Assembly: GCA_963677455.1 (NCBI GenBank)
Contig: OY781971.1
Coordinates: forward strand, 5,889,180 to 5,953,179
DNA from: an uncultured Draconibacterium sp.
Lineage (GTDB): Bacteria; Bacteroidota; Bacteroidia; Bacteroidales; Prolixibacteraceae
Reading direction: 5' to 3'
Length of the DNA stretch: 64,000 nt
Shown here: one piece after another, positions 1 through 64,000 of the stretch
Numbering within the stretch: the first letter of the stretch is position 1
How the letters are laid out: every line of letters starts with the position of its first letter
The notes under the pieces: model-generated
What the model saw: the letters and a program-made list of their open reading frames with translations, nothing else
The model's database searches: none
What the model was told of the DNA's origin: nothing
Program-made: the position numbers and the translations under genes

Positions 1-642
1 ACAAACTTGGCGGTGTACCAGGATAGTGTGCTGAAACATACTGCAGTAGTCCCGTTTGGAGGGCAGGTAATTACCAGCGACATAAAAGAAGGTTGCTCGA
101 TATTTTTGAAAAAAGCGGAGTTGTTAAAAGTGAAATATGGACAAGCGATGGGCGATTTTGCCGATGATCGTAAGGTCGTAACCATAGCCGGAGAGAATGG
201 TTGGGAGCCGCGAGATATTTCCTTTAAAAGTTTGGCGTATATTATTCAGGCACGCCTTGAGGAGATTGTTGAGTGTGTGAATGATCAGATCAGTCAGGCC
301 GGAATTGAAGACGGAGTAGGCTCGGGAGTTGTTATAACCGGCGGAACGAGTAACATGGATAACATTATCTCGTTGGTGAAGTTTAAAACGGCGCTGGATG
401 CACGGAAAGGACACTCGCTGATTTATCCTGCAACACGCAAAGAAGAATTTCAAAACCCCGAATACCTGACAGCCTTGGGCGCATTGAAAATGGTATTAAG
501 TTCCGGTGAAAATTTCACGGGAAATACGCATAATAAAAGAGTAAAACGGAAGGAAAGAGGCTTTGCACCATTAATTAAAAATGTGGTTCAGGGAGCCTTG
601 GACTTATTTGATACCGAGCAATCTGATTTAGAGTTAAATTAA
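1..642 (+). CDS. ftsA: Cell division protein FtsA, C-terminal part (5' truncated by window edge)
   Basis: Actin-fold motifs HTAVVPFGGQVITSDIKEGC, IIQARLEEI and GVVITGGTSN; directly upstream of ftsZ; frame is open back to position 1. Confidence 0.93.
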   Translation, partial: TNLAVYQDSVLKHTAVVPFGGQVITSDIKEGCSIFLKKAELLKVKYGQAMGDFADDRKVVTIAGENGWEPRDISFKSLAYIIQARLEEIVECVNDQISQAGIEDGVGSGVVITGGTSNMDNIISLVKFKTALDARKGHSLIYPATRKEEFQNPEYLTALGALKMVLSSGENFTGNTHNKRVKRKERGFAPLIKNVVQGALDLFDTEQSDLELN

Positions 643-653
643 AATAATACGAT

Positions 654-1946
654 ATGGCCGAAGAATTCGTAAACTTTCAATTTCCAAAAGCAACATCTTC
701 TATCATCAAAGTAATTGGTGCAGGAGGTGCAGGCTGCAATGCGGTCAATCACATGTACGAAGAAGGAATAGCAGGGGTTGACTACATTATTTGTAACACT
801 GACGCACAGGCGCTGGAAAACAGCAAAGTCCCAATTAAAATTCAGTTAGGAGTAACGCTTACTGAAGGACGCGGAGCTGGTAACAAACCCGAAATGGGTG
901 AACAAGCTGCCCGGGAAAATTACGAGGATCTGAAGAAAGTGTTGCAGGACAATACGAAAATGTTGTTTATTACAGCAGGAATGGGCGGTGGTACAGGTAC
1001 GGGATCGGCTCCGGTAATTGCCAGTTTGGCCCGCGAACTCGATATTCTTACTATTGCAGTGGTAACGATTCCGTCGCCTGCAGAGGGCAGAAAACGCTAC
1101 GAGCAGGCTCAGGAGGGCATAAACAAGCTAAAAGAATATGTGGATAGTATGTTGGTAATTAGCAACGACAGGCTGCATAACATTTATGGAGATCTTCCGG
1201 CAAGCCAGGCATTTAAAATGGCCGATAATATTGTAGCCACTGCGGTGAAAGGCGTAGCGGAAATTATAACGGTTCATGGCAATGTAAACATTGACTACAC
1301 GGATGTACACACTGTAATGCACAAGAGCGAAGTGTTTATTATGGGAACCGGTTTTTCTGTTGGCGAAGGCCGTGCAATGGAGGCTGTTCAGGCGGCACTC
1401 GAATCGCCACTTCTCGACAGCAACGATATTTTCGGAACAAAAAATATACTATTGAATATTATCTCCGGAAGCGAAGAAATTCGTATTGGCGAGATCGGCG
1501 AGATTATTGAAACGTTGCAGGAACAAGCTGGTCAGGAAGCCGATATTATTTGGGGTAACGGTTACGACGAGCGTCTTGGCGACAAAATTAGCGTTACCAT
1601 TTTGGCTACCGGTTTCGATACCAATCCAAATAGTATTTTACAACCCAAACAGGAAACAGAAAAATATGAGTTGAAAGAAGAGCCAACTCAACCAAAATAT
1701 GAAATAGACGAGGATCCGTTTGAGGATATGAACGAAGAGCCTCCCAAAAAGAAAGAAGAAGAGAAAGAAACGATTATTGTTTCTCCACCTCCAGTTGATC
1801 ATTCAGTACGGAAAAAGAACAAGAAAAAACGTGTGCGTAAAGAAAAAAGCAGAAAAGACGAACCTGTAACTGAATCGAATGTAGACAACTGGTTTTTTAA
1901 GAATTTTGGGAAGCTGTTTGATGATGATGATCAGAATATGGATTGA
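654..1946 (+). CDS. ftsZ: FtsZ paralog 1 (divergent, atypical C-terminal tail)
   Basis: GAGGAGCNA, CNTDAQAL, signature GMGGGTGTG, T7-loop variant NIDYTDV, VTILATGF; tail ends NWFFKNFGKLFDDDDQNMD. Confidence 0.92.
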   Translation: MAEEFVNFQFPKATSSIIKVIGAGGAGCNAVNHMYEEGIAGVDYIICNTDAQALENSKVPIKIQLGVTLTEGRGAGNKPEMGEQAARENYEDLKKVLQDNTKMLFITAGMGGGTGTGSAPVIASLARELDILTIAVVTIPSPAEGRKRYEQAQEGINKLKEYVDSMLVISNDRLHNIYGDLPASQAFKMADNIVATAVKGVAEIITVHGNVNIDYTDVHTVMHKSEVFIMGTGFSVGEGRAMEAVQAALESPLLDSNDIFGTKNILLNIISGSEEIRIGEIGEIIETLQEQAGQEADIIWGNGYDERLGDKISVTILATGFDTNPNSILQPKQETEKYELKEEPTQPKYEIDEDPFEDMNEEPPKKKEEEKETIIVSPPPVDHSVRKKNKKKRVRKEKSRKDEPVTESNVDNWFFKNFGKLFDDDDQNMD

Positions 1947-1974
1947 TGAGATGCAACCCTAAAATGGAAAGAAG

Positions 1975-3357
1975 ATGGATAAGTTGGCAGATTTTAAATT
2001 TGATGAATCTCCGGGAGCCGCAATAAAAATAGTAGGAGTTGGAGGCGGTGGTGGAAATGCGCTAAATCATATGTACACGCAGGGCATTCGCGATGTAGAT
2101 TATGTGATTTGTAACACCGATTCGCAGGCGATGGAAAACAGTCCTATTCGGTCCCGTGTTCCGCTTGGAGCACAGTTAACAGAAGGACGAGGTGCGGGTA
2201 ACAAACCTGAAGTCGGACGTCAGGCCGCCGAAGAAAATATTGAAGACGTAAAGAAAGCCCTCAAAGAAAATACAAAAATGGTATTTGTTACCGCCGGGAT
2301 GGGTGGTGGAACCGGAACCGGAGGAGCTCCGGTAATTGCAAAAGCTTGTCACGAGATGGGTTACCTTACTGTGGCTATCGTTACCATTCCTTTCAGAAAC
2401 GAAGGACGCCGGAGGGTGAAGCAGGCCTTTGACGGGATTAAAGAGTTGGAAAAATATGCTGATTCGTTACTGGTGATTAACAATGAACGTATTCGCGAAA
2501 TGTACGGCGATTTTGGTATTTCTGAGGCTTTTTCGCGAGCCGATAATATTTTGGCAACTGCAGCACGTGGAATAGCTGAAATTATAACTGTCCCCGGTTA
2601 TATTAATGTTGACTTTGCCGATGTGGAAACCGTCATGCGAAGAAGCGGAATGGCGGTGATGGGAACCGGAGTTGCTACCGGAGAAAACAGGGCAGAAGAA
2701 GCTGTGGAATCGGCACTGAACTCTCCATTGCTGAATAATAACGACATTCGTGGAGCCAGAAATGTACTCATTCATATAACATCGGGCGACAAAGAAGTAA
2801 CAATGGCTGAAGTTGGCCGGATTACTGACTATGTACAAAATAAAGCCGGTTTCGATGCTGATCTGATTTGGGGAAATGGTGTTGATGAAAACCTGGATGA
2901 AGAGCTATCGGTTACTGTAATTGCAACAGGTTTTACTTCGAGTATACTCTCTGGTATTAGCGGCGAGCAGCAACAAAATGTGAAAGTGGTTTTGGACTCA
3001 TCAGGTGCCGACATTAGCGAGCAAGAGCGAAAAACGGAGAATAGAAATGTTCGTCCCGGTCAGAAAACGATAGAGTTTGATATTCAGAAAGAGCGTGAAA
3101 GAGAAGATATGGAATTTGAGAATTTATATCCGAACACATCGCGCCAACGAACAAAGAAGGAAGACCATTTGAATATTAAAGATTTCTCTGCACTTAGCGA
3201 AGAAGATATTGATGATTTGGATAAAGTGCCGGCATACATGCGTCGAAAAATAAGGATGAATGATCCAAAATTTCAGAAAAATACTTCGCGATATACGGTG
3301 AATAAAAACAACCAGATTTCGGACAGAAATAGTTATTTACACAATAAAGTAGATTAA
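1975..3357 (+). CDS. ftsZ: FtsZ paralog 2 (canonical Bacteroidota type)
   Basis: GVGGGGGNA, GMGGGTGTG, T7 loop NVDFADV; tail VPAYMRR...NSYLHNKVD resembles the usual Bacteroidota FtsZ C-terminus. Confidence 0.96.
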   Translation: MDKLADFKFDESPGAAIKIVGVGGGGGNALNHMYTQGIRDVDYVICNTDSQAMENSPIRSRVPLGAQLTEGRGAGNKPEVGRQAAEENIEDVKKALKENTKMVFVTAGMGGGTGTGGAPVIAKACHEMGYLTVAIVTIPFRNEGRRRVKQAFDGIKELEKYADSLLVINNERIREMYGDFGISEAFSRADNILATAARGIAEIITVPGYINVDFADVETVMRRSGMAVMGTGVATGENRAEEAVESALNSPLLNNNDIRGARNVLIHITSGDKEVTMAEVGRITDYVQNKAGFDADLIWGNGVDENLDEELSVTVIATGFTSSILSGISGEQQQNVKVVLDSSGADISEQERKTENRNVRPGQKTIEFDIQKEREREDMEFENLYPNTSRQRTKKEDHLNIKDFSALSEEDIDDLDKVPAYMRRKIRMNDPKFQKNTSRYTVNKNNQISDRNSYLHNKVD

Positions 3358-3370
3358 AAAAATCAATGTT

Positions 3371-3820
3371 ATGGCATTATTCGATCAGATAAACAACGAC
3401 ATAAAAGAGGCGATGAAAGCCCGCGAAAAAGAAAAGCTTGAAGCCCTACGTGGAATAAAAAAAGTAATGCTTGAAGCCAAAACCGCACAAGGAGCCGGAG
3501 CAGAACTTGGCGACGATGAAGCGCTTAAAATCATTTCGAAGTTAGCAAAACAGGGTAGCGATGCTGCAGCCATTTACAAGGAACAAGGGCGCGACGACCT
3601 TTACGAACAGGAAATGACACAGGTGAAAATTTACGAAGCCTATCTTCCGGAGAAAATGTCGGACGAGGCACTAACAGAAGCAGTAAAAGCGATTATTGCT
3701 GAAACCGGTGCCAGCAGCATGAAAGACATGGGAAAGGTTATGGGGATTGCCAGTAAAAAACTTGCCGGACAGGCTGATGGGAAAGATATTTCAGCCAAAG
3801 TAAAATCATTACTTGCTTAA
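3371..3820 (+). CDS. GatB/YqeY domain protein
   Basis: DIKEAMKAREK...EAYLPEKMS...MKDMGKVMG...ADGKDIS pattern typical of YqeY. Confidence 0.92.
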   Translation: MALFDQINNDIKEAMKAREKEKLEALRGIKKVMLEAKTAQGAGAELGDDEALKIISKLAKQGSDAAAIYKEQGRDDLYEQEMTQVKIYEAYLPEKMSDEALTEAVKAIIAETGASSMKDMGKVMGIASKKLAGQADGKDISAKVKSLLA

Positions 3821-3861
3821 GAGAGTTTACGAATAGCCATTCGCTAATGGCACATAAAAGA

Positions 3862-3886
3862 AAAGGCTTGTAAATCACAAGCCTTT
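3862..3886. terminator. Bidirectional intrinsic terminator
   Basis: AAAGGCTTGT-AAATC-ACAAGCCTTT hairpin between convergent genes. Confidence 0.75.
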
Positions 3887-3974
3887 CTTATTTGTTGTAC
3901 CGTTCGTCAACACTAAAATTAAGCAAACACGCCTTTGCGACACATGTGTGTCGTATATTTTAAGCGTAGCTCAA

Positions 3975-4316
3975 CTAATCATCGTCATCATCATCCTCGG
4001 GGAGTTTGTCCGCGATGTGGTCGAGTTCAGAGTATTTGTCTTCATACTCTTGTTTAACATCATCCTTCAGGAATCCATCATCATCGTAGTCATCATCCTC
4101 GTCTACCAGAGCAACAGCTTCGTTTTCTGTCATGCGCAACATGTAGTACTTATCTTCAGTTTCAAAAGGAAGTACTGTGATTTTAATCCCGTTTTTATCG
4201 AAGAAATGGATGAGGTTATCTGCGAAACCATCAGCATAAATCAGCTTGATTTGTTGCTGTAAATCCTTGTCAAGCTTGTTGTAATCTTTGATTACCTTGG
4301 GTTTGCCGTTTGTCAT
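3975..4316 (-). CDS. Conserved Bacteroidota acidic hypothetical protein (113 aa)
   Basis: ATG at 4316 (MTNGKPKVIKDY) preferred over the ORF-track start; LPFETEDKYYMLRM motif; very D/E-rich C-terminus. Confidence 0.8.
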   Translation of the reverse strand: MTNGKPKVIKDYNKLDKDLQQQIKLIYADGFADNLIHFFDKNGIKITVLPFETEDKYYMLRMTENEAVALVDEDDDYDDDGFLKDDVKQEYEDKYSELDHIADKLPEDDDDDD

Positions 4317-4622
4317 TTTTTGATAGTTAAGTGTTTCTAAAAATAGCCTTTGTAAATTCCGGAAAAACACCAATCCGGAAAGTTGTTTCTACTAAATTGT
4401 TTCAATAATTACTTAACAAATAAATAGGTTCGAATTGACATTTGCAATAGCTTGTGTCGATTTTTTGAAAAACAGTTTAAGTTTAGTGTTAACACATTTA
4501 TGTCTAGTTTCTTATAGTGGTTGTGTTGTAGGGCAGAAGTAATTTGAAGGAAATAGAACTGTTCGAATAATTTTATAGGTAATAACAATAAATTTTCAAA
4601 GAGTTCTGTGAAAACCAGGAAT

Positions 4623-4657
4623 AAAAAAGGGGAAATGCAAAGCAAATCCCCTTTTTT
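4623..4657 (-). terminator. Intrinsic terminator after cyclophilin gene
   Basis: AAAAAAGGGGA...TCCCCTTTTTT inverted repeat just 3' of the 4675 stop. Confidence 0.6.
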
Positions 4658-4674
4658 ATTATATCTGAAAAAAC

Positions 4675-5112
4675 TTATTCTTCGATAATCACGATTTTTT
4701 CAATTTCATCTCCCTGACGAATGTCGTCAATAACATCAAGTCCTTCAAACACTTTTCCGAAGCAAGTGTGGTGACGATCGAGATGTTGAGTGTTTTCGCG
4801 GTTATGGCAGATGAAAAACTGAGAGCCACCAGTATTTCTTCCGGCGTGCGCCATCGATAAAACACCTTTGTCATGGTACTGGTTGTTTCCATCCAATTCG
4901 CAATCGATGCTGTATCCAGGGCCACCTGCACCGGTTCCGTCGGGGCAACCACCTTGTATCACAAAATTTGGAATAACACGGTGGAAAGTAAGGCCATCGT
5001 AAAAGCCTTCTTTCGAAAGTTTGATAAAATTAGCAACCGTTCCCGGCGCATCTTCTTCAAAAAACTTAACCTTCATCACTCCTTTTTCGGTGTGAATTTC
5101 TGCTATATTCAT
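4675..5112 (-). CDS. Cyclophilin-type peptidyl-prolyl cis-trans isomerase
   Basis: FYDGLTFHRVIPNFVIQGG, SMAHAGRNTGGSQFFI, HLDRHHTCFG. Confidence 0.96.
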   Translation of the reverse strand: MNIAEIHTEKGVMKVKFFEEDAPGTVANFIKLSKEGFYDGLTFHRVIPNFVIQGGCPDGTGAGGPGYSIDCELDGNNQYHDKGVLSMAHAGRNTGGSQFFICHNRENTQHLDRHHTCFGKVFEGLDVIDDIRQGDEIEKIVIIEE

Positions 5113-5240
5113 ATTTCTTATTTCTTATAATTCAGCACAAAAGTAGAAAAACTAGGCATATTTCATAGAAACGATTGAGAATCTGTTGAAGTACGTGCCG
5201 TTTGCGAATTGCGAAATATTGGGTAAAAGTAGTGTTTGCA

Positions 5241-5320
5241 TAAAAGAAAGAAGGAGACTCAAAAGTCTCCTTCCTAAATGTTAACCCCCAAACACACAAT
5301 ATGGGATGAATCCCAAATGC
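5241..5320 (-). ncRNA. Candidate ~80-nt small RNA
   Basis: Minus-strand TTG-N18-TATATTTG promoter (5353-5325), small hairpin TGGGATTCATCCCA, terminator GAAGGAGAC-TTTTGA-GTCTCCTTC plus U-tract (5273-5241); no ORF; the neighbouring cyclophilin has its own TACTTTTG box (5145-5138). Confidence 0.55.
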
Positions 5321-5509
5321 GACACAAATATAATTATTTTTAGATGTGTGCAAGAATGATTTTTGTCACTTTGAATACAAATGTTCTTATATCTATATTC
5401 TTGTATGTGAACAGGAATAGTAAACGGCGCGAAATTTGTTTTCAAATTATATTGTAGGTTGAGAAGTTTTGTGGATTTGTTTTAACTTTAAGTTTTTAAA
5501 TTAACCAAT

Positions 5510-6154
5510 ATGAGAATAAAGCTAATATTAATTCTTTTCTCCATTTTATTGTTTGCATCGGCTACATTTGCTCAGTACCCTGAATTAGAAACAAAACTGG
5601 ATAAAAAGATAAAAGCTTTTTTGGAAGAGAATGCCAATAATTGGCGCGATATGAATGTATCGTTGGCTGATGGTAAAATTTTATACGATATTGTTTTAGA
5701 AAACAACTACACCCGTGCTGTTGAGATTGGCACTTCAACCGGTCATTCTGCAATATGGATTGCCTGGGCTTTGAGTAAAACCGGAGGAAAACTGATTACT
5801 GTTGAAATTGACAAAGACAGGTACTTACAGGCGAAGGCAAACTTTAAAAAAGCAGGTGTTTCAAAATACATTGATGTACGTCTGGCTGATGCGCACGATC
5901 TGGTCCCGAAACTGGAAGGAGAATACGATTTTGTTTTTTCTGATGCCGATAAATACTGGTACAAAAACTATTTTATAGCAATGGACCCAAAGCTTGTTGA
6001 AGGTGCCTGCTTTACAGCGCACAACACAGGGATGAGAGTAAACGGAATTCGCGACTTTTTAGAGTATGTTGAAAGCCTGGACAACTACGACACTACTTAC
6101 GATAAGGACAGTGGGTCCGGAATTTCGGTAAGCTATAAACGTGCATCTAAATAA
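5510..6154 (+). CDS. Class I SAM-dependent O-methyltransferase with N-terminal signal peptide
   Basis: VEIGTSTGHS SAM loop and FSDADK motif of the CCoAOMT/COMT-like family; hydrophobic leader ending ATFA. Confidence 0.88.
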   Translation: MRIKLILILFSILLFASATFAQYPELETKLDKKIKAFLEENANNWRDMNVSLADGKILYDIVLENNYTRAVEIGTSTGHSAIWIAWALSKTGGKLITVEIDKDRYLQAKANFKKAGVSKYIDVRLADAHDLVPKLEGEYDFVFSDADKYWYKNYFIAMDPKLVEGACFTAHNTGMRVNGIRDFLEYVESLDNYDTTYDKDSGSGISVSYKRASK

Positions 6155-6162
6155 TCCCTGTT

Positions 6163-7518
6163 TTGATTGGCTTTAACCATAAGCTGGAGCGCAAACTCGG
6201 AATATTTCCTGTTACAAATATTGTTGTGGCCAATATAATTGGCGCCGGAATTTTTACAACAACCGGTTACATCATGGTTTTTTTAGGAAACCCTGTTTTA
6301 ATGTTATCGCTTTGGGTAATTGGCGGCTTTATTGCACTTTGCGGTGCTATTGCTTTTGGCGAATTGGGTGCTGCATTTCCCGAAGCCGGAGGAGAATATG
6401 TTTTCATTTCCAAATTATTTAACCCGCTTCTCGGTTTTTTAAGTGGCTGGCTTTCGTTAATTGTTGGCTTTTCGGCTCCCATTGCTGCTTCTGCAATTGG
6501 CTTTAGCAGCTATTTTACCCGGGCATTCCCCGATTTTCAGCAGAATCTGCAAATGGGCAGTTTAATGAGCCCGGAGCTTTTTAATCAGATACTTGCTATT
6601 CTTATCATACTTATATTTAGTATCATACATTCGCGTGGCGTACTTTTGGGCGCACGAGTACAAAATGTACTAACAATACTTAAAATCATACTGGTTGCCG
6701 GTTTAATTATAGCCGGTTTTACAATCGGTAAAGGAAGTTTTGAAAATCTAAAAGGAGGGGAGTTGATTTCTTATGATTTTGCCGATTGGAAATCGATCGG
6801 CCTCTCTCTTATGTTTATAATGTTTGCTTATAGTGGGTGGAATTCGGCTACGTATATCGGGTCCGAGATTCAGAATCCGAAAAAAGTAATACCACAGTCT
6901 TTACTGATTTCGTCGCTAATTGTGATGGTTTTGTACGTATTGCTGAACTTGTTTTTTGTGTATGCTATTCCTGCCGTGGAGATGCGTAACGAGCCCGAAA
7001 TTGGTGGTGTTGCCGCCGGATTTGCTTTCGGGAAAACAGCCGAGGTAATAATTTCCCTGCTAATTTCCTTTGCTTTATTTTCTTCTTTGAGTGCTTTTAT
7101 AATGCTCGGACCGCGCGTGTACTACAAAATGGCTAGCGATGGTTACTTTTTTCAATCGATAGCTGCAATTCATCCTAAAAAGAAGGTGCCCTCAAATGCC
7201 ATTTACCTGCAGGCTGCAATCGCAATTATTATGGTGCTTTCCGGCACGTTCGAAGAGATATTGACCTACATGGGTTTTTCGCTTGCTATTTTTCCGATAC
7301 TGGCAATAGCCGGCGTTTTTAAATTACGAATGAAAAACAAAAGTCCGCTAAAACTTCCCGGTTATCCAGTAATTCATATCGTTTTTATTGTAACCAATGT
7401 AGCCATATTGGTGCTGGCTTATTTTCAGCGGCCGGTAGAATCGTCAATTGCAGTTTTTACAGCATTGTCGGGTATTCCGGTGTTCTATTGGTTCAAAAAG
7501 AAAAAAGGGAAGCTATAG
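6163..7518 (+). CDS. APC-family amino acid permease
   Basis: IIGAGIF, ELGAAFPEAGGEYV and FAYSGWN motifs; about 12 hydrophobic segments; TTG start. Confidence 0.92.
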   Translation: MIGFNHKLERKLGIFPVTNIVVANIIGAGIFTTTGYIMVFLGNPVLMLSLWVIGGFIALCGAIAFGELGAAFPEAGGEYVFISKLFNPLLGFLSGWLSLIVGFSAPIAASAIGFSSYFTRAFPDFQQNLQMGSLMSPELFNQILAILIILIFSIIHSRGVLLGARVQNVLTILKIILVAGLIIAGFTIGKGSFENLKGGELISYDFADWKSIGLSLMFIMFAYSGWNSATYIGSEIQNPKKVIPQSLLISSLIVMVLYVLLNLFFVYAIPAVEMRNEPEIGGVAAGFAFGKTAEVIISLLISFALFSSLSAFIMLGPRVYYKMASDGYFFQSIAAIHPKKKVPSNAIYLQAAIAIIMVLSGTFEEILTYMGFSLAIFPILAIAGVFKLRMKNKSPLKLPGYPVIHIVFIVTNVAILVLAYFQRPVESSIAVFTALSGIPVFYWFKKKKGKL

Positions 7519-8259
7519 GTTCTGAATTTCCAGCAACATCTTATCTATTCTTGTTTTTACTTCCTGCTGCAAGTTTTTATAGTCGGTATCCGAAACAGGT
7601 TCGCCAAAACGTATATAGGCTTTTCTTAGTGGTCGCCACATTTGACGGAAGAAATGTCCAACCAAAGTGTCGTTTCCTACCCACGCATCGTTTTTATCGT
7701 GGTATTCAATTGCCATGGGAATTATCGGAATCTTCGTATCTGCAGCAATCTTAAAACTTCCATTTTTAAACTGCTTGGTAAGGGGCCCTTTAAAAGTTGT
7801 TCCTTCGGGGAAAAGTGCCACCGGAATCTCTTTCGACACAGACACTTTTATCTGGCTCATAGTTTGTAGTAAACTACTGGTATTTTTGCGATCAACTAAA
7901 ATAGAGGCGGTTGCTTTTATTGCCATTTTTCCGAGAGGCCATTTGGCAAGTTCGGCTTTCCCAACCATTGCCGAAGGAGTGAGTGCTGCTACAATAAAAA
8001 TATCAATGTAGCTTCGGTGGTTGGGCATTAAAATAAAGTTGCTGTTTTTGGGGATTTGGTTTTTGTCGAGTTTAAAACCACAAATGAGCAGGGTGTATTT
8101 TCCCCAGTTATGCTGCATCCAGCGTTGCAACGCGCGACTAAACCCAAACAGTTTTAGCCACAGCATTCCTGAAAAAACAATAAAGGCGGTAAGCAAAACC
8201 ACCAGTATCAGGCGGATTAAAGCCAGTGGCGAAAGAAGGATAGCTAAAATGGTCTTCAT
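7513..8259 (-). CDS. Lysophospholipid acyltransferase (PlsC-like)
   Basis: NHRSYID (HxxxxD) and FPEGT motifs. Confidence 0.92.
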   Translation of the reverse strand: MKTILAILLSPLALIRLILVVLLTAFIVFSGMLWLKLFGFSRALQRWMQHNWGKYTLLICGFKLDKNQIPKNSNFILMPNHRSYIDIFIVAALTPSAMVGKAELAKWPLGKMAIKATASILVDRKNTSSLLQTMSQIKVSVSKEIPVALFPEGTTFKGPLTKQFKNGSFKIAADTKIPIIPMAIEYHDKNDAWVGNDTLVGHFFRQMWRPLRKAYIRFGEPVSDTDYKNLQQEVKTRIDKMLLEIQNL

Positions 8260-8281
8260 GCATACAAATATGCTAAAAGAT

Positions 8282-8971
8282 TCATTTTGTATCGCGTTTT
8301 ATTTTGTTGAGTTTGATAATCCGGTAGCCAAAAAATATCAGCGACAAACCGATAAATTCAGTAACATAAAGTACTTCGACATACCCCATGCGGGTAAAAG
8401 TGCCGCCAATACCCGGAAGCAGTCCGCCAATAGCAATATAAATGTTTCCTTTAAAAGGCGCTTCTTTTATGCCCTGACGGTAGTATTTGATTGCCGAATA
8501 GATGGCTCCTCCCACTAAAAATATAAAAGCATACAGGTTAATTAATGGCGAGAAATACCGAACCCAGTGCCATTCAAAAACCTTTCCGGTAAGTTTGCCG
8601 TCGAAGCCGGGTGGAAGTTGAATTGGAGTTAGCAATACAAAAACCGATGCGCTTACAATTACCGAAACAATCAGGATGGTACTCACTTTTGCAAAAGTTT
8701 TGTTCATTAACAGGTAAACACTTCCCTGTGCCAGTGGAAACCCGCCAAGCAACGCACCTACAATGTACCAGTAACGCAGGTTGGCCGCATTCCAGCCAAA
8801 TAGCACGTTTATACTTTCGGCCAGCGTACCCAATCCAAAAGTTAATACGCCAATTGTCCACCATAGCAAATACTTGGTCTGTTTTAAACGGTAATGTTGC
8901 AGTATTTCGCGGAAAAAGAAAAACGAGAGCAGGGTGGTTAAAATAGGAATATACTCCGGAATCGGTTTCAT
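8282..8971 (-). CDS. Hypothetical multi-pass (about 7 TM) membrane protein
   Basis: 229 aa with about seven hydrophobic segments and no recognisable catalytic motif. Confidence 0.75.
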   Translation of the reverse strand: MKPIPEYIPILTTLLSFFFFREILQHYRLKQTKYLLWWTIGVLTFGLGTLAESINVLFGWNAANLRYWYIVGALLGGFPLAQGSVYLLMNKTFAKVSTILIVSVIVSASVFVLLTPIQLPPGFDGKLTGKVFEWHWVRYFSPLINLYAFIFLVGGAIYSAIKYYRQGIKEAPFKGNIYIAIGGLLPGIGGTFTRMGYVEVLYVTEFIGLSLIFFGYRIIKLNKIKRDTK

Positions 8972-9060
8972 AATCTGTTTTAAGTTGTTTTGAATCTCAG
9001 AAAAGAAACCGGGGAGTAGATGAATTGTTTATGTTATCACGTTTTTTGACTGTCCGAGCA

Positions 9061-9127
9061 TAAAAACAAAAAGGGCAACCTTATTCAGATTGCTCTTTAT
9101 TCCGGAGGTTTTTGTTGAACCCGAACC
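9061..9127 (-). repeat. Degenerate copy of the tRNA-Cys 3' end plus terminator (att-like direct repeat)
   Basis: 9061-9110 matches 11363-11412 at 46/50 positions; a further CGAACC T-loop remnant is at 9122-9127. Confidence 0.8.
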
Positions 9128-9241
9128 TGAAGTTACTACACTTGAATGGACACAGAGTTAAGAAATAAGTGGTCATGATTTATATCACCCATTCCAATCC
9201 CCATGGATATTCGTTCACTTCTTGAATATGGATATTCCCTT

Positions 9242-10480
9242 TTACCTTGAGGGATTTGTCTGACCAGGAGGCATGGAAATGGGGTAATTCTTCCAACCAC
9301 TAAACTCAGCTCCCTGAGGAACAACAACAGCTTGGAAATGAGCAACCATCGGATAATAAGAATTCAAGTCCTCTATTTCCTTTCCATGTCCCCATCGATC
9401 GTCAATAATATTGAATTCCTCGTCCCATATTACTACCAGCATCCTATACATTGGTTTTGTCCAATCAATTGGGTCTTCATCCTGACAATCTTGTTCCCAA
9501 AATGTTGCGATTTCCTGAGATGTCTGATAGATTCCAGGTTCTATTATTTTTAGTAGCCGGTTATCCGGGAATTTCTCTTTGAAATAGTGCCCTCCACAGC
9601 CACCCTCCCATTGAAACCCCATTTGATAATGAATAGGTTTGTGATTGGGTTTGGTTAGAATTGAAACGCGATAATGCAGGGTTCCATCTTTGTAATTCAC
9701 CGGACTTTCCCAATTTTTCGGGGACTCAGGAGGAAGTTTGAATTCAGAAAACCCCATTTTTTTAGTAATGGTATCAGAATTCTCGTGTACTATCACTTCA
9801 TCTATTAGTAATACTTCATTGTTTTGATTTGTGGCTTTGTTTTCTGAGCTGTCAAAAATACTTATTGTGTCCACGTCCCAGCTTTCAGGCGGGCACCAAT
9901 TTGGAGGTGGTATCAGTTTCTTGTGTGGTGCTACCCAAATTCCTGTAGCCCTATAAACAATTGGGGTATGATCAGCTATGTTTCCTCCTTTAAAACAGTG
10001 AGACCAGCAGTTAACAGTGTAAAGTTGTTCGTTTATGTTACCTGTCCACGGTACAAGTGCTATTTTATCAAAAGGTCGGCTCCAATCAGGGATTAAATAT
10101 TTTCCATGCCACCACTCACTTGGGTTTTTATAATCAAGATAATAAATACCTTCTTGATTATAATCAGCTACATTGGTACGATTTACACCCATGTGCCTTA
10201 ATTCAGGATTTTTATCTTGCCAAATAAAAAATGCCGGACGAAAGTTAATGTCACTGGGTTTTTCAATGATCTCCAACCTCATATATAAATTTCCTTTTGT
10301 ATAATCTACGGGAGACTGAAGGTTTTCTGGTCCCATTCTTTTCAGAGCCGGAATGCCGGTTGAATCTTGCACCAATACATCATCGAAAAAAATAAACTGA
10401 TCAGATGTATTTACTTCTTGTGCATTGAGGCATCCAGCAACTAGCAGGAATGAGATTACCAATAAAATATTTTGTTTCAT
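9242..10480 (-). CDS. Secreted hypothetical protein with two tandem homologous domains
   Basis: Signal peptide ending CLNA; the halves share SPVDYTKGNLYMRLEIIEKP and SPVNYKDGTLHYRVSILTKP. Confidence 0.8.
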   Translation of the reverse strand: MKQNILLVISFLLVAGCLNAQEVNTSDQFIFFDDVLVQDSTGIPALKRMGPENLQSPVDYTKGNLYMRLEIIEKPSDINFRPAFFIWQDKNPELRHMGVNRTNVADYNQEGIYYLDYKNPSEWWHGKYLIPDWSRPFDKIALVPWTGNINEQLYTVNCWSHCFKGGNIADHTPIVYRATGIWVAPHKKLIPPPNWCPPESWDVDTISIFDSSENKATNQNNEVLLIDEVIVHENSDTITKKMGFSEFKLPPESPKNWESPVNYKDGTLHYRVSILTKPNHKPIHYQMGFQWEGGCGGHYFKEKFPDNRLLKIIEPGIYQTSQEIATFWEQDCQDEDPIDWTKPMYRMLVVIWDEEFNIIDDRWGHGKEIEDLNSYYPMVAHFQAVVVPQGAEFSGWKNYPISMPPGQTNPSR

Positions 10481-10699
10481 TGTGTAGATTTTAAATGAAT
10501 TACAACGTTTTGGCTATATGGAATGCGCGGCTTTGAAATGCTTCACTGTCAGGCTATCATTGAGCCAATTTATTTGTTGATATTTTTTGTTCTTTTACGT
10601 CAATCCGCAGGCTAATTCATGTCGTTATAACTAAGAATTGCTGCTTAGCTACCTACAACACTTCTCAATACAGATAACTTTTGTTAGCAATTGACATTT

Positions 10700-11350
10700 T
10701 TTATTCGAAAACAATCTTTAATTATTCCTCTTTGAGATTGTTTGATAAAACTAAGTATTTTATCTCTTTCAAGCGTCTGTTTGAAGTTATTTTCTATAAA
10801 TTCAATGGCATAGGACGTGTTCCGTTTCTGCTAAAAAAATAATTTTGTAAATTTATTTTAACTCATCTAGCTTTGATCGCTCAAACCCACTCCGTCTCAA
10901 ACCTACAACATTTATTCCTTCAAATGAAAGTGGTTCTCTGGCAGCTATGATATAGGGAAGAATGCCTTTTACAATTTTACTTAACCCTCCAGCCATGCAA
11001 TGTTCTCCTATCCTAGTAAATTGGTGGATTCCAGTTAGCCCGCTAATGTTTGCATAGTCATTAACGACAACTTCCCCTGCCATGTCAACGCCAAATCCAA
11101 TAAAACAACTATTACAGATTTCACAATCATGGCCAATATGAGCGTTCCCCATTATTAGGTTATTGTTTCCAATTTTGGTTGTTTTCTTTGAGTTAGTTCC
11201 TTTGTTTATTATTACGGATTCCCTGATTATATTCCGGTTGCCTATTTCTAATGCTGTGTATTCTCCTTTGTATTTTAAGCCTTGTGGAACACCTGATAGA
11301 ACAGTACCTGAATGTATATGGCAGTTTTGCCCAATTTTCAAACTGATTGT
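10700..11350 (-). pseudogene. lpxA: lpxA (UDP-GlcNAc acyltransferase) pseudogene
   Basis: Hexapeptide repeats, HIGHDC, IHQF, GINVVGLRRSGF. N-terminus missing (in-frame TAG three codons upstream of the TTG). Premature TAA at 10855-10853 is followed by IYKIIF, then frameshifted RNTSYAIEFIE...ERDKILSFIK and SQRGIIK. Confidence 0.85.
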
Positions 11351-11370
11351 CTAGATGTTGACTAAAAACA

Positions 11371-11401
11371 AAAAGAGCAACCTTATTCAGATTGCTCTTT
11401 T
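11371..11401. terminator. Terminator hairpin 3' of tRNA-Cys
   Basis: AAAAGAGCAA...TTGCTCTTTT inverted repeat. Confidence 0.65.
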
Positions 11402-11407
11402 TCCCTG

Positions 11408-11478
11408 AGGTTCCTGGCGGAGTCGAACCGCCGTACACGGTTTTGCAGACCGCTGCCTAGCCACTCGGCCAAGGAACC
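11408..11478 (-). tRNA. tRNA-Cys (GCA)
   Basis: GGTTCCT acceptor stem, anticodon loop CTGCAAA, T-loop TTCGACT, U discriminator; CCA not encoded; TATTTTTG -7 box at 11503-11496. Confidence 0.97.
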
Positions 11479-11950
11479 ATTTACGTTTCGGTCTGCAAAA
11501 ATATAAAATTTTATAGTTCCTGCAACAGGAAAATCAATTGTATTATTTTCGGAGCTTTTGCCAGTGTGCATTTACATGTTTTGCACCCGATTCTGCCGTC
11601 TGTATTTCCTGAACGGTTTTGGGATTTTTCCCTTCCTGCAGTTCTCTTTTCCGCCCGCCGAAACACTTGTCGCGGCAGCCTCCCTCGTTTAAATTATTCG
11701 TACCTAAAAACATCGCTAAAAAGTTATATGGTTTTGCTTTCGAAAATACGAATAAAAAGTTTGAAAAATTTGACAATTGTCAGGATTGTACTGGTAGTTA
11801 AATATTTGATAACATCTTTTTGGGATTGTAAAAACAAATCGATGAAGATTAAAAAAGAGATTGAGGGAAGGTTGAAGATGATTGTGAAATTGCGAAACTG
11901 GTAAATTGAAATTTGATTATCCGTTCTATGGCATAACTAATATTTAGCAC

Positions 11951-12033
11951 GTCATGCTGAACTTGTTTCAGCATCTCTCGCATCTAATAATCAGTTATTT
12001 GTAAGAAAGACCCTAACCCAAATTCAGGGTGAC
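11951..12033. repeat. Inverted pair of REP-like palindromes
   Basis: GTCATGCTGAACTTGTTTCAGCATC (11951-11975) and a related copy on the minus strand GTCACCCTGAATTTGGGTTAGGGTC (12033-12009). Confidence 0.65.
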
Positions 12034-12161
12034 GTTCTGGTTGTGACTAATTGCGGACATTCAAAAATTAAAAAGTTTTAATCGAAGCATTCATTTGGAA
12101 TCCGGACAAAGTAAAAAACATTTTTTAAGTCCTTTGTCTGAGCCTTCGCCTGTTCCTTAGG

Positions 12162-12512
12162 CTATCTTTCCAACGTAACGCTCACTTTTTCAATTTCACC
12201 ACCCATTGGCGGATTCATTTTTGAAATTTTTAAGCGGGCTTTTTCAATGGCAGGAAATTCGGTGTACAAAGCATCAAGAATTCTTTCGGCAACATTTTCG
12301 AGCAGTGCCGATTTTATTTGCATTTGCTTTTGTAAGCATTCGTAAACAGCCTGGTAATTCAGGGCATCGTCGAGATTATCACTTTGGGCGGCTTTGCTGC
12401 AATCGGTTTCTAAACGCACATATACTTCAAACGAATTACCAACCACCTGCTCGGCTTTAAAGTGACCGTGGTAGGCGTAAAACTTCATTCCTTCAATTTC
12501 AATAACTCCCAT
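12162..12512 (-). CDS. folB: Dihydroneopterin aldolase
   Basis: FYAYHG, LNYQAVY, LLENVAERI and KMNPP motifs; ATG at 12512 preferred. Confidence 0.95.
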   Translation of the reverse strand: MGVIEIEGMKFYAYHGHFKAEQVVGNSFEVYVRLETDCSKAAQSDNLDDALNYQAVYECLQKQMQIKSALLENVAERILDALYTEFPAIEKARLKISKMNPPMGGEIEKVSVTLER

Positions 12513-12625
12513 CTGATAATTAAAAAATAAGCACAAATGTAATAAATTGAGGCGGCGCTGACTGTTCTCACAAATCATTTTTTAATTTTGTGCCTTACTT
12601 TAAAGGGGTTAAAGCAAAAAAGAAC

Positions 12626-14332
12626 ATGACAGAACACAAAGAAAATACAAACGGCGAAACACCGAAGAAGTCGAATTTTATACACGTACAAATTGATGCC
12701 GACCTTGCAGCCGGTAAAAACAATGGGAGAGTGCATACGCGTTTTCCCCCGGAACCAAACGGATATTTGCACATTGGGCATGCCAAATCGATTTGTCTGA
12801 ATTTTGGACTGGCACAAAAGTACGGCGGTAAAACCAACCTTCGTTTCGACGATACCAACCCTTCGAAAGAGGAGACAGAGTATGTAGAGTCAATTATGGC
12901 AGATGTACGTTGGCTGGGATTCGAATGGGAAGGCAGCCCGTATTATGCCTCAGATTTCTTTCCGAAGTTGCATGCTTTTGCTATTCAGTTAATAAAAGAC
13001 GGCTTGGCTTATGTTGATGACCAAAATGCTGAGACAATAAGCAGCCAGAAAGGTACACCACAAAAACCGGGAACGGAAAGCCCTTTCCGTAACCGCACGG
13101 TTGAAGAGAACCTCGATCTTTTTGAACGGATGAGTGCGGGCGAGTTTAACGAAGGCGAAAAAGTGCTGCGTGCAAAAATTAATATGGCATCGCCAAACAT
13201 GCACATGCGCGACCCGATTATTTACCGGATTATGAAAGCGCACCACCACCGCACAGGCGATAAATGGTGTGTGTACCCGATGTACGATTTTGCACATGGA
13301 CAATGTGATTACTGGGAAGGTATTACACATTCTATTTGTACGCTGGAGTTTGAAGTGCATCGTCCGCTGTACGACTGGTTTATCGATCAGTTGAAAGATT
13401 CGGATTACCGTCCGCGCCAGATTGAGTTTGCTCGTTTGAACCTGACATATACAGTAATGAGCAAGCGTAAATTGCTCGAACTGGTAAAAGATAAACACGT
13501 AAACGGTTGGGACGATCCAAGGATGCCCACCATCTCCGGTTTACGCCGCAGAGGATATACCCCGGAATCGATCCGGAATTTCTCGGATAAAATAGGCGTT
13601 ACCAAAGTTGACGGAATGATCGATGTTTCGCTGCTTGAATTCAGCGTTCGTGAACACCTGAATAAAACAGCACAACGTGTAATGGGTGTACTCAATCCGC
13701 TAAAAGTGGTTATTACAAACTATCCGGATGGACAAACTGAAGAACTGGATGCCATAAATAACCCGGAAGACGAATCGATGGGAAAACGCAAAGTGCCATT
13801 TTCGAAAGAACTGTATATTGAGCGTGACGACTTTATGGAAGATCCGCCAAGGAAGTTTTTCCGTTTAGGGCCTGGCCGCGAAGTGCGTTTGCGCTATGCT
13901 TACTTTATTACTTGTAACGAGGTTGTAAAAGATGCTGATGGAAATATTACCGAGTTACTGTGTACCTACGATCCTGCTTCACGAGGTGGAAACTCGCCTG
14001 ATGGCCGGAAAGTGAAAGCTACATTGCATTGGGTTTCGGCCGAACATGCAGTAAAATCGGAAGTACGTTTGTACGACCGGTTGTTTAACGACGAAGATCC
14101 GTCGGGACACAAAGATGTGGATTTCAAAGAATTTATGAATCCTGATTCTTTAAAGGTTTTACCCGAATGTTATGTTGAGCCGTTCGTAAAAGATTCGAAC
14201 CCGCTTGACCATTTTCAATTTGAACGTTTGGGTTACTTCAACATGGATCCGGATTCAACCCCCGAAAAGCCTGTATTTAACCGAACAGTTCCATTGCGAG
14301 ATTCTTGGGCAAAAGCTCAAAACAAGAAATAA
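12626..14332 (+). CDS. glnS: Glutaminyl-tRNA synthetase
   Basis: [36 protein letters not shown]; ATG at 12626; TAATTTTG box at 12583-12590. Confidence 0.97.
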
Positions 14333-14335
14333 ACG

Positions 14336-14364
14336 AAAAGCGGGATTCATTCCCGCTTTTTTTT
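14336..14364 (+). terminator. glnS intrinsic terminator
   Basis: AAAAGCGGGA-TTCAT-TCCCGCTTTT plus T-run. Confidence 0.85.
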
Positions 14365-14410
14365 CATTTTTACCTCCGGCATCGGAAAAGTTCATGGAAT
14401 TATTAATCCT

Positions 14411-14477
14411 TTTACCGACACATAGCCTGCTTTAACCGAATGTTAACTCGTTTCCAGACCAGAGATCATTATATTTG
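14411..14477 (+). promoter_or_regulatory. LytTR-type direct-repeat promoter P1
   Basis: TTTACCGAC-N12-TTAACCGAA-N29-TATATTTG. Confidence 0.75.
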
Positions 14478-14502
14478 ATCTCATAATCTCAAAGTTAGGA
14501 TC

Positions 14503-14877
14503 ATGCAAAAAGTATCACAAGGAAATGACTCGAGAAAAGTTTTGGCCATCGTATTAATTGTGTTTGGCCTCTTGTTGATTTTGAAACGAAGCGGGTCGTT
14601 CTTTTTCAATCCGTTTTTGCATTTTGATGGTGCTTTTGCTCCCTTTAGAGTTGCTTTTCATAACCTGGGTCATGTTTTGTTTTCCTGGCCTTTTATTCTT
14701 ATCCTTGTCGGGCTGGTATTAATGGCCGGAAGACGTTCTGCAGGGCTGGTTTTACTTATCATCGGAGGAATATTTATAATTCCGAAACTGTTCTTTTTGA
14801 CCAGCGCAGCAATGTTGATTTTCTTTCCGATAATATTAATCGGATTAGGAATTGCACTGGTTGCTCGCTTTTTGTAG
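14503..14877 (+). CDS. Small LiaF/LiaI-like membrane protein (TM part only)
   Basis: Four hydrophobic segments; FSWPFILILVG motif also seen in the downstream LiaF-like protein. Confidence 0.72.
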   Translation: MQKVSQGNDSRKVLAIVLIVFGLLLILKRSGSFFFNPFLHFDGAFAPFRVAFHNLGHVLFSWPFILILVGLVLMAGRRSAGLVLLIIGGIFIIPKLFFLTSAAMLIFFPIILIGLGIALVARFL

Positions 14878-14885
14878 GCAACAAC

Positions 14886-14952
14886 TTAACCGACAATAAA
14901 TTGTTGTTTACCGAAATCGAATAAAACAAAATGGCGTTCAATTATAGCTTTG
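14886..14952 (+). promoter_or_regulatory. LytTR-type direct-repeat promoter P2
   Basis: TTAACCGAC-N12-TTTACCGAA-N29-TAGCTTTG; same geometry as P1. Confidence 0.75.
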
Positions 14953-14972
14953 AAACCGTAAAATCGTAAAAA

Positions 14973-15689
14973 ATGGAAAGACCGGATTCATCAAATAAGA
15001 GAGTATATTTTGGGCTGTTTTTAATAGCTATTGGTGCTCTGTGGATTTTAGAACGTCTAAATCTTATTCCTGAGTTTTGGAACGATATTTTTATATCGTG
15101 GCAAATGCTGCTAATTGGTATTGGTATTTTCTCTCTCATAGGTGGAAACAAAACATCAGGTACCGTTTTAATTGTAATTGGTGGCTTTTTTCTGTTGCCC
15201 GAAATCACGCACATTCCTTATGAATTAAGACGTATTGGATGGCCTTTGCTCATTATGGGAATTGGTGTGGTTTTATTGGTTACCCATGGTGGGCGACATA
15301 AAAAAGTAACGTCTCACTTTAATCCGGGGCCACAGCAGAGTCACGATTATTTTGATGATTTTGTAGCTTTTGGTGGCCGCGAAGTGTATGTGGATTCTCA
15401 GAATTTTATGGGAGGAAAAACAAGTTCGGTATTTGGAGGAACAGAATTTGATCTGCGACAGGCTAAGTTGTCTGAAAATGGAGCCGTAATCGACTGCCTG
15501 GCATTGTTTGGCGGATGTGGCTTTAAAGTTCCGCCCGACTGGACTGTAAAAAACGAGGTTACTGCTGTTTTTGGTGCTTTTACCGATAAACGAGGTTCTT
15601 CGTTGAACCATATCGTAACCGATCCTTCAAAGACACTTGTTATAAAAGGTTTTGCAGCCTTTGGAGGCGTTGAGATTAAATACATGTAA
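14973..15689 (+). CDS. LiaF-like protein (4 TM plus C-terminal DUF2154-like domain)
   Basis: ISWQMLLIGIG TM region; FGGREV, SVFGGTEFDLRQA, ALFGGCGFKVPPDW and FGGVEIK repeats. Confidence 0.85.
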   Translation: MERPDSSNKRVYFGLFLIAIGALWILERLNLIPEFWNDIFISWQMLLIGIGIFSLIGGNKTSGTVLIVIGGFFLLPEITHIPYELRRIGWPLLIMGIGVVLLVTHGGRHKKVTSHFNPGPQQSHDYFDDFVAFGGREVYVDSQNFMGGKTSSVFGGTEFDLRQAKLSENGAVIDCLALFGGCGFKVPPDWTVKNEVTAVFGAFTDKRGSSLNHIVTDPSKTLVIKGFAAFGGVEIKYM

Positions 15690-15690
15690 A

Positions 15691-16740
15691 ATGGATTTTC
15701 GCCACCCGTTTTTTTCTAGTTTAAGATTATTAATTGGCTACGGTGCATTCTGGATATTTGCATCTGTAGTGCTAATTTTTATCTCCACCGGAATTAACGA
15801 TGTTCCCGTAGGTGCTGCAATTACCGAAATTAGTACTTCAATGTTGCTGTATGCAGTAATTGGCTCGGCCATCTGGTATGTAATCAAGTACAGTACACTG
15901 GAGGATAACAGTGTTGTTCGCATTATCTCAGCACATCTTATTGCTGCCACTATTATTGTTCTTTTATGGATGTACATTGGCGCTGTATTAGTGAAACTAT
16001 TTCATCCCGGCATTGAAAAATGGCTCGACGAAACAGTAGTAATGCGACTTGTTGGCGGCTACATGATGTACATCGGGTTTGTAATTTTCTTTTATGCCGT
16101 AAATTATTATTTCGCATTTAAGGAGAAATCGAAAAACGAGATCAAGCTAAAAGCGCTGGTAAAAGAAGCCGAACTCCATGCACTGAAATCGCAAATCAAT
16201 CCGCACTTTCTATTTAATAGTCTGAACAGTATATCGTCGCTAACAATGAGCGATCCCGGACGTGCGCAGGAAATGGTAATCAACCTTTCGCAATTAATGC
16301 GTTATTCGTTAAAACACGATCAGGACGAGAAAGTATCGTTCGAACAGGAACTGGAAAATAATAAGTTGTACCTGGCTATCGAGAAGGTTCGTTTTGGGAA
16401 GAAACTGAACCCGGTTTTTGCAATAGAGCCAAGCTGTTTGAAAGCCAGAATTCCGAACATGATTTTGCAGCCTTTGTACGAAAATGCAATAAAATATGGG
16501 GTTTATGAGGCTACTGAACCGGTAGATGTAATAACGCATTGCCGTGCCTTTGATAATATGCTGGAAGTAACGATAAGCAATACTTACGATAAAGATGTGA
16601 TCAGCAAGAAAGGAGAGGGAATTGGCTTGCGAAACATCCGCGATCGCCTGCAGGTACTATACGGAAACCCGCACTTTCTGAAGATTGTAAACAAAGACAA
16701 TGAATTTACTGTAACTTTAACCATTCCTCAAAATCTGTAA
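15691..16740 (+). CDS. LytS/YehU-family sensor histidine kinase
   Basis: AELHALKSQINPHFLFNSLN, ILQPLYENAIKYG, GEGIGLRNI; four N-terminal TM segments; ATG at 15691. Confidence 0.94.
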   Translation: MDFRHPFFSSLRLLIGYGAFWIFASVVLIFISTGINDVPVGAAITEISTSMLLYAVIGSAIWYVIKYSTLEDNSVVRIISAHLIAATIIVLLWMYIGAVLVKLFHPGIEKWLDETVVMRLVGGYMMYIGFVIFFYAVNYYFAFKEKSKNEIKLKALVKEAELHALKSQINPHFLFNSLNSISSLTMSDPGRAQEMVINLSQLMRYSLKHDQDEKVSFEQELENNKLYLAIEKVRFGKKLNPVFAIEPSCLKARIPNMILQPLYENAIKYGVYEATEPVDVITHCRAFDNMLEVTISNTYDKDVISKKGEGIGLRNIRDRLQVLYGNPHFLKIVNKDNEFTVTLTIPQNL

Positions 16741-16743
16741 AAG

Positions 16744-17493
16744 ATGACCGAAAAACTACGTACCATTATTGTTGAAGATGAAGAACTGGCTCGTAACCTG
16801 ATGAAATCTTTTTTGGCAAAAATTGATGTTATCGATTTGATTGCCGAATGTGAGAATGGTTTCGAGGGGGTAAAGATGATTAATGAGTTAAAGCCCGATT
16901 TGGTGTTTTTGGATATTCAGATGCCAAAAATTACCGGTTTCGAAATGTTGGAGCTGCTCGAACATAAACCACAAATTATATTTGCAACAGCTTACGATCA
17001 GTACGCTTTAAAGGCTTTCGACTTTAACGCTGCCGACTACCTGCTGAAACCTTATTCGCAGGATCGTTTAAAAGAAGCGGTGGAAAAAGTTGTTGAGCGT
17101 ATTCAGGCTGAAGGTAAAGAGTCGGATGTTGCAGAAAAAATCAGCGATTTTCCGCGTGAAGAATACCTCGACAGAGTAGTGGTAAAAGACCGCAGCAAAA
17201 TACACATTGCGCCGGTAAGCGCTGTGCGTTACATCGAATCGATGGATGATTATGTTATGATTTACACTACAGAAGGGCGCTGGATGAAACAAAAAACGAT
17301 GAAGTATTTCGAGAGTGCTTTAGATCCTAAGAACTTTGTACGAATTCATCGGTCGTACATTGTTAAAGTTGATGAGATTGCCGAGATTCAACAATATGAG
17401 AAGGAATCGTATGTGGTTATTCTTCACGATAAAACAAAACTTAAAGTGAGTAAAACAGGCTACAAGAATTTAAAAGAGATACTTAGTTTTTAA
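16744..17493 (+). CDS. LytTR-family response regulator
   Basis: Receiver IIVEDEE...FLDIQMP...DYLLKP; LytTR FVRIHRSYIV...LKVSKTGY. Confidence 0.96.
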   Translation: MTEKLRTIIVEDEELARNLMKSFLAKIDVIDLIAECENGFEGVKMINELKPDLVFLDIQMPKITGFEMLELLEHKPQIIFATAYDQYALKAFDFNAADYLLKPYSQDRLKEAVEKVVERIQAEGKESDVAEKISDFPREEYLDRVVVKDRSKIHIAPVSAVRYIESMDDYVMIYTTEGRWMKQKTMKYFESALDPKNFVRIHRSYIVKVDEIAEIQQYEKESYVVILHDKTKLKVSKTGYKNLKEILSF

Positions 17494-17544
17494 GGTTTCT
17501 GCGAATCAAATTTCGATTAACAATTCATATAAACATATTTCTTT

Positions 17545-17571
17545 AAGCCCGGATTTTTATTCGGGCTTTTT
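17545..17571 (+). terminator. Terminator of the LytS/LytTR operon
   Basis: AAGCCCGGA...TTCGGGCTT plus T-run. Confidence 0.8.
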
Positions 17572-17748
17572 GTTTTTTTTATGAATGTGACATTTGTACT
17601 GTTATCTACACGAGATAATTATTATATTCAACGGTTTAATCAAACCTTAACCAATTTAAGAGCCCTGATTGTACTGTTACAGTTAACTGTTGTGGTAATA
17701 AACTTCGTAACTGCTGTGAAAGAAATCTGAATATAAATATTTTATCTT

Positions 17749-20700
17749 ATGAAAAAACTTGCACTTGTTATGATTGCTGTGGTATTGGTATCCACGGTAA
17801 GTTTTGCAAAAAAGAAAGAAGACGAAAAGAAGGAAGAAAAGAAGCCATTTGTAAATTCTTCGTTGGTTAGTGGTCTGAAATGGCGCAGTATTGGTCCGGC
17901 CTGGGCGAGCGGTCGTATTGCCGATTTTGCGATGAATCCGGATAATCCTAAGGAGTATTATGTAGGAGTTGCGAGTGGTAACGTATGGAAAACCACGAAC
18001 AACGGAACGACATGGAAACCGATCTTTGATAATTACGGATCGTATTCTATCGGAGTGGTTGAACTCGACCCGAATAATCCGAATGTGGTTTGGATTGGAA
18101 CCGGTGAAAATAACCACCAGCGTGCTCTAGGTTATGGCGATGGTGTTTACAAATCAATGGATGGAGGAAAATCGTTCAAAAATATGGGCTTGAAAGAAAG
18201 CCGTCAGATTGGCGGAATTGTGATCGATCCGCGTAACTCTGATGTAGTTTTTGTTGCAGCGGAGGGGGCAGCCTGGGGACCTGGAGAAGAGCGTGGTCTC
18301 TATAAATCAACCGATGGTGGCGAAACCTGGAACAAAGTACTAGAGATCAGTGAAAATACTGGAGTAAACAATGTGGTGATCGATCCTTCAAACCCTGATA
18401 TTATGTATGCTACTTCTGAACAACGCCGACGTACATCGTTCACCAAAATAGGCGGAGGACCGGAGTCTGCAGTTTACAAATCGACTGATGCTGGTGAAAA
18501 CTGGCGCAAAATTACAAAAGGCCTTCCAGGTGTTGATCTTGGAGGAATGGGGATTGATGTGTCGCCGGTAGATCCGAATGTGGTTTATCTGATTGTTGAA
18601 GCTGCAGAAGATAAAGGCGGGTTTTTCCGTTCAACAGATAAAGGAGAGAGCTGGGAGAAAATGAGTGATTATCATTCCAGCGGACAGTATTACAACGAAA
18701 TTGTGTGCGACCCGAAAGATGTAGATAAAGTTTATTCAACCGAAACAGTCTCTAAAGTAACGGTTGACGGTGGGAAAAACTGGACAAGCATTAGCACCCG
18801 TGGCCGTCATGTTGATGATCATGCAATTTGGATTGATCCGTCGGATACAGATCATTTCATTATTGGTGGCGACGGAGGTATCTATGAAACCTGGGACAGT
18901 GGTGCTACTTTCGATTTTAAAGAAAACCTACCGATAACGCAGTTTTATCGTGTATTTGTTGATGATGCAGAACCCTTTTATAATGTTTACGGAGGTACAC
19001 AGGATAACAATTCTATGGGCGGTCCTTCTCAAACGATAAGCAGAAGCGGTGTTACCAACGACGAATGGTATGTTACAATGGGTGGAGATGGTTTCTGGTT
19101 AGCTACCGAACCGGGTAATTCGGATATTGTTTATACCGAGTACCAGTACGGAAACATGTATCGTTACGATAGAAAAAGTGAAGAAACCATCAATATAAAA
19201 CCGCGCGAAAGAAAGGGAGAGTTAACGTACAAATGGAACTGGAATGCGCCACTGATTGTAAGTGCGCATCAGAAAACGCGCTTGTATGTTGCCGCAAACA
19301 AAGTATTTAAGAGTACCGACCGTGGAAACTCATGGGAAGTGATTAGTGACGATTTGACCGCACAGGTTGATAGAAACAGTTTTCCGGTGATGGGAAAATA
19401 CTGGCCTGCCGATGCGGTTGCAAAAGACGTTTCAACTTCGCAGTGGGGAACCATTGTTTCGCTGGCCGAATCGCCTATTAAAGACGGATTACTTTATGCA
19501 GGAACCGACGACGGTGTAATTTCTGTTACTGAGAACGATGGCGAAAGCTGGACACAGGTAAAATCTTTTCCTGGTGTTCCTGAATATACTTACGTAAGTG
19601 ATATTTTTGCCGATCGTTTTGATGAGAGCATTGTTTATGCCACTTTCGATAACTTAAAGCGCGACGACTTTAAACCATACGTTTATAAAAGTACTGACAA
19701 AGGAAAAACTTGGGTGAATATTTCGGGTAATCTGCCTGAAAACGGAACGGTTCATACCATCGTTCAAGATCATGTTCGTCCTGAGTTGTTATTTGTAGGA
19801 ACCGAATTTGCCATTTACTTTACGATCGATAACGGTGCAAACTGGGTAGAACTAAAATCAGGCTTACCAACTATTCCTGTTCGGGATATTGCCATTCAGG
19901 AACGGGAAAACGACCTGGTAATTGCAACATTTGGCCGCGGTTTCTATATTCTTGATGACTACAGCCCACTTCGTAAAGTTAGTCCCGAACTGGAAAACGA
20001 AACAGCTAGGATTTTCCCGATAAAAGATGCATTGATGTATATTCAAACCAGCGGGAAAAGTAACCAGGGAAGTACCTATTTTCAGTCTAAAAACCCTGAA
20101 TACGGAGCAGTATTTACCTATTTTCTGAAAGAGGTGCCAAAAACAAAAGAACAGTTGCGTAAGGAGAAAGAGAAGGAGTTGTTTAAGGAAGGTAAACCAA
20201 TTCCGCAACCGACCTGGAGAGAACTGCAATTGGAAGAAAAAGCAGAAAAAACACATCTGATATTTACAATTTATGATTTGGATGGCAACGTAGTCAATCA
20301 GTTTACAAAAGCAGCCTCGAAAGGGATTAATCGGACAACCTGGAATATGACCTATGCTTCAACTGCTAATTCCAGAATTCGTGGAGATTTTAACCCGATC
20401 GGTGGGGGAGGAAGAGGTATTATGGTGATGCCGGGCAATTACAAAGTGGGGCTTAAAATGTGGCACGAAGGCGAACTTACTGAATTGGTGGAACCTGTTG
20501 AGTTTACCTGCAAGAAGCTAAACAATACAACACTGCCAGCAGAAGATTACAACGAGAACGTTGAGTTTGCAGAGAAAGTAAATAAACTTGCCTTAGCTGT
20601 GGTTGGAGCTGGCCGCTTAATTTCGGACAACATGGCCAAAGTGGAACAAATTAAACAGGCTATTTATGCAACTCCCGGCGCCAGCCAGAAACTGATGGAT

Positions 20701-21024
20701 AAAGCTCGCGCATTGGGCGTTCAGCTAGAAAAACTGAATTTTACAATGAATGGCCTTCCTGCTAAGGCCAGTGGCGAAGAAGTTCCGCCGGAACAAGTAC
20801 CGCTTAACGACCGTTTAAGTTCAATTTCATATACACATATGGGATCAACAGCTGGGATTACTACAACCGAAAAACAATCATACGATATTTTGGCAGAAGA
20901 ATTTCCTCCTGTTTTGGAAGAATTGAAATCGATTGTTGAGAATGATATTCCGGCTCTTGAAGCTGAGCTGAATAAAATTGGCGCTCCCTGGACTCCCGGA
21001 CGTATAATCGAATGGAAGAAATAA
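17749..21024 (+). CDS. Secreted BNR/Asp-box beta-propeller protein (VPS10/sortilin-like, often annotated glycosyl hydrolase)
   Basis: Signal peptide; WRSIGP...SGRI; many S-x-D-x-G-x-T-W repeats; GGTQDN; coiled C-terminus. Confidence 0.85.
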   Translation: MKKLALVMIAVVLVSTVSFAKKKEDEKKEEKKPFVNSSLVSGLKWRSIGPAWASGRIADFAMNPDNPKEYYVGVASGNVWKTTNNGTTWKPIFDNYGSYSIGVVELDPNNPNVVWIGTGENNHQRALGYGDGVYKSMDGGKSFKNMGLKESRQIGGIVIDPRNSDVVFVAAEGAAWGPGEERGLYKSTDGGETWNKVLEISENTGVNNVVIDPSNPDIMYATSEQRRRTSFTKIGGGPESAVYKSTDAGENWRKITKGLPGVDLGGMGIDVSPVDPNVVYLIVEAAEDKGGFFRSTDKGESWEKMSDYHSSGQYYNEIVCDPKDVDKVYSTETVSKVTVDGGKNWTSISTRGRHVDDHAIWIDPSDTDHFIIGGDGGIYETWDSGATFDFKENLPITQFYRVFVDDAEPFYNVYGGTQDNNSMGGPSQTISRSGVTNDEWYVTMGGDGFWLATEPGNSDIVYTEYQYGNMYRYDRKSEETINIKPRERKGELTYKWNWNAPLIVSAHQKTRLYVAANKVFKSTDRGNSWEVISDDLTAQVDRNSFPVMGKYWPADAVAKDVSTSQWGTIVSLAESPIKDGLLYAGTDDGVISVTENDGESWTQVKSFPGVPEYTYVSDIFADRFDESIVYATFDNLKRDDFKPYVYKSTDKGKTWVNISGNLPENGTVHTIVQDHVRPELLFVGTEFAIYFTIDNGANWVELKSGLPTIPVRDIAIQERENDLVIATFGRGFYILDDYSPLRKVSPELENETARIFPIKDALMYIQTSGKSNQGSTYFQSKNPEYGAVFTYFLKEVPKTKEQLRKEKEKELFKEGKPIPQPTWRELQLEEKAEKTHLIFTIYDLDGNVVNQFTKAASKGINRTTWNMTYASTANSRIRGDFNPIGGGGRGIMVMPGNYKVGLKMWHEGELTELVEPVEFTCKKLNNTTLPAEDYNENVEFAEKVNKLALAVVGAGRLISDNMAKVEQIKQAIYATPGASQKLMDKARALGVQLEKLNFTMNGLPAKASGEEVPPEQVPLNDRLSSISYTHMGSTAGITTTEKQSYDILAEEFPPVLEELKSIVENDIPALEAELNKIGAPWTPGRIIEWKK

Positions 21025-21401
21025 GATAATGCCGGAAAGCTAAGCTGGAGCTTTATGCTATTCATCCGATGACTGTCAGAAGATGGTTTTCGGGTGAATT
21101 TGTTTTTGGGCTGTTTGGTTTTGTTTTGATATATAGTGCTTTAAGGTTCGTTGGGGCTGAGTGCAGTAAATTCTTTTTTGGTTTTTTGCAAAAAAAATGG
21201 TACTGTGTCGCTTTCAGCTACAAAATCATTATTGATTATGCACATTACAGATTGTCCTATTGTTGAATTGATTGAAGCGTTAAACTATATCTCTGTTTAT
21301 TAATGGAAAACAGAAATAGTTTGGCTTTTAAGTGAGATTAGTGAGGTGATGATAATCTGAAAAAAAAGATAAAAACAAGCTTAGAGCAATAACAACAAAT
21401 T

Positions 21402-23063
21402 ATGGCAAAAGAAGAAAAAGCACCTCACGAAGGTGAAGCTCACTTGGTAAGCACCAAAAAGTATTTTGATGTAGACGGACCAGTTTTTTGGCCGGCAGCA
21501 ATAGTAATTATTCTATTTATTGCAATTACATTAATTGTTGGTGAACCAATGAATGAGGTTTTCGCAACAATTCAAACTTCAATTTCAAATTATGGCGGAT
21601 GGTTTTTTGTGATCAGTGTTAATATATTCCTGTTTTTTGTACTTTTTATCGCCTTTAGTAAATATGGTAGTATCCGACTGGGAGGCCCTAAAGCTAAGCC
21701 CGAATTTTCTAAAGGTGCCTGGTTTGCTATGTTATTTAGTGCGGGAATGGGAATTGGTATTTTGTTTTGGAGTGTAGGCGAACCTATAAACCATTTTATT
21801 AGTCCTCCTGAAGGTGTGGCACGATCAACCGAAGCTGCCCGGACATCAATGGAAATGACTTTTCTGCACTGGGGCTTACATGCCTGGGGAATTTACGCAC
21901 TGGTAGGTATGGCACTGGCTTTTTTTACGTTTAATAAGAAGTTACCGCTTACCATCAGCTCCATATTTTATCCGCTTTTGGGAAACAAGGTTTATGGTCC
22001 GTTGGGAAAAGCAATTAATGTACTGGCGGTAGTTGCTACACTTTTCGGCCTTGCTACTTCGTTAGGAATGGGTGTGCAACAGGTTAGTGCCGGATTGGCG
22101 CATCTTTTTAATATGCCCGACACAATCACTTCTCAGGTGATTCTGATCGTCTTAATTACTTTTGCAGCTACCGCATCAGTAGTAGCAGGTCTTAGTGGTG
22201 GTGTAAAGCGCTTAAGTGAGATAAACATCATAATTGCAGCGGTGTTTCTGTTGTTTATGATTATTGTAGGGCCAACGCTATTTATATTCGATTCTTTTAT
22301 TCAAAATCTTGGCGAGTATGTTCAGAACTTTTTTGAACTGTCGACATGGACAGAAACCTATCAGCAATCGAACTGGCAAAACGATTGGACTGTTTTTTAT
22401 TGGGCCTGGTGGGTTAGCTGGTCGCCGTTTGTAGGAATGTTTATTGCCCGTATCTCACGAGGAAGAACCTTAAAGGAATTCGTACTTGGGGTTTTAATTG
22501 TACCAACGCTACTGACATTTTTATGGCTTTCAACTTTTGGCGGTAGCGCTATGTTCTTGGAGTTGAATTCGATGGCCGACATTGCCGGTGCGGTAACTGA
22601 TAATATTGCTACATCGCTGTATGTTCTGCTGGAGCAGTTCCCTATTTCTGGGATAACATCTACGGTTGGTGTGCTTTTGGTAACCAGCTTTTTTATCACT
22701 TCTTCCGACTCGGGCTCGTTAGTCGTCGACTCATTAACGGCAGGAGGGAAATTGGATGCTCCTGTTCCGCAGCGAATTTTCTGGGCTTTAACAGAAGGAG
22801 CTGTTGCTGCAGTTTTATTGGTTGGTGGTGGACTTGGTGCTTTGCAAACTGCCGCTATTTCAACCGGATTACCATTTGCCATTATTTTACTTTTTGTGGT
22901 ATGGAGTTTAATAAAGGGATTACGGGAAGAACACCAGGGATTAATGGAGATAAAACGCGTAAAAGAGCAAGACCGGTATCAGGAAATAATTTCTAAGATG
23001 CTACAAAAGCGCGGACAAATAAAGTCTCCGCCAAAACCACAATCAAATAAAGATAATTTATAA
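21402..23063 (+). CDS. BCCT-family (betaine/carnitine/choline) transporter
   Basis: WFAMLFSAGMGIG, FLHWGLHAW, YWAWWVSWSPFVGMFIARISRGRT, FFITSSDSG. Confidence 0.96.
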   Translation: MAKEEKAPHEGEAHLVSTKKYFDVDGPVFWPAAIVIILFIAITLIVGEPMNEVFATIQTSISNYGGWFFVISVNIFLFFVLFIAFSKYGSIRLGGPKAKPEFSKGAWFAMLFSAGMGIGILFWSVGEPINHFISPPEGVARSTEAARTSMEMTFLHWGLHAWGIYALVGMALAFFTFNKKLPLTISSIFYPLLGNKVYGPLGKAINVLAVVATLFGLATSLGMGVQQVSAGLAHLFNMPDTITSQVILIVLITFAATASVVAGLSGGVKRLSEINIIIAAVFLLFMIIVGPTLFIFDSFIQNLGEYVQNFFELSTWTETYQQSNWQNDWTVFYWAWWVSWSPFVGMFIARISRGRTLKEFVLGVLIVPTLLTFLWLSTFGGSAMFLELNSMADIAGAVTDNIATSLYVLLEQFPISGITSTVGVLLVTSFFITSSDSGSLVVDSLTAGGKLDAPVPQRIFWALTEGAVAAVLLVGGGLGALQTAAISTGLPFAIILLFVVWSLIKGLREEHQGLMEIKRVKEQDRYQEIISKMLQKRGQIKSPPKPQSNKDNL

Positions 23064-23083
23064 CCTATTTAATAAGAGTAACC

Positions 23084-24004
23084 ATGTATCAATTAAATCA
23101 TATTCTGGTATGCCTCGACCTAACCGAGATGGACGATTCCCTTATTCGGTATGCAGGATTTCTGGTAAATAAAATTAAGCCGGATAGTATAACGTTTATG
23201 CATGTAATGAGGCCTTTTGATATTCCGAAAGAGATATTGGAGGCTTTTCCGGAGATGGATGAGCCGGTGCCGGAAATCATCAGGGAAGAGCTTCATGATA
23301 AAATTTCGGAGCAGTTTAAAACTGATGTGGATGTAAAAATCACAACCAGCGTGAAGGAAGGATATCCGATAGAAACGATTGTTAAGTTCACGCAGGAAAA
23401 CAACATTACACTTACCCTGATGGGAAAGAAAATGGGTTATGAAGGTGGAGGAAGTATTGTGCGAAAAACATTGGGAATTATTCCTTCATCCGTGTTACTC
23501 GTAAGTGAAACCGTTCACGAGAGAATTGAAAATCTTTTGGTACGGATGGATTTCTCAAAAGTTAGTGAAATGGCCCTGCAAATGGCGCTTCGTTTAAAAG
23601 AATTAACCGATGCGAAAGTGGCTTGTCATCATGTGCACCGTTTGCCACTTAGCTATTTTCCACAAACACAACCAGAAGACGATGAGAAACTTCAGCGCTA
23701 TGTAGAAAAGGTTAGTCAGAAAGAGTTTCAGAAGTTTGTGAAGCGTTATAAACACGAACAGGATGAACTTCCTTTTTCTTATTCGCTAGATGTTGAAAAC
23801 GACGAAGCTCAGATTTTGTATCGACGCGCACTAACAACAGGTGCCGATATGATTGTAATTGGTTCGATAATAAGATCGGAGTTGGCAGATATTATTGTTG
23901 ATTCAACCTCAGAAAAACTGGCCGAATCCGAAAAAAATATTCCGGTTTTTATTGTTAACGACCGGAAGCAATCGGTGGGATTCTTAAAATCATTATTCAA
24001 ATAA
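23084..24004 (+). CDS. Tandem-domain universal stress protein
   Basis: ILVCLDLT...GYPIETIV...LMGKKMG; second domain LLVRMDFS...ADMIVIGS. Confidence 0.85.
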   Translation: MYQLNHILVCLDLTEMDDSLIRYAGFLVNKIKPDSITFMHVMRPFDIPKEILEAFPEMDEPVPEIIREELHDKISEQFKTDVDVKITTSVKEGYPIETIVKFTQENNITLTLMGKKMGYEGGGSIVRKTLGIIPSSVLLVSETVHERIENLLVRMDFSKVSEMALQMALRLKELTDAKVACHHVHRLPLSYFPQTQPEDDEKLQRYVEKVSQKEFQKFVKRYKHEQDELPFSYSLDVENDEAQILYRRALTTGADMIVIGSIIRSELADIIVDSTSEKLAESEKNIPVFIVNDRKQSVGFLKSLFK

Positions 24005-24017
24005 AAACAGCAACAAA

Positions 24018-24899
24018 ATGGTACAGTATTTATCAAAAGCAAATGTATTGGCGCTGTCGTTATTGCTTGTATTTCTTGCATCGTGCAATAACAAAACGGA
24101 TGAGGAAAGTGACAGAACTCTGGAGATTGTTTATACAGATTGGTCGGAAAGTGTGGCTATTACCTATCTGTCGTATGTTTTATTGGAAGAAAAGATGGAT
24201 TACAAGGTTACACTGAAGTTAACCGATGTAGAAACAGCCTACAAAGAGGTGGGAACTAATAAAGCCGATGTATTTACTGATGCATGGTTGCCAGAAACAC
24301 AAAAGCAATATTACAAAAAGTATAAGGACGAGATTGAGTTACTCGGAATTACTTATCCTGAGGCACATACCGGATTGGTTGTTCCCGCCTATAGTCAGTT
24401 AAAAACGATAGCCGATCTGCAAAGCTATCCGCATCCGATTATCGGGATTGATGCCGGTGCCGGAGTAATGCAGAAAACGCAGGCGGCAATTACCAAATAC
24501 GAATTGAAAAATCGACTATTAGATCTTTCTGAGGAAATAATGCTTAAACAGTTGGAAGATTCGATTCAAAGAAGGAAGGAAATAGTTATTACCGGTTGGG
24601 AGCCACATTGGATATTTGCGCGTTACGATGTACGTTTTTTGGAAGATCCGGATAATATTTTTGGACAGACCGAAAATATCTATACCATTGCTAATAAAAA
24701 TCTGCAGGAAACACATCCTAATGCCGTTCGATTTTTCGAGCGTATGCAGTTAACTGAAAAGCAACTCAACAGCCTGGTTTACGAAGTTAGCTTAAGCGAA
24801 GATCCTGTAAACGGTGCCAAAGCCTGGATTGCACAAAATGAATTTGTGGTTAATCAATGGATTAAAAACCTCACGAAAGAGCGGAAAAAGATTATGTAG
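24018..24899 (+). CDS. Glycine-betaine-type substrate-binding lipoprotein (OpuAC/ProX-like)
   Basis: Lipobox LASC; WSESVA, DAWLPETQ, GIDAGAG, GWEPHWIF, LEDPDNIFG. Confidence 0.9.
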   Translation: MVQYLSKANVLALSLLLVFLASCNNKTDEESDRTLEIVYTDWSESVAITYLSYVLLEEKMDYKVTLKLTDVETAYKEVGTNKADVFTDAWLPETQKQYYKKYKDEIELLGITYPEAHTGLVVPAYSQLKTIADLQSYPHPIIGIDAGAGVMQKTQAAITKYELKNRLLDLSEEIMLKQLEDSIQRRKEIVITGWEPHWIFARYDVRFLEDPDNIFGQTENIYTIANKNLQETHPNAVRFFERMQLTEKQLNSLVYEVSLSEDPVNGAKAWIAQNEFVVNQWIKNLTKERKKIM

Positions 24900-25320
24900 G
24901 GTCTGTTAAAAGATTTTAGTTGAAGTTTTTATCGTTGCGCATTTTTGTGGTAGTATTTCTCTCGAAAGGTAAAGGGATGAAACGATTATACAACACAGCT
25001 ATCTTCCTATCGTTCCTTTTCTAATTTTTATCATTTCGAATAGTTACCCTCATTCTAATGAAACAGAAAGCTCTCTGTTGATCTGTTTCTAATACTTATT
25101 ATTCTGAGTTTTCATAATTAAAAACATACCCTGAATCTATTCGGGGGCACTTTAAGTGGTTGATTATCATATTGAAGTTGCTTAAGCTTGTCTGAAGGCG
25201 GTCAGGAGTTTAGCATGATAGGCTAGTGCAAAATAAGATAGAACGAGAATTTAATCACGCTATTTATAAATGTGATTTAATCAGGGTTCTATGCTTTGTA
25301 TTTCCTCTTTTCAAAGTGTA

Positions 25321-25386
25321 AACTATTCTTTTTAGTTTATTAACTATTAAAAATAGTTGATAAACTAAAAAATATAGTTATATTTG
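25321..25386 (+). promoter_or_regulatory. Three tandem BlaI-type operators overlapping the promoter
   Basis: AACTA-N7-TAGTT at 25321, 25342 and 25363 (21-bp period); TATATTTG -7 box at 25379-25386. Confidence 0.78.
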
Positions 25387-25439
25387 TTTTGTAGTTTAAA
25401 GTTTCACTACTCAAAACTCAATTTTAAAAGACTGATAAG

Positions 25440-25811
25440 ATGAAGAAGCTTACGCAAAAAGAAGAAGAGATAATGAATTTCTTTTGGGAGAAAGGCCCAA
25501 TGTTTGTTAAGGAATTACAAGCCTTATACGCCGCTCAGAAATTGCATTACAATACACTTTCTACAATGGTTCGGGCACTCGAAGAAAAAGGGTTTATCGA
25601 TCATGAGAAGTTTGGAAACACTTATCGGTATTTTGCCGCAATTACCAAAGAAGAATACAGCAAAAAAACACTGGGTAGTGTAGTGAAGAAGTATTTCGAT
25701 AACTCGTACCGAAATGTGGTTTCTACATTGGTAGAAGAGGAAAACCTGTCGCTTGACGAGCTTAAAAAATTAATTGAAGACATCGAAAAACATCAAAACA
25801 ACCCGCGATGA
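25440..25811 (+). CDS. BlaI/MecI/CopY-family repressor
   Basis: LTQKEEEIM...W, HYNTLSTMVRALEEKGFI, YFDNSY...LV. Confidence 0.95.
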   Translation: MKKLTQKEEEIMNFFWEKGPMFVKELQALYAAQKLHYNTLSTMVRALEEKGFIDHEKFGNTYRYFAAITKEEYSKKTLGSVVKKYFDNSYRNVVSTLVEEENLSLDELKKLIEDIEKHQNNPR

Positions 25812-28378
25812 CCCCATTTTTTGTTTGGCTCATAAAATCTTCGGTAAGTCTGGCACTGTTGTATGTGGTGTTTAAACTGGCAGTAAGCCGCAACAAAATG
25901 CACACTGCTAACCGCTTTGTATTGCTGGGTATTTTGCTGAGCTCTGTGTTACTTCCTTTTGCTGATGTTCCTGTTTTTCGGGAAACAACTGTAGTTCCGC
26001 AATTTGAAGTTATTCACGAATTTATTGCTACGCCACAGGAAATATCTGTTGTTTCCACACAAAATAAGATTACTGAGACGATTGCAGAAACTCCGGCGTT
26101 GTTGTCTACCATTAACTGGTGGGTGGTGCTTTACCTGTCAATGATTGGGGTGCTGGTGATTCGTCTGGTTTTTTCGATGGCGCGTGTATTGCAGATTATT
26201 CGCCGGGCGGAAAAACAAAATTTCAGGGATGTGATATTGGCTATTGTTAAAGACTTTATTCAACCTTTTTCCTTTTTGCAGCATATTGTTTTGTCGGAGA
26301 AAGATTTTGCTGAGAACAAAGACATTGTGTTAGCTCACGAATATGCACACATTCAACACAAACATGCGATAGACCTGATGATCTGCGAGCTGTTTACTGC
26401 CCTTTTCTGGTTTAATCCTTTTATGTGGCTGTTGCGCCGCGAACTAAAACTAATACACGAATACCAGGCCGATGAGGCCGTACTAAATAAAGGCATCGAT
26501 GCAAAAACATACCAACTGTTGGTTCTAAAAAAGGCTGTAGGCGAAAGACGTTTTGCCCTGGCCAACAATTTTACTCAAAAACCAATTTTAAAACGAATTA
26601 AAATGATGCACATGAAAAACAATAAGCGATGGACAAGCCTGAAACTGGCTTTGTTTGTGCCGGTGGTAGCACTGCTTTTGCAGGCTTTTGCCGAGCCTGA
26701 ATTGATTGTAAAGAAAGCAGAAGCGTATTTGCCGGTTATCGCACAGCAGGATAGTTCTCAGGTTTGGATTGATTCGTGGGTGAGCAGCAAAATGGATTGT
26801 ATAACGAGTGAAGAATATTTTAAAGACAATCAGCCTATTTCAATTACCGATTCAGATCAGCCAATAAACGAGAAAAATACATTTCATAAAAAGAATGTGT
26901 TTATTATTCTTCAGAATTCTAAGGGCGAGTTACTGGTTGAAAACGAGAGACTTGAATTGAAAGATTTAGAAAAAAACTTGGAATCTTTCTTAAAAGGGAA
27001 AAATGAAATTACACAAGAGATTCCAGATAGTCAGTCGGAAGAGTTTCCAATTATTGGTAAAGTAAATGTTTCTCAGGGAATTATTCTTTATCGCCAAGAT
27101 GTAGTTACATCATCAACGGCAACCAAATCAGTTATGAACGAGATAGCTGAAGCCATTTTGAGTGTACGACAAGAAACTGCACATGCGAAATTTAGTACCG
27201 ATTATTTTTCCTTAAGTACGGATAAAAAGGAGGTTGTAAACCAAATAATTCCCGGCACAATAAATTTTCAAATTCCTAAAGGGACGAAAAGAACTTCCGA
27301 AATAACGCCACCGCGACCTCGTCCGGTGGATATAAAAATCACCGAGGATGGGAGATACCTACTGGGTATTTTTGAACCCAAGTACCAAACAATAAAATGG
27401 AGAAAAGCACTTACAAAGAGCGAACTTCGGGATTATATAGAAAAGGGGAGACTACATGCCGCCGAAAAGACAAAAGAGTATAATAGGAAGTATCAGCAGC
27501 AAGTATTGGTTTTAGTTGAGGTAGGAGTAAATGATAGGCAGGTGAATGAGTTAAAAGAATTTCTGAGTTCATTAGACAATTTGCGGGTAGTTTTTTCTAC
27601 CGATCGTACAGAAGAGGAATTTGGCGCATTTTCAAGTTCGCAAGTTGGAAAATCTGATATAATAGTTTATGCCGACAGGATGTTAGCTTTTGATAAACCA
27701 TGTACACTTGAAGAGGTAAAAGAGAAAGTCGAAGACGGCATAAAAACAATGGATAACAAAAAAACGATATCGGTTTTGGCTTTTAGCGATGTTTCAAAGG
27801 AGAGGTTAGATGCGGTTCTCAACGAATTAAATCAAATTCCTTTTAAAAAAGTAAGTACAACGGTTTTAACAAAAGAAAAAAAGCCGGTTTCATTGGCACA
27901 GCGCAAGGTTTTGTTAAAAGCAAACGGCAAGATTGATATTGACAACAAGGAATATGATTTAAACGAGTTTCAATCGCGAATAAATGAGATTGGAAATCAG
28001 TCTTCGAAAACAAATGTTGCCTTTGAGGTGGAAGATGATGTTACGTATATTCAAATAGAAACCGTAAAGCAGATGCTGAGAGAAGCAAATTTCGATCAGG
28101 TTGGTTACAGTATTCATAAACATTATCTTCGGGATACTGAGCCGGGAACAAAAATAGGAGAAGGCTCTACGATGTTTTGGACTAGCTGGAACGGTTCACC
28201 AGATCTGGAGAGAGTTAAACGAGCAGCTGAAAATTTTCTTTCAGGAAATGGTAATCGTAGTTTGTACGCCGGTATTACTCCCGATAAAAATGCTACGAAA
28301 GAGGATATCGATGCAGTTAAACAGGTGTTACAGGATGCCGGTTTCCTGAAAGTGAGTGTCCGGGAAAGCAGGAATTGA
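25808..28378 (+). CDS. M56 (BlaR1-like) metallopeptidase with extended periplasmic ExbD-like repeats
   Basis: HEYAH zinc motif, WFNPFMW, HEYQADEAV, LKRIKMM; overlaps the blaI stop; several ExbD-like segments downstream of the last TM. Confidence 0.9.
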   Translation: MTPFFVWLIKSSVSLALLYVVFKLAVSRNKMHTANRFVLLGILLSSVLLPFADVPVFRETTVVPQFEVIHEFIATPQEISVVSTQNKITETIAETPALLSTINWWVVLYLSMIGVLVIRLVFSMARVLQIIRRAEKQNFRDVILAIVKDFIQPFSFLQHIVLSEKDFAENKDIVLAHEYAHIQHKHAIDLMICELFTALFWFNPFMWLLRRELKLIHEYQADEAVLNKGIDAKTYQLLVLKKAVGERRFALANNFTQKPILKRIKMMHMKNNKRWTSLKLALFVPVVALLLQAFAEPELIVKKAEAYLPVIAQQDSSQVWIDSWVSSKMDCITSEEYFKDNQPISITDSDQPINEKNTFHKKNVFIILQNSKGELLVENERLELKDLEKNLESFLKGKNEITQEIPDSQSEEFPIIGKVNVSQGIILYRQDVVTSSTATKSVMNEIAEAILSVRQETAHAKFSTDYFSLSTDKKEVVNQIIPGTINFQIPKGTKRTSEITPPRPRPVDIKITEDGRYLLGIFEPKYQTIKWRKALTKSELRDYIEKGRLHAAEKTKEYNRKYQQQVLVLVEVGVNDRQVNELKEFLSSLDNLRVVFSTDRTEEEFGAFSSSQVGKSDIIVYADRMLAFDKPCTLEEVKEKVEDGIKTMDNKKTISVLAFSDVSKERLDAVLNELNQIPFKKVSTTVLTKEKKPVSLAQRKVLLKANGKIDIDNKEYDLNEFQSRINEIGNQSSKTNVAFEVEDDVTYIQIETVKQMLREANFDQVGYSIHKHYLRDTEPGTKIGEGSTMFWTSWNGSPDLERVKRAAENFLSGNGNRSLYAGITPDKNATKEDIDAVKQVLQDAGFLKVSVRESRN

Positions 28379-28820
28379 ACATTGCCGGGAATAGTAAATA
28401 ATTCTCTCTCATTCTAATAACTTTTTAGATTAAGCCCCCTGCGAAACAATTGATTAGTACAATTGTGTGGGGAATAGTTTGATGTTTATCGTACATAAGT
28501 CGCAATTGTTTAGTGCTTTGATTTTATTTGGCTGTTAATTATTGTTAAATAATGTTAGAGATTTGGCGGATACTAATAAATACAAGCAGTATTTAATGTT
28601 GTATAAAATTCTGGCACAAAATATGTTGCGTTAAATACACGTCCTCTGAATATGACTATCAAAAGAAAACATAATGAAAATACTATTATCCAAACATGTT
28701 GAAGAAGTATCTCAATTAATATTTGGTTGATTTAGAATTTATCAGATTGAAGGGAACAAAGCAAATTCCGGAGGCAGATAATTTCGCAGTATTCAGCATT
28801 AATTAATAAAACTTATCCCT

Positions 28821-29987
28821 ATGAGACAATTGCTTATTACCGTTGCATTGACGTTCGTTTGCCACGGGCTGTTTGCACAAAAAGGACAGGTGAGTAAAGC
28901 CACTACTTACAAAGAATCGGGAGAATTGGATAAAGCACTGGAGTGTATTCAAGCCGCCATTGATCCAGAAAACGAAAAGTCTGAAAAGTCCGTTGCCTGG
29001 CCACGCACCTGGCAGGTTCGGGGAGAAATATTTCAGGAAATTCACAAATCAACCGATAAAAAACACAGTGCCTTAAGCAGCGATCCTTTAACCGATGCTT
29101 TCAACTCATACAAAAAAGCTTTGGAACTGGATGAAAAAGATCGGTATGAGAAAAGTTTAAAAGTGAATCTTATTCTATTGGTTGAGGATTTGCAAAACGA
29201 TGCAATAGAGGCCTACAACAATAATTCATATGATGCTGCACTGCAACGTTTCGAGCAGGTGCATGAAGTTAATAGTATGCCCGTTGTAACTGATGGCGAG
29301 AACTTGATTGATACAGCTATCATCTACAATATGGGCATAGCAGCCTTTAATGCGAAAGAATACGATAAGGCAATTGAGTATTTAAACGAAGCAGCCCGGT
29401 ACGGATATAACAGAGGAACCACTTATGTGTGGATTTCCAATGCCTACGAACAAAAGGAAGACACCGTTAAAGCCCTTGGTATGCTTATGAATGGATTTCA
29501 GGAATATCCCAATGATAAAGATCTGATGAATGGAATGATTCAGACTTTCATTAATCTGAGAAGGAAGAAAGAAGCGGTAAAGTATCTTGATATGGCAATA
29601 GAGAAAAATCCGAAAGATGTGAATTATTACCTCGCAAAAGGAGATTTGTTAAAGGATAACGCAGACGGCGATAATGCAATATTGTGTTATCAAAAAGCTT
29701 TGGATATTGAGCCGGCTAATTTTATTGCTTTATACAATTTGGGCGTGATTTATTTTAACAGGGGCGTTAATCAACTAAAAGTTTTAGATACTATCCCGGT
29801 GAATGATAATGTTGCTTACGAGAGAGAAATGAAGAAATCAGAAGTTTGGTGGAAGAAATCTCTGCCTTTTATGGAAAAGTGCCATGAGATTAAACCGTCA
29901 GATGCTACTGTTAAAGAATCGTTGGGAACGCTGTATTACAGGTTGAAAATGATGGACGAGTACAAAGCGATTTCCGAAAGAAATTAA
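28821..29987 (+). CDS. Secreted TPR-repeat protein
   Basis: Signal peptide ending LFA; repeated TPR patterns (IIYNMGIAAF, YYLAKGDLL, ALYNLGVIYF). Confidence 0.85.
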   Translation: MRQLLITVALTFVCHGLFAQKGQVSKATTYKESGELDKALECIQAAIDPENEKSEKSVAWPRTWQVRGEIFQEIHKSTDKKHSALSSDPLTDAFNSYKKALELDEKDRYEKSLKVNLILLVEDLQNDAIEAYNNNSYDAALQRFEQVHEVNSMPVVTDGENLIDTAIIYNMGIAAFNAKEYDKAIEYLNEAARYGYNRGTTYVWISNAYEQKEDTVKALGMLMNGFQEYPNDKDLMNGMIQTFINLRRKKEAVKYLDMAIEKNPKDVNYYLAKGDLLKDNADGDNAILCYQKALDIEPANFIALYNLGVIYFNRGVNQLKVLDTIPVNDNVAYEREMKKSEVWWKKSLPFMEKCHEIKPSDATVKESLGTLYYRLKMMDEYKAISERN

Positions 29988-30037
29988 GATTTTATGGGAA
30001 GACAGTGGCAGTTTTCTCATAATTTGTTAGGTTTAAT

Positions 30038-30063
30038 AAAAGCCCGGAGAGCCGGGCTTTTTT
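30038..30063. terminator. Bidirectional terminator
   Basis: AAAAGCCCGG-AGAG-CCGGGCTTTT between convergent genes. Confidence 0.85.
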
Positions 30064-30070
30064 GTATCTC

Positions 30071-32695
30071 CTAGTTAAATCTTCTTGTTCTTGATCTTCT
30101 CTTTTCCTTTTTGCTGAAATTCCAGGTCAATTTAGTACCGATCATTCTTGGTGGACCGGGAACAAAGGTAGGCACGCCAAATAGCGCTCCGGTATTGCCG
30201 GCACTGGTAACATACTGTTCGTCCAATACATTTCGTGCCCAAACGGATAGAATAATGTTTGGCTCCGAAAGTTCGAGGCCGCCATTTATATTCAGCAGAC
30301 CATACGCTTCCTGTTCCAAGCCAGGAGTATTGGCATCTTCGAAAAACAAATGCGATTTCCAGGCGTAAGAAGGCGTAACAAACAGTTGGATTGTTGGCGT
30401 AATATTTACCCGCGCATTAAATCCGATGTTAAAGCTGTGTTCGGGCGACAATCGAAACGAATTTCCGGCGTATTCCTGTGTTTCTCCATCAACATCGGTA
30501 GAATCAAATTCTGTTACAAGCCAGGCGTAATTGGCAAACACATCAAGCTGTTTAATTACGGCAACCCGCACATTAGCTTCGGCTCCATAAGATGTAGCCT
30601 TTCCGCTATCTTTAAATATTAAATTGAACTGGCCACTGTCCGGAGCGGCTACCCAGGCTTGTGTCTGGAAGTTTTCATAAAGTTGATAAAATCCGCTAAC
30701 ATCGATAAAGACACGGTCGAAGTAGGTTCCTTTCATGCCTAACTCGAAATTGTCGAGGATTTCAGCATCCAGCACTTCTTTTGTTCCGGTTGACGTAAAC
30801 TGCAGCACATTTGGCCGCCGCCCGCGAGAATAGTTGGCGAAAATATTTCCATATTCATTAAATCGGTACTTAAGGCCGCCATGGTAAGTAAACGATAAGG
30901 CGCTCTTGCTGATTTCCTGCCATTCACTGGGGCGGAAGAATACGTTCGGAGCATTACCCAGGAAACCACCCAATACTGATGGATCGCCACCAATCATGCT
31001 GGCTTCACTTCCCAGTTTGTAGCGGTCGTAAACAACACGAACTCCACCCGTAACAAAAAATCTCCGGCTGAGTTGGTAAGTGATATCTAAAAAACCTTCG
31101 AGTGCAGAATTGGTGGCCTTGCTGTAATTCTCTTCCTGGTGATTGGTTGGGAGTGGAATATAAATAGTAGTGTCGAGCTCGGCAATATAATTTGGAATAG
31201 CGGAAATTGATATCGGCTGTCCGTTTTTGTCAACCAGCGGCATAGGCGTATTCGATAATAGAAGGTTTGCCAGTTGCTGTTCGTTGGGAGAGAACCAGTA
31301 GGTTTGGTCGGCGGTTTCGCGCCAATAACTTCCACCCAAAACACCGTTCAAGCGACTATTTTGCGAAAAATTGCCTCTTATTTCCTGGTAAAACTGAGTA
31401 GAACCGGTGGTCTCGGCCATGTCGATGGCAGCCGATGCAGTTCCGTCACCATCCCAACGCGCGTTAGCATCGGTTTTTCGGTACGAGGTAATTGATGTCC
31501 AGTAGTTGTGTTCGTTCAGATAAAGCTTGTATTTGAATGTAGTATTAAAAATTTCTTTTCCGGTGCCGAGGTTTTCGCCTTGCTCAAGTGATGCTACATT
31601 ACTGAAAACACCTGTTACACCTTCAGTATTTGGAAGCGTATTGCTCATAAAAGCAATCCCCGGAGTTTCGTCTTTCTGGTAGTTTAGAATAAGGTCGAAC
31701 TGGTGGTTCCACGCTGGCCGGAAACGTGCAGAAAATCTACCGGCAGTTGTTTCTTTTCCCATCAGGTCGCCACCGAAAGTATTGCTCACAAAACCATCGC
31801 GGGTAGTATAAATTCCTGCTGCCCGAAGCATCAGCTTATCCTCGAAAACGGGAACATTTAAAAATCCCTGTACTTCTCGTTGCCCAAAATCACCAATGCC
31901 GGCAGTTAAACTTCCGTATAAATCGCTGGTGGGTGAGTTGCTTATATAATGAACAGCGCCTGCCTGGGCACCTCTTCCAAACATTGTATTCTGTGGCCCT
32001 TTCACCACTTCAACCCGGTTCATATCATACAATTCGAGCGATGCGCCGCTGGCCCGGTTAATGGGTACATTATTGAAATATACAGAAACACGAGGTTGAG
32101 CGCTGGGACTCACTTCGTCGCTGGTAAGCCCGCGGATTACAAAGCTGGGGCGGTTTGCACCCTGCTCCCGGATATAAAGTCCGGGAATAAATTCGCTCAT
32201 CAGGCTCAGGTCGGTAATGTTTGAGTTTTGTAGAGTATTTTCGCTGACTGAAGCTATTGCAGTTGGTACATCTAATATTTGTTGTTCTCGTTTTTGCGCA
32301 CTAACTAAAATTGGCTCAAGGTGAACTTCTGCTAAAGGCAACATCACATTTTTTTCGTTTAGACCCGGTCGCAAAATGATGTCGGCAGTATGTGTTTCGT
32401 ATCCAATAAAGGAAACACGAACCCGCGCACGTCCGGTAACCAGCCCCTGAATCAGGTATTGTCCGTCTTCGTTAGTATTTACACCTTTGGCTGTTCCATC
32501 TATGGTAACATGTGCTCCCGGAAGAGGTGTGTAGTCTTCGTCGTAAACCGCTCCACGTATATAAACCGGTTGCAGGTTACTCGATACTGCTTCAATATTC
32601 CGGTATTTTCGTTTTACCTTGTTGCGCTTTTTTGTTTGCCCAAATGCGGCAGTAAAAAGGATGAGGAAGAAAAGGATGCTTATAATTGATTTCAT
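30071..32695 (-). CDS. TonB-dependent receptor with carboxypeptidase-regulatory-like domain and basic terminal extensions
   Basis: GVNTNEDGQY domain; plug SAQKREQ...RVEVVKGPQNTMFGRGAQAGAV; last strand TKLTWNF plus a 14-aa tail; ATG at 32695 preferred. Confidence 0.92.
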   Translation of the reverse strand: MKSIISILFFLILFTAAFGQTKKRNKVKRKYRNIEAVSSNLQPVYIRGAVYDEDYTPLPGAHVTIDGTAKGVNTNEDGQYLIQGLVTGRARVRVSFIGYETHTADIILRPGLNEKNVMLPLAEVHLEPILVSAQKREQQILDVPTAIASVSENTLQNSNITDLSLMSEFIPGLYIREQGANRPSFVIRGLTSDEVSPSAQPRVSVYFNNVPINRASGASLELYDMNRVEVVKGPQNTMFGRGAQAGAVHYISNSPTSDLYGSLTAGIGDFGQREVQGFLNVPVFEDKLMLRAAGIYTTRDGFVSNTFGGDLMGKETTAGRFSARFRPAWNHQFDLILNYQKDETPGIAFMSNTLPNTEGVTGVFSNVASLEQGENLGTGKEIFNTTFKYKLYLNEHNYWTSITSYRKTDANARWDGDGTASAAIDMAETTGSTQFYQEIRGNFSQNSRLNGVLGGSYWRETADQTYWFSPNEQQLANLLLSNTPMPLVDKNGQPISISAIPNYIAELDTTIYIPLPTNHQEENYSKATNSALEGFLDITYQLSRRFFVTGGVRVVYDRYKLGSEASMIGGDPSVLGGFLGNAPNVFFRPSEWQEISKSALSFTYHGGLKYRFNEYGNIFANYSRGRRPNVLQFTSTGTKEVLDAEILDNFELGMKGTYFDRVFIDVSGFYQLYENFQTQAWVAAPDSGQFNLIFKDSGKATSYGAEANVRVAVIKQLDVFANYAWLVTEFDSTDVDGETQEYAGNSFRLSPEHSFNIGFNARVNITPTIQLFVTPSYAWKSHLFFEDANTPGLEQEAYGLLNINGGLELSEPNIILSVWARNVLDEQYVTSAGNTGALFGVPTFVPGPPRMIGTKLTWNFSKKEKRRSRTRRFN

Positions 32696-32806
32696 GAAAT
32701 TAGTTTTCAGATTCAATATTCAAATAACGAAAAAAACTGGAAAACCATATGTTTGTTCTGAGAAGAATAAACACGAGAACCCAGATAAAGGTTTCGTGGC
32801 GGTGTT

Positions 32807-33283
32807 TTAGCGTTTTACCGAGTAAACAGGTAGGTGCAGCCAAATAGCGAACTCGTCGAGGCTTTTTTGCCCCTCGTCCGGAGTTTTGCAGGCTTTTAAT
32901 AAAACCGATGGTTTTTTGGATTTGTTGACCAGGTACACGTGGTATTCTTTTTTTTCTGATGAGTTAGTGCGGTTCGAACGGCTGTACATCGTATAAACAC
33001 GTTTTATCGGCACCAGTGTCAAGCCAATATAATCGTCAAACGAACGCCACTGTCCTGTTTTAAACAGGCCAAAGTGTTGATTGTAACTTTTAAACTTTCG
33101 TGTGTCGATATCAACGATCACTCCAGAGAAACTGCCGAATAAGTAGGCTAGAACCAGACCTGAAATGTAGGTAAATAGCCACTTATTTTCTATAATGCCA
33201 ATAAAAAGTAAGGGGATAAAAATCAGTCCGAAAAAGATGTAAGGGCCAGTTAAAAATCGTGATATTTTATTGTCAATTTTCAT
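32807..33283 (-). CDS. Hypothetical membrane-anchored protein
   Basis: Two N-terminal TM segments then a soluble domain; overlaps the upstream PPIase gene end by 11 nt. Confidence 0.72.
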   Translation of the reverse strand: MKIDNKISRFLTGPYIFFGLIFIPLLFIGIIENKWLFTYISGLVLAYLFGSFSGVIVDIDTRKFKSYNQHFGLFKTGQWRSFDDYIGLTLVPIKRVYTMYSRSNRTNSSEKKEYHVYLVNKSKKPSVLLKACKTPDEGQKSLDEFAIWLHLPVYSVKR

Positions 33284-34103
33284 TTTCGAGTAGGATTGCC
33301 GAAATTATCTGGACATCGTTCAATGGGCGATCAAGTGAATCAACTGGTTGGATTGCAATCGAATCTACAATATTCATCCCTTCAGTTACTTCTCCAAAAA
33401 CGGTATAGTTTTGATCCAGGTGAGGAACTCCCCCGAGAGTTTTGTACACCTGTCGATGCGATTCTGGAATTGAATATTTTTGTGCAGGAGTGTAGCTTTG
33501 TGCTCCAAGCTGAATGCTGTCGGCCCATTTCATAACTTCTTCTTCGTTTTCTGCCAGAATAGCATTTTGTAACGAATCGTGAATTGCCCGGTTGGCTGGA
33601 TCATTTGCAAACGCATTTTCGGTAAGCCATTGGTTGATTCTTTCTTCTGAACGGGCAAGAGTACTATTGGTTTGAATCTTCCCCTGCACAATAAAAAACT
33701 GAGAGCCGGAAGACGCCCGCTCGGGATTGTTATCGCGGGCAGCCAGAATGGCGCCTCGTTTATTAAATAAATCGGGCTTGATTTCTGCAGGGATGGTATA
33801 ACCGGGACCGCCGTTTCCCAGCGCTTCGCCAGCTCGTGCATTTTTGCTGTCGGGATCACCGGATTGTATCCCAAAATTATTGATCACGCGGTGAAATAAC
33901 ATTCCGTTGAAGTAACCTTTGTTTACCAGTTTTACAAAATTGTCGCGGTGTAATGGAGTTTCGTTCGATAGTTCGAGTACAATATCACCCATGCTGGTTT
34001 TTAATTCGACTTGCACATTTTTATTTGCCGTTTTTTGTTTGTTTCCGGAAGTACACGACACAGTAAAAAGAAGAATGAAGATGAGGTATTTGAATTGAGT
34101 CAT
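33273..34103 (-). CDS. Cyclophilin-type PPIase lipoprotein
   Basis: Lipobox TVSC; TPLHRDNF, FHRVINNF, SSGSQFFIVQG, PHLDQNYTVFGEV. Confidence 0.93.
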   Translation of the reverse strand: MTQFKYLIFILLFTVSCTSGNKQKTANKNVQVELKTSMGDIVLELSNETPLHRDNFVKLVNKGYFNGMLFHRVINNFGIQSGDPDSKNARAGEALGNGGPGYTIPAEIKPDLFNKRGAILAARDNNPERASSGSQFFIVQGKIQTNSTLARSEERINQWLTENAFANDPANRAIHDSLQNAILAENEEEVMKWADSIQLGAQSYTPAQKYSIPESHRQVYKTLGGVPHLDQNYTVFGEVTEGMNIVDSIAIQPVDSLDRPLNDVQIISAILLENEN

Positions 34104-34155
34104 TTTTTCGGTTGTTGATCTTTAAAACTACTAAAATTATTTGTTCGTCGAAAGA

Positions 34156-34791
34156 TTATTCGAGAGTCAGTTTTCTTTTTTCGATATAGTAATGCCACAA
34201 AATATAAGTAGCTGCTGATTGATACGGGGAGAAGCGTCTCATGTATTCGATAATGTCAATCTTTGAACTTTCCGGCGGGAGAAGGTTCAACTCGTAAACT
34301 GCTTTTATGGTCGCCAAATCGCCGGGAGGAAAAATATCGGAAAAATGCAAACTCATTAAATCATACATGTCAACGGTCCAGTGCCCTATTCCTTTTAACC
34401 CGATCAATTGTTTTCTGATGTCGGGTTCGGGGAGTTGATTAAGAGTGGTAAGGTTTAGTCGGCCTTCTGCTATCTCGGTGGCGAGCAAACGGGCATACAC
34501 AATTTTCTGTCGGCTAAAATAACAATCCCTGAGTTCCTGGTCTGAAAGTTGAAGGAGGTTTGCAGGAGTTATCTTTTTTATTTTGTCGAGCAATTTGTTG
34601 TAAGCCGCTTTCGCAGCTGCCAGCGAAACCTGTTGTTCCAGTATCGTAAGAATCAGTGTTGAAAAATTGGGTTCGCGGTGCCAGAACGGCGGATAATCGT
34701 ATTCACGAATTACCTGTTCAAGTTTTGGCTCTTTTTCTGTACACCAATCGCAAAATTGCTTAAATTCCTTCTCTGAGTTGATTTTTTCCAT
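34156..34791 (-). CDS. DNA-3-methyladenine glycosylase II family (HhH-GPD)
   Basis: ILEQQVSLAAA, HhH LKGIGHWT, FPPGDL. Confidence 0.9.
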   Translation of the reverse strand: MEKINSEKEFKQFCDWCTEKEPKLEQVIREYDYPPFWHREPNFSTLILTILEQQVSLAAAKAAYNKLLDKIKKITPANLLQLSDQELRDCYFSRQKIVYARLLATEIAEGRLNLTTLNQLPEPDIRKQLIGLKGIGHWTVDMYDLMSLHFSDIFPPGDLATIKAVYELNLLPPESSKIDIIEYMRRFSPYQSAATYILWHYYIEKRKLTLE

Positions 34792-34996
34792 TCGTTAAAA
34801 ATAGGAATAACACGCGGAGAAAAACAAATAAGAAAGGGAGATGTCTAACATCTCCCTTTGAAGGCAATACCGAATTAAATAAATCAAATCTTTCTCTTAT
34901 TGATTTTCTGCCTTCTGGTAAAAAAAACGGTTTCTGTCGCTTTTTAGTATTGTGTAGTATGTTTTTGTAATTAGTACAGTTTTAACTCACAGGTAA

Positions 34997-37396
34997 CTAG
35001 AATTTTAGTAGTGCCGAAACAATAATATTTATTCCTGGCGATACAACCCCTGATGAGTATGGTTGGTATCTTTTGTCGAGCAGATTTTCAACTCCTGCAG
35101 TTAATTTGAGATTTTGGTTCACTTTGTAATTTGATTTTAAATTCAGTGTCCACCATGATGGAGAATAAGGATTTCCATTTCCGTCCGGTACATATAAATG
35201 AGGTTTGTCTTGTTCGTCGGGTGCTAATTCGTTGAAGCTGAGTTTTCCGTTATACCTTACATAAAAATCCAGAAACCAATGTTGGTTTTCAAAGGTCAGG
35301 TGCGAGCTTCCAAATGTAGGAGGTACATGTCGGATCGGATAACCTTCTGAGTCTTCTCCTCCGGTAAAGCTGATATCGTGGCGGGTACTCCAGTTTTGAT
35401 TTATCAAGAGTTTTAAATCCAAAGTCATCCCGTATATTTTTGCCGATTCGGCATTAACCAAAGCTTCTACTTTGCTGAGTTGTCCGTCGTACATAATCGA
35501 ATCCTGACCGTTCAAACTAAAATCGCGCCGAACCATTGCATCCTTCAGTTTGGTATAAAATCCCGTAACTTCAACTTTCGCCACATTCTGAATATTGCGT
35601 AAGATGTTCAGCTCAAAATTTTGCGCATATTCAGGCTTGAGATCGGGATTTGGAACAATTACATTACCCGGTTCCGAATCAAAAACTTTTGCGGCATCAT
35701 CTATATTAGGCGATCTGAATCCAGTAGAACCGTGAATGTTTATTTGCCAATGTTCTGTTGGGTGCCATACCAATCCCAGATTCCCGTTAAATGCTGTATT
35801 ATTCATGCTGAAATCATCAAACGGAAAATTATAATAAGCCGGATCAAAGGCACCTTCGAGATGGGTGTAGGTATAACGCGATCCCACCTGGAAAATAACT
35901 TTCTTGCTGATATTGTACTTCAATGAATAATAGCCGGCAATACTTTGATATTTTGAATCATTAGGGTAACGTGGCGCAACTTCTTCAGTTTCGCCGCTTA
36001 GCAGATTTTCTGAAAGGCCAAACGATCCTACATAATTCAGATATGCTTCTGCTCCGTAATACAATTCAGCATTGTTGTCGAATTTTTTCCCAAAATCAAT
36101 ATTGAACGAAAAAATATCCAAATTCTCTTCGCGATGACGGAGTGCATCTCTGTTTATCTTTCTATCGTGGCGGCTCTCGGTGTAGCCTTGGTAACCAAGT
36201 AAAACATTTATTCGGTCGTAAAGAATATGGTCTTTTGAGTATAACAATTGCCCCGAAATAAGGCTCCATTTTTGCGGCCCGTAATACCAATCGGCATAAG
36301 CCAGTTGATCGCCGTTGTATTGAATTAATCTGTCGTAGCGCGGTATATTGCTGGTTTGTGAATGATGCGCGCTTAAAGTCAGGTCCCAGGCTTCACTTGG
36401 TCGGTACCGTATTTTTCCCATCACATTAAACTGGTCGTAACCCGTATATTTTTGAATTTTGTTGTTGTCATTCTGAATAATTTGGTCAGATCCTGAGTAT
36501 TTTTCATCCAGAACATATTCAGGCCTCAGGTATTCGCTGGGGCCGGAACTTCCCATTCGCAGGTCGTCAAAATCTGTATAGGTTGAAGCAAAAACAGCTG
36601 CCCATTTATTTCCGCCAAAATTATACGAGCCGTGTATGGTTTTTTCAAAGTTGGCGCTTGAATAACGAGCATAAGCTTTCCCGAAGGATTCGGAGCTTTG
36701 GTTGGTTGATAGTTTCGGCGAAAGGGTATTAAAACTCATTACGCCGCCTAAAGCATCACTTCCGTATATAACGGAGCCAGGGCCAAAAATTACTTCTGCT
36801 CTTTCCAAACTATTCGGGTCAACCGAAATAATATTCTGCAGGTTTCCACTTCTGTAAATTGCATTGTTCATTCTTATGCCGTCAACAACAATCAGAACCC
36901 GGTTGGCTGCAAAGCCTCGTATCATCGGACTTCCACCACCCATCTGGCTTTTCTGAATAAAAATACCTCCTTTAGTTCCCAACAAATCAGCGGTTGTTTG
37001 CGGCGAATAATTGACCACCACTTCCGGGTCAATAGTTTCGATTAAATGCGGAATTTCAGATTTCGATTCTTCCCAGCGGTTTGCCGAAACTACAACTTCG
37101 TCGAGCTTAATGGGGTTTTCGATGAGCAAAACGATTTTTCCCTGCTTCTCAATTTTTTCGCGTGTTGTAGTGTAATTCAAAAAAGAAGAATGCTTAAAAA
37201 GAATATCTTCGTTCAAACTAAACTTTTCAAGACTGGCATCCCCATTTTCATCGGTTTGGGTTGTAGCTTGGTTCGAAATCAGCAAAACACCTTCAATTGC
37301 CTGCCCGTTTTTTGCATTAATAACATGAACCTTGCTTTGTGCAAAGGGGCTGAAAAAGAATAAAAGGAAAGGGAGAAGTAGCAGAAGTTTTTTCAT
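34997..37396 (-). CDS. TonB-dependent receptor (heme/iron-receptor-like)
   Basis: ATG at 37396 with signal peptide; plug QKSQMGGGSPMIRGFAANRV, EVIFGPGSVIYGSDALGG; LKPEY; terminal Phe. Confidence 0.92.
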   Translation of the reverse strand: MKKLLLLLPFLLFFFSPFAQSKVHVINAKNGQAIEGVLLISNQATTQTDENGDASLEKFSLNEDILFKHSSFLNYTTTREKIEKQGKIVLLIENPIKLDEVVVSANRWEESKSEIPHLIETIDPEVVVNYSPQTTADLLGTKGGIFIQKSQMGGGSPMIRGFAANRVLIVVDGIRMNNAIYRSGNLQNIISVDPNSLERAEVIFGPGSVIYGSDALGGVMSFNTLSPKLSTNQSSESFGKAYARYSSANFEKTIHGSYNFGGNKWAAVFASTYTDFDDLRMGSSGPSEYLRPEYVLDEKYSGSDQIIQNDNNKIQKYTGYDQFNVMGKIRYRPSEAWDLTLSAHHSQTSNIPRYDRLIQYNGDQLAYADWYYGPQKWSLISGQLLYSKDHILYDRINVLLGYQGYTESRHDRKINRDALRHREENLDIFSFNIDFGKKFDNNAELYYGAEAYLNYVGSFGLSENLLSGETEEVAPRYPNDSKYQSIAGYYSLKYNISKKVIFQVGSRYTYTHLEGAFDPAYYNFPFDDFSMNNTAFNGNLGLVWHPTEHWQINIHGSTGFRSPNIDDAAKVFDSEPGNVIVPNPDLKPEYAQNFELNILRNIQNVAKVEVTGFYTKLKDAMVRRDFSLNGQDSIMYDGQLSKVEALVNAESAKIYGMTLDLKLLINQNWSTRHDISFTGGEDSEGYPIRHVPPTFGSSHLTFENQHWFLDFYVRYNGKLSFNELAPDEQDKPHLYVPDGNGNPYSPSWWTLNLKSNYKVNQNLKLTAGVENLLDKRYQPYSSGVVSPGINIIVSALLKF

Positions 37397-37526
37397 TAAA
37401 AGAATATTTATGGTATTTGTCCCGCCAGTATGCAACAAAAATCGTACCTGTAAATGTAATCTAAACCGCCGCAGAAATAGAATATAAACCAGTGATGCCA
37501 AGATGTTTTTATTATTTGCAGCTACA

Positions 37527-37562
37527 TAAAAAATCCGGGCTGAGTGAACAGCCCGGATTTTC
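37527..37562 (-). terminator. gdhA terminator
   Basis: AAAATCCGGGCTG...CAGCCCGGATTTT hairpin. Confidence 0.75.
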
Positions 37563-37581
37563 TTATTCTCCCTTAGTAAAG

Positions 37582-38958
<1,377 letters not shown>

Positions 38959-39127
38959 CTATTGAATTTACGAAAAAGTTTGATTCTATCCTATTGTTAT
39001 TCAGCATGATAAGTGGGTGGTGATTGTTACGGTGACAGTTGGAGGTATACTTTGCTAGCAATTTCTAAGTTATTTTGTCTTTTTGGGTTGAATGTGTTAT
39101 ATCGTCCAAAACATCGAACAAAATCTT

Positions 39128-39135
39128 TATCTTTG
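39128..39135 (+). promoter_or_regulatory. Bacteroidota primary-sigma -7 box for leuS
   Basis: TATCTTTG 37 nt upstream of the ATG. Confidence 0.65.
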
Positions 39136-39171
39136 CGGCTTTAATTTTTTTATCCGGATCAATCGAAAAAA

Positions 39172-41823
39172 ATGGAATATAAATTCGCAGAAATAGAGCC
39201 GAAGTGGCAAAAGTATTGGGAAGAAAATAAAACGTTCAAAACAAACGACGATTTCACAAAACCAAAATATTACATCCTTGATATGTTTCCCTATCCTTCG
39301 GGAGCTGGTTTGCATGTGGGGCACCCGGAAGGTTATACCGCAACAGATATTCTGAGCCGGTACAAACGGATGAAAGGTTTTAATGTTTTGCACCCGATGG
39401 GCTACGATGCTTTTGGGCTTCCTGCGGAACAATATGCTATTCAAACCGGAACACATCCGGCTGTTACAACTCAAAAGAACTGCGACAATTTTCGTCGTCA
39501 GATTAAATCAATCGGTTTGAGTTACGATTGGGACCGTGAGATCAACACTACTGATCCAAAATATTTTAAATGGACACAGTGGATTTTTAAAAAGCTTTAC
39601 GATACTTATTTTAATGAGGAGCAGCAGAAAGGACGCCCCATTTCAGAACTGGTTATTCCTGAAAAAATTAAAGCTGAAGGGGAAGAAGCTGTAAAAAATT
39701 ACATTAGTGAGAAGCGTCTGGCTTATTACGATAATGCACAGGTTTGGTGGTGTAACTCGTGTAAAACGGTTTGTGCCAACGAAGAAGTGTTAACCGACGG
39801 CTCGCATGAAAAATGTGGGAACCAGGTTATTCGAAAAAATCTGAAACAATGGTTGCTCCGCATTCCGCATTACGGCGAACGATTGTTGAGCGGTTTGGAA
39901 GGTCTTGACTGGCCTGAAGGTGTAAAGGATATGCAGCGTAACTGGATTGGTAAATCTACCGGAGCCGAAGTTGATTTTGAAATTGACGGGCTTGGCAAAA
40001 AGTTGCGTGTTTATACTACCCGCCCTGATACTTTGTTTGGAGCAACTTATATGGTTGTGGCTCCTGAGCATGAGATGCTGGATTCCATTGTCACTGATGA
40101 TAAAAAAGAGGCTGTTGACACTTATGTAAAAGCAGCAGCTTTAAAATCGGATCTTGACAGAACCGATCTGGCAAAAGAAAAAACAGGGGTGTTTACCGGT
40201 CGTTATGCTGTTAACCCTGTTAACAATACAAAAATACCGATTTGGGTAGCCGATTATGTGTTGATGGGTTACGGTACCGGAGCTATTATGGCAGTGCCTG
40301 CACACGACGCGCGCGACTTTGAGTTTGCTAAAGAATTTGACATTCCGATTAACTGTATACTTGATCCGCAGGATGCTGAAAACCGCGAGGAAATACTGGC
40401 AGGCGATGCGTGTTGGACTGCAGATGGACAATACATTAATTCTGCCAGCAATGAGACCGGGCTTGATATTAATGGCCTGAATAAAGCTGCTGGTATTGAG
40501 CAAACTGTTGCCTGGCTCGAAGAAAGAGGTTTGGGTAAAGCTACGGTGAATTTCAAATTGCGCGACTGGTTGTTTAGCCGTCAGCGTTATTGGGGAGAGC
40601 CCTTCCCTGTAATTCACTGGGAAGATGGTGAGGTAACTTTGGTTGAAGATGAAAACCTACCATTGGAATTGCCGGATCTGGAAGAATACAAACCAAGTGA
40701 AAGTGGTGAATCTCCTCTTGCAAATGCAGGTGATTGGTTAATTGTTACCGATAAAAATGGACGAAAAGGTCGCCGCGAAACGAATACAATGCCGCAATGG
40801 GCAGGTTCTTGCTGGTATTACTTGCGTTACATTGATCCGAATAACGAGGAAAGTATTTTCGATGTAAAAAAAGAAAATTACTGGATGCCTGTCGACCTTT
40901 ATGTGGGTGGAGCAGAGCATGCGGTATTGCACTTATTATATTCACGTTTCTGGCACAAAGTGTTGTTTGATTTGGGTGTAGTTTCAACCGATGAACCCTT
41001 CCAGAAACTATTTAATCAGGGAATGATCCTGGCTTTTGCCTACGAAACTGCAACCGGTGCGAAAGTTGCGTCGGATTTGGTAGAAGAAAAGGATGGTAAA
41101 TACTTCCATACCGAAACCGGCGAAGAGTTGACACAGATTGTAGCAAAAATGTCGAAGTCGCTAAAGAATGTTGTAAATCCTGATGACGTGATTGAACGTT
41201 ACGGTGCTGATTCCTTACGTTTGTACGAAATGTTTATGGGGCCGCTGGACGAGCGTAAACCATGGGCTGAAAATGGTGTAAAGGGAGTTTTCAACTTTCT
41301 GGCACGCGCTTACCGTTTCTTTGCTGTTCCTGAAAATATTGTTGATGGAGAAGAAGACAAAGAAGTAGCGAAGCAGCTTCATCAAACCATCCAAAAAGTG
41401 GAACATGATATTTCCAATCTTAAATTCAATACCGGGATTTCTGCTTTGATGGTGTTCAATAATCTTGCAATCAAAAAAGGTAAGGTAACAAAAACAAGCG
41501 CCGAAACTTTTGCAAAAATACTGGCACCATACGCTCCACACATGGCCGAGGAATTATGGGCGTTGTATGGAAATACGGAGACCTTGGCATATGAGCCATG
41601 GCCTGCTGTAGATGAGAGTTTGTTGCAGGAAGATTCGCATGAGTACCCCGTTTCTTTTAACGGTAAAATGCGTTTCAAGATTGAGCTACCGTTGGATATG
41701 GCAAAAGATGAAATTGAAGAAACCGTACTTGCGGATGAGCGCTCGGCAAAATGGATGGAAGGAAAAACAGTCCGGAAATTTATCTTTGTACCAAAGAAGA
41801 TTATCAATATTGCGATTGGATAA
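39172..41823 (+). CDS. leuS: Leucyl-tRNA synthetase
   Basis: [14 protein letters not shown], editing domain TTRPDT...[31 protein letters not shown]. Confidence 0.98.
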
Positions 41824-41843
41824 GCAATCCGAATAATACAAAG

Positions 41844-41874
41844 AAAGGGATGACAAAACTGTCATCCCTTTTTT
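41844..41874 (+). terminator. leuS terminator
   Basis: AAAGGGATGACA-AAAC-TGTCATCCCTTT plus T-run. Confidence 0.88.
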
Positions 41875-42147
41875 ATGAAAAAGTATTTTTGAGTTTTCAC
41901 AATTGTATTTCTTCTCTACTTATTTGAATTTGCAACATCGCACGAATCTATAAAATGAGTTTTCCTTGCAGTTGATGAAAACTTGTTGCAATCGTTTTCT
42001 AAGTAATTTACCCAGCAGTTTACTTCAATATTCCTTAGCGATTTATGGGGATATTGCTGATAATTTCCTATATCGAAAATAGATATGTATCGGTTTATTA
42101 TTTTTTCTCTAAATTGTAAGCAAGGAATTTAAAAGATAAGGCAAACT

Positions 42148-44280
42148 GTGTATAGGGAAATTCAATCGATTCGTTCCAGAATCACCGATCGGATTATCGT
42201 AATCGCGGTCGTTTTTCTTACTCCTGCTTTTATTGCGTCTATTACCAGATGGGTAGAAGTTGGATGGTTAAATATTTATATCGTCCATACTTTTCTTTAT
42301 GCTTTGGTGATCGGGATACTTATTTTCCGCGATAAAATCTCCACCAAACTAAAAGTATTCTGTCTTATTTTGCTATTTACTGTTCTCGGAATTGCAGCTT
42401 TATGGTATTTGGGATTTAGTGGATTGCATTATTTTGTGATCGTTGCAATAGCAATAGCATCAGTATTATCAGAACGAAAAACTGCTTACTGGCTCATTGG
42501 TATTATTGCTACTATTTATATGGGCATAGGTATTTTGTACATGTTGCATATTCATAATGCAAAAGTTGAACTGAATGAGTTTTCACATTCAATATTACAA
42601 TGGTCGACAATTATTCTATCGCTGATCGCTTTTGCAGCTATTTTTATCGATGGTTTTGGTGAAATGTATAATACGCTGGTTTCTTCGTTATATGATAAAG
42701 AACTGGCGCAAAGAACCCTTAAACAGCAAAACAACGATTTAGAAAATGCGAAGAAGCAGCTTGCTGAAACTGTAAAACAGTTAAATGCAATAAACCTGAA
42801 ACTTCAGTTAAGTGAGGAAAAATATCGAACATTGATCAGCTTTTCTCCCGATATCGTTTATCGATACTCTACAAAAGGCGGTGGATTATTTTTTTCCGAA
42901 AGAACGCAAGACATTTTAGGTTATTCGCCCGAAGAGTTTGTAAACGGCTCATGGTTATGGTATTCGCTTATTGATGCGGATGATTTACAACTGTTGAAAT
43001 CAAACTTAAAACGAGCAAAACTCAATGAGAAGAATGTACAGGTATACAAAGTGAAAACTCAATCGGGTAAGTCGATCTGGGTTAAGGATACATTTTTCAT
43101 TATAAAACATAATATTGACGAGATTGTGGTACAGGGACATTTGGCAGATGTGACTGCACAGAAAAACATGGAACGAGAACTAAACGATAGCGAAGAACGC
43201 TGGCATTTTTCTGTTGATGGCAGTGAGCTTGGATTATGGGACTGGAATATCATTTCAAAAAAAGTATTCTATTCAAGGCAATGGAAGGAAATGTTGGGGT
43301 ATAATGAAGAAGATATTGAAGATGGATATACAGAATGGGAGAGCAGAGTGCATCCTGAGGACTTGCCAATGGTTTTAAAAGAGCTGAACAAATATTTTAA
43401 AGGCGAAAGCGACACATATTCTTGTGAACATCGGATGCGATGTAAGGATGGAAGCTATAAATGGATGCTCAACCGCGGAAAAATTCTAAATTACACAGAA
43501 GACGGTTCTCCTTTAAGAATGATTGGAACTCACTCTGATATTACTGAACAAAAACAGGCAGAGATGGAGCTTCGCAGGACAAATGCGACCAAGGATAAAT
43601 TCTTTTCTATTATTGCCCATGATTTAAAAAGCCCCTTCAATTCGATAATGGGACTGTCGGAAATACTTCACGAGAACTTTGATGACCTTGATGAGAAAAC
43701 CCGGAAGAAATTTGTGACCGGTATTCACGAAGGGGTAAGGAGAACTTATGATCTGCTTGAAGATTTGTTGTTGTGGTCGAGAGCCCAGAGAGATACCATT
43801 GATTTTTTCCCGGCTAACCTCGGTCTGGCTCAAGCTGTAGATGAAATGGTTAGTGTTTTAAAAATAGCTGCTGAAAATAAATCAATTCATATTCATACGC
43901 ATATTCCTGAAGGAACCAATGTTTTTGCCGATAAGTTTATGCTTTTGTCGGTGTTAAGAAACCTGATCTCGAACGCGATAAAGTTTACACCTAAAAATGG
44001 CGATATCAGAATTGGAGTTAATATGATAGAATATGATGGCAAGAGATTTACTAAAATCAGCGTTAAAGATACTGGTGTTGGAATTTCGGCAGAAGATCAT
44101 GTAACGATTTTCGATATTGGGCAAAATATCTCGAAGAGTGGTACCGAAAATGAAACCGGTACCGGAATGGGATTGCCGATCTGTTACGAGTTTGTAACAA
44201 AGCATGGCGGTAATATGTGGTTCGAAAGTGAGCCGGGTAAAGGGGCTACCTTTTATTTTACTCTCCCGCAAGCCGATTAA
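42148..44280 (+). CDS. Membrane-bound PAS/PAC sensor histidine kinase
   Basis: About 6 TM segments, two PAS/PAC domains, IIAHDLKSPF H-box, NLISNAIKF, DTGVG, GTGMGL. Confidence 0.95.
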   Translation: MYREIQSIRSRITDRIIVIAVVFLTPAFIASITRWVEVGWLNIYIVHTFLYALVIGILIFRDKISTKLKVFCLILLFTVLGIAALWYLGFSGLHYFVIVAIAIASVLSERKTAYWLIGIIATIYMGIGILYMLHIHNAKVELNEFSHSILQWSTIILSLIAFAAIFIDGFGEMYNTLVSSLYDKELAQRTLKQQNNDLENAKKQLAETVKQLNAINLKLQLSEEKYRTLISFSPDIVYRYSTKGGGLFFSERTQDILGYSPEEFVNGSWLWYSLIDADDLQLLKSNLKRAKLNEKNVQVYKVKTQSGKSIWVKDTFFIIKHNIDEIVVQGHLADVTAQKNMERELNDSEERWHFSVDGSELGLWDWNIISKKVFYSRQWKEMLGYNEEDIEDGYTEWESRVHPEDLPMVLKELNKYFKGESDTYSCEHRMRCKDGSYKWMLNRGKILNYTEDGSPLRMIGTHSDITEQKQAEMELRRTNATKDKFFSIIAHDLKSPFNSIMGLSEILHENFDDLDEKTRKKFVTGIHEGVRRTYDLLEDLLLWSRAQRDTIDFFPANLGLAQAVDEMVSVLKIAAENKSIHIHTHIPEGTNVFADKFMLLSVLRNLISNAIKFTPKNGDIRIGVNMIEYDGKRFTKISVKDTGVGISAEDHVTIFDIGQNISKSGTENETGTGMGLPICYEFVTKHGGNMWFESEPGKGATFYFTLPQAD

Positions 44281-44449
44281 TGTAATAAGCATCTATCTTT
44301 TAATCAAAAAAATAAGCCATTTCAGGCTAATTAAAATCCTCTGATTTTAAATCTGTGTTAATTCGGGAAATACTGATAAAGCTCAGATTTTAAGTTGTTT
44401 GGTCTTTGTTGCTTTGCGCGCAATTTTTAACCACATAATTGTATAAGAA

Positions 44450-45328
44450 ATGTTTACAGAAATGCTGGCAACAAACCAAAACCTAATTAAAACAATTAAA
44501 GACTACGGGATCATTACGTTTGGACTGTTTCTTTTTGCCATTGGATGGGTTTTATTTGTAATTCCGGCGGGTATTTCTGGAGGAGGGATCAGTGGAGTCG
44601 CTGCTGTAATATACTATGCCAGCGATATCCCGATTAGTATAAGTTATCTTGCAATAAATGTGGTGTTAGTACTTATTGCGATTAAGATTTTAGGTGCCAA
44701 TTTCGGTGTGAAGACAATATACAGTATTCTCGTACTCACAGCCTTTTTTGCATTGTTTGAGGGAACTGTAAGAGAGCCTTTGGTTGACGATATGTTTTTA
44801 TCTTCGGTTATCGGAGGTATGTTAAATGGTGTCGGATTAGGGGTGGTGTTTTCTCGGGGGGGGAGTACCGGTGGAACCGATATTTTTGCAATGATCATAA
44901 ATAAGTATCGCAATGTTAGTCCCGGCCGGGTGATTATGCTTTGTGATGTTATCATAATCGGATCAGTTTATTTTGTTTTTAAATCTGTTGAAAAACTGGT
45001 TTATGGTTATGTTGTAATGTGGGTGGTATCTTATGCGCTTGATTCTTTTTTAAGTGGAGCAAACCGGTCGGCTCAAATGTTTATCATTTCAAAAGAATAC
45101 GAAAAAATTGCAGAGTATATCAACAAGGAAGCTATTCGGGGAGTAACCTTGCTCGATGGATCGGGATGGTATACCAAGCAAGATACCAAAGTGATTATGT
45201 CGGTAGTGCGTAAAAAAGAAACCGGTGCAATTTTTAGGCAAATAAAACAGATTGATCCTGACGCATTTATTTCTATGGGAAGCGTTATGGGAGTTTATGG
45301 GCAGGGCTTCGAAAAGCTGAAACTGTAG
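44450..45328 (+). CDS. YitT-family membrane protein
   Basis: GGISG, GGSTGGTDI, IDPDAFI DUF2179-like tail. Confidence 0.92.
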   Translation: MFTEMLATNQNLIKTIKDYGIITFGLFLFAIGWVLFVIPAGISGGGISGVAAVIYYASDIPISISYLAINVVLVLIAIKILGANFGVKTIYSILVLTAFFALFEGTVREPLVDDMFLSSVIGGMLNGVGLGVVFSRGGSTGGTDIFAMIINKYRNVSPGRVIMLCDVIIIGSVYFVFKSVEKLVYGYVVMWVVSYALDSFLSGANRSAQMFIISKEYEKIAEYINKEAIRGVTLLDGSGWYTKQDTKVIMSVVRKKETGAIFRQIKQIDPDAFISMGSVMGVYGQGFEKLKL

Positions 45329-45438
45329 TTCCGTAAAACTTTCGCGTCTAAATTTTTTTCAAAGAAAGCTTTAACCATACATACTAAATTCCTTTTCTGC
45401 ATAGTTTTTTTATTTTTGTCTTTATAAAGCGAAACAGC

Positions 45439-46710
45439 ATGTGGAAAAATTTTAGATGGTTATTTTTAGGGGTAGGACTGTTTATCGCAATTAGCCAGTT
45501 TTCATGTACTTCGAAAACTGAAAAGCAGGCCGGACAAATACAGATAGATACAATTGTTCCGATAGCAGAGCCTGTTCTTAAATACGGACTTCCGGTAGAT
45601 TCTTTTCAGATAGAATTCGGGAAAGTGAAAAACAACCAGTATCTGAGTCAGATTCTCAATGCGCGTGGAGTAGGTATGGGAACTATCGATCAAATTGCGC
45701 GAAAATCAAAATCAATATTTGATGTTCGAAAGATAAAAAGTGGCGAAAACTATGCGATTTTCTCAAGTAAAGATACGTTGAGTGAAGCGCAGTATTTTGT
45801 TTATGAAAATTCGCCTGTGGAGTACACCGTGTTTGAACTGTTTGATACACTTGGGATTTACCAGGGACAAAAAGAAATAGAAACTCGTTTACGAACCGCT
45901 TGTGGTGAAGTGGAATCTTCGTTATGGAACGCGATGGTGGATAAAGGGCAAGACCCGATGTTGGCACTCGAATTATCTGATATTTTCGCCTGGACAATCG
46001 ACTTCTTCGCCATTCAACGTGGCGACCGTTTTCGGGTGATTTACGACGAACTTTATGTGGATTCAGTGTCCATTGGTATTGGCGAGATTTATGCTGTTCA
46101 GTTTGATCATTACGGTGCAGAGAACTATGCTTTTATATTTGATCAGGACGGAAGAATGGATTACTTCGATGAAAATGGGAAGAGTCTTCGGAAAGCTTTC
46201 TTAAAAGCGCCGCTTCAGTTTTCGAGGATTAGTTCACGTTTTTCCAATAGCAGATTGCATCCGGTGTTGCGAATTCGTCGTCCGCACCACGGAGTAGACT
46301 ATGCTGCACCAAAAGGAACTCCGGTAATGAGTATTGGTGACGGAACCGTAATTGCGCGGGCCTACCAAAAAAATGGTGGTGGAAATTATGTGAAGATCAA
46401 ACACAACTCGGTATACACAACAACTTATATGCACCTTTCCGGATTTGGAAAAGGAGTGAATACCGGAGCAAGGGTAAAACAAGGGCAGGTAATTGGTTAT
46501 GTTGGTGCTACGGGATTGGCTACCGGGCCACATCTCGATTTTAGAGTTGCAAAAAACGGATCATATGTTGACCCGTTAAAAGTAAAAGCACCTCCGGTTG
46601 AGCCCGTTAAAGAAGAAAATATGGAGCGATATACTGCCGTAAAGGATTCGTTGATGAACGAGCTTCAAAAAATTGAGTGGGAAATTCCACTTCTTGCCGA
46701 TTCTAAATAA
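45439..46710 (+). CDS. M23 peptidase (peptidoglycan DD-endopeptidase-like)
   Basis: RPHHGVDYAA, YMHLS, ATGPHLDF zinc motifs. Confidence 0.94.
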   Translation: MWKNFRWLFLGVGLFIAISQFSCTSKTEKQAGQIQIDTIVPIAEPVLKYGLPVDSFQIEFGKVKNNQYLSQILNARGVGMGTIDQIARKSKSIFDVRKIKSGENYAIFSSKDTLSEAQYFVYENSPVEYTVFELFDTLGIYQGQKEIETRLRTACGEVESSLWNAMVDKGQDPMLALELSDIFAWTIDFFAIQRGDRFRVIYDELYVDSVSIGIGEIYAVQFDHYGAENYAFIFDQDGRMDYFDENGKSLRKAFLKAPLQFSRISSRFSNSRLHPVLRIRRPHHGVDYAAPKGTPVMSIGDGTVIARAYQKNGGGNYVKIKHNSVYTTTYMHLSGFGKGVNTGARVKQGQVIGYVGATGLATGPHLDFRVAKNGSYVDPLKVKAPPVEPVKEENMERYTAVKDSLMNELQKIEWEIPLLADSK

Positions 46711-46806
46711 GCATCACTTTAATCGATAGTTCTTTCGAAATCGATAGATTCTCTTTTGTGATTCAATTTAAATTACTATTATCGTCCTAACTTAAAATTG
46801 GCAGAA

Positions 46807-47538
46807 ATGAAACGATTTTTGATATTGATGGTGTTGGGAGCTGTACTTTTTAGCTCATGCGTCCGAAATAAAAATCCACAGCAAGGACAACAAAGTGTAA
46901 TTCAACCCGATCAACATGTTTTTGAAGTAGTTGAAGTCGTTCAGGGAAACACTTATACATACTTGCAGGTGAAAGAAAATATGAATGAACGTTGGATTGC
47001 CATCGGAAGAAAAGATGTGAATAAGGGCGATGTTTACTATTACGATGAAGCGTTGCAAATGACTGATTTTCATAGCAAGGAAATCGATCGGACATTTGAT
47101 GTTATATACTTCGTAAATCAGGTGAGTAAAACACCGATTAACAAAAAACCGATGGGAGCAATGGGTGAGATGCCTGCCGGACATTCTGGTAAAGTAAAAG
47201 CCCAAAGTGCAGAAGTGGAACTGAATAAGCCTGAAGGAGAGATAACTATTGCTGATATTTTTCGGAATAGAGCCGATTACACCGATGAGGAATTTGAAAT
47301 CAGAGGAGTTGTGGTTAAAGTAAACGACCAAATAATGGGTAAAAACTGGGTACATATTCAGGATGGCACCCAAAGCGACGGAAAATTTGATTTAACCATT
47401 ACCACACAGGAAGTTGTAAAAGTAGGTGACGAGGTAATTTTTAAAGGAAAACTTACGCTTGAAAAAGATTTTGGAGCCGGATATTATTACGACCTGATTG
47501 TTGAAGACGCTACCTTGGTTAGCAAAAAAGTATCTTAG
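46807..47538 (+). CDS. Two-domain beta-barrel lipoprotein (NrfJ-like plus OB-fold-like)
   Basis: Lipobox FSSC; YTYLQV...WIA...DFHSKEIDRTF; RGVVVKV...GKNWVHIQDG. Confidence 0.72.
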   Translation: MKRFLILMVLGAVLFSSCVRNKNPQQGQQSVIQPDQHVFEVVEVVQGNTYTYLQVKENMNERWIAIGRKDVNKGDVYYYDEALQMTDFHSKEIDRTFDVIYFVNQVSKTPINKKPMGAMGEMPAGHSGKVKAQSAEVELNKPEGEITIADIFRNRADYTDEEFEIRGVVVKVNDQIMGKNWVHIQDGTQSDGKFDLTITTQEVVKVGDEVIFKGKLTLEKDFGAGYYYDLIVEDATLVSKKVS

Positions 47539-47570
47539 TTTAAATTAGACAAATATCCCTAAAATAAATT

Positions 47571-47597
47571 TATATTTGTATCTAAATATTTAGATAC
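47571..47597 (+). promoter_or_regulatory. -7 box overlapped by a perfect 20-bp palindrome
   Basis: TATATTTG (47571-47578); GTATCTAAATATTTAGATAC (47578-47597). Confidence 0.7.
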
Positions 47598-47602
47598 ATA
47601 AA

Positions 47603-47851
47603 ATGAAATTCAAAAAGCTTGAGATTAAAGAGGAGGGTAACTGGCTGCAACGGCAGATTAGAAAGCCACATATCAGGAAAACCTTGCTTTATATTATTCT
47701 CGGAGCAATTGGAGGATTCTTGTTCTATTACCTTTCAGAAGGGATGCACATGGACGCAATGCCTCGGGGCGAAATAGTGCAAAGTGTGCTGGTTGGTGCT
47801 TTCCTAGGCTTCTTTATTACCAATAGCCCTTGTGCCAAAGGACGATGCTAG
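47603..47851 (+). CDS. Small 2-TM protein with C-terminal CxxGxC
   Basis: Two hydrophobic segments; ends ITNSPCAKGRC. Confidence 0.75.
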   Translation: MKFKKLEIKEEGNWLQRQIRKPHIRKTLLYIILGAIGGFLFYYLSEGMHMDAMPRGEIVQSVLVGAFLGFFITNSPCAKGRC

Positions 47852-48005
47852 GTTTCCAAAATCCCTTATCTTTTTGGTTTTATTCGAATAACTTTTTCGT
47901 ATAGCTTTTATTTGAGCTACTTTATTTCTCTGTATATCTGTTGATTTTGTAATTTTATTCAGAAATCAGTACTTGTATGATAGGTAGCCACTTAATTAAA
48001 TCGCT

Positions 48006-49760
48006 ATGAAAAAGATCGTATTTTTCTCCGGAATTTTATTGTTTTTAATGGCTTGTTCTTCTCAGCCCAAAGAAAAAGAAAAGAGGGTAGAGATGTCGAC
48101 ACAAGATCAAAAAATGGAGTGGTGGCGCGAAGCCCGTTTCGGGATGTTCATTCATTGGGGATTATATGCACAACCTGCAGGCGAATGGAACGGAGAGCGT
48201 ATTCCCGGAATAAGCGAGTGGATAATGGCTCGGGCAGAGATCCCGGTTAGTGAGTATGAGAAATTGGCCGAAACTTTTAATCCTGTAAAATACAATGCCG
48301 ACGAGTGGGTAAAACTAGCCAAGTTTGCAGGCATGAAATATATCGTGATTACCTCAAAACATCATGATGGATTTGCAATGTTTGATTCCGATGCAAGTGA
48401 TTATAACATTGTTGATGCTACTCCATTTGATCGCGATCCGCTGAAAGAGTTAGCAGAAGCTTGTAAGAAATACGGTATTCGATTAGGTTTTTATTATTCG
48501 CAAGCCCAGGATTGGCACGAACCGGGTGGAACGTATTGGAATATCGAAGAGGGGCAGCCGCATTGGGATCCAGATCTGAAACGAGAACCTTTAATGAATT
48601 ACATTAACGGCAAGGCAGTTCCGCAGGTAAAAGAGATTTTAAAAAATTACGGAGACCTAGATATTCTGTGGTGGGACACACCAAGAGGAATGACAGAAGA
48701 GGCCGCACAAGCTTTGCAGGATGTCGCCGATGATTACCCGGATTTAATTACCAATAATCGTTTGTACAGGCCATGGCCCGGCGATTTTTCAACGCCGGAA
48801 CAACATATTCCGCCAACCGGACTGGATTATGATTGGGAAGTGTGTATGACTATGAATACCAGTTGGGGTTATAAATGGTACGACGAGAACTGGAAATCGA
48901 GTGAAGAGCTCATTAAAATGTTGGTTGATATTGCCAGCAAAGGCGGGAATTTCTTATTAAATGTTGGACCAACTGCAGAAGGTGAGTTTCCGGAAGCGAG
49001 TGTTGAGCGATTAAAGGAGATTGGTTCGTGGATGCAGCTTAACGGAGAGTCGATATACGGAACCTCTGCCAGCCCGTTCTTTAAACTTCCCTGGGGACGC
49101 TGTACGGTGAAGAAAGTAAGAGGAGGCACCAATTTATACCTTCATGTTTTTGATTGGCCCAAAACCGGTCTGCTAACCGTTCCGGGATTTAAAGGCAGGG
49201 TAAACGATGTTTATCTTTTATCGAATCCTAAACAGCATTTTGCCTGGAAATTTGACGAGGATAACCTGAATATACACGCGCCTTCTGTAATTTTCGATGA
49301 GATAAATACCGTGGTAGTTGTAAAGCTAAAAGGCAAGTATGAAGTAACCAGCAATAAGCCGACTTTGAGAGAGGGCAGTATTTTGTTACCAGCTGATTAT
49401 GTAGATATACATAATCCGGGATATGGACAGCATGCCGTTGTAAAAGGATCCGGAACGGAATCAGTGATTACTAATTGGGTAGATCCCCGGTCTCGGTTAG
49501 AATGGATGTTTGCAACTACAGAGCCTGGGAAATATCGTGTAGAAACTTTGGTAAGAACAGCTGAAGGTGCTTCATTGAGTTTTGATTTGGCAGGAGCGAA
49601 ACAGGCAGCAGCACTACCATCAACCGGAGATAATTATGATTTGGTAGAACTGGGCGAAGTTGAAATTTCCGAAGCCGGCGACTTGGTAATTTCGTTGCAG
49701 CCGGATGTTCAAAATTGGAGTGATGTTGAATTGATCTATGTTGAATTGGTTAAGATTTAG
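48006..49760 (+). CDS. GH29 alpha-L-fucosidase lipoprotein with C-terminal CBM-like domain
   Basis: Lipobox LMAC; WWREARFGMFIHWG, TSKHHDGF, ILWWD nucleophile region. Confidence 0.94.
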   Translation: MKKIVFFSGILLFLMACSSQPKEKEKRVEMSTQDQKMEWWREARFGMFIHWGLYAQPAGEWNGERIPGISEWIMARAEIPVSEYEKLAETFNPVKYNADEWVKLAKFAGMKYIVITSKHHDGFAMFDSDASDYNIVDATPFDRDPLKELAEACKKYGIRLGFYYSQAQDWHEPGGTYWNIEEGQPHWDPDLKREPLMNYINGKAVPQVKEILKNYGDLDILWWDTPRGMTEEAAQALQDVADDYPDLITNNRLYRPWPGDFSTPEQHIPPTGLDYDWEVCMTMNTSWGYKWYDENWKSSEELIKMLVDIASKGGNFLLNVGPTAEGEFPEASVERLKEIGSWMQLNGESIYGTSASPFFKLPWGRCTVKKVRGGTNLYLHVFDWPKTGLLTVPGFKGRVNDVYLLSNPKQHFAWKFDEDNLNIHAPSVIFDEINTVVVVKLKGKYEVTSNKPTLREGSILLPADYVDIHNPGYGQHAVVKGSGTESVITNWVDPRSRLEWMFATTEPGKYRVETLVRTAEGASLSFDLAGAKQAAALPSTGDNYDLVELGEVEISEAGDLVISLQPDVQNWSDVELIYVELVKI

Positions 49761-49810
49761 AGGTTCGTAGCTTGCGAATCCATCTCTTTTTGCTTCAAAA
49801 TACTTTTTAC

Positions 49811-49838
49811 GCAACCATTTTTTATTTTGGTTCATCTA
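49811..49838 (+). promoter_or_regulatory. ECF-type promoter candidate
   Basis: GCAACC-N16-CATCTA, 39 nt upstream of the ATG at 49878. Confidence 0.6.
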
Positions 49839-49877
49839 TGGTTTGAAATGTTTTTCTTCAACTAATTCGAAGTTAAG

Positions 49878-50336
49878 ATGAAACCAAAGATTTATCGCTT
49901 ATCCGCGTTGTCGTTATTCTTATTTACTTTTTTTGTTTTAATGAGTGTGGGGTGTGACAGTGATGAACTTGCACCACACCATGCAAGAGGGAAAATTATT
50001 GCTGTTACCGGAGGATGCTATCTCGATGTAGTTTTGATTGAAGTAGAAGATCCTAAGAGGATTGGAAACGCCGGACATTTTTCTACTATTGGTAACGAAA
50101 TAGACGTTACGTACAATAATGCTATAAATGTCCCTTATTTCTCAAAAATTGGTATTCCCGATTCTGTTCCTCAAGTTGTTGGGACGGAGCTGTATTTTGA
50201 ATACCGCGAAATAACTGAAGAAGAAAAGGAAGAATCGAGCCTATTTGTATCTAATCCGGCAATGATTTGTTTGGCTATTTACGGTCCACCCTCTGGAACT
50301 CCAATGATTATTAAAAAAATAATAAGTTATAAATAG
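49878..50336 (+). CDS. Hypothetical lipoprotein
   Basis: Lipobox SVGC; no recognisable family motif. Confidence 0.75.
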   Translation: MKPKIYRLSALSLFLFTFFVLMSVGCDSDELAPHHARGKIIAVTGGCYLDVVLIEVEDPKRIGNAGHFSTIGNEIDVTYNNAINVPYFSKIGIPDSVPQVVGTELYFEYREITEEEKEESSLFVSNPAMICLAIYGPPSGTPMIIKKIISYK

Positions 50337-50411
50337 AACTACTTTTAAAGAAAGAACCGTCCTCGAAAGAAGAACGGTTCTTAGTTTATGTGATAATTGA
50401 AATATGTTATC

Positions 50412-51782
50412 CTATTTGCTCATCTCTGCAAAATACTTGTAAAACAGAGGTATAGTTTTAATGCCGTTAAAGAACTGCTCCAACGGATAGTTTTCGTTTG
50501 GCGAGTGGATGGCATCCGATTCAAGGCCAAATCCCATAAGTACTGTTTTAATTCCCAGCACTTCTTCAAAAGTTGAAATGATTGGAATACTGCCTCCCGA
50601 ACGAACAGGAACAGGGCGTTTGCCATAAGTATCGTTGTAGGCTTTCTCAGCCGCCTGATAGGCTGGAATATCAATTGGGCATACATAGCCTTGACCACCA
50701 TGTAACGAAGTAACTTCTACTTTTACCGACTTCGGAGCAATGCTTTCGAAATGATTTTTGAAGAGTACCGCAATCTTTTCATGATTCTGGTTTGGAACCA
50801 GTCGCGATGATATTTTTGCGTATGCTTTTGACGGAAGAACAGTTTTTGCGCCCTCTCCGGTGTAGCCTCCCCAAATCCCACAAACATCAAAAGATGGACG
50901 AATTCCGGTTCTTTCTCCGGGCGTAAATCCTTCCTCTCCGCCCAATTCTTCAACATCAATTGCTTTTTTGTAAGCGTCCTCGTTAAATGGAGCGCGGCCT
51001 AACAATTCACGTTCTTTAGCCGAAACCTCAAGAACATCGTCGTAAAAACCGGGAACAGTAACTTTTCCTTTTTCATCTACCATTTGGGTGATCATTTTCG
51101 ACAATACATTTATTGGGTTAGCAACTGCACCTCCAAATAATCCGGAATGCAGATCCTTATTCGGCCCGGTAACTTCTACCTGCCAGTAAGCTAATCCTCG
51201 CAATCCGGTAGTAATAGATGGGGTGTCGCGGGCAATCATCGATGTATCAGAAACCAAAATGACATCTGCTTCTAGCATGGCCTTGTTTTCAGCACACCAC
51301 TTGCCCAGATTTGGCGAACCAATTTCTTCCTCTCCTTCAATCATAAATTTTACGTTACAGGGAAGGGTGTTGGTTTTTACCATTAGTTCAAAAGCTTTAA
51401 TGTGCATCATTCCCTGTCCTTTATCGTCGTCGGCACCACGGGCAAAAATTTTACCATCGCGGATTTCCGGTTGAAAAGGATCAGATTCCCACAACTCTAT
51501 TGGATCAACAGGCATTACGTCCATGTGCGAATAAACCAGTACTGTAGGCAAGGCCGGATTGATAATTTTTTCAGCATAGGTAACCGGGTTGCCATTGGTT
51601 TCAAAAACGTCTGCTTTGTCGGCTCCCGATTTCAGCAACAGTTCTTTTAAATATTCTGCCGCTTTGTACATATCGGGCTTGTGGCTTTTTATTGAACTGA
51701 TAGACGGAATGCTGATCAGTCCAAACAATTCTTCAAGAAAACGATCTTTGTTTTCTTCAATATAATTATTGATGTGTTCCAT
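50412..51782 (-). CDS. M20-family dipeptidase
   Basis: YSHMDV, RGADDDKGQ, EGEEE, DLHSG, HSPNE; ATG at 51782 preferred. Confidence 0.94.
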   Translation of the reverse strand: MEHINNYIEENKDRFLEELFGLISIPSISSIKSHKPDMYKAAEYLKELLLKSGADKADVFETNGNPVTYAEKIINPALPTVLVYSHMDVMPVDPIELWESDPFQPEIRDGKIFARGADDDKGQGMMHIKAFELMVKTNTLPCNVKFMIEGEEEIGSPNLGKWCAENKAMLEADVILVSDTSMIARDTPSITTGLRGLAYWQVEVTGPNKDLHSGLFGGAVANPINVLSKMITQMVDEKGKVTVPGFYDDVLEVSAKERELLGRAPFNEDAYKKAIDVEELGGEEGFTPGERTGIRPSFDVCGIWGGYTGEGAKTVLPSKAYAKISSRLVPNQNHEKIAVLFKNHFESIAPKSVKVEVTSLHGGQGYVCPIDIPAYQAAEKAYNDTYGKRPVPVRSGGSIPIISTFEEVLGIKTVLMGFGLESDAIHSPNENYPLEQFFNGIKTIPLFYKYFAEMSK

Positions 51783-51855
51783 AAAATAGTGCATGTTTTA
51801 TTAAAGACGAAAATTAGGTGTTTCCTGAAGATTAAAAAAGGATTTTATACAATCT

Positions 51856-54288
51856 TTAGTTGTAAGGACGCACTTGTTTTATATACAATTTTCTTTTCCC
51901 GTTTGGCGAATCGATTTTAAACTCGATATCCAATCCAAAATTATCGAGTAAGCAATTGCAGGTGTGGGGAACACGATCAAAAAAGTACTTCTTAATTTCA
52001 AAACAGTAAGTGCCAAGCTGGTAGAGTTCTTTGTCGCTAAGTACGGTTTGTCCTTCAAATCCCGGGATGTTTGAATGCGATAAATATTCGATTGTAAAAT
52101 CTCTGGAATTGTCGAGCGAATAATTGTACAAGATAAGCTGATCGTGAAGGATTCCGGGTTCCGGGAAAACAATGCTGTATTCTTCAAACTGAACGTTGAC
52201 AATAAAACCTGGATTGATGTTGTAAAGGTTTTTGGTGATCACAACGCCATTTGCATCTTCATTGGGGAACGAGCGGTGTACCAAAATTCCCATGGCTACC
52301 GAGCGTTGATCGATTTTGTAGTATTCCCGTTCTTCAAAGGCCCTGAAATTCCATAAACTGGCCCATACTTTACGAATGGCATTTTCGATGGTTTTGGTTT
52401 CGTGGTTTTTCTTGGCGGAATAGGAGTCGTAGAGGCCTGCGCCTGAGAAAAACTCAAGATCTTCGGCATTGGTGGATGAGCGAAACCGATAAGCGTAAAA
52501 ATCTTTAAAATTTTCAATTCTGTTGCGAACCAGTTCAACCAGATTAGGATCGATTGGCGCCTGTTTTATCATGTTGCGCAATTCTTCCAGCTTTTCTTTG
52601 CGGTATTCCTGGTTGGTTTTAAAGGTTTCGTTGTCCAGAAGTTCATCGATAAACGATTGAATATTGTTGTTTTTAAGGTGCCGGTCGTAATAAAAAAACG
52701 GAATGGCAAAGGAGTTTTCCGGTGTAGGGATTGTTGGCGACTTAATTTTTAAGAGTTCGGCAAAATTAGCCGCTTTTCCACCAATAAGATTTACACTGGC
52801 ATAACCTGCATTTTGCAACTCAATTAGTCCGTTGGTAGCGGTATTTTTTTCCAATATAGAAATCGTTTGTGGCTCATTTTGTGCCCAAAATGCTGTTGCT
52901 TCGGAAAGTGTTGCTTTTCTTACCACAAACGAATCGGCTAAAACATGCAGGTAAACCAATTCGCCCATTAGCGAATCAAGTTTTGGGTTTGTCAAGCCGT
53001 CGCGTAAAGCCATGTTTGGCGTTCCCCGGTTATGACTCAGAATGTTGATGTGGCTGAGTGGTGTTTGAAATTCTGTAGTAATAATTCCGGCAACAACCGA
53101 AGCATCGTTTGGGATTCCATTCAACAAAACAATATCGTGTTTGCCAAGGTAAGTTTCATTCAGGGTGTTGATATTCACTTTTCGCAAGTAGCCGAAACCT
53201 TCTGCCAGGTTTAATCCCTGGTAATTTTGTCCTTCAAAAAGTTCATCCGAACTGATAATAGGAACACTCGAACATCCTTCCCATTTAGTATTGTTGGCAT
53301 ACAAATACAATTTTCCTTTGAGGTAAGATGTTGCGTATATTTTATTAAAAATTTCCAGAATTTGCGGGCAGTCCATTCCGTCTCCTGCATAAAACCGAAC
53401 TACGTATTTGTCCAGAGCTTTGTAATAATTTATCGATCCGGGGTATAAGTAGCGTTGCGAAGAGTTGGTGTATTGCGTTGTATTAAAATGATAGTGCCCC
53501 TGTGTGTAGCCCATAAACTGTTCGGCAAAGATGTAGTGCAATTCATAATGTTTGCTGTTCATGAAGTAGACTAAGTCTTCCCGTTGGTTGTAAATAAATT
53601 TAACCGATTCTACTTCGCCCTGGTTAGTAACAAACGGACTGCTTTGTAAGAAGTTAAACGCGTTGTAATCCGGTAGTCCCAGCAGATAATCAAGGTCGTT
53701 TCCGGTTTTCGAAAGCAGCTTTGCATGCACAATGGTGTCGTTGGTTGGTAAAACCAGTTCGCTTGAATAATACCCGTTTTTAATAAATTGAAGCGTGTCT
53801 CTTTCCACAGAGTTGCCGGGCAGAATTGGGGCAGACAAAATTGTTATGTGCCCACCATCGGAATATAGTTTTAATGCTTCATTACCTGTTTCAGAAAGTA
53901 CTTGCAAAATGTATATTCCTTCTTTTAATAGTGGCAAAAGATAAGTGCCGCCTGCACCAATTTCGCCGATAGATAAAAGTTGTTCGCCTTCGGTGGTAAA
54001 AATCCGGAGCGAAACATTTTGGTCAGACGGAGCAAAAAATACATTAAAAATTACCTGGTATTTCGAATGCGTTTTATCGCTGTTAAAGTCCCAGGTAAAT
54101 GCGCCATTTTTATCGCTTGTTATCTGCGTTCCGAGGCGTTTGTGAAAAATTGTCACTTCTTCAATCGGTCGGCCGGTGGCCAAGTTGCTGGTTCTTCCGC
54201 GGTAGGTATATTGTGCCTGCGCGATGGAAGAAAGGAGTATAAACAAAGCAGCCAGCCCAAAGAAAATATGGCGTTGTACGGCAGTCAT
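51856..54288 (-). CDS. Exported PEP/pyruvate-binding-domain (dikinase-like) protein
   Basis: Signal peptide ending AQA; Ig-like N-terminus; phospho-His-like motif GIITTEFQTPLSH...NRGTP; ATP-grasp motifs IGGKAANFAEL, RSSTNAED...GAGLYDS, KVWASLW, DIEF. Confidence 0.85.
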   Translation of the reverse strand: MTAVQRHIFFGLAALFILLSSIAQAQYTYRGRTSNLATGRPIEEVTIFHKRLGTQITSDKNGAFTWDFNSDKTHSKYQVIFNVFFAPSDQNVSLRIFTTEGEQLLSIGEIGAGGTYLLPLLKEGIYILQVLSETGNEALKLYSDGGHITILSAPILPGNSVERDTLQFIKNGYYSSELVLPTNDTIVHAKLLSKTGNDLDYLLGLPDYNAFNFLQSSPFVTNQGEVESVKFIYNQREDLVYFMNSKHYELHYIFAEQFMGYTQGHYHFNTTQYTNSSQRYLYPGSINYYKALDKYVVRFYAGDGMDCPQILEIFNKIYATSYLKGKLYLYANNTKWEGCSSVPIISSDELFEGQNYQGLNLAEGFGYLRKVNINTLNETYLGKHDIVLLNGIPNDASVVAGIITTEFQTPLSHINILSHNRGTPNMALRDGLTNPKLDSLMGELVYLHVLADSFVVRKATLSEATAFWAQNEPQTISILEKNTATNGLIELQNAGYASVNLIGGKAANFAELLKIKSPTIPTPENSFAIPFFYYDRHLKNNNIQSFIDELLDNETFKTNQEYRKEKLEELRNMIKQAPIDPNLVELVRNRIENFKDFYAYRFRSSTNAEDLEFFSGAGLYDSYSAKKNHETKTIENAIRKVWASLWNFRAFEEREYYKIDQRSVAMGILVHRSFPNEDANGVVITKNLYNINPGFIVNVQFEEYSIVFPEPGILHDQLILYNYSLDNSRDFTIEYLSHSNIPGFEGQTVLSDKELYQLGTYCFEIKKYFFDRVPHTCNCLLDNFGLDIEFKIDSPNGKRKLYIKQVRPYN

Positions 54289-54294
54289 GTTTTA

Positions 54295-54322
54295 TAGATG
54301 AATATGGCGCGAAAAAGGTTGC
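54295..54322 (-). promoter_or_regulatory. ECF-type promoter candidate
   Basis: GCAACC-N16-CATCTA on the minus strand, 6 nt before the ATG at 54288. Confidence 0.6.
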
Positions 54323-54343
54323 TGAACAAAAGGAATTTAATAA

Positions 54344-54372
54344 AAAAAGGCAGCCCGAAGACTGCCTTTTCA
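54344..54372 (-). terminator. Terminator after TPR lipoprotein gene
   Basis: AAAAGGCAG...CTGCCTTTT hairpin. Confidence 0.75.
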
Positions 54373-54392
54373 ATAAGTTTATCACAACTTAA

Positions 54393-56144
54393 TTAGTCAA
54401 CGATTGCCTTAAATTTAGGATCGTTGAAATATTTTGCAAATTCCATGTCAACTTTTGCTTCGGCCTTCATTTTAGGATTATATTCGCAAGCAGCTTTTAA
54501 GCTGTCGAAAAGCAAACCTTCTTTTGCTGTACGTGCACCAATTACTGCTTTAAGGTACTCAGACATCCAGCAATTAGGAATTTCGCAAGCTTCCAGGTCT
54601 TTTAATGCTCCGTTGTTATCACCGGCCAAAAGTTTTGCAAGGCCAGTATTTGGATCCTGAAATTCGCTGTAGTAACGAACTGCTTTGTCGTATTCAGCTT
54701 TTTTCACGCTAACAATTCCAAGGTTGTAGTTTACTTCTTCGCCAACACCTGATGCAGCCCCAAATAAACCTTCAGCTTTTTCAACATCGCCTTCAGTAAG
54801 GGCAATTGCTCCAAGGTTGTTTTTGATAACCGGCTCGTCGTTTTTCAGTTTTTCAGCTTTTTCGAAGTGAGGTTTAGCTTCGGCATATTTCATTTGTTTT
54901 GCCAATACATAACCTACGTTGTTCGGGCCTCTCCAATCGCTTGGGTAAGCTTTTACGAATGATTCGTAAACTTCTTTTTGGTCGGCCATATCTTCGAATA
55001 AAGTAGCAGCGTAAAGCAATTCAGCAGGATTTAATGACGCAGGATCAGCTTTTGCAGCAGCTTTCAATTCAGCATCAGTTTTTCCAATAAGGTCAACGCT
55101 GGTAATCAATTTTGCACGACGCAACTCAGGAAGAATTTCTTCAGCAACTTCAGTGAAAGTAGCACTCAGGTTACGGATTTCGCGCTCACGAACTTCAGGA
55201 TCGTTGTACATAGAAAGTACGCGAAGAATAAGTTCTTTGTCCTGAATGTTTGATTTCTCCATCATTTCTTTGAAACCGTCCCAGTCTTCAGGAGTGTATT
55301 TTGTTTTCAATTCGATATCAACACCGGCTTCTTTCAGTTTTTTAGCTAAGAAAGCAGAAGATGTTTCTTTACGTTTTGCAGCCAGGTCAGTGTTCAAATC
55401 GATGCTTCCGTCAGGTGATGCATAAGCAGAAACTTCAACATCTTTAAGGTCGATTCTTTCGTCTTCGTTTGCTTTTTTAGTATAAGCTTCCAAGTCCTTA
55501 ACTGTACTTTTCTCCGTTTCGTCTCTTCTTAAATTCGAACGGTTGATAAGGTATTTAATGTCAGCCATCATTTCGTCAGGAACAACGCGTTGGAAAGCAT
55601 CAATATTTGGATCGTATTTACCTGAATTGTTGGCCTCGCGAGTAACACCTAAAACAGGTTTTGGCATAACTGCCACTCTTTCGCTTGTTGCCAAAACACC
55701 ATCGGCAATTTTAATCGGATCAAAATCAACAGACTTAGCACCTTGTGATGCAGTGATATTTATATACAATTCTGATTTTGCCATTGGTTTTTTGTAAGCA
55801 ACAGCATCTTTGTAAGTAACACTACCACCACTGTTGGCAATTACTTTGTTGTTGGCTTCAACGTTTTCGCCCTGTACGGTTACAGGTTGAAATTCAGTTT
55901 CGCCTTCAGCATATTTCAAAACCGGTGTAGCAGTTAACACAACTTTTTTGTGGAAGTATTTGTCAGGAAATCTTCCGGTAACAGCTACGTCAACATCGCC
56001 GGCATGCGCTTCAAGTACTTCAGGAGTAACTTTGAAGTTGATTTGGTCGGCATTTTTCTTCATTTTATTCAACCCTGAACAGCTTGACAACACCACAGCA
56101 GCTGCCACAATCAGTGTAAAAGGTTTAAAGTTGATCCTTTTCAT
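54393..56144 (-). CDS. Conserved lipoprotein with OmpA-like motif and TPR repeats
   Basis: ATG at 56144; lipobox LSSC; SAYASPDG...LAAKR; C-terminal TPR patterns. Confidence 0.82.
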   Translation of the reverse strand: MKRINFKPFTLIVAAAVVLSSCSGLNKMKKNADQINFKVTPEVLEAHAGDVDVAVTGRFPDKYFHKKVVLTATPVLKYAEGETEFQPVTVQGENVEANNKVIANSGGSVTYKDAVAYKKPMAKSELYINITASQGAKSVDFDPIKIADGVLATSERVAVMPKPVLGVTREANNSGKYDPNIDAFQRVVPDEMMADIKYLINRSNLRRDETEKSTVKDLEAYTKKANEDERIDLKDVEVSAYASPDGSIDLNTDLAAKRKETSSAFLAKKLKEAGVDIELKTKYTPEDWDGFKEMMEKSNIQDKELILRVLSMYNDPEVREREIRNLSATFTEVAEEILPELRRAKLITSVDLIGKTDAELKAAAKADPASLNPAELLYAATLFEDMADQKEVYESFVKAYPSDWRGPNNVGYVLAKQMKYAEAKPHFEKAEKLKNDEPVIKNNLGAIALTEGDVEKAEGLFGAASGVGEEVNYNLGIVSVKKAEYDKAVRYYSEFQDPNTGLAKLLAGDNNGALKDLEACEIPNCWMSEYLKAVIGARTAKEGLLFDSLKAACEYNPKMKAEAKVDMEFAKYFNDPKFKAIVD

Positions 56145-56238
56145 AACAGACAAAAATTTATAAGAGTTTAAAAATCTACGATAAGAGCACAAAAATAAAA
56201 AGCTTTTTAAGATTTGAAAGACGTTAAGCAGGTTTTTA

Positions 56239-56868
56239 TCACAATATTAGGCGGTTTATTCCCATTTCATATTTTTGATCGAAAATGGCGGTTTTTAATT
56301 GTTGATAATCGTAAGCATTTTCGACAAAATCAATGTTGTTGATATCGATAATCAATACCGGAAAAGGGAGCTTTTGTTTTAGAAAATTGAAATAGCCTTT
56401 TTCAATCTTTTGCAGGTAATCGCCTTGAATATTTCGCTCGTAATCACGTCCGCGTTGTGCAATGTTTTTTAACAGCCGCGATACATCGGCATGCAAATAC
56501 ACATACAAATCAGGTTTTGGCATCGATTCAGAAACCATGTCGAAGATTTGGCGGAATAAATGATACTCATCTCCCTGAAGTGTGTTTTGTGCAAAAATGG
56601 CTGTTTTTGAGAAGTAGTAGTCAGAAATCAGAAAAGAATAGAAAAGGTCGAGGTTCAGAATCTCTTTTTTGATTTGCTTGTAGCGGTCGGCTAAAAAAGA
56701 AAGCTCCAGTGGAAAAGAATAGCGTTCCTGGTTTTCGTAAAACTTTGGAAGAAAAGGGTTTTCTGCAAACTGTTCCAACACCAGTTTTGCATTAAATTCC
56801 TTTGCAAACATTCCCGAAAGGGTTGTTTTTCCGGCTCCAATATTTCCTTCTACAACAAGAAACTGCAT
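56239..56868 (-). CDS. Deoxynucleoside kinase
   Basis: VEGNIGAGKTT P-loop, FLADRY, PKPDLYVYL, RGRDYE. Confidence 0.94.
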   Translation of the reverse strand: MQFLVVEGNIGAGKTTLSGMFAKEFNAKLVLEQFAENPFLPKFYENQERYSFPLELSFLADRYKQIKKEILNLDLFYSFLISDYYFSKTAIFAQNTLQGDEYHLFRQIFDMVSESMPKPDLYVYLHADVSRLLKNIAQRGRDYERNIQGDYLQKIEKGYFNFLKQKLPFPVLIIDINNIDFVENAYDYQQLKTAIFDQKYEMGINRLIL

Positions 56869-56943
56869 GAAATGTCAGTGCTAAATTTCAAATGAACTTC
56901 AAAAATAAGGGCTTTTATTTTTTTATAGCCGAAATGTTGATAA

Positions 56944-57426
56944 TTACATGAGTTTTTTTTCTGACCTGACTTTTTTGTCTTTGGTACTGCCCAAAATATA
57001 CGATACAATCAGGCCAACGGAAATCCCAATAACAAACATTTCAAGTTGATACTGAGGTAAAATTAAATAGAGGATAAAGCCAAGGATAAATCCGCCAATA
57101 ATACCGAACAGTGCATAAACATAGCTGTGGTAATAAGGTGCGTAAAAGCCATGTTCTTTTTGCATGTGCTTTGATAAACGGCTGATCAGACGGTCGTATT
57201 CACGCCGCGTTTTACCCGGGGTGTTTACAGCTTCATCAATCTTTTGTACTACTTCCGAAATATTGATCATCTCTTTTTTGCAGGTAGGGCAGGAGGTCGA
57301 AAACTCGTCAACCCTCGAAATATTTCGCTTAAATTCGTTTATTCTGAAAAAGAGTATGTCCTTATCTCTTGAGCTTTCAAGTTTGCTATCTATTGTATTG
57401 TGAATTTCTGATGACCAGGATTTCAT
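56944..57426 (-). CDS. Hypothetical protein with two C-terminal TM helices
   Basis: Soluble N-terminal region containing CPTC, then two hydrophobic segments. Confidence 0.72.
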   Translation of the reverse strand: MKSWSSEIHNTIDSKLESSRDKDILFFRINEFKRNISRVDEFSTSCPTCKKEMINISEVVQKIDEAVNTPGKTRREYDRLISRLSKHMQKEHGFYAPYYHSYVYALFGIIGGFILGFILYLILPQYQLEMFVIGISVGLIVSYILGSTKDKKVRSEKKLM

Positions 57427-57559
57427 GTTATCTAATTTGCTACGAAGTTAGAAAAAGGTTTAAGAAGTTCTAAATTCAGTTTGCAGTCTCAGTTGTCAGT
57501 TTACAGATTCTATTAGAGTGTTTTTAATTTGACAGTTTTACATTGGAATCTTTTCTAAT

Positions 57560-57591
57560 AAAAAACGCTCCACCTTTCGGCAGAGCGTTTT
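57560..57591 (-). terminator. pnp terminator
   Basis: AAAACGCTC...GAGCGTTTT hairpin. Confidence 0.75.
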
Positions 57592-57624
57592 GAATATAGC
57601 GCTAAATGCTTATTTCGATTTTTT

Positions 57625-59916
57625 TTAATCATTATCGCGGCGTGGACGGAAATCTCTTCTGTCACCTCCTCTGCGATCGTCACGACGATCACCGCCTCTT
57701 CTGTCACCACCACGGAAATCACGGCGATCACCGCCTCTTCTGTCACTGCCACGGTTTTCTCTTGGCGGACGTTCTACATAACCTTCAGGTTTTGGAAGAA
57801 GCACTTTGCGAGAAAGTTTCAGTTTACCGGTTTTCTCGTCAACTCCAATAAGCTTTACTTCCATTTCTTCGCCTTCTTTGGTAAAGTCTTCAGGTGATTC
57901 AACACGCGCCCAATCCATCTCAGAAACGTGCAGTAGACCTTCTTTTCCCGGAAGAATCTCGATGAAAGCTCCGAATGAAACAACCGATTTAACTTTTCCT
58001 TTGTATACTTCACCAACTTCTGGTAGTGCAGTAATTGCCTTAATACGAGCTTTTGCAGCTTCAATTGGCTCTAATCCAGCTCCCGAAATCTGAACCATAC
58101 CTACGTCGTCTTTCTCTTCGATAACGATCACGGTTTCAGTTTCTTCCTGAATAGCCTGAATTACTTTTCCTCCAGGGCCGATGATTGCACCAATCATATC
58201 TTTCGGAACCTGAACAGTTTCGATACGAGGTACATTGGGTTTGAAATCAGCACGAGGCTCAGGGATTACTTCCAAAATTTTACCTAAAATGTGCAACCGT
58301 CCTTCTTTAGCTTGTTGCAGCGCTTGCGACAATACTTCGTAAGGAAGTCCGTCCACTTTTATGTCCATCTGAGTAGCGGTAATGCCATCAGCAGTACCGG
58401 TTACTTTAAAGTCCATATCTCCCAGGTGATCCTCGTCACCAAGAATATCCGAAAGAACGGCATATTTTTCATTGCCTTTATCGGTAATCAATCCCATTGC
58501 GATACCAGAAACCGGTTTTTTGATTTTCAATCCGGCATCCATCAATCCCATTGTTCCTGCACAAACAGTTGCCATTGATGATGACCCGTTTGATTCCAGG
58601 ATATCCGAAACAATACGTATAACGTAAGGAGTATCTTCAGGAAGCATTTTTTTCAATGCGCGGTGAGCCAGGTTACCATGGCCAATCTCGCGACGGCTGG
58701 TTCCTCTTGGTGTTTTGGGATCGCCTACACAGAATGGAGGGAAGTTATAGTGCAAAAGGAACTTTTCTTTTCCCTGAACCGTTACCTGGTCGATGATTTT
58801 CTCATCCATTTTAGTTCCTAAAGTAACAGATGTAAGCGACTGTGTTTCTCCACGGGTAAAAATTGAAGATCCGTGTGCACCGGGAAGGTAATCAACCTCT
58901 CCCCAGATTGGGCGAATTTCGTTAGTAGCACGGCCATCTAAACGAATTGAATCGTCAAGAATCATACGGCGCATAGCTTCTTTTTCTACATCGTGGTAGT
59001 AACGGCGAATCAGTTTTTCGTTTGCTACAAGATCAAGCTCTTCATTTTCGGCATTGGCCTCAAGATAAGCTTCAACATATTCGTTAACAACAGCAGCAAA
59101 AGAATCCATTCTCTGGCTCTTGTTCGTAATCTGTTGTTTGGCAATAGCGTATGCTTTTTCGTAAAGATCAGCCTTTACCTGTGCGCGCAATTCTTCGTCA
59201 TTATTTTCGTGGCAATATTCACGTTTAACAACACCTAATTCTGCAGCCAGTTCCTCCTGAACTTTACAATGCTTTTTAATTTCTTCGTGAGCGATTTTAA
59301 TGGCTTCGAGCATTACTTCCTCCGAAACCTCATTCATCTCACCTTCCACCATCATAATGTTATCGTGCGATGCACCAACCATAATATCCAAATCAGCTTC
59401 GGTAAGCTGCGAATAAGTTGGATTGATAATGAATTCGCCATTTACGCGAACCACACGAACCTCTGAGATAGGGGTTGTAAAAGGTACATCAGATACTGCT
59501 ATTGCTGCTGATGCAGCTAAACCTGCCAATTGATCTGGCATTTCGTCTTTTCCAGAAGAAATAAGTGAAATCATTACTGCTGTTTCTGCATGATAATCTT
59601 CAGGGAAAAGCGGACGCAGTGCACGGTCGACCAAACGTGCTACCAAAATTTCCTCATCACTTGGTCGGGCTTCTCTTTTCATAAATCCGCCGGGGAACCG
59701 TCCTGCAGCAGCGAATTTCTCGCGGTAATCAACTGATACCGGCATAAAATCTACATCTTCTTTGGCTTCTTTGGCTGAAACAACCGTAGCCAGCAACATG
59801 GTGTCACCCATACGTACCACTACCGAACCATCAGCTTGTTTGGCCAGTTTTCCGGTTTCAATGGTAATCGACCTGCCATCTGCAAGTTCGATAGTCTTAA
59901 CTGTTGCGTTTACCAT
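57625..59916 (-). CDS. pnp: Polyribonucleotide nucleotidyltransferase (PNPase)
   Basis: [47 protein letters not shown] and S1 domains; ATG at 59916. Confidence 0.98.
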
Positions 59917-59982
59917 AATTTCTAATAAATCTTTAAAGTTTAAATTACAATAGGTGGTGAGGTTTTGCAATTTACAAAAAAG

Positions 59983-60008
59983 AAAGGCAACACCAATGCG
60001 TTGCCTTT
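59983..60008 (-). terminator. rpsO terminator
   Basis: AAAGGCAAC...GTTGCCTTT hairpin. Confidence 0.7.
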
Positions 60009-60017
60009 CAATATATT

Positions 60018-60287
60018 TTACTTACGTAAGTTCAATTCTTTGATAATCGCACGGTAACGTTCGATATCTTTTTTGATTAGGTAGTCGAGCAAACTTCTGC
60101 GCTTTCCTACTAATTTAATCAGTGCACGACGTGTGCTGTGGTCTTTTTTGTTTTGTTTCAGGTGTTCTGTCAGGTGATTGATTCTAAAAGTGAACAATGC
60201 GATCTGACCTTCTGCACTACCTGTGTCTTTGGCATCTTTGCCATGTTGAGCAAAAAGCTCTTGCTTTTTTTCGTTTGTTAAATACAT
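60018..60287 (-). CDS. rpsO: 30S ribosomal protein S15
   Basis: [25 protein letters not shown]...[10 protein letters not shown]. Confidence 0.98.
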
Positions 60288-60375
60288 GTTTTAAAAGAAC
60301 TGTTTTGTTATACAATGTTTAAACCGCAGCATCGCTCTCAATAACAACGGCTTAAAATTAATTGGCGCAAAAGTA
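60288..60375 (-). promoter_or_regulatory. rpsO promoter and structured leader (candidate S15 autoregulatory site)
   Basis: TACTTTTG at 60375-60368; TTAAGCCG...CGGTTTAA stem enclosing an inner hairpin. Confidence 0.45.
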
Positions 60376-60731
60376 TATAAAAGATTTTGATTTACAAACA
60401 GATAATCCGCTCTAAATGTAATTCTTATTCCTTCCATAATTACCAGGAAATTGAAAGAACAGGTTGCCAACATTTTTTGCGTAATTCACAATGGATTGTT
60501 AAAAAGTACACATGATAATCAGGAGGTTTAGTCGATTTGGTTTTGTATAATTGTGTTACCCTTATTTTTTATCATTAATTATGTACACAGTTGAGGGGTG
60601 GTCAGAGGGCTACCCTTTCTTTTTGAAGTAACTGTTTCTATTTGCATTAATCATTTAATTTTTACTGGATTGTGAGAGCTTGGATTAAACTTTTCAAGAT
60701 ACTATTTGTCCAAGGAAGACAGATCTGAGAC

Positions 60732-61160
60732 ATGTTTAAACAATCTATCTTATCAAAGATTTATTCGTGGTTATGCTCACCCGAAGTTTTTGGCAGAGTT
60801 GCGAAGAAAATTCCGGGGAGTTGGCAGCTTTTTGAATACTACAGGGACACAGAAGATGAATTAGTTCATATTCAGGAATCTGATTTGGCTCAAAGTAATG
60901 AAGCTTTACTTATTGATTTTTTACCTCAGAATGAGTTTTGCCTGACAGCAAAAATATCTGTTCCTATTTTCCCGACAGAAAGAAAAGGAGTTTGGAGTGT
61001 CAATCGTAATTTTATTACGCTTGTAGATGCGAAAGATTTCAGAAATAATATTGAGTTTCAGTTTGCTTTCGGGAAAGGAAACCTAAAGCTGCTCAAAAAG
61101 GACAAATTCGGGAAAATTGAATTCTTTGGTTTCTTCAAACCTCAAAAAAGTAAAAGCTAG
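60732..61160 (+). CDS. Hypothetical protein (lipocalin-like beta pattern)
   Basis: 142-aa ORF with GSWQL and GVWSV motifs; no firm family call. Confidence 0.65.
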   Translation: MFKQSILSKIYSWLCSPEVFGRVAKKIPGSWQLFEYYRDTEDELVHIQESDLAQSNEALLIDFLPQNEFCLTAKISVPIFPTERKGVWSVNRNFITLVDAKDFRNNIEFQFAFGKGNLKLLKKDKFGKIEFFGFFKPQKSKS

Positions 61161-61194
61161 TTTTTCTTTTCACTTAAAGTGCAAAGGCAGAAAT

Positions 61195-62433
61195 TTAAAC
61201 CTGATTTTGTTCAATTGCTGCTCTGTATGTCTCTAGTGCAGCCGGGAATGGTTGTAGTGCTCTTTCAAATATACCCAAAGAATATGCTATAGTAAGTCCA
61301 TAGTTCGTTAGAGGAACTCCGGCTTCACGAGCTTTTATTATCCGACTTAACATCGTGCGCCGGTTCCACATGCATGCTCCGCAATGAATAATCAGTTTAT
61401 ATTCTGAAAGATTGGCCGGGAAATCGTGGCCACGCATGTTATCAATCTGGAGTTTGCCTCCAACATATTGAGTAAGCCATCTTGGTATTTTTACTGTTCC
61501 AATATCTTCTCCGATTGGATGATGAGAACAAGCTTCTGCAATCAGAACTTTATCGCCACTTTTTAATTTATCAATAGCCATTGCGCCTTTTACCATTTCA
61601 AGCAAATCTCCCTGGAATCGTGCAAAAAGAATGGAAAAAGAGGTTAGCGGTATTTCCGGAGGCGTATCAGCAGCTACTTTTAGAAATGCTTGCGAATCGG
61701 TTACTACGAGTTTGGGAGGAAGATTAAGACGCGACAGGGCTGCTCTGAGTTCGCGTTCTTTCACCACCATTGTAAGTGAATCATTATCCAGGAGGTCTCG
61801 AATACTTTGTACTTGTGGCAAAATTAAGCGTCCTTTCGGAGCTTCTTTGTCGATTGGTACAACCAAAACAGCCAGTTCGCCCGGACCTACCAAATCTGCC
61901 AAAATTGTTGTTCGCTCGATGAATTCTGCTGGAGCAGATTTTAGCACCAGTTGGCGCAACTCCAGAATTCCTTTGCTTTGTAAGACGGATGTGTGTATGT
62001 AGTTGATTTTAACCGAATCAAGATGTGAAGTGATCGAAAGATCTTCGGGATAGATATCGCTTTTGTTGAAAACGATAATAAATGGGATTTCCCTGTTCTT
62101 TAATTCTCCCATCAGTTTTTCCTCGTATTCGCTCCAGTCGTTTGCGTTACTCACGATAATACCTAAATCCGTTCTATCGAACACAGCCATTGTTTTAGCA
62201 ATCCTTTTTTCGCCAAGGCCACCTTCGTCGTCAATTCCGGCAGTGTCGATAAAAAGTACTGGTCCTAATGGCAATAATTCCATCGGCTTTTCAACCGGGT
62301 CGGTAGTGGTTCCTGCTACTTCAGAAACAATGGAAACATCTTGTTGGGTTAGTGCATTTAAAATGCTTGATTTGCCGGCATTCCTTCTGCCGAAAATTCC
62401 TATATGTAAACGAAATGATTTTGGTGCCCGCAT
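61195..62433 (-). CDS. hydF: [FeFe]-hydrogenase H-cluster maturation GTPase HydF
   Basis: GRRNAGKSS, DTAG, NKSD GTPase motifs; CSHH...HCGAC FeS motif; RLILPQVQ. Confidence 0.97.
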   Translation of the reverse strand: MRAPKSFRLHIGIFGRRNAGKSSILNALTQQDVSIVSEVAGTTTDPVEKPMELLPLGPVLFIDTAGIDDEGGLGEKRIAKTMAVFDRTDLGIIVSNANDWSEYEEKLMGELKNREIPFIIVFNKSDIYPEDLSITSHLDSVKINYIHTSVLQSKGILELRQLVLKSAPAEFIERTTILADLVGPGELAVLVVPIDKEAPKGRLILPQVQSIRDLLDNDSLTMVVKERELRAALSRLNLPPKLVVTDSQAFLKVAADTPPEIPLTSFSILFARFQGDLLEMVKGAMAIDKLKSGDKVLIAEACSHHPIGEDIGTVKIPRWLTQYVGGKLQIDNMRGHDFPANLSEYKLIIHCGACMWNRRTMLSRIIKAREAGVPLTNYGLTIAYSLGIFERALQPFPAALETYRAAIEQNQV

Positions 62434-62564
62434 CTTTTTAGTTTAACGAGCTGAAAGTAAACAATCGAAAGCAATCACACAAAGAAAAGTTCTTAAAGGT
62501 TATGGATTTGGAAGTAGGTAGGGTCTTTGGAGATGCTCTTTTTTTAAGTTCAACTTTATAGAAT

Positions 62565-62597
62565 AAAAAAAAACCGTTTGTCAAATTGACAAACGGT
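62565..62597 (-). terminator. Terminator after Cys-repeat gene
   Basis: ACCGTTTGTCA...TGACAAACGGT with a U-tract on the minus strand. Confidence 0.8.
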
Positions 62598-62624
62598 CTT
62601 CTATATTGTAAAAATATTATTTCA

Positions 62625-62984
62625 TTATTTTCCTCCACATCCACCACATGATTTAGCTTCTGCCGTTTTCTTTCCAGCACATCCTTCAGATTTCGCTGCT
62701 GATTTTTCACCAGCACAACCTTTCGATTTTGCAGCTGATTTTTCACCAGCGCATCCTTCAGACTTGGCAGCTGATTTTTCTCCGGCACAACCTTCAGATT
62801 TTGCTTTTGCGTCAGACTTCGATTCAGCTTTTGCCTCTTTCTCTTTTTTCTCTTTTTCTACATTCTTATTCTCGTCAACAACAACTGTTGCTGAATTTTC
62901 TACTGTTACTGCAGGTGCCTGGGGCATCGCCATAGAAATACCGTAAACCGCAACGAAAGCCAATACAAATAATACTTTTTTCAT
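62625..62984 (-). CDS. Secreted low-complexity Lys/Ala/Cys repeat protein (119 aa)
   Basis: Signal peptide; four 12-aa units AKSEGCAGEKSA (36-nt period); ends KSCGGCGGK. Confidence 0.85.
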   Translation of the reverse strand: MKKVLFVLAFVAVYGISMAMPQAPAVTVENSATVVVDENKNVEKEKKEKEAKAESKSDAKAKSEGCAGEKSAAKSEGCAGEKSAAKSKGCAGEKSAAKSEGCAGKKTAEAKSCGGCGGK

Positions 62985-63166
62985 GATTCTAATTTTAAAG
63001 TTATAAAATAAATAGCGTTTTATTCTAATTTAGATTCAATAATAATAATAACCAAAATTAAATCCAAATGAATATTAAGATATTTAAGTATTAAAGTGCG
63101 CATGTTTTTTAATGTGTTGTAAATCAATAGGTGATGATTTGTTAACGGCTTGTTAATTTCGATTGA

Positions 63167-64000
63167 TCAATTCCCTAAGCGGCAAACAGCTTCCGGTGTT
63201 ATCAATTCTTCGTATTCATTTTCGGAAAGATACTCCGAGAGGATAACTGCCTTTCGGACCGATACCTGTTGCTTTTTCACCATGTCGACAATGTCGCTTG
63301 CTTTTTTATACCCGATCTTTGGAATTAGGGCAGTTACACAAGCGGTTGAATTCTCTACATGTTTTTTACAGGTTTCTTCGTTGGCTTGTATTCCCAGAAT
63401 ACATTTCTCCGTAAATATCCTGGCTGCATTGTTTAAAAGCGAAAGAGACTCTAAAAGTTTATGCGCAATAAGTGGCATAAACTGGTTTAGTTCCAGATTG
63501 CCTGAACTGCAGGCAGCAGCAATAACCTGGTCGTTGCCTATAACTGTTAAAGCTGCTTGTGACACGGCTTCCGGAATTACCGGGTTAACTTTGCCGGGCA
63601 TTATTGATGATCCTGCCTGTAATTCAGGAAGTGTTATTTCTCCTAAACCGGCAGCTGGGCCGCTCGACATAAAACGAAGATCGTTGCTTATTTTAAACAG
63701 GTTGGTAGCACAGGCTTTTAAAATGCCTGACACCTCAACAAAAACATCCGCATTTTGAGTGCCATCAATGAGGTTTTCTGCTCGCGCAAGACCGATATTT
63801 GTATTTTCGCGGAGCTTGTCTACAACGCGGAAAATGAATTGTTTGGGAGCACCCAGTCCGGTTCCAATGGCCGTACCTCCAAGGTTAACAACACGGAGCC
63901 GTTCCTCGCATTTGTAAATCCTCCACCGGTCACGATTGAAGGCTTCAGCGTAAGCACTCATTTCTCTGCCCAGCGTGGTCAAAACCCCGTCCTGTAGTTG
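63167..64000 (-). CDS. aspA: Aspartate ammonia-lyase, C-terminal part (5' truncated by window edge)
   Basis: QLQDGVLTTLGRE, LGGTAIGTG, signature GSSIMPGKVNP, GNLELN; frame open to 64000. Confidence 0.9.
   Translation of the reverse strand, partial: QLQDGVLTTLGREMSAYAEAFNRDRWRIYKCEERLRVVNLGGTAIGTGLGAPKQFIFRVVDKLRENTNIGLARAENLIDGTQNADVFVEVSGILKACATNLFKISNDLRFMSSGPAAGLGEITLPELQAGSSIMPGKVNPVIPEAVSQAALTVIGNDQVIAAACSSGNLELNQFMPLIAHKLLESLSLLNNAARIFTEKCILGIQANEETCKKHVENSTACVTALIPKIGYKKASDIVDMVKKQQVSVRKAVILSEYLSENEYEELITPEAVCRLGN

Follow-up and report, generated by a model that had tools for sequence, protein, structure and literature searches.

Why would a bacterium keep two ftsZ genes in tandem directly behind ftsA when the first of them lacks the C-terminal peptide of the FtsA-docking type? 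The question is raised by the start of a 64,000-nucleotide stretch of DNA (hereafter, the window) from an uncultured marine Draconibacterium sp. of the family Prolixibacteraceae. An earlier note on this sequence had proposed that the first copy, here called FtsZ1, ends in an amphipathic helix like that of FtsA, binds the membrane directly, and may tether the second copy, FtsZ2.

Two ftsZ genes in tandem behind ftsA

The window begins with the 3' part of ftsA, which is followed by ftsZ1, ftsZ2 and a yqeY-like gene (Table 1). With ftsZ1 located 11 nt after ftsA and ftsZ2 located 28 nt after ftsZ1, both copies have the dcw cluster placement directly behind ftsA. No terminator-like hairpin was found in the ftsZ1-ftsZ2 gap and no strong one before position 3862, and it is solely from this and the two short gaps that co-transcription of ftsZ1 and ftsZ2 is predicted. 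A search of sequencing runs for expression data identified none as RNA, the runs being marked as DNA or of unknown kind.

Table 1. Features of the ftsA-ftsZ1-ftsZ2 locus, with positions given in nucleotides of the window.
Feature	Position	Strand	Remarks
ftsA, 3' part	1-642	+	213 aa within window, start upstream of window; Pfam FtsA PF14450, E 1e-21
FtsA tail, basic patch KRVKRKER	535-558	+	from translation
FtsA tail, amphipathic segment GFAPLIKNVVQGALDLF	559-609	+	presumed membrane-targeting helix; hydrophobic moment 0.51-0.63
FtsA tail, acidic stub DTEQSDLELN and stop	610-642	+	from translation
ftsZ1	654-1946	+	430 aa
ftsZ1 globular core, residues 1-321	654-1616	+	GTPase and FtsZ C-terminal domains
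ftsZ1 disordered linker, residues 322-385, E/K/P-rich	1617-1808	+	unalignable among orthologues; pLDDT below 50
ftsZ1 tail, polybasic run RKKNKKKRVRKEKSRK, residues 386-401	1809-1856	+	from translation; basic run here in nearly all FtsZ1-type tails
ftsZ1 tail, acidic/polar spacer DEPVTESN	1857-1880	+	EPVxESN kept in orthologues from Maribellus and Draconibacterium
ftsZ1 tail, hydrophobic/amphipathic segment VDNWFFKNFGKLF	1881-1919	+	candidate membrane-targeting sequence
ftsZ1 tail, acidic stub DDDDQNMD and stop	1920-1946	+	conserved as [DE]n-Q-x-[ML]-[DE]; parallels FtsA stubs
ftsZ2, canonical FtsZ	1975-3357	+	460 aa; Pfam Tubulin 9e-44, FtsZ_C 8.9e-27
ftsZ2 canonical C-terminal peptide VPAYMRRKIRM	3226-3258	+	FtsA-docking type; from translation
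ftsZ2 terminal motif NSYLHNKVD	3328-3354	+	another conserved end motif, as usual in Bacteroidales FtsZ
yqeY-like gene	3371-3820	+	Pfam YqeY 2.5e-44; final gene ahead of terminator
Terminator-like hairpin	3862-3886	both	first strong one past ftsA-ftsZ1-ftsZ2-yqeY

FtsZ1 matches Pfam Tubulin (PF00091, 3.9e-46) and FtsZ_C (PF12327, 2.3e-22), and its core was modeled by AlphaFold2 with pLDDT mostly above 90. The GGGTGTG box (G111-G117) and the T7-loop residues N212, D214 and D217 are invariant among 34 FtsZ1 orthologues, and both the G-box (GGGTG[ST]G) and the T7 loop (N-x-D-x-x-D) are also present in FtsZ2. The two proteins are 56% identical over the core. Comparison of the paralogue clades identified 111 identically conserved positions and six discriminating ones, all of them conservative. 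Relative to the nearest orthologue in another genus, FtsZ1 is 81% identical and FtsZ2 76%. These observations are best explained if FtsZ1 is a polymerisation-competent FtsZ paralogue that has been maintained by selection.

The C-terminal tail of FtsZ1

The earlier note reported the two tails at their exact coordinates, as translation confirms: positions 1827-1946 encode KRVRKEKSRKDEPVTESNVDNWFFKNFGKLFDDDDQNMD and a stop codon, and positions 535-642, at the end of ftsA, encode KRVKRKERGFAPLIKNVVQGALDLFDTEQSDLELN and a stop codon. It was also right that the first copy has lost the canonical tail kept by the second, with neither a VPAYMRRKIRM-type peptide nor an NSYLHNKVD-type end occurring in FtsZ1. 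The consensus [DE]-[IV]-P-x-[FY]-[LM]-[RK]-[RK] is found in nearly all of the approximately 50 canonical copies examined (as VPAYMRRK in FtsZ2), and in about 45 Bacteroidales genomes the canonical FtsZ has PAYxRR. When FtsZ1 and 35 FtsZ1-type tails were searched for this consensus, it was present in 0 of 35, and its proline was missing from all. FtsZ1 instead ends in a polybasic run and a hydrophobic segment, separated by an acidic/polar spacer, and a terminal acidic stub.

AlphaFold2 predicts a helix spanning exactly residues 410-422 of FtsZ1, within a tail of low pLDDT (about 40-55). On a helical wheel (100 degrees per residue), W413, F414, F415, F418, L421 and F422 fall within one 200-degree arc (100-300 degrees), as the earlier note had it for a single helical face, and K416 and K420 are located at 40 and 80 degrees, respectively. 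The hydrophobic moment of VDNWFFKNFGKLF is 0.63-0.84. The highest value for any 11 residues in the last 30 aa of FtsZ1 is 0.84, which 0.2% of shuffled versions of those 30 residues attain, and the mean maximum moment is 0.64 for tails without the canonical peptide versus 0.39 for canonical tails. Wimley-White interfacial sums are -2.8 to -4.1 kcal/mol for the segment in the window and -1 to -4.7 kcal/mol across all FtsZ1-type segments, versus +2.4 for the FtsZ2 docking peptide. As approximate yardsticks for the hydrophobic moment, we used E. coli FtsA and MinD sequences. What we take to be the E. coli FtsA membrane-targeting sequence has a moment of 0.61, close to the 0.63 of the FtsZ1 tail, and presumably has no acidic stub of the kind present in FtsZ1 and Bacteroidales FtsA tails.

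The tandem pair, recognized by two FtsZ_C matches, is present in about 115 of 121 Prolixibacteraceae genomes, representing 36 genera. Tandem FtsZs, three copies in some genomes, also occur in six other Bacteroidales families, one including Balneicella halophila and the others comprising metagenome-assembled genomes labelled Bacteroidales or Bacteroidia bacterium; nearly all other Bacteroidota genomes sampled have a single FtsZ. In every case the canonical copy is last, and each upstream copy has a basic, W/F-rich, acidic tail. The phenomenon is not phylum-wide, as among 401 Bacteroidota genomes extra FtsZs were found in just one genus of another class, and those are considered unrelated to the tandem pair because the copies are dispersed and two PAYxRR motifs are retained. 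All such FtsZ proteins are publicly annotated as plain "cell division protein FtsZ", and a search of one literature library for FtsZ together with Maribellus, Draconibacterium and relatives found no paper. An assembly or frameshift artefact was ruled out by conservation of the tail across hundreds of independent assemblies. A beta-clamp-binding motif (RQFNxLF compared to QL[SD]LF) was also rejected, based on its unlike spacing and a Maribellus tail without the glutamine.

The tail is kept in 120 of the 120 closest FtsZ1 homologues, and each of W413, F418 and F422 is conserved to at least 90% in the set of 34 orthologues whose linkers are unalignable. Most Maribellus orthologues read NWFFKNFGLGKLF, with one to two extra residues plus a glycine (FGLGKLF), and Draconibacterium orthologues read NWFYKNFGSKIF, likewise with one to two extra residues plus a glycine (FGSKIF). 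Orthologues with these LG or S insertions have a helical moment of about 0.25, indistinguishable from shuffles, and a still high interfacial hydrophobicity, and a clean amphipathic helix is limited to the genome of the window and a few near-identical relatives. Thus, the tail described in the earlier note is kept throughout the family and in six others, but not as a single ideal amphipathic helix, since insertions break the helical register in most close relatives. The conserved feature is a hydrophobic, aromatic, putatively membrane-partitioning segment rather than a strict helical face. Corresponding segments in the other families are NWIQTTFDVLF, AKQFLINFF, GWIQTTIEGFF, MQQLIDFFGG, GWVASLF and NWFRRKFGNLF, each with a basic run before it and most with acidic residues behind. 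Because sequence drifts while the basic/hydrophobic/acidic pattern stays, the tail appears to behave as a physico-chemical anchor.

The FtsA tail has the same layout as that of FtsZ1, a likeness that the earlier note had pointed out: a basic patch, an amphipathic hydrophobic segment ending in phi-F, and an acidic stub. The layout seen around GFAPLIKNVVQGALDLF recurs in the FtsA tails of about 25 Bacteroidales genomes, among which an acidic stub is general, and FtsA with a tail of its own is present in all genomes of this set. FtsA tails in another class of the phylum read RVKAWLKNFWAQL. Alignment of a Bacteroidales FtsA-tail profile with an FtsZ1-type-tail profile using HHalign gave a probability of 92.4% (E 5e-7, 45 columns), versus 0.3% for FtsZ2 tails and 0.7% for reversed tails as controls. 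When the two tails were compared inside single genomes, z exceeded 2 in 9 of 15. These comparisons support replacement of the docking peptide of FtsZ1 by an FtsA-type tail, beyond one gene pair.

Possible functions and origin of the tail

We consider direct membrane binding by the candidate tail to be the best reading of these data, and hold it with moderate confidence. The basic run would draw the tail toward anionic lipid head groups, and the WFFxxFxxLF segment, probably folded as a short helix, would partition into the membrane interface, giving FtsZ1 filaments an adaptor-free attachment to the inner membrane. FtsZ2 would be attached via FtsA, through its PAYMRR peptide. Since the conserved core positions are nearly identical and the genes are predicted to be co-transcribed, FtsZ1 and FtsZ2 probably occur in one Z-ring, possibly as co-polymers, in which case FtsZ1 would constitute a second, direct anchor. 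Lipid binding, helix formation, and co-polymerisation with tethering of FtsZ2 are what we infer from sequence and models. Self-anchoring FtsZs are already known from Mycoplasma, Odinarchaeota and plastids. The broken helical register of most close relatives and the low pLDDT of the tail count against this reading, as do three further points. An acidic stub just after the helix is unusual among characterized membrane-targeting sequences, and its charge should make binding to anionic lipids weaker. The FtsA tail is retained in all genomes of the FtsA-tail set, so there is no missing anchor to replace. Finally, the near-invariant W/F/F, the EPVxESNVDN lead-in and the acidic Q-x-M-D end exceed the needs of a generic anchor.

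The last of these points would be expected if the tail were a short linear motif that docks a protein partner, making FtsZ1 a paralogue with a changed interaction partner, which we regard as unlikely. Such a partner might be FtsA, bound at another site, a Z-ring regulator specific to the lineage, or a reader of the FtsA-like phi-F-acidic-x-M end. Residue identity hardly varies at W413, F418 and F422, the lead-in and the acidic Q-x-[ML]-[DE] end are conserved in Maribellus and Draconibacterium homologues, and the tolerated register-breaking indels between the two hydrophobic clusters are more easily reconciled with a pair of contact points than with a single face of a helix. The FtsA and FtsZ1 tails also have the acidic stub and its end in common, which could mean a shared reader. 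N-V-D-N-W-F-F-K loosely parallels K-V-P-A-Y-M-R-R and could be a diverged canonical peptide. However, tails of the other families have drifted widely (AKQFLINFF, MQQLIDFFGG and GWVASLF, for example) with the pattern alone kept, which is atypical of specific docking, and interfacial hydrophobicity is favourable throughout. The otherwise invariant proline of the canonical peptide is absent from 35 of 35 FtsZ1-type tails. The open reading frames of the window include no candidate partner gene linked to the ftsA-ftsZ1-ftsZ2 locus.

It is quite improbable that FtsZ1 serves mostly as a redundant or regulatory spare, with a tail that does not anchor but tunes filament bundling or turnover in the manner of the basic C-terminal variable regions of other FtsZs. 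Buske and Levin are said to have found in B. subtilis that polybasic C-terminal ends promote lateral filament contacts, which would favour such a role, yet bundling leaves the W/F-rich segment unexplained. Retention across 36 genera and purifying selection, which acts on the core as well as on a specific hydrophobic tail, also argue against a spare copy. A precedent for redundancy comes from Segatella copri DSM 18205T, likewise a member of the Bacteroidales, in which two ftsZ genes were found to be redundant by antisense knock-down (Cosi et al., bioRxiv 10.64898/2026.04.17.719208). Unlike FtsZ1, both S. copri FtsZs reportedly retain the C-terminal region for binding membrane-anchoring proteins, and an FtsA-like tail was not described. 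S. copri belongs to a different family, and its pair probably arose by a separate duplication of a different kind.

The number of duplication events was addressed by phylogeny. The FtsZ1 clade has 99% support. In a quick maximum likelihood tree, the backbone was unresolved and the non-canonical copies fell into about five groups. A single clade of all 34 non-canonical copies was not rejected by the AU test (p 0.765), and constraining the copies to one clade improved the log-likelihood by 16.7 units over that of the quick unconstrained tree, such that an origin by a single duplication is allowed. We tentatively suggest that the tail of FtsZ1 is an FtsA membrane anchor, captured in the same event that made the paralogue. 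One tandem duplication that started inside the tail-coding region of ftsA and ended inside the linker of ftsZ would yield ftsA, an FtsZ core fused to an FtsA tail, and an intact ftsZ. This model predicts the chimeric copy upstream and the canonical copy last, which matches the order in all seven families. If correct, the capture would be a single event in a lineage ancestral to Prolixibacteraceae, Balneicella and several uncultured families of Bacteroidales, and would have produced a natural counterpart of an engineered membrane-targeted FtsZ that would co-polymerise with FtsZ2 and render the Z-ring partly independent of FtsA.

Relation to known membrane-binding FtsZs and FtsA

Models of bacterial constriction turn on the coupling between Z-ring and membrane, and much of what is known of adaptor-free FtsZ comes from engineered FtsZ carrying a foreign membrane helix. 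In 2008, Osawa, Anderson and Erickson reportedly replaced the FtsA-binding peptide behind the FtsZ core and linker with the amphipathic helix of MinD and obtained contractile rings in liposomes without FtsA. That construct was artificial, whereas the fusion in FtsZ1 is natural, long conserved, and located beside a canonical FtsZ and an intact FtsA. An entire family of culturable, walled, free-living bacteria (Maribellus, Draconibacterium and relatives) appears to have made a natural version of it.

[quoted passage not shown] 2012; both as cited in PMC12583498). Like it, the FtsZ1 tail of the window is short and amphipathic, lies at the extreme C-terminus behind a flexible linker, and is flanked by basic residues; unlike it, the Bacteroidales tail sits on FtsZ. 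The FtsZ of M. genitalium has a C-terminal amphipathic helix shown to bind liposomes and to localize to the membrane in E. coli (Dutta et al., bioRxiv 10.1101/2023.08.29.555414). FtsZ1 resembles such Mycoplasma group 1E FtsZs in having a terminal amphipathic segment instead of the canonical FtsA-interacting peptide. The Mycoplasma proteins are single copies in wall-less, genome-reduced hosts, whereas FtsZ1 shares its walled, free-living Gram-negative hosts with a paralogue, the canonical FtsZ, and with a tailed FtsA, and there is no visible sequence relation between the tails.

Closer in organization are pairs in which two paralogues divide the work. OdinFtsZ1 binds the membrane through an N-terminal amphipathic helix, OdinFtsZ2 is tethered by SepF at its C-terminal tail, and the two interact in vitro (PMC12583498). 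As predicted for the Bacteroidales pair, one paralogue would be a direct binder and the other tethered by an adaptor. The Odinarchaeota pair is archaeal and anciently diverged, with an N-terminal helix and SepF as adaptor, whereas the Bacteroidales pair is a tandem bacterial duplication. In plastids of the green lineage, FtsZ2 keeps the conserved peptide and binds the membrane protein ARC6 (PMC11285052). Plastid FtsZ1, as summarized in that source, which cites Liu et al. 2022, has lost the interaction with ARC6 and has a short C-terminal motif that binds membrane weakly and directly and shapes the ring. That motif, described as an amphiphilic beta-strand ending in RR/KLFF, is of independent origin, in a non-tandem pair without FtsA. 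The Bacteroidales tail is expected to have arisen separately from the Mycoplasma, Odinarchaeota and plastid motifs, given that its paralogues are tandem duplicates confined to a few families within a single order. Should the tail bind lipid, FtsZ1 would offer a natural system in which to study the contribution of a direct anchor to a ring tethered by FtsA, as well as a possible case of a paralogue acquiring a new function through capture of the tail of a neighboring gene, and the pair would be a bacterial parallel to the division of labour between FtsZ1 and FtsZ2 in plastids and Asgard archaea.

The tandem ftsZ genes and their C-termini

The whole genome, a single 6.09-Mb contig, contains only two tubulin-family genes, ftsZ1 and ftsZ2, which lie in tandem behind ftsA. 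A hairpin search found no terminator-like hairpin between the genes of the series ftsA-ftsZ1-ftsZ2-yqeY, and their co-transcription appears likely. A search of sequencing runs turned up none identified as RNA.

Features of the ftsA-ftsZ locus (positions in nucleotides of the window)
Feature	Position	Strand	Details	Pfam
ftsA, 3' part	ORF end at 642	+	window opens inside gene	FtsA
ftsZ1	654-1946	+	430 aa; 11-nt gap after ftsA	Tubulin, FtsZ_C
ftsZ2	1975-3357	+	460 aa; 28-nt gap after ftsZ1	Tubulin, FtsZ_C
VPAYMRRKIRM of FtsZ2	3226-3258
Second terminal motif of FtsZ2	3328-3354
yqeY-like gene	3371-3820	+	next after ftsZ2	YqeY
Terminator-like hairpin	3862-3886		first strong one

FtsZ2, the downstream copy, carries the peptide VPAYMRRKIRM and terminates in NSYLHNKVD. 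FtsZ1, the upstream copy, has no peptide or end of these types, as an earlier note had read from the sequence, with tail coordinates and strings that proved exact on translation. The second conserved motif at the terminus of canonical Bacteroidales FtsZs, [ND]N[SP][YF]LH[DN][NK][VA]D, lies 25-35 residues beyond PAYxRR in the great majority of ~28 families (loci L051-L070), and is absent from FtsZ1-type copies.

The C-terminus of FtsZ1 runs from a 64-residue E/K/P-rich linker through RKKNKKKRVRKEKSRK, DEPVTESN and VDNWFFKNFGKLF to DDDDQNMD. On a helical wheel, W413, F414, F415, F418, L421 and F422 cluster in an arc of 200 degrees that K416 and K420 border. The highest hydrophobic moment of any 11 residues within the C-terminal 30 is 0.84, which 0.2% of shuffles attain. 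AlphaFold2, supplied with an alignment of 34 sequences, modeled the core confidently and placed a low-confidence helix (pLDDT about 40-55) at exactly residues 410-422. Conservation of W413, F418 and F422 is 90% or higher across 34 FtsZ1 orthologues, though the linker is unalignable. The single hydrophobic face described in the earlier note holds for the window tail but not for most Maribellus and Draconibacterium orthologues, among which the clean helix is a minority form. Their segments (most Maribellus, NWFFKNFGLGKLF; Draconibacterium, NWFYKNFGSKIF) carry 1-2 residue insertions with Gly that bring the moment down to about 0.25, the level of shuffles. Since these insertions break the register, the conserved trait is not a fixed helical face; it is a hydrophobic, aromatic, interface-seeking segment beside a polybasic run. 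The insertions weaken the literal helix claim and leave a membrane-partitioning reading standing. The mean maximum hydrophobic moment is 0.64 for tails without the canonical peptide versus 0.39 for canonical tails, and Wimley-White interfacial sums are favorable for all FtsZ1-type hydrophobic segments (-1 to -4.7 kcal/mol) versus +2.4 for the FtsZ2 docking peptide.

Distribution and gene order in Bacteroidales

The nearest FtsZ1 homologues all belong to Prolixibacteraceae, among them Maribellus at about 85% identity and Draconibacterium at about 74%. The tail, whose conservation the earlier note had proposed to check, is retained in 120/120 homologues among the matches listed. Tandem double FtsZ_C matches occur in about 115 of 121 Prolixibacteraceae genomes (36 genera); nearly all Bacteroidales genomes have a single FtsZ (301 genomes, 137 families sampled). 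Extra tandem copies were found in six further Bacteroidales families, one represented by Balneicella halophila and the rest by uncultured Bacteroidales. Within a sample of 401 Bacteroidota genomes, no second copy was found in Bacteroidia of other orders (roughly 90 genomes), and extra FtsZs occurred in one genus of another class, dispersed and with two PAYxRR motifs kept. Some genomes of this genus (g297, family f155; L071-L080) hold 2-3 such paralogues, 32-47% identical to FtsZ2 and each with two PAYxRR-like motifs; its FtsA tails (e.g. RVKAWLKNFWAQL) lack the acidic stub.

The last gene of every tandem array encodes PAYxRR and an ...NSYLHDNVD end, and the upstream copies have neither. Upstream copies end in a basic run followed by a short aromatic, hydrophobic segment and, in most of them, by acidic residues; examples are DNWFHRQFTRFFEDSD, ESWLKRMFGSILDEGDD, DNWFRRKFGNLFNEDG, NWIQTTFDVLFNADEE, AKQFLINFFDDLEE, GWIQTTIEGFFTS, MQQLIDFFGG and GGWVASLFDEKDD, the general pattern being W-phi-x-[KR]-x-F-x-x-phi-F. 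Non-canonical copies of the seven families were scattered in a quick tree; a single clade for all of them was not rejected by the AU test (p 0.765), and the constrained tree scored above the quick tree.

Several loci vary this layout. Two of the six families, both uncultured (f29, L007/L010/L011; f66, L009/L027), have three tandem ftsZ genes, of which the two upstream copies have differing basic/hydrophobic/acidic tails (e.g. AKQFLINFFDDLEE, NWIQTTFDVLFNADEE) and the last is canonical. In Balneicella halophila (G132, L014/L025) the branches of the two tandem copies are very long, at 2.3-3.0 substitutions per site, and the upstream FtsZ terminates in KKKKTSTKRGGGMQQLIDFFGGTDVRDDVEM. In Prolixibacteraceae genus g18 (G018, L050) the FtsZ2-type copy seemingly lacks PAYxRR and retains an ...NPFYHDQAD end, and the FtsZ1 tail is divergent (GGGMFDGIKKIFGKLVKAPEDQNFK). 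Genus g25 (G025, L047) has the canonical copy alone in a 4.5-kb stretch, behind an ORF that does not resemble FtsA; either rearrangement of the locus or too short a stretch may account for this.

Likeness to FtsA and a possible origin of FtsZ1

FtsA tails were taken from the flanking loci of about 25 Bacteroidales genomes of one-FtsZ and two-FtsZ families. Both share one plan, in which a basic patch leads to an amphipathic helix with a phi-F end and an acidic stub, often ending x-[ML]-x. HHalign matched the FtsA-tail profile to that of 35 FtsZ1-type tails over 45 columns (probability 92.4%, E 5e-7), versus 0.3% for FtsZ2 tails and 0.7% for reversed FtsZ1 tails. Local alignment of the two tails within each genome gave z > 2 in 9/15 (maximum z = 8.3) against composition-preserving shuffles. 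By these tests, the likeness first noted for one pair is valid order-wide. The FtsA-like nature of the FtsZ1 tail is well supported by sequence comparison, and the two tails have a co-linear layout in common, whether from common descent or convergence.

The FtsZ1 and FtsZ2 cores are 56% identical over 319 gap-free residues. The G-box and T7-loop residues N212, D214 and D217 are invariant in 34 FtsZ1 orthologues, down to 45% identity. Across Prolixibacteraceae, 111 core positions are identical and conserved in both paralogues and only 6, all conservative, discriminate them; this conservation is compatible with co-polymerization. FtsZ1 proteins form a monophyletic clade (99% support) whose stem is longer than that of FtsZ2 (0.33 versus 0.067) and whose present-day divergence is no faster.

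It is hypothesized that a tandem duplication, with its left end in the tail-coding region of ftsA and its right end in the ftsZ linker, would have yielded in a single step ftsA, an FtsZ core fused to an FtsA tail, and an intact ftsZ. The model fits because in all seven families a chimera-like copy lies upstream and the array closes with the canonical one, and because FtsZ1-type tails match the FtsA-tail profile. A DNA-level trace is not expected at present divergence. Such an origin would be unusual and is testable.

Probable membrane attachment and comparison with known systems

Direct membrane anchoring by its tail is the best explanation for FtsZ1, and we consider it fairly probable. FtsZ1 filaments would bind the inner membrane directly, the polybasic run providing electrostatic attraction and the W/F segment interfacial insertion, and FtsZ2 would be held by FtsA via PAYMRR. 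Both would act in one ring, probably co-assembling. We infer lipid binding and helix formation by FtsZ1 and its co-polymerization with FtsZ2; tethering of FtsZ2 by FtsZ1 is only plausible. The FtsA tail is present in all tandem-FtsZ genomes examined, and since FtsA still has its own, FtsZ1 would be an added anchor and not the replacement of a lost one. The tail could instead be a docking site for a protein, as the near-invariant W/F/F, the conserved acidic Q-x-M-D end and the 1-2 residue indels of Maribellus and Draconibacterium would allow, but we regard this as unlikely.

Direct anchoring of FtsZ1 would have parallels elsewhere. Mycoplasma FtsZs without the canonical peptide have terminal amphipathic helices, and that of M. 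genitalium attaches to liposomes as well as to the membrane of E. coli (bioRxiv 10.1101/2023.08.29.555414). Odinarchaeota FtsZ1 binds membrane by an N-terminal helix, SepF tethers FtsZ2, and the two FtsZs interact (PMC12583498). Plant FtsZ1 has a C-terminal motif with weak membrane binding, and the partner of FtsZ2 is ARC6 (PMC11285052). A 2025 preprint reports at least five independent bacterial ftsZ duplications, often with truncated copies, and does not mention Bacteroidota. Segatella copri is reported in a 2026 preprint to have two redundant ftsZ genes, an adaptor-binding region being described as kept in both (bioRxiv 10.64898/2026.04.17.719208). In the literature searched, FtsZ was not mentioned together with Prolixibacteraceae, Draconibacterium, Maribellus or Marinilabiliales. 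That FtsZ paralogues divide direct and adaptor-mediated membrane attachment is a known theme; what would be new here is the bacterial variant.

Follow-up and report, generated by a model that had tools for sequence, protein, structure and literature searches.

Tandem ftsZ paralogues with separately conserved C-terminal tails in Prolixibacteraceae and a candidate membrane-targeting sequence in the upstream copy

Described FtsZ pairs and self-tethering FtsZ proteins

Attachment of the Z ring to the membrane, and the contribution that each tether makes to it, is a central question of bacterial cell division. Canonical FtsZ typically carries a C-terminal peptide of the D-I-P-A-F-L-R-K type that binds FtsA/ZipA, and this peptide is not needed for membership in the family. 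Most work on Z-ring tethering has so far used engineered FtsZ-MTS or organisms with a single FtsZ. FtsZ-MTS, reportedly FtsZ fitted with the amphipathic helix of MinD by Osawa and Erickson, is an artificial construct in which a membrane-targeting sequence is swapped for the FtsA-binding peptide, so that the protein tethers itself. A terminal amphipathic segment of M. genitalium FtsZ was found to bind both liposomes and the membrane of E. coli (Dutta et al., bioRxiv 10.1101/2023.08.29.555414). In Odinarchaeota, OdinFtsZ1 binds the membrane by its own amphipathic helix while OdinFtsZ2 is tethered by SepF, and both proteins co-pellet (Kumari et al., EMBO J 2025, PMC12583498). Chloroplast FtsZ1 and FtsZ2 are both GTPases that co-assemble into one ring (TerBush and Osteryoung, J Cell Biol 2012, PMC3494859). 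Among bacteria, Agrobacterium FtsZ1 is found at midcell and forms joint polymers with the essential FtsZ (PMC13732431; bioRxiv 10.1101/412759), and the two ftsZ genes of Segatella copri DSM 18205T behaved redundantly (Cosi et al., bioRxiv 10.64898/2026.04.17.719208). Other experimental work on FtsZ duplicates of Bacteroidota was not found in the literature.

We describe here a tandem pair of ftsZ genes, ftsZ-A and ftsZ-B, in a 64,000-nt stretch of DNA (the window) from an uncultured marine Draconibacterium sp. of the family Prolixibacteraceae (Bacteroidota). If its tail binds the membrane, the upstream protein A would be a natural equivalent of FtsZ-MTS. Similar to M. genitalium FtsZ, it is devoid of the canonical FtsA-binding peptide and carries a terminal candidate amphipathic segment instead. 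However, the M. genitalium protein is the sole FtsZ of a wall-less, genome-reduced bacterium and its motif is unrelated in sequence, while A coexists with a canonical FtsZ paralogue and with FtsA in a walled Gram-negative host. With the Odinarchaeota proteins the pair shares two paralogues with differing tethers, although the tethers of A and B are proposed here from sequence; the archaeal system differs in the N-terminal position of the helix, in the use of SepF and not FtsA as adaptor, in the much larger distance between the paralogues and in the lack of a tandem pair in the dcw cluster. As in chloroplasts, an ancient duplication left one member (FtsZ2 there, B here) with the conserved C-terminal peptide, and as in chloroplasts and with Haloferax FtsZ1/FtsZ2, each genome holds two FtsZ lineages that diverged long ago and are conserved separately. 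The chloroplast proteins, in contrast, belong to a eukaryotic organelle, are encoded by unlinked nuclear genes and use ARC6 as tether, and their co-assembly was demonstrated, whereas that of A and B is a proposal. S. copri is likewise a member of the Bacteroidales with two full-length ftsZ genes per genome, but there the duplication is limited to some strains or species, and an FtsA-like tail or conservation across the family was not reported. Agrobacterium and other Hyphomicrobiales have also maintained FtsZ duplicates since ancient times; their paralogues are truncated, without linker and tail, and lie apart from the main ftsZ, while A is full-length, carries a new conserved tail and is encoded in tandem. 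Our literature search found no work linking ftsZ with Prolixibacteraceae or its genera, and surveys of FtsZ evolution and duplication do not mention this pair.

The tandem ftsZ locus and its conservation

The window begins within ftsA, whose 3' part occupies positions 1..642 of the plus strand (Pfam FtsA PF14450, TIGR01174; stop codon 640-642). After a gap of 11 nt follows ftsZ-A (654..1946, plus strand, 430 aa), then a 28-nt spacer (1947..1974) without a terminator-like hairpin and ftsZ-B (1975..3357, plus strand, 460 aa). Both reading frames are uninterrupted and their coordinates agree with the original prediction of two full-length ftsZ genes 28 nt apart, directly after ftsA. A yqeY/GatB-like gene (3371..3820, plus strand; Pfam YqeY PF09424) starts 13 nt past ftsZ-B; in another genome, G038, yqeY likewise lies downstream of the pair. 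A hairpin scan of the window found no terminator-like site between ftsA, ftsZ-A, ftsZ-B and yqeY, and the first one after these genes is a bidirectional terminator-like hairpin at 3862..3886 (plus strand), a match to the consensus only. The four genes thus appear to be co-transcribed, with yqeY probably the last gene of the unit; a scan for sigma-70-type promoters is uninformative for Bacteroidota. The whole genome holds two ftsZ genes, both at this locus.

Pfam Tubulin (PF00091) and FtsZ_C (PF12327) domains are found in both proteins, and both lie above the curated cut-off of NCBIfam TIGR00065 (ftsZ; 295.2 bits), with 361.8 bits for A and 365.5 bits for B. The two cores align over 319 aa without a gap at 56% identity, while the tails give no alignment in pairwise protein comparison. 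The globular core of A (residues 14-322; 693..1619, plus strand) contains the T1 loop GAGGAGCN, the T4 loop GMGGGTGTG and the T7 loop NVNIDYTDV, the latter corresponding to YINVDFADV in B. In the PDB, A matches FtsZ of B. subtilis and S. aureus best (E 1e-80, residues 17-352), and its AF2 model combines a core pLDDT of about 85-95 with the alternation of strands and helices that is to be expected for an FtsZ. The T7 synergy loop N-x-D-x-x-D is required for GTP hydrolysis within the polymer. The original prediction had pointed to GGGTGTG and the N/D/D residues of T7 in both copies; GMGGGTGTG is invariant in 81 orthologues of A and 81 of B, and so are the N, D and D of the T7 loop (N212-I-D214-Y-T-D217 in A, N-V-D-F-A-D in B). 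Within the T1 loop of A, residues G22, G24, G25, G27, C28 and N29 are invariant, and A26 of the window is a variant of the Maribellus clade (9 of 81 orthologues). At least 95% conservation is reached by 213 of 309 core columns in A (81 orthologues) and by 191 in B. The two copies share 134 of the 309 core positions in identically conserved form, and 26 positions are fixed differently between them. Among the A-specific changes, the T5 loop is remodelled to TIPSPAEG, where fixed exchanges of F to S and F to A remove both aromatics, and residues beside T7 also carry fixed changes relative to B. We take these changes to sit on the two faces that form the longitudinal interface of FtsZ.

Purifying selection acts on both cores, with a dN/dS of 0.020 for A and 0.026 for B. 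Hence relaxed selection, which had been named as a possible objection to the pair, is excluded for either copy, and a decaying A gene is further ruled out by its larger number of conserved core columns compared to B. That neither copy is a pseudogene is borne out by these values and by the intact reading frames, and the expected GTPase competence of both is backed, from sequence alone, by the invariant T1, T4 and T7 loops and the low dN/dS. Taken together, the data support A and B as FtsZ proteins that are predicted to bind GTP and to polymerise and that are kept by purifying selection.

The pair is present in 149 of 150 Prolixibacteraceae genomes from 32 genera, and in 24 of 24 genomes of the genus. 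A duplication confined to this assembly or strain, or an assembly artefact, is therefore ruled out. A comes first and B second without exception, both here and at 80 named loci, and every genome examined has A flanked by ftsA and ftsZ-B within the dcw operon. Outside the Bacteroidales, all but 4 of about 196 sampled Bacteroidota genomes have a single ftsZ, which agrees locally with the earlier statement that most bacteria have one ftsZ at this site; within the order, tandem ftsZ genes occur in about 7 of 140 families. In a phylogenetic analysis the A orthologues fall in one clade (support 100/99) and the B orthologues in another (100/98), and the two clades branch congruently across Maribellus, Draconibacterium, Mariniphaga, Tangfeifania and Sunxiuqinia. 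The B clade sits in a poorly supported backbone among single-copy Bacteroidales FtsZ. The stem of A (0.48-0.74) is three to four times longer than that of B (0.12-0.25), which indicates a functional shift of A. Separate, strongly supported clades with matching branching indicate that the duplication is older than the Prolixibacteraceae. The sequence evidence thus supports an ancient tandem duplication within the dcw cluster, at least as old as the family, in line with the old duplication originally proposed. The specialised roles that had been suggested for the two copies can now be stated more sharply, as distinct, separately conserved C-terminal tails in addition to the differently fixed core positions.

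C-terminal tails of the two paralogues

The tail of B is of the canonical Bacteroidales type. It contains the conserved peptide DDLDKVPAYMRRK (residues 413-425; 3211..3249, plus strand) with the core LDKVPAYMRRK, which presumably binds FtsA as judged from the E. coli peptide DIPAFLRK. The corresponding motif [LM]E[NK][IV]PAY[KM]RR is found in all B orthologues and in most sampled single-copy FtsZ proteins of Bacteroidales; a few divergent ones lack it or have it in degenerate form. At the extreme C-terminus, B carries NSYLHNKVD (3328..3354, plus strand), an instance of the Bacteroidales-wide motif NSYLHxKVD.

The tail of A is organized differently. An acidic variable linker (residues 323-385; 1620..1808, plus strand), with a net charge of -10 over residues 323-384, has no consensus among orthologues and is predicted to be disordered (AF2 pLDDT <50, no secondary structure). 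It is followed by a polybasic run, RKKNKKKRVRKEKSRK (residues 386-401; 1809..1856, plus strand), that is present in all A orthologues; residues 385-410 have a net charge of +8. Next comes the family-conserved motif NVDNWFFKNFGKLF (residues 409-422; 1878..1919, plus strand), a candidate membrane-targeting sequence with the family consensus [VI]DNWF[FY]KNFG(LG)KLF. Across 45 orthologues, D411, W413, F414 and F422 of this motif do not vary, and N412, K416 and F418 are conserved in at least 90%. The protein closes with the acidic end DDDDQNMD (residues 423-430; 1920..1943, plus strand). In the tail alignment no A orthologue lacks an acidic end, and nearly all have a conserved [DE]-rich stretch followed by Q at this place. 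The alignment of A orthologues reveals no conserved canonical C-terminal peptide anywhere in the tail. EIDEDPFEDM in the linker of the window was considered as a cryptic peptide of this kind and was ruled out, since it is not conserved among orthologues.

The hydrophobic moment of the motif is 0.84 for the 11-mer and 0.53 for the 14-mer, within the range of the targeting sequences of E. coli FtsA (0.61) and MinD (0.41). The amphipathicity is only moderate, as 9% of shuffles match the 14-mer value and 22% match the moment of 0.40 that is obtained for the family consensus with the GLG insertion. AF2 places a short helix at residues 411-418 after the disordered linker, at low confidence (pLDDT <50). 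The motif occurs once in the genome, and a search with the A tail in a database of 5.8 billion clusters returned 52 matches, of which 51 are Pfam-annotated, all 51 as FtsZ. There is hence no hint of a docking motif common to other proteins, and this candidate was ruled out.

A similar layout is found in the protein encoded immediately upstream. The last ~35 aa of FtsA (nt ~535-639, plus strand) comprise the polybasic HNKRVKRKER, the amphipathic GFAPLIKNVVQGALDLF and the acidic DTEQSDLELN, and FtsA tails of the same genomes share with the A tail the order of a basic, a W-containing amphipathic and an acidic segment. Profiles of the two tails align end to end in hhalign with a score of 21.4, which is reached by none of 300 column shuffles (maximum 17.9), whereas the B tail scores 8.8 against FtsA; the similarity between A and FtsA may stem from the shared basic-hydrophobic-acidic order alone. 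FtsA, like A, has an acidic end, an odd feature beside a membrane anchor. Tails of this kind are not restricted to Prolixibacteraceae. In six further Bacteroidales families with tandem ftsZ genes, the upstream copies combine a basic run, a hydrophobic motif ending in [LF]F and an acidic end, and PAYKRR is found in the last copy, in one family in degenerate form. One of the six, f96, departs from this in its upstream ending, which is longer and different.

Proposed division of membrane attachment and its alternatives

We consider it about evenly balanced that A anchors itself in the membrane and co-assembles with an FtsA-tethered B. An ancient duplication of ftsZ would have allowed the two copies to share out the membrane attachment of the Z ring. 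B would be the conservative copy, which retains LDKVPAYMRRK and would be tethered via FtsA as an ordinary FtsZ. A would have undergone a burst of change after the duplication, in which the canonical C-terminal peptide was lost and a polybasic run, the aromatic/amphipathic segment [VI]DNWF[FY]KNFG..LF and an acidic end were gained, in the layout of the membrane-targeting tail of the FtsA encoded upstream. A could then bind the inner membrane directly, as a natural counterpart of the engineered FtsZ-MTS, and both proteins would assemble into a single Z ring with two kinds of tether.

The tail of A might instead be a short linear motif for a lineage-specific protein partner, another tether or regulator of the Z ring, and the paralogues would then have split protein-protein interactions and not modes of membrane attachment. 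The invariance of D411, W413, F414 and F422 is a residue-level conservation usually stronger than in generic membrane-binding helices, the amphipathicity of the tail is statistically undistinctive, the GLG insertion of most A orthologues disrupts the helical periodicity, and the acidic end is conserved. We nevertheless regard a partner motif as rather unlikely, given that no other protein of the genome carries the motif, that the annotated database matches are FtsZ throughout (51 of 51) and that the FtsA tail shows the same layout. Moreover, the A-type tails of other families vary in sequence and keep their basic, hydrophobic-[LF]F and acidic character, as would be expected more for a target recognised by its physico-chemical nature, for instance the membrane, than for a specific pocket.

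Two further explanations have, in our view, little chance of being correct. A and B could be redundant copies that persist because of dosage or robustness, an explanation put forward for S. copri, with the difference in their tails being of little consequence. Both copies look fully competent and appear co-transcribed, and in S. copri DSM 18205T a knock-down by ASO led to filamentation only when both ftsZ mRNAs were hit (bioRxiv 10.64898/2026.04.17.719208). Persistence in 149 of 150 genomes and 32 genera is, however, unexpected for redundant duplicates, and a dN/dS of about 0.02 for each copy, 26 differently fixed core positions, differing tails that are each conserved separately and the long stem of A all argue against it. 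Similarly improbable is a departure of A from cytokinesis into separate membrane-associated filaments, for example for control of shape or length in these long, curved or filamentous rods, comparable to CetZ of archaea or FtsZm of Magnetospirillum. The fixed changes in the T5 loop and beside T7 could equally mean that A polymerises apart from B, and A has a tail of its own. Yet A keeps its place in the dcw operon, with ftsA before it and ftsZ-B after it, in every genome examined, still scores as an FtsZ equivalog and shares 134 of 309 identically conserved core positions with B, while CetZ and FtsZm are far more diverged or truncated.

If a membrane-binding tail of A is true, the pair would offer a natural test of whether a direct tether suffices for ring assembly, of why both tethers persist, and of the co-polymerisation of two FtsZ isotypes in a walled bacterium, as in chloroplasts. 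The Prolixibacteraceae comprise several cultured genera (Draconibacterium, Maribellus, Mariniphaga, Tangfeifania), so that a natural FtsZ-MTS would come with a culturable Gram-negative model in which the Z ring is built of two subunits with different tethers. The analysis also corrects the annotation, as both genes are now plainly labelled 'cell division protein FtsZ'.

How a self-anchoring A could have arisen is a more tentative matter. One possible, though doubtful, route is a tandem duplication with its junction between the linker of ftsZ and the 3' end of ftsA, by which A-type FtsZ would have become a natural FtsZ-MTS in one step, giving the order ftsA, ftsZ with core, linker and FtsA membrane tail, and full ftsZ. 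Such a junction would explain why the copy with the FtsA-like tail is always upstream and the canonical copy always last. The self-anchoring FtsZ would then have been retained throughout the history of the Prolixibacteraceae, and may be common to, or have re-arisen in, at least six other Bacteroidales families, some of them with three ftsZ genes in a row. A lineage-specific resemblance between FtsA and A-type tails, by repeated capture or gene conversion, is unsupported, as tail pairs of the same lineage score no higher than pairs across lineages (the observed sum is equalled or exceeded in 193 of 720 permutations). In the tree, the Prolixibacteraceae A proteins group with copy 1 of two tandem families (f32 and f69) with a support of only 93/85 in a poorly resolved backbone, and one clade of all A-type Bacteroidales copies is not rejected by the AU test (p = 0.32).

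Gene pair, locus and FtsZ core

The window opens inside ftsA, whose 3' part occupies positions 1 to 642. The first ftsZ gene, ftsZ-A (654-1946), starts 11 nt past it and is an intact ORF of 430 aa; ftsZ-B (1975-3357, intact, 460 aa) lies 28 nt past ftsZ-A, and a yqeY-like (yqeY/GatB-like) gene (3371-3820) follows after 13 nt. No terminator-like hairpin was found between these four genes, the first one of this stretch being located at 3862-3886, and ftsA, ftsZ-A, ftsZ-B and yqeY are likely co-transcribed. A yqeY/GatB-like gene is also found directly 3' of the last ftsZ in a locus of the distant family f15 (L126, 4067-4513), so that ftsA-ftsZ(n)-yqeY may be a conserved unit in Bacteroidales. Both FtsZ proteins contain the Pfam Tubulin/FtsZ GTPase and FtsZ_C domains and score above the curated cut-off (295.2) of the NCBIfam ftsZ equivalog (361.8 bits for FtsZ-A, 365.5 bits for FtsZ-B). 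Their cores align gap-free over 319 residues with 56% identity, and the tails do not align at all. The original prediction of two full-length, closely spaced paralogues is right in every detail. Databases name both products plainly 'cell division protein FtsZ', and a search of the complete genome (6.09 Mb, one contig) revealed no third ftsZ.

The T4 motif GMGGGTGTG and the T7 signature N-x-D-x-x-D are invariant in every FtsZ-A and FtsZ-B orthologue examined, bearing out at the sequence level the motifs that had been quoted for both copies. FtsZ-A matches solved FtsZ structures (E 1e-80), and the AF2 model of its core is of high confidence and shows the secondary structure expected of FtsZ. At the level of sequence, both copies are predicted to be catalytically competent. 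The T1 loop of the window FtsZ-A (720-743, residues 23-30) reads GAGGAGCN, a variant of the Maribellus clade only, with A26 in 9 of 81 orthologues; the Prolixibacteraceae FtsZ-A consensus is GVGGGGCN, in which C28 is invariant. We would not read A26 as inactivating, because archaeal FtsZ has an alanine at the matching position. The position of Cys28 is occupied by Gly in FtsZ-B and by Ser in most single-copy relatives. Between the two paralogues 26 core positions are fixed differently. The T5 loop of FtsZ-A has lost both aromatics (TIPSPAEG versus T-x-P-F-x-F-E-G in most single-copy relatives), and further A-derived changes, H208, N210, V211 and I213, flank T7. In FtsZ the T5 and T7 loops lie on the two longitudinal faces of the subunit, and these changes could tune homo- versus hetero-polymerization.

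Distribution, age and constraint

The nearest named relatives of FtsZ-A are from Maribellus sediminis, M. mangrovi and M. luteus, followed by Draconibacterium, Mariniphaga, Tangfeifania and Sunxiuqinia, which places the genome in the family Prolixibacteraceae. Each of the 24 other genomes of the genus carries two ftsZ genes, as do 149 of 150 good-quality Prolixibacteraceae genomes (32 genera), which excludes that the pair is confined to one assembly. ftsZ-A is adjacent to and upstream of ftsZ-B in the window and in 80 of 80 named loci. Most of the 140 Bacteroidales families have a single ftsZ, and besides Prolixibacteraceae tandem genes occur in six further ones, with two copies in f15, f19, f96 and f125 and three in f32 and f69. 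In the triple arrays (L096/L123 of genome G435, L104/L122 of G333, L098/L119 of G241) all three ftsZ are full-length. Outside Bacteroidales, about 196 sampled Bacteroidota genomes encode one ftsZ each, save four of one genus. These four (G552, G591, G602 and G614; genus g273 of family f155, from another class of the phylum) have two strong matches, and other genomes of g273 have one ftsZ.

In a maximum-likelihood tree (LG+C20, 75 sequences), Prolixibacteraceae FtsZ-A forms one clade (100/99) and FtsZ-B another (100/98), and the branching order inside both clades matches, in agreement with the old duplication proposed originally. The FtsZ-A stem is 0.74 long and that of FtsZ-B 0.25; the picture is unchanged in a smaller tree from which long branches were removed (0.48 and 0.12). 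FtsZ-B is placed in an unresolved backbone among single-copy Bacteroidales FtsZ, and FtsZ-A joins the first copies of the triple arrays of f32 and f69 with weak support (93/85). That all A-type (upstream) copies of the tandem families form one clade is not rejected (AU test, p = 0.32). Therefore, the duplication predates Prolixibacteraceae; it may be older still and common to other families.

Both copies are under strong constraint. Median pairwise dN/dS (Nei-Gojobori, orthologue pairs with dS < 1.2) is 0.020 in the core of FtsZ-A, excluding relaxed selection, and 0.026 in that of FtsZ-B; in the tails it is 0.145 and 0.060, respectively. Conservation of 95% or more is seen in 213 of 309 aligned core columns of FtsZ-A and in 191 of FtsZ-B (81 orthologues each), and 134 columns carry the identical residue in both. 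Thus, FtsZ-A is at least as constrained as FtsZ-B. That the pair exists, is old and is maintained is firmly established.

Two classes of C-terminal tail

The main difference between FtsZ-A and FtsZ-B is their tails. In FtsZ-B the linker leads into the peptide DDLDKVPAYMRRK, about 30 more residues and a terminal NSYLHNKVD, an arrangement common to all FtsZ-B orthologues and most single-copy Bacteroidales FtsZ sampled. E. coli FtsZ binds FtsA via its C-terminal peptide DIPAFLRK, and by homology DDLDKVPAYMRRK is the putative FtsA-binding peptide of FtsZ-B. The extreme C-terminus (window 3328-3354) holds a second conserved motif, N-[SN]-[YF]-L-H-[DN]-x-V-D, some 30 residues past the PAYKRR-type peptide. 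It occurs in about 12 of 18 single-copy Bacteroidales FtsZ and in the last copy of four of the six other tandem families (loci L003-L011 and L097-L108 besides the window).

The linker of FtsZ-A (residues 323-384) is acidic (net charge -10), variable and predicted to be disordered. Behind it come a polybasic run, RKKNKKKRVRKEKSRK, the motif NVDNWFFKNFGKLF and an acidic end, DDDDQNMD. The consensus of 81 orthologues is [VI]DNWF[FY]KNFG(LG)[KR]LF, then [DE]3-4Q; D411, W413, F414 and F422 are invariant in an alignment of 45 orthologues. Searched alone against 5.8 billion protein clusters, the tail matched 52 proteins, 51 of them with FtsZ Pfam domains, and the motif has no other occurrence in the window's genome. 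The 52nd match (P0001, a JGI protein of 350 aa lacking a Pfam match, 98% tail identity) probably stems from an ftsZ-A orthologue whose gene call is truncated or has the wrong start. The hydrophobic moment is 0.84 for FFKNFGKLFDD and 0.53 for the 14-residue motif, and the targeting sequences of E. coli FtsA and of MinD score 0.61 and 0.41 when computed in this way. The observed moment is matched or exceeded by 9% of shuffled versions of the window motif and by 22% in the case of the family consensus, with its GLG insertion. A short helix at 411-418 is predicted by AF2 with low confidence. Moments and model are compatible with a membrane-binding helix, and do not prove it.

It is established that FtsA is targeted to the membrane by its C-terminal amphipathic helix. 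FtsA in the window ends in HNKRVKRKER-GFAPLIKNVVQGALDLF-DTEQSDLELN, and family-wide a K/R run precedes FSPWLKGVVQGVLDYV and DDDEDVALN. The FtsZ-A tail repeats this three-part order, and its hydrophobic segment likewise opens with a tryptophan. When profiles of the last 38 residues are compared, FtsZ-A and FtsA align end to end with a score of 21.4, reached by none of 300 column-shuffled FtsA profiles of the same composition (mean 8.1, maximum 17.9); the FtsZ-B tail scores 8.8 against FtsA. The FtsA tail of locus L079, a MAG from a long-read assembly, reads ...KLSPGLIKLYRVFLIWLTTKMKMFH, whereas L081 and L083, which are closely related to it, show the family pattern; an assembly frameshift error is the probable cause.

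In all six further tandem families the last ftsZ keeps a PAYKRR-type peptide (degenerate PAHKRT in f15). Upstream copies end in a basic run, a short hydrophobic motif closing with [LF]F, and acidic residues, as in DNWFRRKFGNLFNED (f125), GGWVASLFDEKDD (f19), GWIQTTFDSLFDE and KMIKFFDDDVD (f32), and MQQLIDFFGG...DDVEM (f15); f96 differs, its basic run and amphipathic stretch being followed by a longer, different ending. In the f32/f69 arrays two ftsZ have differing basic/hydrophobic/acidic tails and the third, last one has the canonical peptide. FtsA tails of tandem families are of the same class, for example KGWLSFFNDE (f19) and GKLKGLFG (f125). A-type tails were not closer to the FtsA tail of their own lineage than to those of others (193 of 720 permutations reach the observed sum), and therefore the resemblance holds by tail class, not lineage by lineage.

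Proposed roles and known FtsZ pairs

We propose that FtsZ-B would be the conservative FtsZ, tethered by FtsA, and FtsZ-A a neofunctionalized paralogue whose adaptor-binding peptide might have been swapped for a direct, FtsA-type membrane anchor, both possibly assembling in one Z ring. We give the anchor function and the co-assembly about an even chance of being correct. The original interpretation of the pair is supported overall, and sharpened by the FtsA-like FtsZ-A tail set against the canonical FtsZ-B peptide. Speculatively, and judging from architecture only, a tandem duplication that fused the ftsZ linker with the ftsA 3' end at its junction would yield the observed gene order and the FtsZ-A tail in a single step.

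FtsZ with an amphipathic anchor of its own is known from other organisms: the single FtsZ of M. genitalium has such an anchor, a C-terminal helix (bioRxiv 10.1101/2023.08.29.555414), and in Odinarchaeota FtsZ1 has an N-terminal amphipathic helix and SepF recruits FtsZ2 (PMC12583498). New is the family-wide occurrence of full-length tandem FtsZ paralogues in a walled bacterium, one of them with an FtsA-like tail; a literature search for ftsZ together with Prolixibacteraceae or its genera found no paper linking them. Bacterial FtsZ duplicates described to date are mostly truncated (PMC13732431), and Segatella copri DSM 18205T, also of the Bacteroidales, has two ftsZ that acted redundantly on antisense knock-down (bioRxiv 10.64898/2026.04.17.719208). 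In chloroplasts, FtsZ1 and FtsZ2 differ in the conserved peptide in the same way as FtsZ-A and FtsZ-B, only FtsZ2 keeping it (PMC3494859).

Follow-up and report, generated by a model that had tools for sequence, protein, structure and literature searches.

Two predicted promoters, P1 and P2, in the 64,000-nt stretch of DNA analysed here (the window) carry paired 9-bp direct repeats upstream of a Bacteroidota-type -7 box. Both are likely to be activator-dependent sigma-A promoters, with the paired repeats as binding site of the local LytTR response regulator (gene at 16744-17493), which would activate its own operon. The source genome belongs to the Draconibacterium/Maribellus group of the Prolixibacteraceae, and the named species closest to it are Maribellus mangrovi and M. 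sediminis. It encodes 20 LytTR-domain proteins, so the assignment to the local regulator rests on co-location and co-conservation. The kind of switch is well supported, but ordinary.

Paired direct repeats at two promoters

Read directly, the P1 composite is TTTACCGAC-N12-TTAACCGAA-N29-TATATTTG (14411-14477) and the P2 composite is TTAACCGAC-N12-TTTACCGAA-N29-TAGCTTTG (14886-14952), both on the forward strand. The strings, the coordinates and the identical N12/N29 geometry given in a preliminary description of this DNA are exact. At P1, the distal repeat occupies 14411-14419, the proximal repeat 14432-14440, and the -7 box 14470-14477; the respective positions at P2 are 14886-14894, 14907-14915, and 14945-14952. 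Each is a TTTACCGA pair with its halves 21 bp apart. LytTR operators consist of 9-bp direct repeats with a 12-bp spacer, to which two regulator molecules bind (PMC2766830), or, more broadly, of repeats of 9-11 nt with spacers of 11-13 nt (PMC4847170). This layout (repeats of 9-11 bp, spacer of 11-13 bp) is found at both P1 and P2, and the earlier proposal that 9-bp repeats at a 21-bp period represent the LytTR layout agrees with both studies.

The chance expectation for the pair was estimated with 100 dinucleotide-preserving shuffles of the window. The pattern TTWACCGAM-N12-TTWACCGAA has two matches in the window, versus a mean of 0.00 in the shuffles, and P1 and P2 are the sole matches to the strict pair in the complete genome (6,094,908 bp, 39% G+C). 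The consensus offered for a genome-wide scan is thus searchable and retrieves both promoters, but it is too strict to retrieve anything else. A lone half-site occurs 16 times in the window, versus 8.3 expected; this approximately twofold excess is not a clear enrichment, and the signal therefore lies in the phased pair.

Both TATATTTG and TAGCTTTG have the form TAnnTTTG, i.e. the -7 box of Bacteroidota sigma-A promoters. In flavobacteria, this box spans -12 to -5 (PMC9723704), which places the distal repeats at about -71 to -63, the proximal repeats at about -50 to -42, and the predicted transcription starts near 14482 (P1) and 14957 (P2). The equal distance of the repeats from the -7 box was described correctly, but the second repeat, which had been placed near the -33 element, would lie just upstream of that place. 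If the TA is set at -12, the place of the -33 element (-36 to -33) is taken by ACTC in P1 and by ATAA in P2, and neither promoter has the TTTG of this element. The absence of this element, together with the rigid distance between repeats and box, fits what would be expected of an activator-dependent promoter.

Two further candidate elements were considered and rejected. An Rfam scan of 14300-15050 for an RNA element yielded weak matches (E-values ≥0.24), all of them around the terminator of the upstream gene glnS. NCGAA as a general upstream promoter element was dismissed because the motif shows no enrichment at any of the distances between 20 and 39 nt ahead of TAnnTTTG.

A terminator-bounded unit of four genes

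P1 is preceded by glnS (12590-14332, forward strand), which is followed on the same strand by a strong intrinsic terminator (14335-14371, an 11-pair stem at 14335-14361 and then a T-run). The glnS terminator insulates P1 from upstream transcription. The next terminator on the forward strand (17545-17578, a 10-pair stem at 17545-17568 and then a T-run) closes the unit of four genes, and the terminator scan revealed no terminator-like site on this strand from 14371 to 17545. The scan also has a promoter part of sigma-70 type, which is uninformative for Bacteroidota.

All four genes are on the forward strand. The first one (14503-14877) encodes a LiaI-like small membrane protein of 124 aa, for which the domain search returned the LiaF-TM/LiaI-LiaF-like transmembrane domain alone (PF22570, 8.1e-10; PF18917, 1.4e-05). 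The second one (14973-15689) encodes a 238-aa LiaF-like protein whose LiaF-TM domain is clear (PF22570, 7.2e-17, 62.5 bits). Its match to the LiaF-like C-terminal (Toastrack-type) domain PF09922 is weak and below the cut-off (8.8e-05, 22.8 bits; cut-off 29), and that to NF040535 (LiaF_C_term) is far below it (E-value 0.0032, 17.6 bits; cut-off 57). The third gene (15691-16740) encodes a membrane histidine kinase of the LytS/YehU type (PF06580, 3.5e-28); its likely ATG follows 1 nt past the liaF-like stop codon, while the frame is open from 15652, and the 5TM LytS sensor domain was not matched in the domain search. The fourth gene (16744-17493) encodes the response regulator, with a receiver domain (PF00072, 5e-24) and a LytTR domain (PF04397, 2.4e-25). 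The nearest NCBIfam model of the regulator is BtsR, with 194.3 bits, which is below the equivalog cut-off of 246. A PDB sequence search with the regulator returned matches to the receiver domain alone, and none bearing on DNA specificity.

The gaps between the liaF-like and the kinase gene and between the kinase and the regulator gene are 1 nt and 3 nt, respectively, and P2 lies in the 95-nt gap ahead of the liaF-like gene. The regulator gene thus shares a terminator-bounded unit with P1 and P2. As terminators are found only at the ends of the four genes, both promoters should feed the regulator gene: transcripts from P1 should cross all four genes, and P2 is expected to be a second, internal promoter.

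Conservation of P1 and P2 in the Prolixibacteraceae

When 30 loci from the genus are compared, identity is concentrated in an island that comprises the P1 repeats, the TGTWAA that follows them and the -7 box, while the flanks cannot be aligned. The gene upstream of P1 differs between the species at these loci, which indicates that the promoter travels with the operon. In the family, 80 oriented loci contain 72 distal (P1-type) and 18 proximal (P2-type) sites. A TAnnTTTG-like box with at most one mismatch follows the second repeat after 28-30 nt at all distinct family sites (89 of 89), and the distance is 29 nt at 68 of them. For the P1-type, distances of 29, 30, and 28 nt are found at 55, 13, and 3 of 71 distinct sites, and for the P2-type at 13, 3, and 2 of 18 sites, respectively. 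The mean information content of the repeats at the family sites is 1.65-1.96 bits per position, compared with 0.31-0.33 for the 5′-flank.

The P1-type proximal repeat is nearly invariant in the family, and the information content of the P1-type repeats (71 distinct sites) averages 1.71 bits per position for the distal and 1.96 for the proximal one. The family consensus of the distal repeat is TTtACCGAt; the C at its ninth position in the consensus of the preliminary description does not hold, as most relatives have a T. The proximal half is always TTAACCGAA followed by TGTWAA at P1-type sites, and TTTACCGAA at P2-type sites. The extension, which is TGTTAA in the window (14441-14446, directly 3′ of the proximal repeat), is conserved as strongly as the repeat itself at the 71 sites, and it is missing from P2-type sites and from the DUF2807 sites described below. 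It could represent an extended contact of the LytTR protein or a contact of the polymerase.

P1 and P2 are two distinct, separately conserved putative promoters. An origin of P2 as a recent duplicate of P1 was rejected: the spacers and flanks have nothing in common, the proximal halves differ consistently, and P2-type sites are also present in a deep-branching clade. In most relatives, P2 is either absent or decayed. In a tree built from the concatenated sequences of the LiaF-like protein, the kinase, and the regulator, its distribution is patchy and requires at least eight changes, with P2 present in the clade of the window and in the deep-branching clade. P2 is probably ancestral: parsimony favours a history in which a P2-like promoter came first, P1 was gained with the duplicated transmembrane-only gene, and P2 was lost repeatedly. 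P2 had been taken as the promoter through which the regulator controls itself, and it does lie ahead of the regulator operon. However, the absence of P2 from most relatives and of any terminator between the small gene and P2 assign the main autoregulatory role to P1 and an accessory one to P2.

In one metagenome-assembled genome, a distance of only about 170 nt separates P1 from P2, with most of the LiaI-like gene deleted, and in another genome the liaF-like gene has two in-frame stop codons (G006:C8:83039-83747). Both cases are suggestive of an occasional decay of the module.

The module in other families of the order

Eight or more further families of the order have a similar repeat pair 100-130 nt before a liaF-like gene that lies beside genes for a kinase and a LytTR protein. 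Outside the Prolixibacteraceae, the module usually lacks the small gene and has a single repeat pair. The pair has the form TTYACCGNN-N12-YTNNYCGAW in six of these families, and in a seventh the same form is found near the start of the tblastn match. Others have variants such as TTCATCGAT-N12-TTTGTCGAT, or a period of 22 bp. Absence of the motif from orthologous promoters had been named as an outcome that would speak against a LytTR regulon; instead, repeats and -7 box are kept across the family and beyond.

At two loci from other families, the repeat pair and the liaF-like gene are followed by a short protein instead of the kinase, which matches only the LytTR domain (regulator residues ~140-249). 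This kinase-less arrangement resembles the streptococcal "LytTR regulatory systems", which consist of a membrane inhibitor and a LytTR protein (PMC6193735).

A third site upstream of DUF2807 genes

The source genome was searched with a position weight matrix that had been trained on the relatives only. P1 scored 50.8 bits, and the runner-up, TTTACCGAC-N12-TTCGACGAA-N29-TAACTTGC, scored 16.5 bits. This site is located outside of the window (genome C1:4831192-4831258; L050:1409-1475), about 60 nt before two tandem genes for DUF2807 (Toastrack-type) lipoproteins (genome 4831284-4832006 and 4832071-4832775). It is preceded by a terminator, and there is no LytTR gene near this locus in the source genome. 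Orthologous loci in other genomes of the genus have kept the site in 20 of 20 cases, in one of them displaced by about 430 nt upstream. Its form in the genus is TTYACCGRY-N12-TTYAACGAA, again with a TA 29 nt downstream.

The -7 boxes of the DUF2807 promoters are mostly TAnnTTGY, like the SM5 variant of Flavobacterium psychrophilum (PMC9723704). Directly upstream of the DUF2807 promoter, and separated from it by the terminator, is a gene for a secreted protein of 163 aa (genome 4830544-4831035). Judged by eye from its sequence, this may be a periplasmic stress protein similar to Spy/CpxP.

The relaxed pattern TTHACCGRY-N12-TTHRMCGAA has 64 matches in 41 genomes of the genus, compared with two for the reversed pattern, and almost all of the 64 belong to the P1, P2, or DUF2807 class. 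The genome-wide search proposed earlier needed this relaxation to reveal the conserved third site, which the original consensus misses. The DUF2807 gene pair is a probable second target of the LytTR regulator. An improved operator consensus is approximately TTYACCGAY-N12-TTWACCGAA, 28-30 nt before TAnnTTTG, which is concrete and can be tested.

Similar geometry at two other promoters

The 9-N12-9-N28/29-box geometry recurs at two more promoters, which are looser look-alikes with a TTYRTCGAA proximal half and, in most species, no ACCGA in the distal one. One of them (genome C1:5494049-5493980, minus strand) precedes a MacB-type ABC operon, which encodes an ATPase, two permeases, a membrane-fusion protein, and a TolC-like protein (genome 5493939 down to 5488048). 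The form TTYAC....-N12-TTYRTCGAA-N29-[CG]AAnTTTA is present at this promoter in 30 of 30 species of the genus. The second one, the dapB-lepB promoter, reads TTTACCCCA-N12-TTTATCGAA-N28-TAGATTTG (genome C1:3125858-3125925). Its TTYRTCGAA proximal half is kept in place in about 19 of 30 species of the genus, and about 8 also have a TTYAC-type distal half.

The orthologous modules of other families have TTYRTCGAW-like half-sites at their own promoters, so the same regulator may act at the MacB-type and dapB-lepB promoters, and a paralogue or another factor is equally possible. A more far-reaching reading, which we regard as rather doubtful, is that the module is the Bacteroidota counterpart of the Lia envelope-stress system, assembled from LytS/LytTR parts, with a graded regulon that descends from its own operon via the DUF2807 genes to MacAB-TolC-like efflux and dapB-lepB. 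If this were true, one sensor would link membrane stress to efflux, peptidoglycan precursor supply, and protein export.

Alternative explanations and proposed mechanism

The repeats could be without function, either a chance similarity or a repeated or mobile sequence, and the approximately twofold excess of the lone half-site in the window would be compatible with this. However, no pairs are expected from the shuffles, the 64 matches in 41 genomes contrast with two in the control, the repeats are conserved while their flanks are not, and no Rfam match has an E-value <0.2. The conservation data effectively refute an absence of function. It is also improbable, though less so, that the repeats are a real operator with a different binder, i.e. 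one of the 19 other LytTR proteins or an AraC-type tandem-site activator. Such a binder would be in keeping with the 20 LytTR paralogues in the genome, and with the MacB-type ABC and dapB promoters, which share the geometry but differ in their distal half-sites. On the other hand, the ACCGA-type pair tracks the liaF-like/kinase/LytTR module in the family and in at least eight others, whatever the neighbouring genes are, and beyond one conserved extra locus it is missing from the rest of the genome.

Slightly less probable than a different binder is that the local LytTR regulator binds the repeats but represses, or is a dual regulator. LytTR proteins can repress from some positions, as AgrA does at bsaA (PMC4227749). 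However, the predicted sites lie wholly upstream of the core promoter (about -71 to -42) at a rigid distance from the -7 box, and a repressor site does not need a fixed phase with this box. Furthermore, the -33 element is missing, and the arrangement is that of activated LytTR promoters. All of this speaks for activation.

From the observed sequence, geometry, gene content, conservation and rarity of the sites, we infer the signal, the binding, the start sites and the direction of regulation as follows. The PF06580 kinase is probably restrained or informed by the LiaF-like membrane protein, by analogy with LiaF-LiaS, and would phosphorylate the regulator, probably at Asp57, judging from its position in the receiver domain. 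Two regulator molecules would then occupy the two repeats (about -71 to -63 and about -50 to -42) on one face of the DNA. Their role would be to recruit RNA polymerase to promoters without a -33 TTTG element. Transcription from P1 would cover the LiaI-like gene and, by read-through, the liaF-like, kinase, and regulator genes; P2 would be a second regulator-dependent entry point, and the outcome would be positive autoregulation. The tandem DUF2807/Toastrack lipoprotein genes are most likely under the positive control of this regulator as well.

What is predicted is a positive feedback loop and a very small regulon for a LiaF-coupled sensor that an entire order of marine and sediment bacteria has conserved. 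Bacteroidota have many LytTR regulators (20 in the source genome), and in the literature that we searched, none of them had a described operator or regulon. P1 and P2 also offer a clean promoter pair for inducible reporters in poorly tractable organisms. As the mechanism itself is textbook knowledge, the gain is in annotation and testability and not in a new principle.

Comparison with known systems

The half-site described here, TTWACCGAW, differs from that of the AgrA type, e.g. ACAGTTAAG. The overall arrangement is similar: AgrA (agr P2/P3), ComE, PlnC/PlnD, and SilA of Firmicutes likewise use upstream pairs of 9-10 bp direct repeats with a spacing of 11-12 bp, and they activate the operons of their own regulators, as is proposed here (PMC2766830, PMC4227749). 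In contrast to the Firmicutes LytTR promoters, those described here are of the Bacteroidota TAnnTTTG type, and the centre of the proximal repeat is predicted to be near -46, compared with about -60 for AgrA. The operon described here also differs in having no peptide-pheromone gene, and the partner is a LiaF-like membrane protein.

The combination of a LytS-type PF06580 kinase and a LytTR regulator is also found in BtsS/BtsR (YehU/YehT) and YpdA/YpdB of E. coli. The operator of E. coli BtsR in a yjiY oligonucleotide is ACCGCTTA-N13-ACCACTCA (PMC4847170), which has the ACCG core and the 21-bp period also seen here, and the regulator described here is predicted to have very few targets, as BtsR has. 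However, its score of 194.3 bits against the cut-off of 246 leaves the regulator outside of the BtsR equivalog, and the 5TM LytS sensor domain is unmatched in the kinase. The predicted targets are envelope proteins and not a pyruvate transporter, and a LiaF-like partner is present.

The predicted circuit logic is that of LiaFSR of Bacillus subtilis (liaIH-liaGFSR) and VraTSR of Staphylococcus aureus (PMC11237479). In these systems, as predicted here, a LiaI-like gene under a strongly regulator-dependent promoter is followed by genes for a LiaF-like protein, a kinase with a small membrane sensor, and a response regulator, and the autoregulated regulon is tiny and includes Toastrack-type components (PMC11237479). 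LiaI-LiaF-TM/Toastrack proteins beside LytTR genes have so far been noted only in Firmicutes, as a gene-neighbourhood observation (PMC11237479). The differences are that LiaFSR/VraTSR have a LiaS-type kinase, a NarL-type regulator, and an inverted-repeat operator, compared with PF06580, LytTR, and a direct repeat in the present case, and that the operon described here, unlike the Lia system, is without a PspA/LiaH gene. In view of its PF06580 kinase and LytTR regulator, the system would work like the Lia system without being a member of it. Our verdict is that the site is a predicted cognate, self-activating LytTR operator of an already known type.

Follow-up and report, generated by a model that had tools for sequence, protein, structure and literature searches.

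The BCCT-USP-SBP gene cluster described here is, with a probability that we put at roughly 55%, a binding-protein-assisted uptake operon, in which an OpuAC-type substrate-binding lipoprotein (SBP) would serve a BCCT-family secondary carrier and a tandem USP would regulate it. For a long time TRAP and TTT systems were believed to be the only secondary transporters that depend on a binding protein, and BCCTs, which are LeuT-fold rocking-bundle carriers, have so far been regarded as stand-alone. A literature search for an SBP together with a BCCT found no prior description. The three ORFs occupy positions 21402-24899 of the window (the whole 64-kb stretch of DNA that was analysed, C1:5889180-5953179) on the same strand, with gaps of 20 nt between BCCT and USP and 13 nt between USP and SBP, and the gene order, coordinates and gaps given in the earlier note agree exactly with the ORF list and the Pfam matches. 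The features are:

21025-21401, + strand: non-coding region of 377 nt 5' of the operon, the presumed promoter region
21402-23063, + strand: BCCT-family secondary carrier, 553 aa, 12 TM, TmaT/BetP-like (PF02028)
22923-23060, + strand: basic C-terminal tail of the carrier, cytoplasmic, residues ~508-553 (...KEQDRYQEIISKMLQKR...)
23084-24004, + strand: tandem USP with two USP domains, 306 aa, cytoplasmic, presumed carrier regulator (PF00582)
24018-24899, + strand: OpuAC-type substrate-binding lipoprotein, 293 aa, orphan in that ABC genes are not adjacent (PF04069)
24018-24086, + strand: SBP signal peptide and lipobox (LAS-C23)
24141-24599, + strand: SBP ligand-site residues, mapped by alignment to OpuA
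24861-24896, + strand: clade-specific SBP C-terminal tail (...W-I-K-N-L-T-K-E-R-K-K-I-M-COOH)

Gaps of this size leave no room for internal promoters. A sigma-70-type promoter scan of the 377-nt upstream region gave no convincing site, promoter and terminator scans at the operon were uninformative, and a search for RNA runs that could provide transcript evidence found none.

The carrier belongs to the BCCT family (TC 2.A.15): its residues 28-510 match PF02028 over profile positions 1-485 of 485 (E 4.6e-193), and hydropathy indicates about 12 TM segments. It scores above the cut-off of TIGR00842 (523.7 against 407.55 bits) and below that of NF047988, betaine_BCCT (603 against 650 bits). The nearest solved structure is TmaT (PDB 8zw8; E 1.2e-172, 578 bits), the trimethylamine:Na+ symporter of Myroides profundi, and the match to BetP of C. 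glutamicum, with which the carrier shares the trimeric LeuT-fold BCCT architecture, reaches 331 bits. Aligned with TmaT, the aromatic box (WGxHxWxxY in TM4, FYWAWW in TM8) and the TM3 motif GMGIG are all identical, and the basic C-terminal tail, which the earlier note had pointed out and which is indeed present with a length of about 45 residues, aligns with the TmaT tail. This BCCT is the only one in the genome. A TMA-to-TMAO piezolyte pathway of the kind linked to TmaT was considered and dropped, since no FMO/Tmm gene was found in the genome.

The SBP has the OpuAC fold (PF04069, E 8.9e-56), and its nearest solved structure is the substrate-binding domain (SBD) of L. lactis OpuA (7ahc/3l6g, E 4e-48). 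It begins with MVQYLSKANVLALSLLLVFLAS-C23 and carries the lipobox L-A-S-C23 of a bacterial lipoprotein, the cysteine of which is kept in 76/76 trio-type SBPs. By alignment, its ligand site agrees with that of the OpuA SBD, which binds glycine betaine: the Trp prism is formed by W42 (24141-24143), W90 (24285-24287) and W194 (24597-24599), which correspond to OpuA W330, W377 and W484, while G149-V150 preserve the GAGV main-chain site. The three tryptophans and G149 are invariant in all 76 trio-type SBPs, and Q95 is replaced by His in 52 of them. A mismatch of substrates is possible on this evidence, the closest characterised carrier being TMA-specific whereas the SBP pocket has a betaine-type look. 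The trio-type SBPs form one clade (support 99/97) and share a near-invariant C-terminal tail (...PERKKIM), with R at -5, K at -3 and L at -9 each conserved in 74/76 and M at -1 in 68/76. None of the seven ABC-linked ProX proteins examined has this tail; it is also present in a 36%-identical orphan SBP encoded beside BCCT-USP in locus L095. Export of the lipoprotein to the cell surface by a Bacteroidota export signal, which would uncouple it from the inner-membrane carrier, was considered and dropped because the cysteine is indeed followed by acidic residues, but ABC-linked ProX proteins are equally or more acidic at this place, so that the feature does not discriminate.

The USP contains two tandem PF00582 stretches (E 1.4e-23), and its AF2 model (pLDDT 85, pTM 0.85) exhibits the USP alpha/beta fold in tandem. 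The best fold matches of the model are Rv2623 and UspE (TM 0.68-0.72), followed by the C-terminal domains of the SLC12 cation-chloride cotransporters KCC/NKCC (E 1e-7 to 1e-5), a likeness at the level of fold only, with 9-12% identity; a phmmer search against PDB sequences gave no matches. The canonical nucleotide motif G-2x-G-9x-G-(S/T) is absent. Domain 1 has instead a conserved, compressed GKKxGYxGxG-S and domain 2 has G-S-x-x-K...D-S-T; only the fused protein P0129 shows the canonical motif, in its domain 2. The USP gene directly follows the BCCT gene in 72 trio loci and in 20/20 loci sampled across the phylum, and the two are fused in P0129, P0146 and P0163, the first of which keeps the basic BCCT tail immediately before the USP domains. 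Coupling of the USP to the carrier is thus supported, at the level of sequence, by phylum-wide adjacency and by fusions that place the USP after the conserved basic tail.

How stable is the three-gene arrangement? Among the 73 evaluable loci of Marinilabiliales-type genomes, that is, those with upstream DNA available, BCCT, USP and SBP follow one another in the same order in 72, in Draconibacterium, Maribellus, Mariniphaga, Sunxiuqinia, Marinilabilia, Salinivirga and others. Identity across the trio loci is 70-89% for the BCCT and falls to 47% for the SBP and 43% for the USP. No flanking gene is common to more than 16 of 80 loci; the neighbourhood conservation proposed as a check in the earlier note holds for the trio and not for its flanks. 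With the order kept in this way and the flanks variable, the arrangement is far beyond chance. Substitutions specific to the trio BCCTs are not enriched in periplasmic loops (0.055 per site, compared with 0.04 in TM and cytoplasmic segments). In 19 of the 20 loci sampled elsewhere in the phylum, the BCCT-USP pair lacks the SBP, and an OpuAC gene is missing altogether from 13 of the 20 genomes. The SBP was probably added to a [porin]-BCCT-USP module that already existed, and the carrier probably works without it.

OpuAC domains have also been joined to BCCTs covalently. Ten 90%-identity clusters encode BCCT (12 TM), linker, TM13 and OpuAC as a single chain; in P0131, Pfam places the BCCT at 27-509 and OpuAC at 581-840, and an additional hydrophobic helix at 544-562 puts the OpuAC domain outside the membrane. 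The fusions come from many independent assemblies of other lineages, one of them labelled Spirochaeta, and a lipobox remnant is still visible in P0133. The fused SBDs retain the whole ligand site, held on a tether at about 20 residues from the membrane, and they form a clade separate from the trio SBPs, which points to independent recruitment. A search for long proteins with an SBD close to the trio SBP found none, probably owing to the word-sharing limits of the search. When a natural BCCT-OpuAC fusion was modelled with AF2 as a stand-in for a multimer, both domains were confident, but the linker and TM13 were poor and the pTM was 0.67, so the model does not define a docking geometry; Foldseek with this model found again only TmaT, BetT and BetP.

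What might explain the persistence of an ABC-type binding protein behind a secondary carrier? The earlier note had described it as having no ABC permease or ATPase nearby, which holds: ABC genes are absent from the operon and the window, neither a ProW/OpuAB permease nor a ProV/OpuAA ATPase being encoded with the SBP, and all matches to ProV-like ATPases in the genome lie outside the window. The genome does contain a complete porin-proV-proW-proX operon, at C1:4.22 Mb, 1.7 Mb from the trio; its ProVW, the only one present, has its own ProX, 33% identical to the trio SBP. The lipoprotein might accordingly be a second, alternative SBP of the distant ProVW that widens its substrate range or affinity, and be merely co-regulated with the BCCT, both being osmotic-stress-responsive. 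ABC systems with several SBPs are established, the nearest solved relatives of the SBP are ABC-transporter SBDs, a ProVW system is found in 55 of the 73 trio genomes (~75%), an ABC operon lies directly beside and divergent to the trio in seven loci, and all eight trio genomes of an order-wide sample have a second OpuAC gene. Yet every ABC operon has its own ProX, the trio SBP gene is never beside proW and always after BCCT-USP, the trio-specific tail is missing from ABC-linked ProX, and the single-chain fusions indicate that this type of domain can serve a BCCT. The SBP is also maintained where the ABC system is undetectable. ProW was not detected in 18/73 trio genomes, and in the nine of these checked further neither ProV (at E<=1e-60) nor ProW (at E<=1e-6) was found; eight of the nine have no OpuAC gene besides that of the trio SBP. 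In the ABC-less genomes its lipobox and Trp prism are intact and its dN/dS of 0.11-0.17 is that of a gene under purifying selection. On a concatenated tree the ABC absences require 13 changes compared with 15.2 in shuffles, about 10% of which are as low; this clustering is weak, and many of the genomes are MAGs, some of whose absences are probably assembly gaps, so that the argument for ABC independence rests on a Mariniphaga-like subclade, five of whose six members are ABC-less, and on purifying selection rather than on the raw 18/73. Some ABC-less genomes have, directly upstream of the BCCT, a porin-like gene that elsewhere heads proVWX; phmmer of its product against PDB sequences gave no matches. 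Although the SBP could be shared with the ABC transporter in genomes that have ProVW, including this one, we consider it unlikely that serving ProVW is its actual role.

A quite improbable alternative, to our reading, is that the SBP works in the periplasm as a sensor or allosteric regulator which, when loaded with ligand, docks on the carrier or on another membrane partner and switches its activity without donating ligand, the USP being the matching cytoplasmic switch. SBPs that act as sensors for membrane proteins are established (PMC8050422), the rest of the module has a strong regulatory content (USP and osmosensor-like tail), and the occurrence of the BCCT-USP core without the SBP in most of the phylum means that the added protein need not deliver anything. 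However, the trio has no kinase, chemoreceptor or cyclase as a conserved neighbour, and the fused SBDs combine a complete ligand site with a tether design like that of the delivery SBDs of L. lactis OpuA. It is very unlikely that there is no direct partnership and that the lipoprotein, as part of a co-expressed stress cassette, acts as a periplasmic buffer or store for betaine-type solutes or plays some other role in stress. Orphan OpuAC-like lipoproteins do exist elsewhere, such as GbsU of Halobacillus (PMC6207618), and at locus L060 a USP-SBP pair has no BCCT beside it; against this, the gene order is extremely stable over deep divergence while the flanks vary, OpuAC domains have been fused to BCCTs independently, and the C-terminal tail is both conserved and specific.

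Functional coupling of the SBP to the BCCT is therefore supported, from sequence comparison, by the conserved operon with variable flanks, by the persistence of the SBP without an ABC system, by the natural fusions and by the clade-specific tail. The binding-protein-assisted BCCT suggested in the earlier note fits as far as the word "assisted" goes; "dependent" does not fit, because most BCCT-USP cores of the phylum have no SBP with them and TmaT by itself is active in proteoliposomes (PMC11708041). The SBP is probably an accessory and not an obligatory subunit. In the assisted-uptake reading, BCCT-USP-SBP would be a single operon for uptake of a trimethylammonium-type solute, for which glycine betaine is the best guess and choline, TMA, TMAO and DMSP-like compounds are alternatives. 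The lipid-anchored SBP would capture the solute in the periplasm through its Trp prism and either pass it, presumably by physical contact, to the outward-facing carrier or concentrate it there, thereby raising affinity or scavenging capacity. The BCCT would be the ion-coupled translocator, probably sodium-driven, and the tandem USP would act as a cytoplasmic regulatory subunit, in trans, on the basic C-terminal tail of the carrier.

For proteoliposome and cryo-EM studies the natural single-chain fusions offer ready material, and the short conserved tail of the free SBP lends itself to deletion. The tandem USP appears as a previously unrecognised constant partner of the TmaT-like carriers of marine Bacteroidota, which are relevant to methylamine and osmolyte cycling, and the finding draws attention to a family of outer-membrane barrels, so far uncharacterised, with a link to quaternary-amine uptake. 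If the reading is correct, an ion-driven carrier with the LeuT fold can put an ABC-type SBP to new use. We would give even odds to a wider proposal, that BCCTs have at least twice recruited an OpuAC-type SBP as a working partner, as a lipoprotein with a docking tail in the Marinilabiliales type and as a fused C-terminal domain behind TM13 in other phyla, forming a class of SBP-assisted secondary transporter that would be the first non-elevator one, with the tandem USP as a built-in, SLC12-like cytoplasmic regulator.

The parallel with the ectoine TRAP system TeaABC and TeaD of Halomonas elongata, drawn in the earlier note, survives for the composition of the gene set, an osmolyte operon with a secondary carrier, a periplasmic SBP and a USP-family protein, and is otherwise an analogy. 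The fold of the trio SBP is that of OpuAC (ABC cluster F type) and not of DctP, a 12-TM LeuT-fold BCCT stands in the membrane in place of the elevator-type DctQM, and, unlike TeaD, the USP is tandem and without the canonical ATP motif. With neither a DctP/TAXI or TctC-type SBP nor DctQM/TctAB, the locus works like TRAP or TTT at most by analogy; TRAP systems are SBP-dependent, whereas relatives of the trio carrier work without an SBP. TmaT and BetP are described as stand-alone, an SBP or USP partner being unmentioned in PMC11708041 and PMC7997507, while the operon of the trio carrier includes both genes. The ABC glycine-betaine importers OpuA (L. lactis) and OpuAC (B. subtilis) have a homologous SBP with the same Trp prism, main-chain carboxylate contacts and lipid or TM tether, and the BCCT-OpuAC fusions copy the OpuA principle of an SBD tethered to the translocator; the OpuAA/OpuAB partner, however, is absent from the trio operon and from some whole genomes, and the trio SBP has the extra conserved C-terminal tail. 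GbsU of Halobacillus halophilus (PMC6207618) is likewise an OpuAC-type lipoprotein with an aromatic cage and without ABC partner genes, but lies beside regulator and betaine-synthesis genes and not in a carrier operon. The SLC12 C-terminal domains are also tandem USP-like modules, which regulate a LeuT-fold carrier in volume and osmotic control; the BCCT-USP fusions reproduce this architecture of carrier plus C-terminal domain, whereas the USP of the present operon is a separate polypeptide. The closest argument is that made for TAXI-GltS of Bordetella pertussis, proposed in 2025 as a new class of SBP-dependent secondary transporter (PMC12344293), in which an SBP gene is likewise tightly linked to a normally stand-alone carrier, without its canonical partner, and rare SBP-carrier fusions occur in other bacteria. 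The SBP there is TAXI rather than OpuAC, the carrier is GltS, a predicted elevator, rather than a rocking bundle, and the trio has the USP as a third constant member and relatives in which the SBD is fused C-terminally after an extra TM helix. The accepted SBP-dependent secondary carriers are all elevator-type, and the TAXI-GltS authors suggest that the elevator mechanism may be a prerequisite for SBP dependence (PMC12344293); a BCCT, with its rocking-bundle mechanism, that works with an OpuAC-type SBP would break this elevator-only rule.

How might a BCCT carrier, a tandem USP and an orphan OpuAC-type lipoprotein (SBP) work together? An earlier note had described the three genes as a compact group with gaps of 20 and 13 nt, and the open reading frames and Pfam matches bear this out:

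21402-24899, plus strand: the trio, three open reading frames with gaps of 20 and 13 nt
first trio gene, plus strand: BCCT carrier, 553 aa (PF02028, E 4.6e-193; TIGR00842 exceeds cut-off)
second trio gene, plus strand: tandem USP, 306 aa (two PF00582 stretches)
third trio gene, plus strand: OpuAC-type protein, 293 aa (PF04069, E 8.9e-56; signal peptide and lipobox LAS-C23)

The basic tail that the note had ascribed to the BCCT is present, about 45 residues long, at its C-terminal end. Non-coding DNA flanks the trio (377 nt upstream, about 540 nt downstream), the BCCT and tandem USP occur once each in the genome, which is a single 6.09-Mb contig, and the closest named relatives of the SBP are from Draconibacterium and Maribellus (Prolixibacteraceae). 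Downstream, window positions 25440-28378 hold an unrelated locus that encodes a BlaI/CopY-type repressor and an M56 (BlaR1-like) protein of 856 aa, whose C-terminal region is ExbD-like. The most economical reading, to which we give a probability of about 0.55, is that the BCCT would be the ion-coupled translocator, that the tandem USP would be a trans-acting cytoplasmic regulator at the carrier's C-terminal tail, and that the tethered periplasmic OpuAC protein would capture substrate and pass it to the BCCT, as an accessory and not as an obligatory subunit.

A profile from 12 orthologues, run on GTDB species genomes, gave 80 loci, all Bacteroidales/Marinilabiliales-type (Draconibacterium, Maribellus, Tangfeifania, Mariniphaga, Sunxiuqinia, Marinilabilia, Saccharicrinis, Plebeiibacterium, Salinivirga, Perlabentimonas and many MAGs). 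Neighbourhood conservation, which the note had named as a check, came out in the trio's favour: by tblastn, BCCT-USP-SBP stand in the same order and on the same strand in 72 loci with differing flanks, and 7 are interrupted by contig ends. The sole exception is L060 of a Salinivirgaceae MAG, where a USP (273 aa) is followed by a trio-type SBP (5506-7849); no BCCT was found in the 7 kb upstream of the USP, and lepA is there instead. Identity to the window's proteins ranges over 70-89% (BCCT), 43-86% (USP) and 47-76% (SBP). When ORFs were clustered over the 80 loci, only the trio genes were common to them, the next family occurring in 16; thus, the trio is an autonomous module, held together while its surroundings changed.

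Of solved structures, the one nearest to the window's BCCT is 8zw8 (E 1.2e-172), TmaT from Myroides profundi; BetT (411 bits) and then BetP (331 bits) come next. In proteoliposomes TmaT, a Na+ symporter specific for TMA, is active alone (PMC11708041). Since no FMO/Tmm gene was found in the genome, there is no indication here of the TmaT-Tmm piezolyte pathway (PMC7997507). The SBP is closest to the SBD of L. lactis OpuA, which binds glycine betaine (7ahc/3l6g, E 4e-48), and to OpuAC of B. subtilis. Counted through the alignment, the OpuA Trp prism W330/W377/W484 corresponds to W42/W90/W194 of the SBP, and the main-chain carboxylate site GAGV to G147-V150. All 76 orthologues keep the three prism Trp, G149 and the lipobox Cys, and a position after W90 (Q95 in the window's SBP) is occupied by His in 52 of them and by Gln in the other 24. 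With the prism, G149 and the main-chain site conserved, the SBP appears to be a competent binder of a trimethylammonium-type ligand, and from its betaine-type pocket our best guess for the trio substrate is glycine betaine. The C-terminus of trio-type SBPs reads W-[VTI]-[KR]-x-L-x-P-E-R-K-K-I-M-COOH (74 of 76 have R at -5, 74 of 76 have K at -3, and 68 of 76 have M at -1), and the seven ABC-linked ProX proteins examined end 2-3 residues past the equivalent Trp, without this tail, which is a candidate docking element.

Could the SBP instead be an extra binding protein for ProVW? The earlier note's statement that no ABC genes lie nearby stands for the 64-kb window, which contains no ProV-like gene, but a genome-wide proV/proW search found a complete operon of a porin-like gene, proV (TIGR01186, 417 bits, exceeding cut-off), proW and proX, 1.7 Mb from the trio and holding the second of exactly two OpuAC genes. 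An ABC system of the kind that the note had named as a possible user of the SBP therefore exists, yet it has its own binding protein, ProX, only 33% identical to the SBP. A ProW homologue (E <= 1e-52) occurs in 55 of the 73 genomes that encode a trio-type SBP and is missing from the other 18. In the first nine of these 18, which further checks cover, ProV was not found at E <= 1e-60 nor ProW at E <= 1e-6, and the trio SBP is the sole OpuAC gene in eight; the three absences (ProV, ProW, second OpuAC) are not independent, proVWX being one locus and the genomes being mostly MAGs. Scored on a concatenated BCCT+USP+SBP tree, the absences are weakly clustered (13 changes vs 15.2 in shuffles, about 10% of shuffles being as low), and some are therefore probably assembly gaps. 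Five of six members of a Mariniphaga-like subclade have no ABC system, nor has the isolate Marinilabiliaceae bacterium JC017 (6.7 Mb), and in ABC-less genomes the SBP is full length and keeps all key residues, with pairwise dN/dS of 0.11-0.17. A divergent ABC operon adjoins the trio in 7 loci, still with its own ProX, and in an order-wide sample of 301 genomes all eight trio genomes have a second OpuAC gene, so the SBP may be shared with ProVW where both are encoded. As the explanation of the trio itself, service to ProVW seems to us rather unlikely.

Natural fusions were sought among 5.8 billion proteins. The query was artificially lengthened and scored over its BCCT part, so that candidates were limited to proteins of about 730 aa or more. 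Ten clusters of 803-903 aa combine PF02028 with PF04069, their BCCT part 53-57% identical to the window's. In P0131 the BCCT match spans 27-509 and the OpuAC match 581-840, with an extra hydrophobic helix at 544-562 by hydropathy (584-602 in P0133, 563-581 in P0135). From sequences, Pfam and hydropathy the order is BCCT (12 TM), short cytoplasmic linker, TM13 and C-terminal OpuAC domain, which is the topology that an SBD outside the membrane requires. The Trp prism is retained in P0131 and P0133, and the TM13 region of P0133 ends in AGILGC, a lipobox remnant that suggests read-through into a lipoprotein signal peptide. Many assemblies independent of one another contain such fusions (14 members in the P0140 cluster, drawn from NCBI, ENA and Logan; one fusion is labelled Spirochaeta sp.); one fusion gene is divergent to a proV-proW-proX operon (L093), and another adjoins genes for an MscS channel and an outer-membrane barrel (L094). 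In the SBD tree, trio SBPs form one clade (99/97) and fused SBDs another (94/87) that is not its sister, a pattern that suggests independent recruitment. AF2 gave no confident domain arrangement for one fusion, and the BCCT loops showed no sign of co-adaptation. There are two other accounts of the SBP: that it is a periplasmic sensor or allosteric regulator, which we think distinctly improbable, and that it is merely co-expressed with BCCT-USP, the least probable of all, against which stand the fusions and the conserved gene order. Five BCCTs of another kind (P0124-P0128, 734-740 aa, 61-63% identical to the window's) have an insert of about 190 aa between TM1 and TM2, predicted to be periplasmic and resembling repeated PDZ-like domains (weak PF14685 match in P0127); it would give these BCCTs a different kind of extracytoplasmic accessory domain.

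Placing the USP at the carrier's tail, as our preferred reading does, also has a counterpart among fusions. PF02028 is joined to PF00582 in proteins from a Cytophagales bacterium (P0129), a Polyangiaceae bacterium (P0163) and others including P0146, and in P0129 a tandem USP that aligns with the window's lies directly behind the conserved basic tail. Phmmer found no PDB relatives of the window's USP; its AF2 model (pLDDT 85, pTM 0.85) matches the tandem USPs Rv2623 and UspE, and also the C-terminal regulatory domains of SLC12 cotransporters (KCC/NKCC; E 1e-7 to 1e-5), which are LeuT-fold carriers too. The canonical ATP motif is absent from both USP domains, and domain 1 has a conserved GKKxGYxGxG. 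The TmaT papers make no mention of a USP partner (PMC11708041, PMC7997507).

In a phylum-wide sample of 401 genomes, 30 have TmaT-like BCCTs (48-66% identity), and neighbourhoods were taken from 20 of these loci, in genomes outside the trio's order. A tandem USP is immediately downstream of the BCCT in all 20 and a porin-like gene immediately upstream in 11; the SBP is absent from 19, and 13 of these genomes lack OpuAC genes altogether. The SBP is therefore an addition, specific to its lineage, to an ancient [porin]-BCCT-USP module. The exception is G639, from a different class of the phylum: here the gene of an orphan OpuAC lipoprotein (L095 8881-9825, minus strand) lies in convergent orientation to BCCT-USP, and its product is 36% identical and also has the tail (GLSPEREKVM). 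G639 has a separate porin-proV-proW-proX operon as well (L115); L095 would be a second gene layout of the same partnership. The porin-like protein itself (about 400 aa, predicted outer-membrane beta-barrel with signal peptide, ending in NINLGYYF) has no Pfam or PDB sequence match. Its gene heads proVWX in the window's genome (G000:C1 about 4219561-4220778; L011 3562-4779) and in G639, adjoins the trio in 16 of 80 loci, and has homologues at L030 3130-4326, L099 7710-8891 and L115 9113-10273. It lies directly upstream of the BCCT in several ABC-less genomes (L030, L032, L036, L039), and the barrel is a candidate quaternary-amine porin family.

In the literature that we could search, no account turned up of an SBP that works with a BCCT, or of BCCT-OpuAC fusions. 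Orphan OpuAC-like lipoproteins are already known, such as GbsU, without assigned function (PMC6207618). As of August 2025 the accepted SBP-using secondary transporters were TRAP and TTT only, with TAXI-GltS newly proposed, and its authors speculate that SBP use requires an elevator mechanism (PMC12344293).
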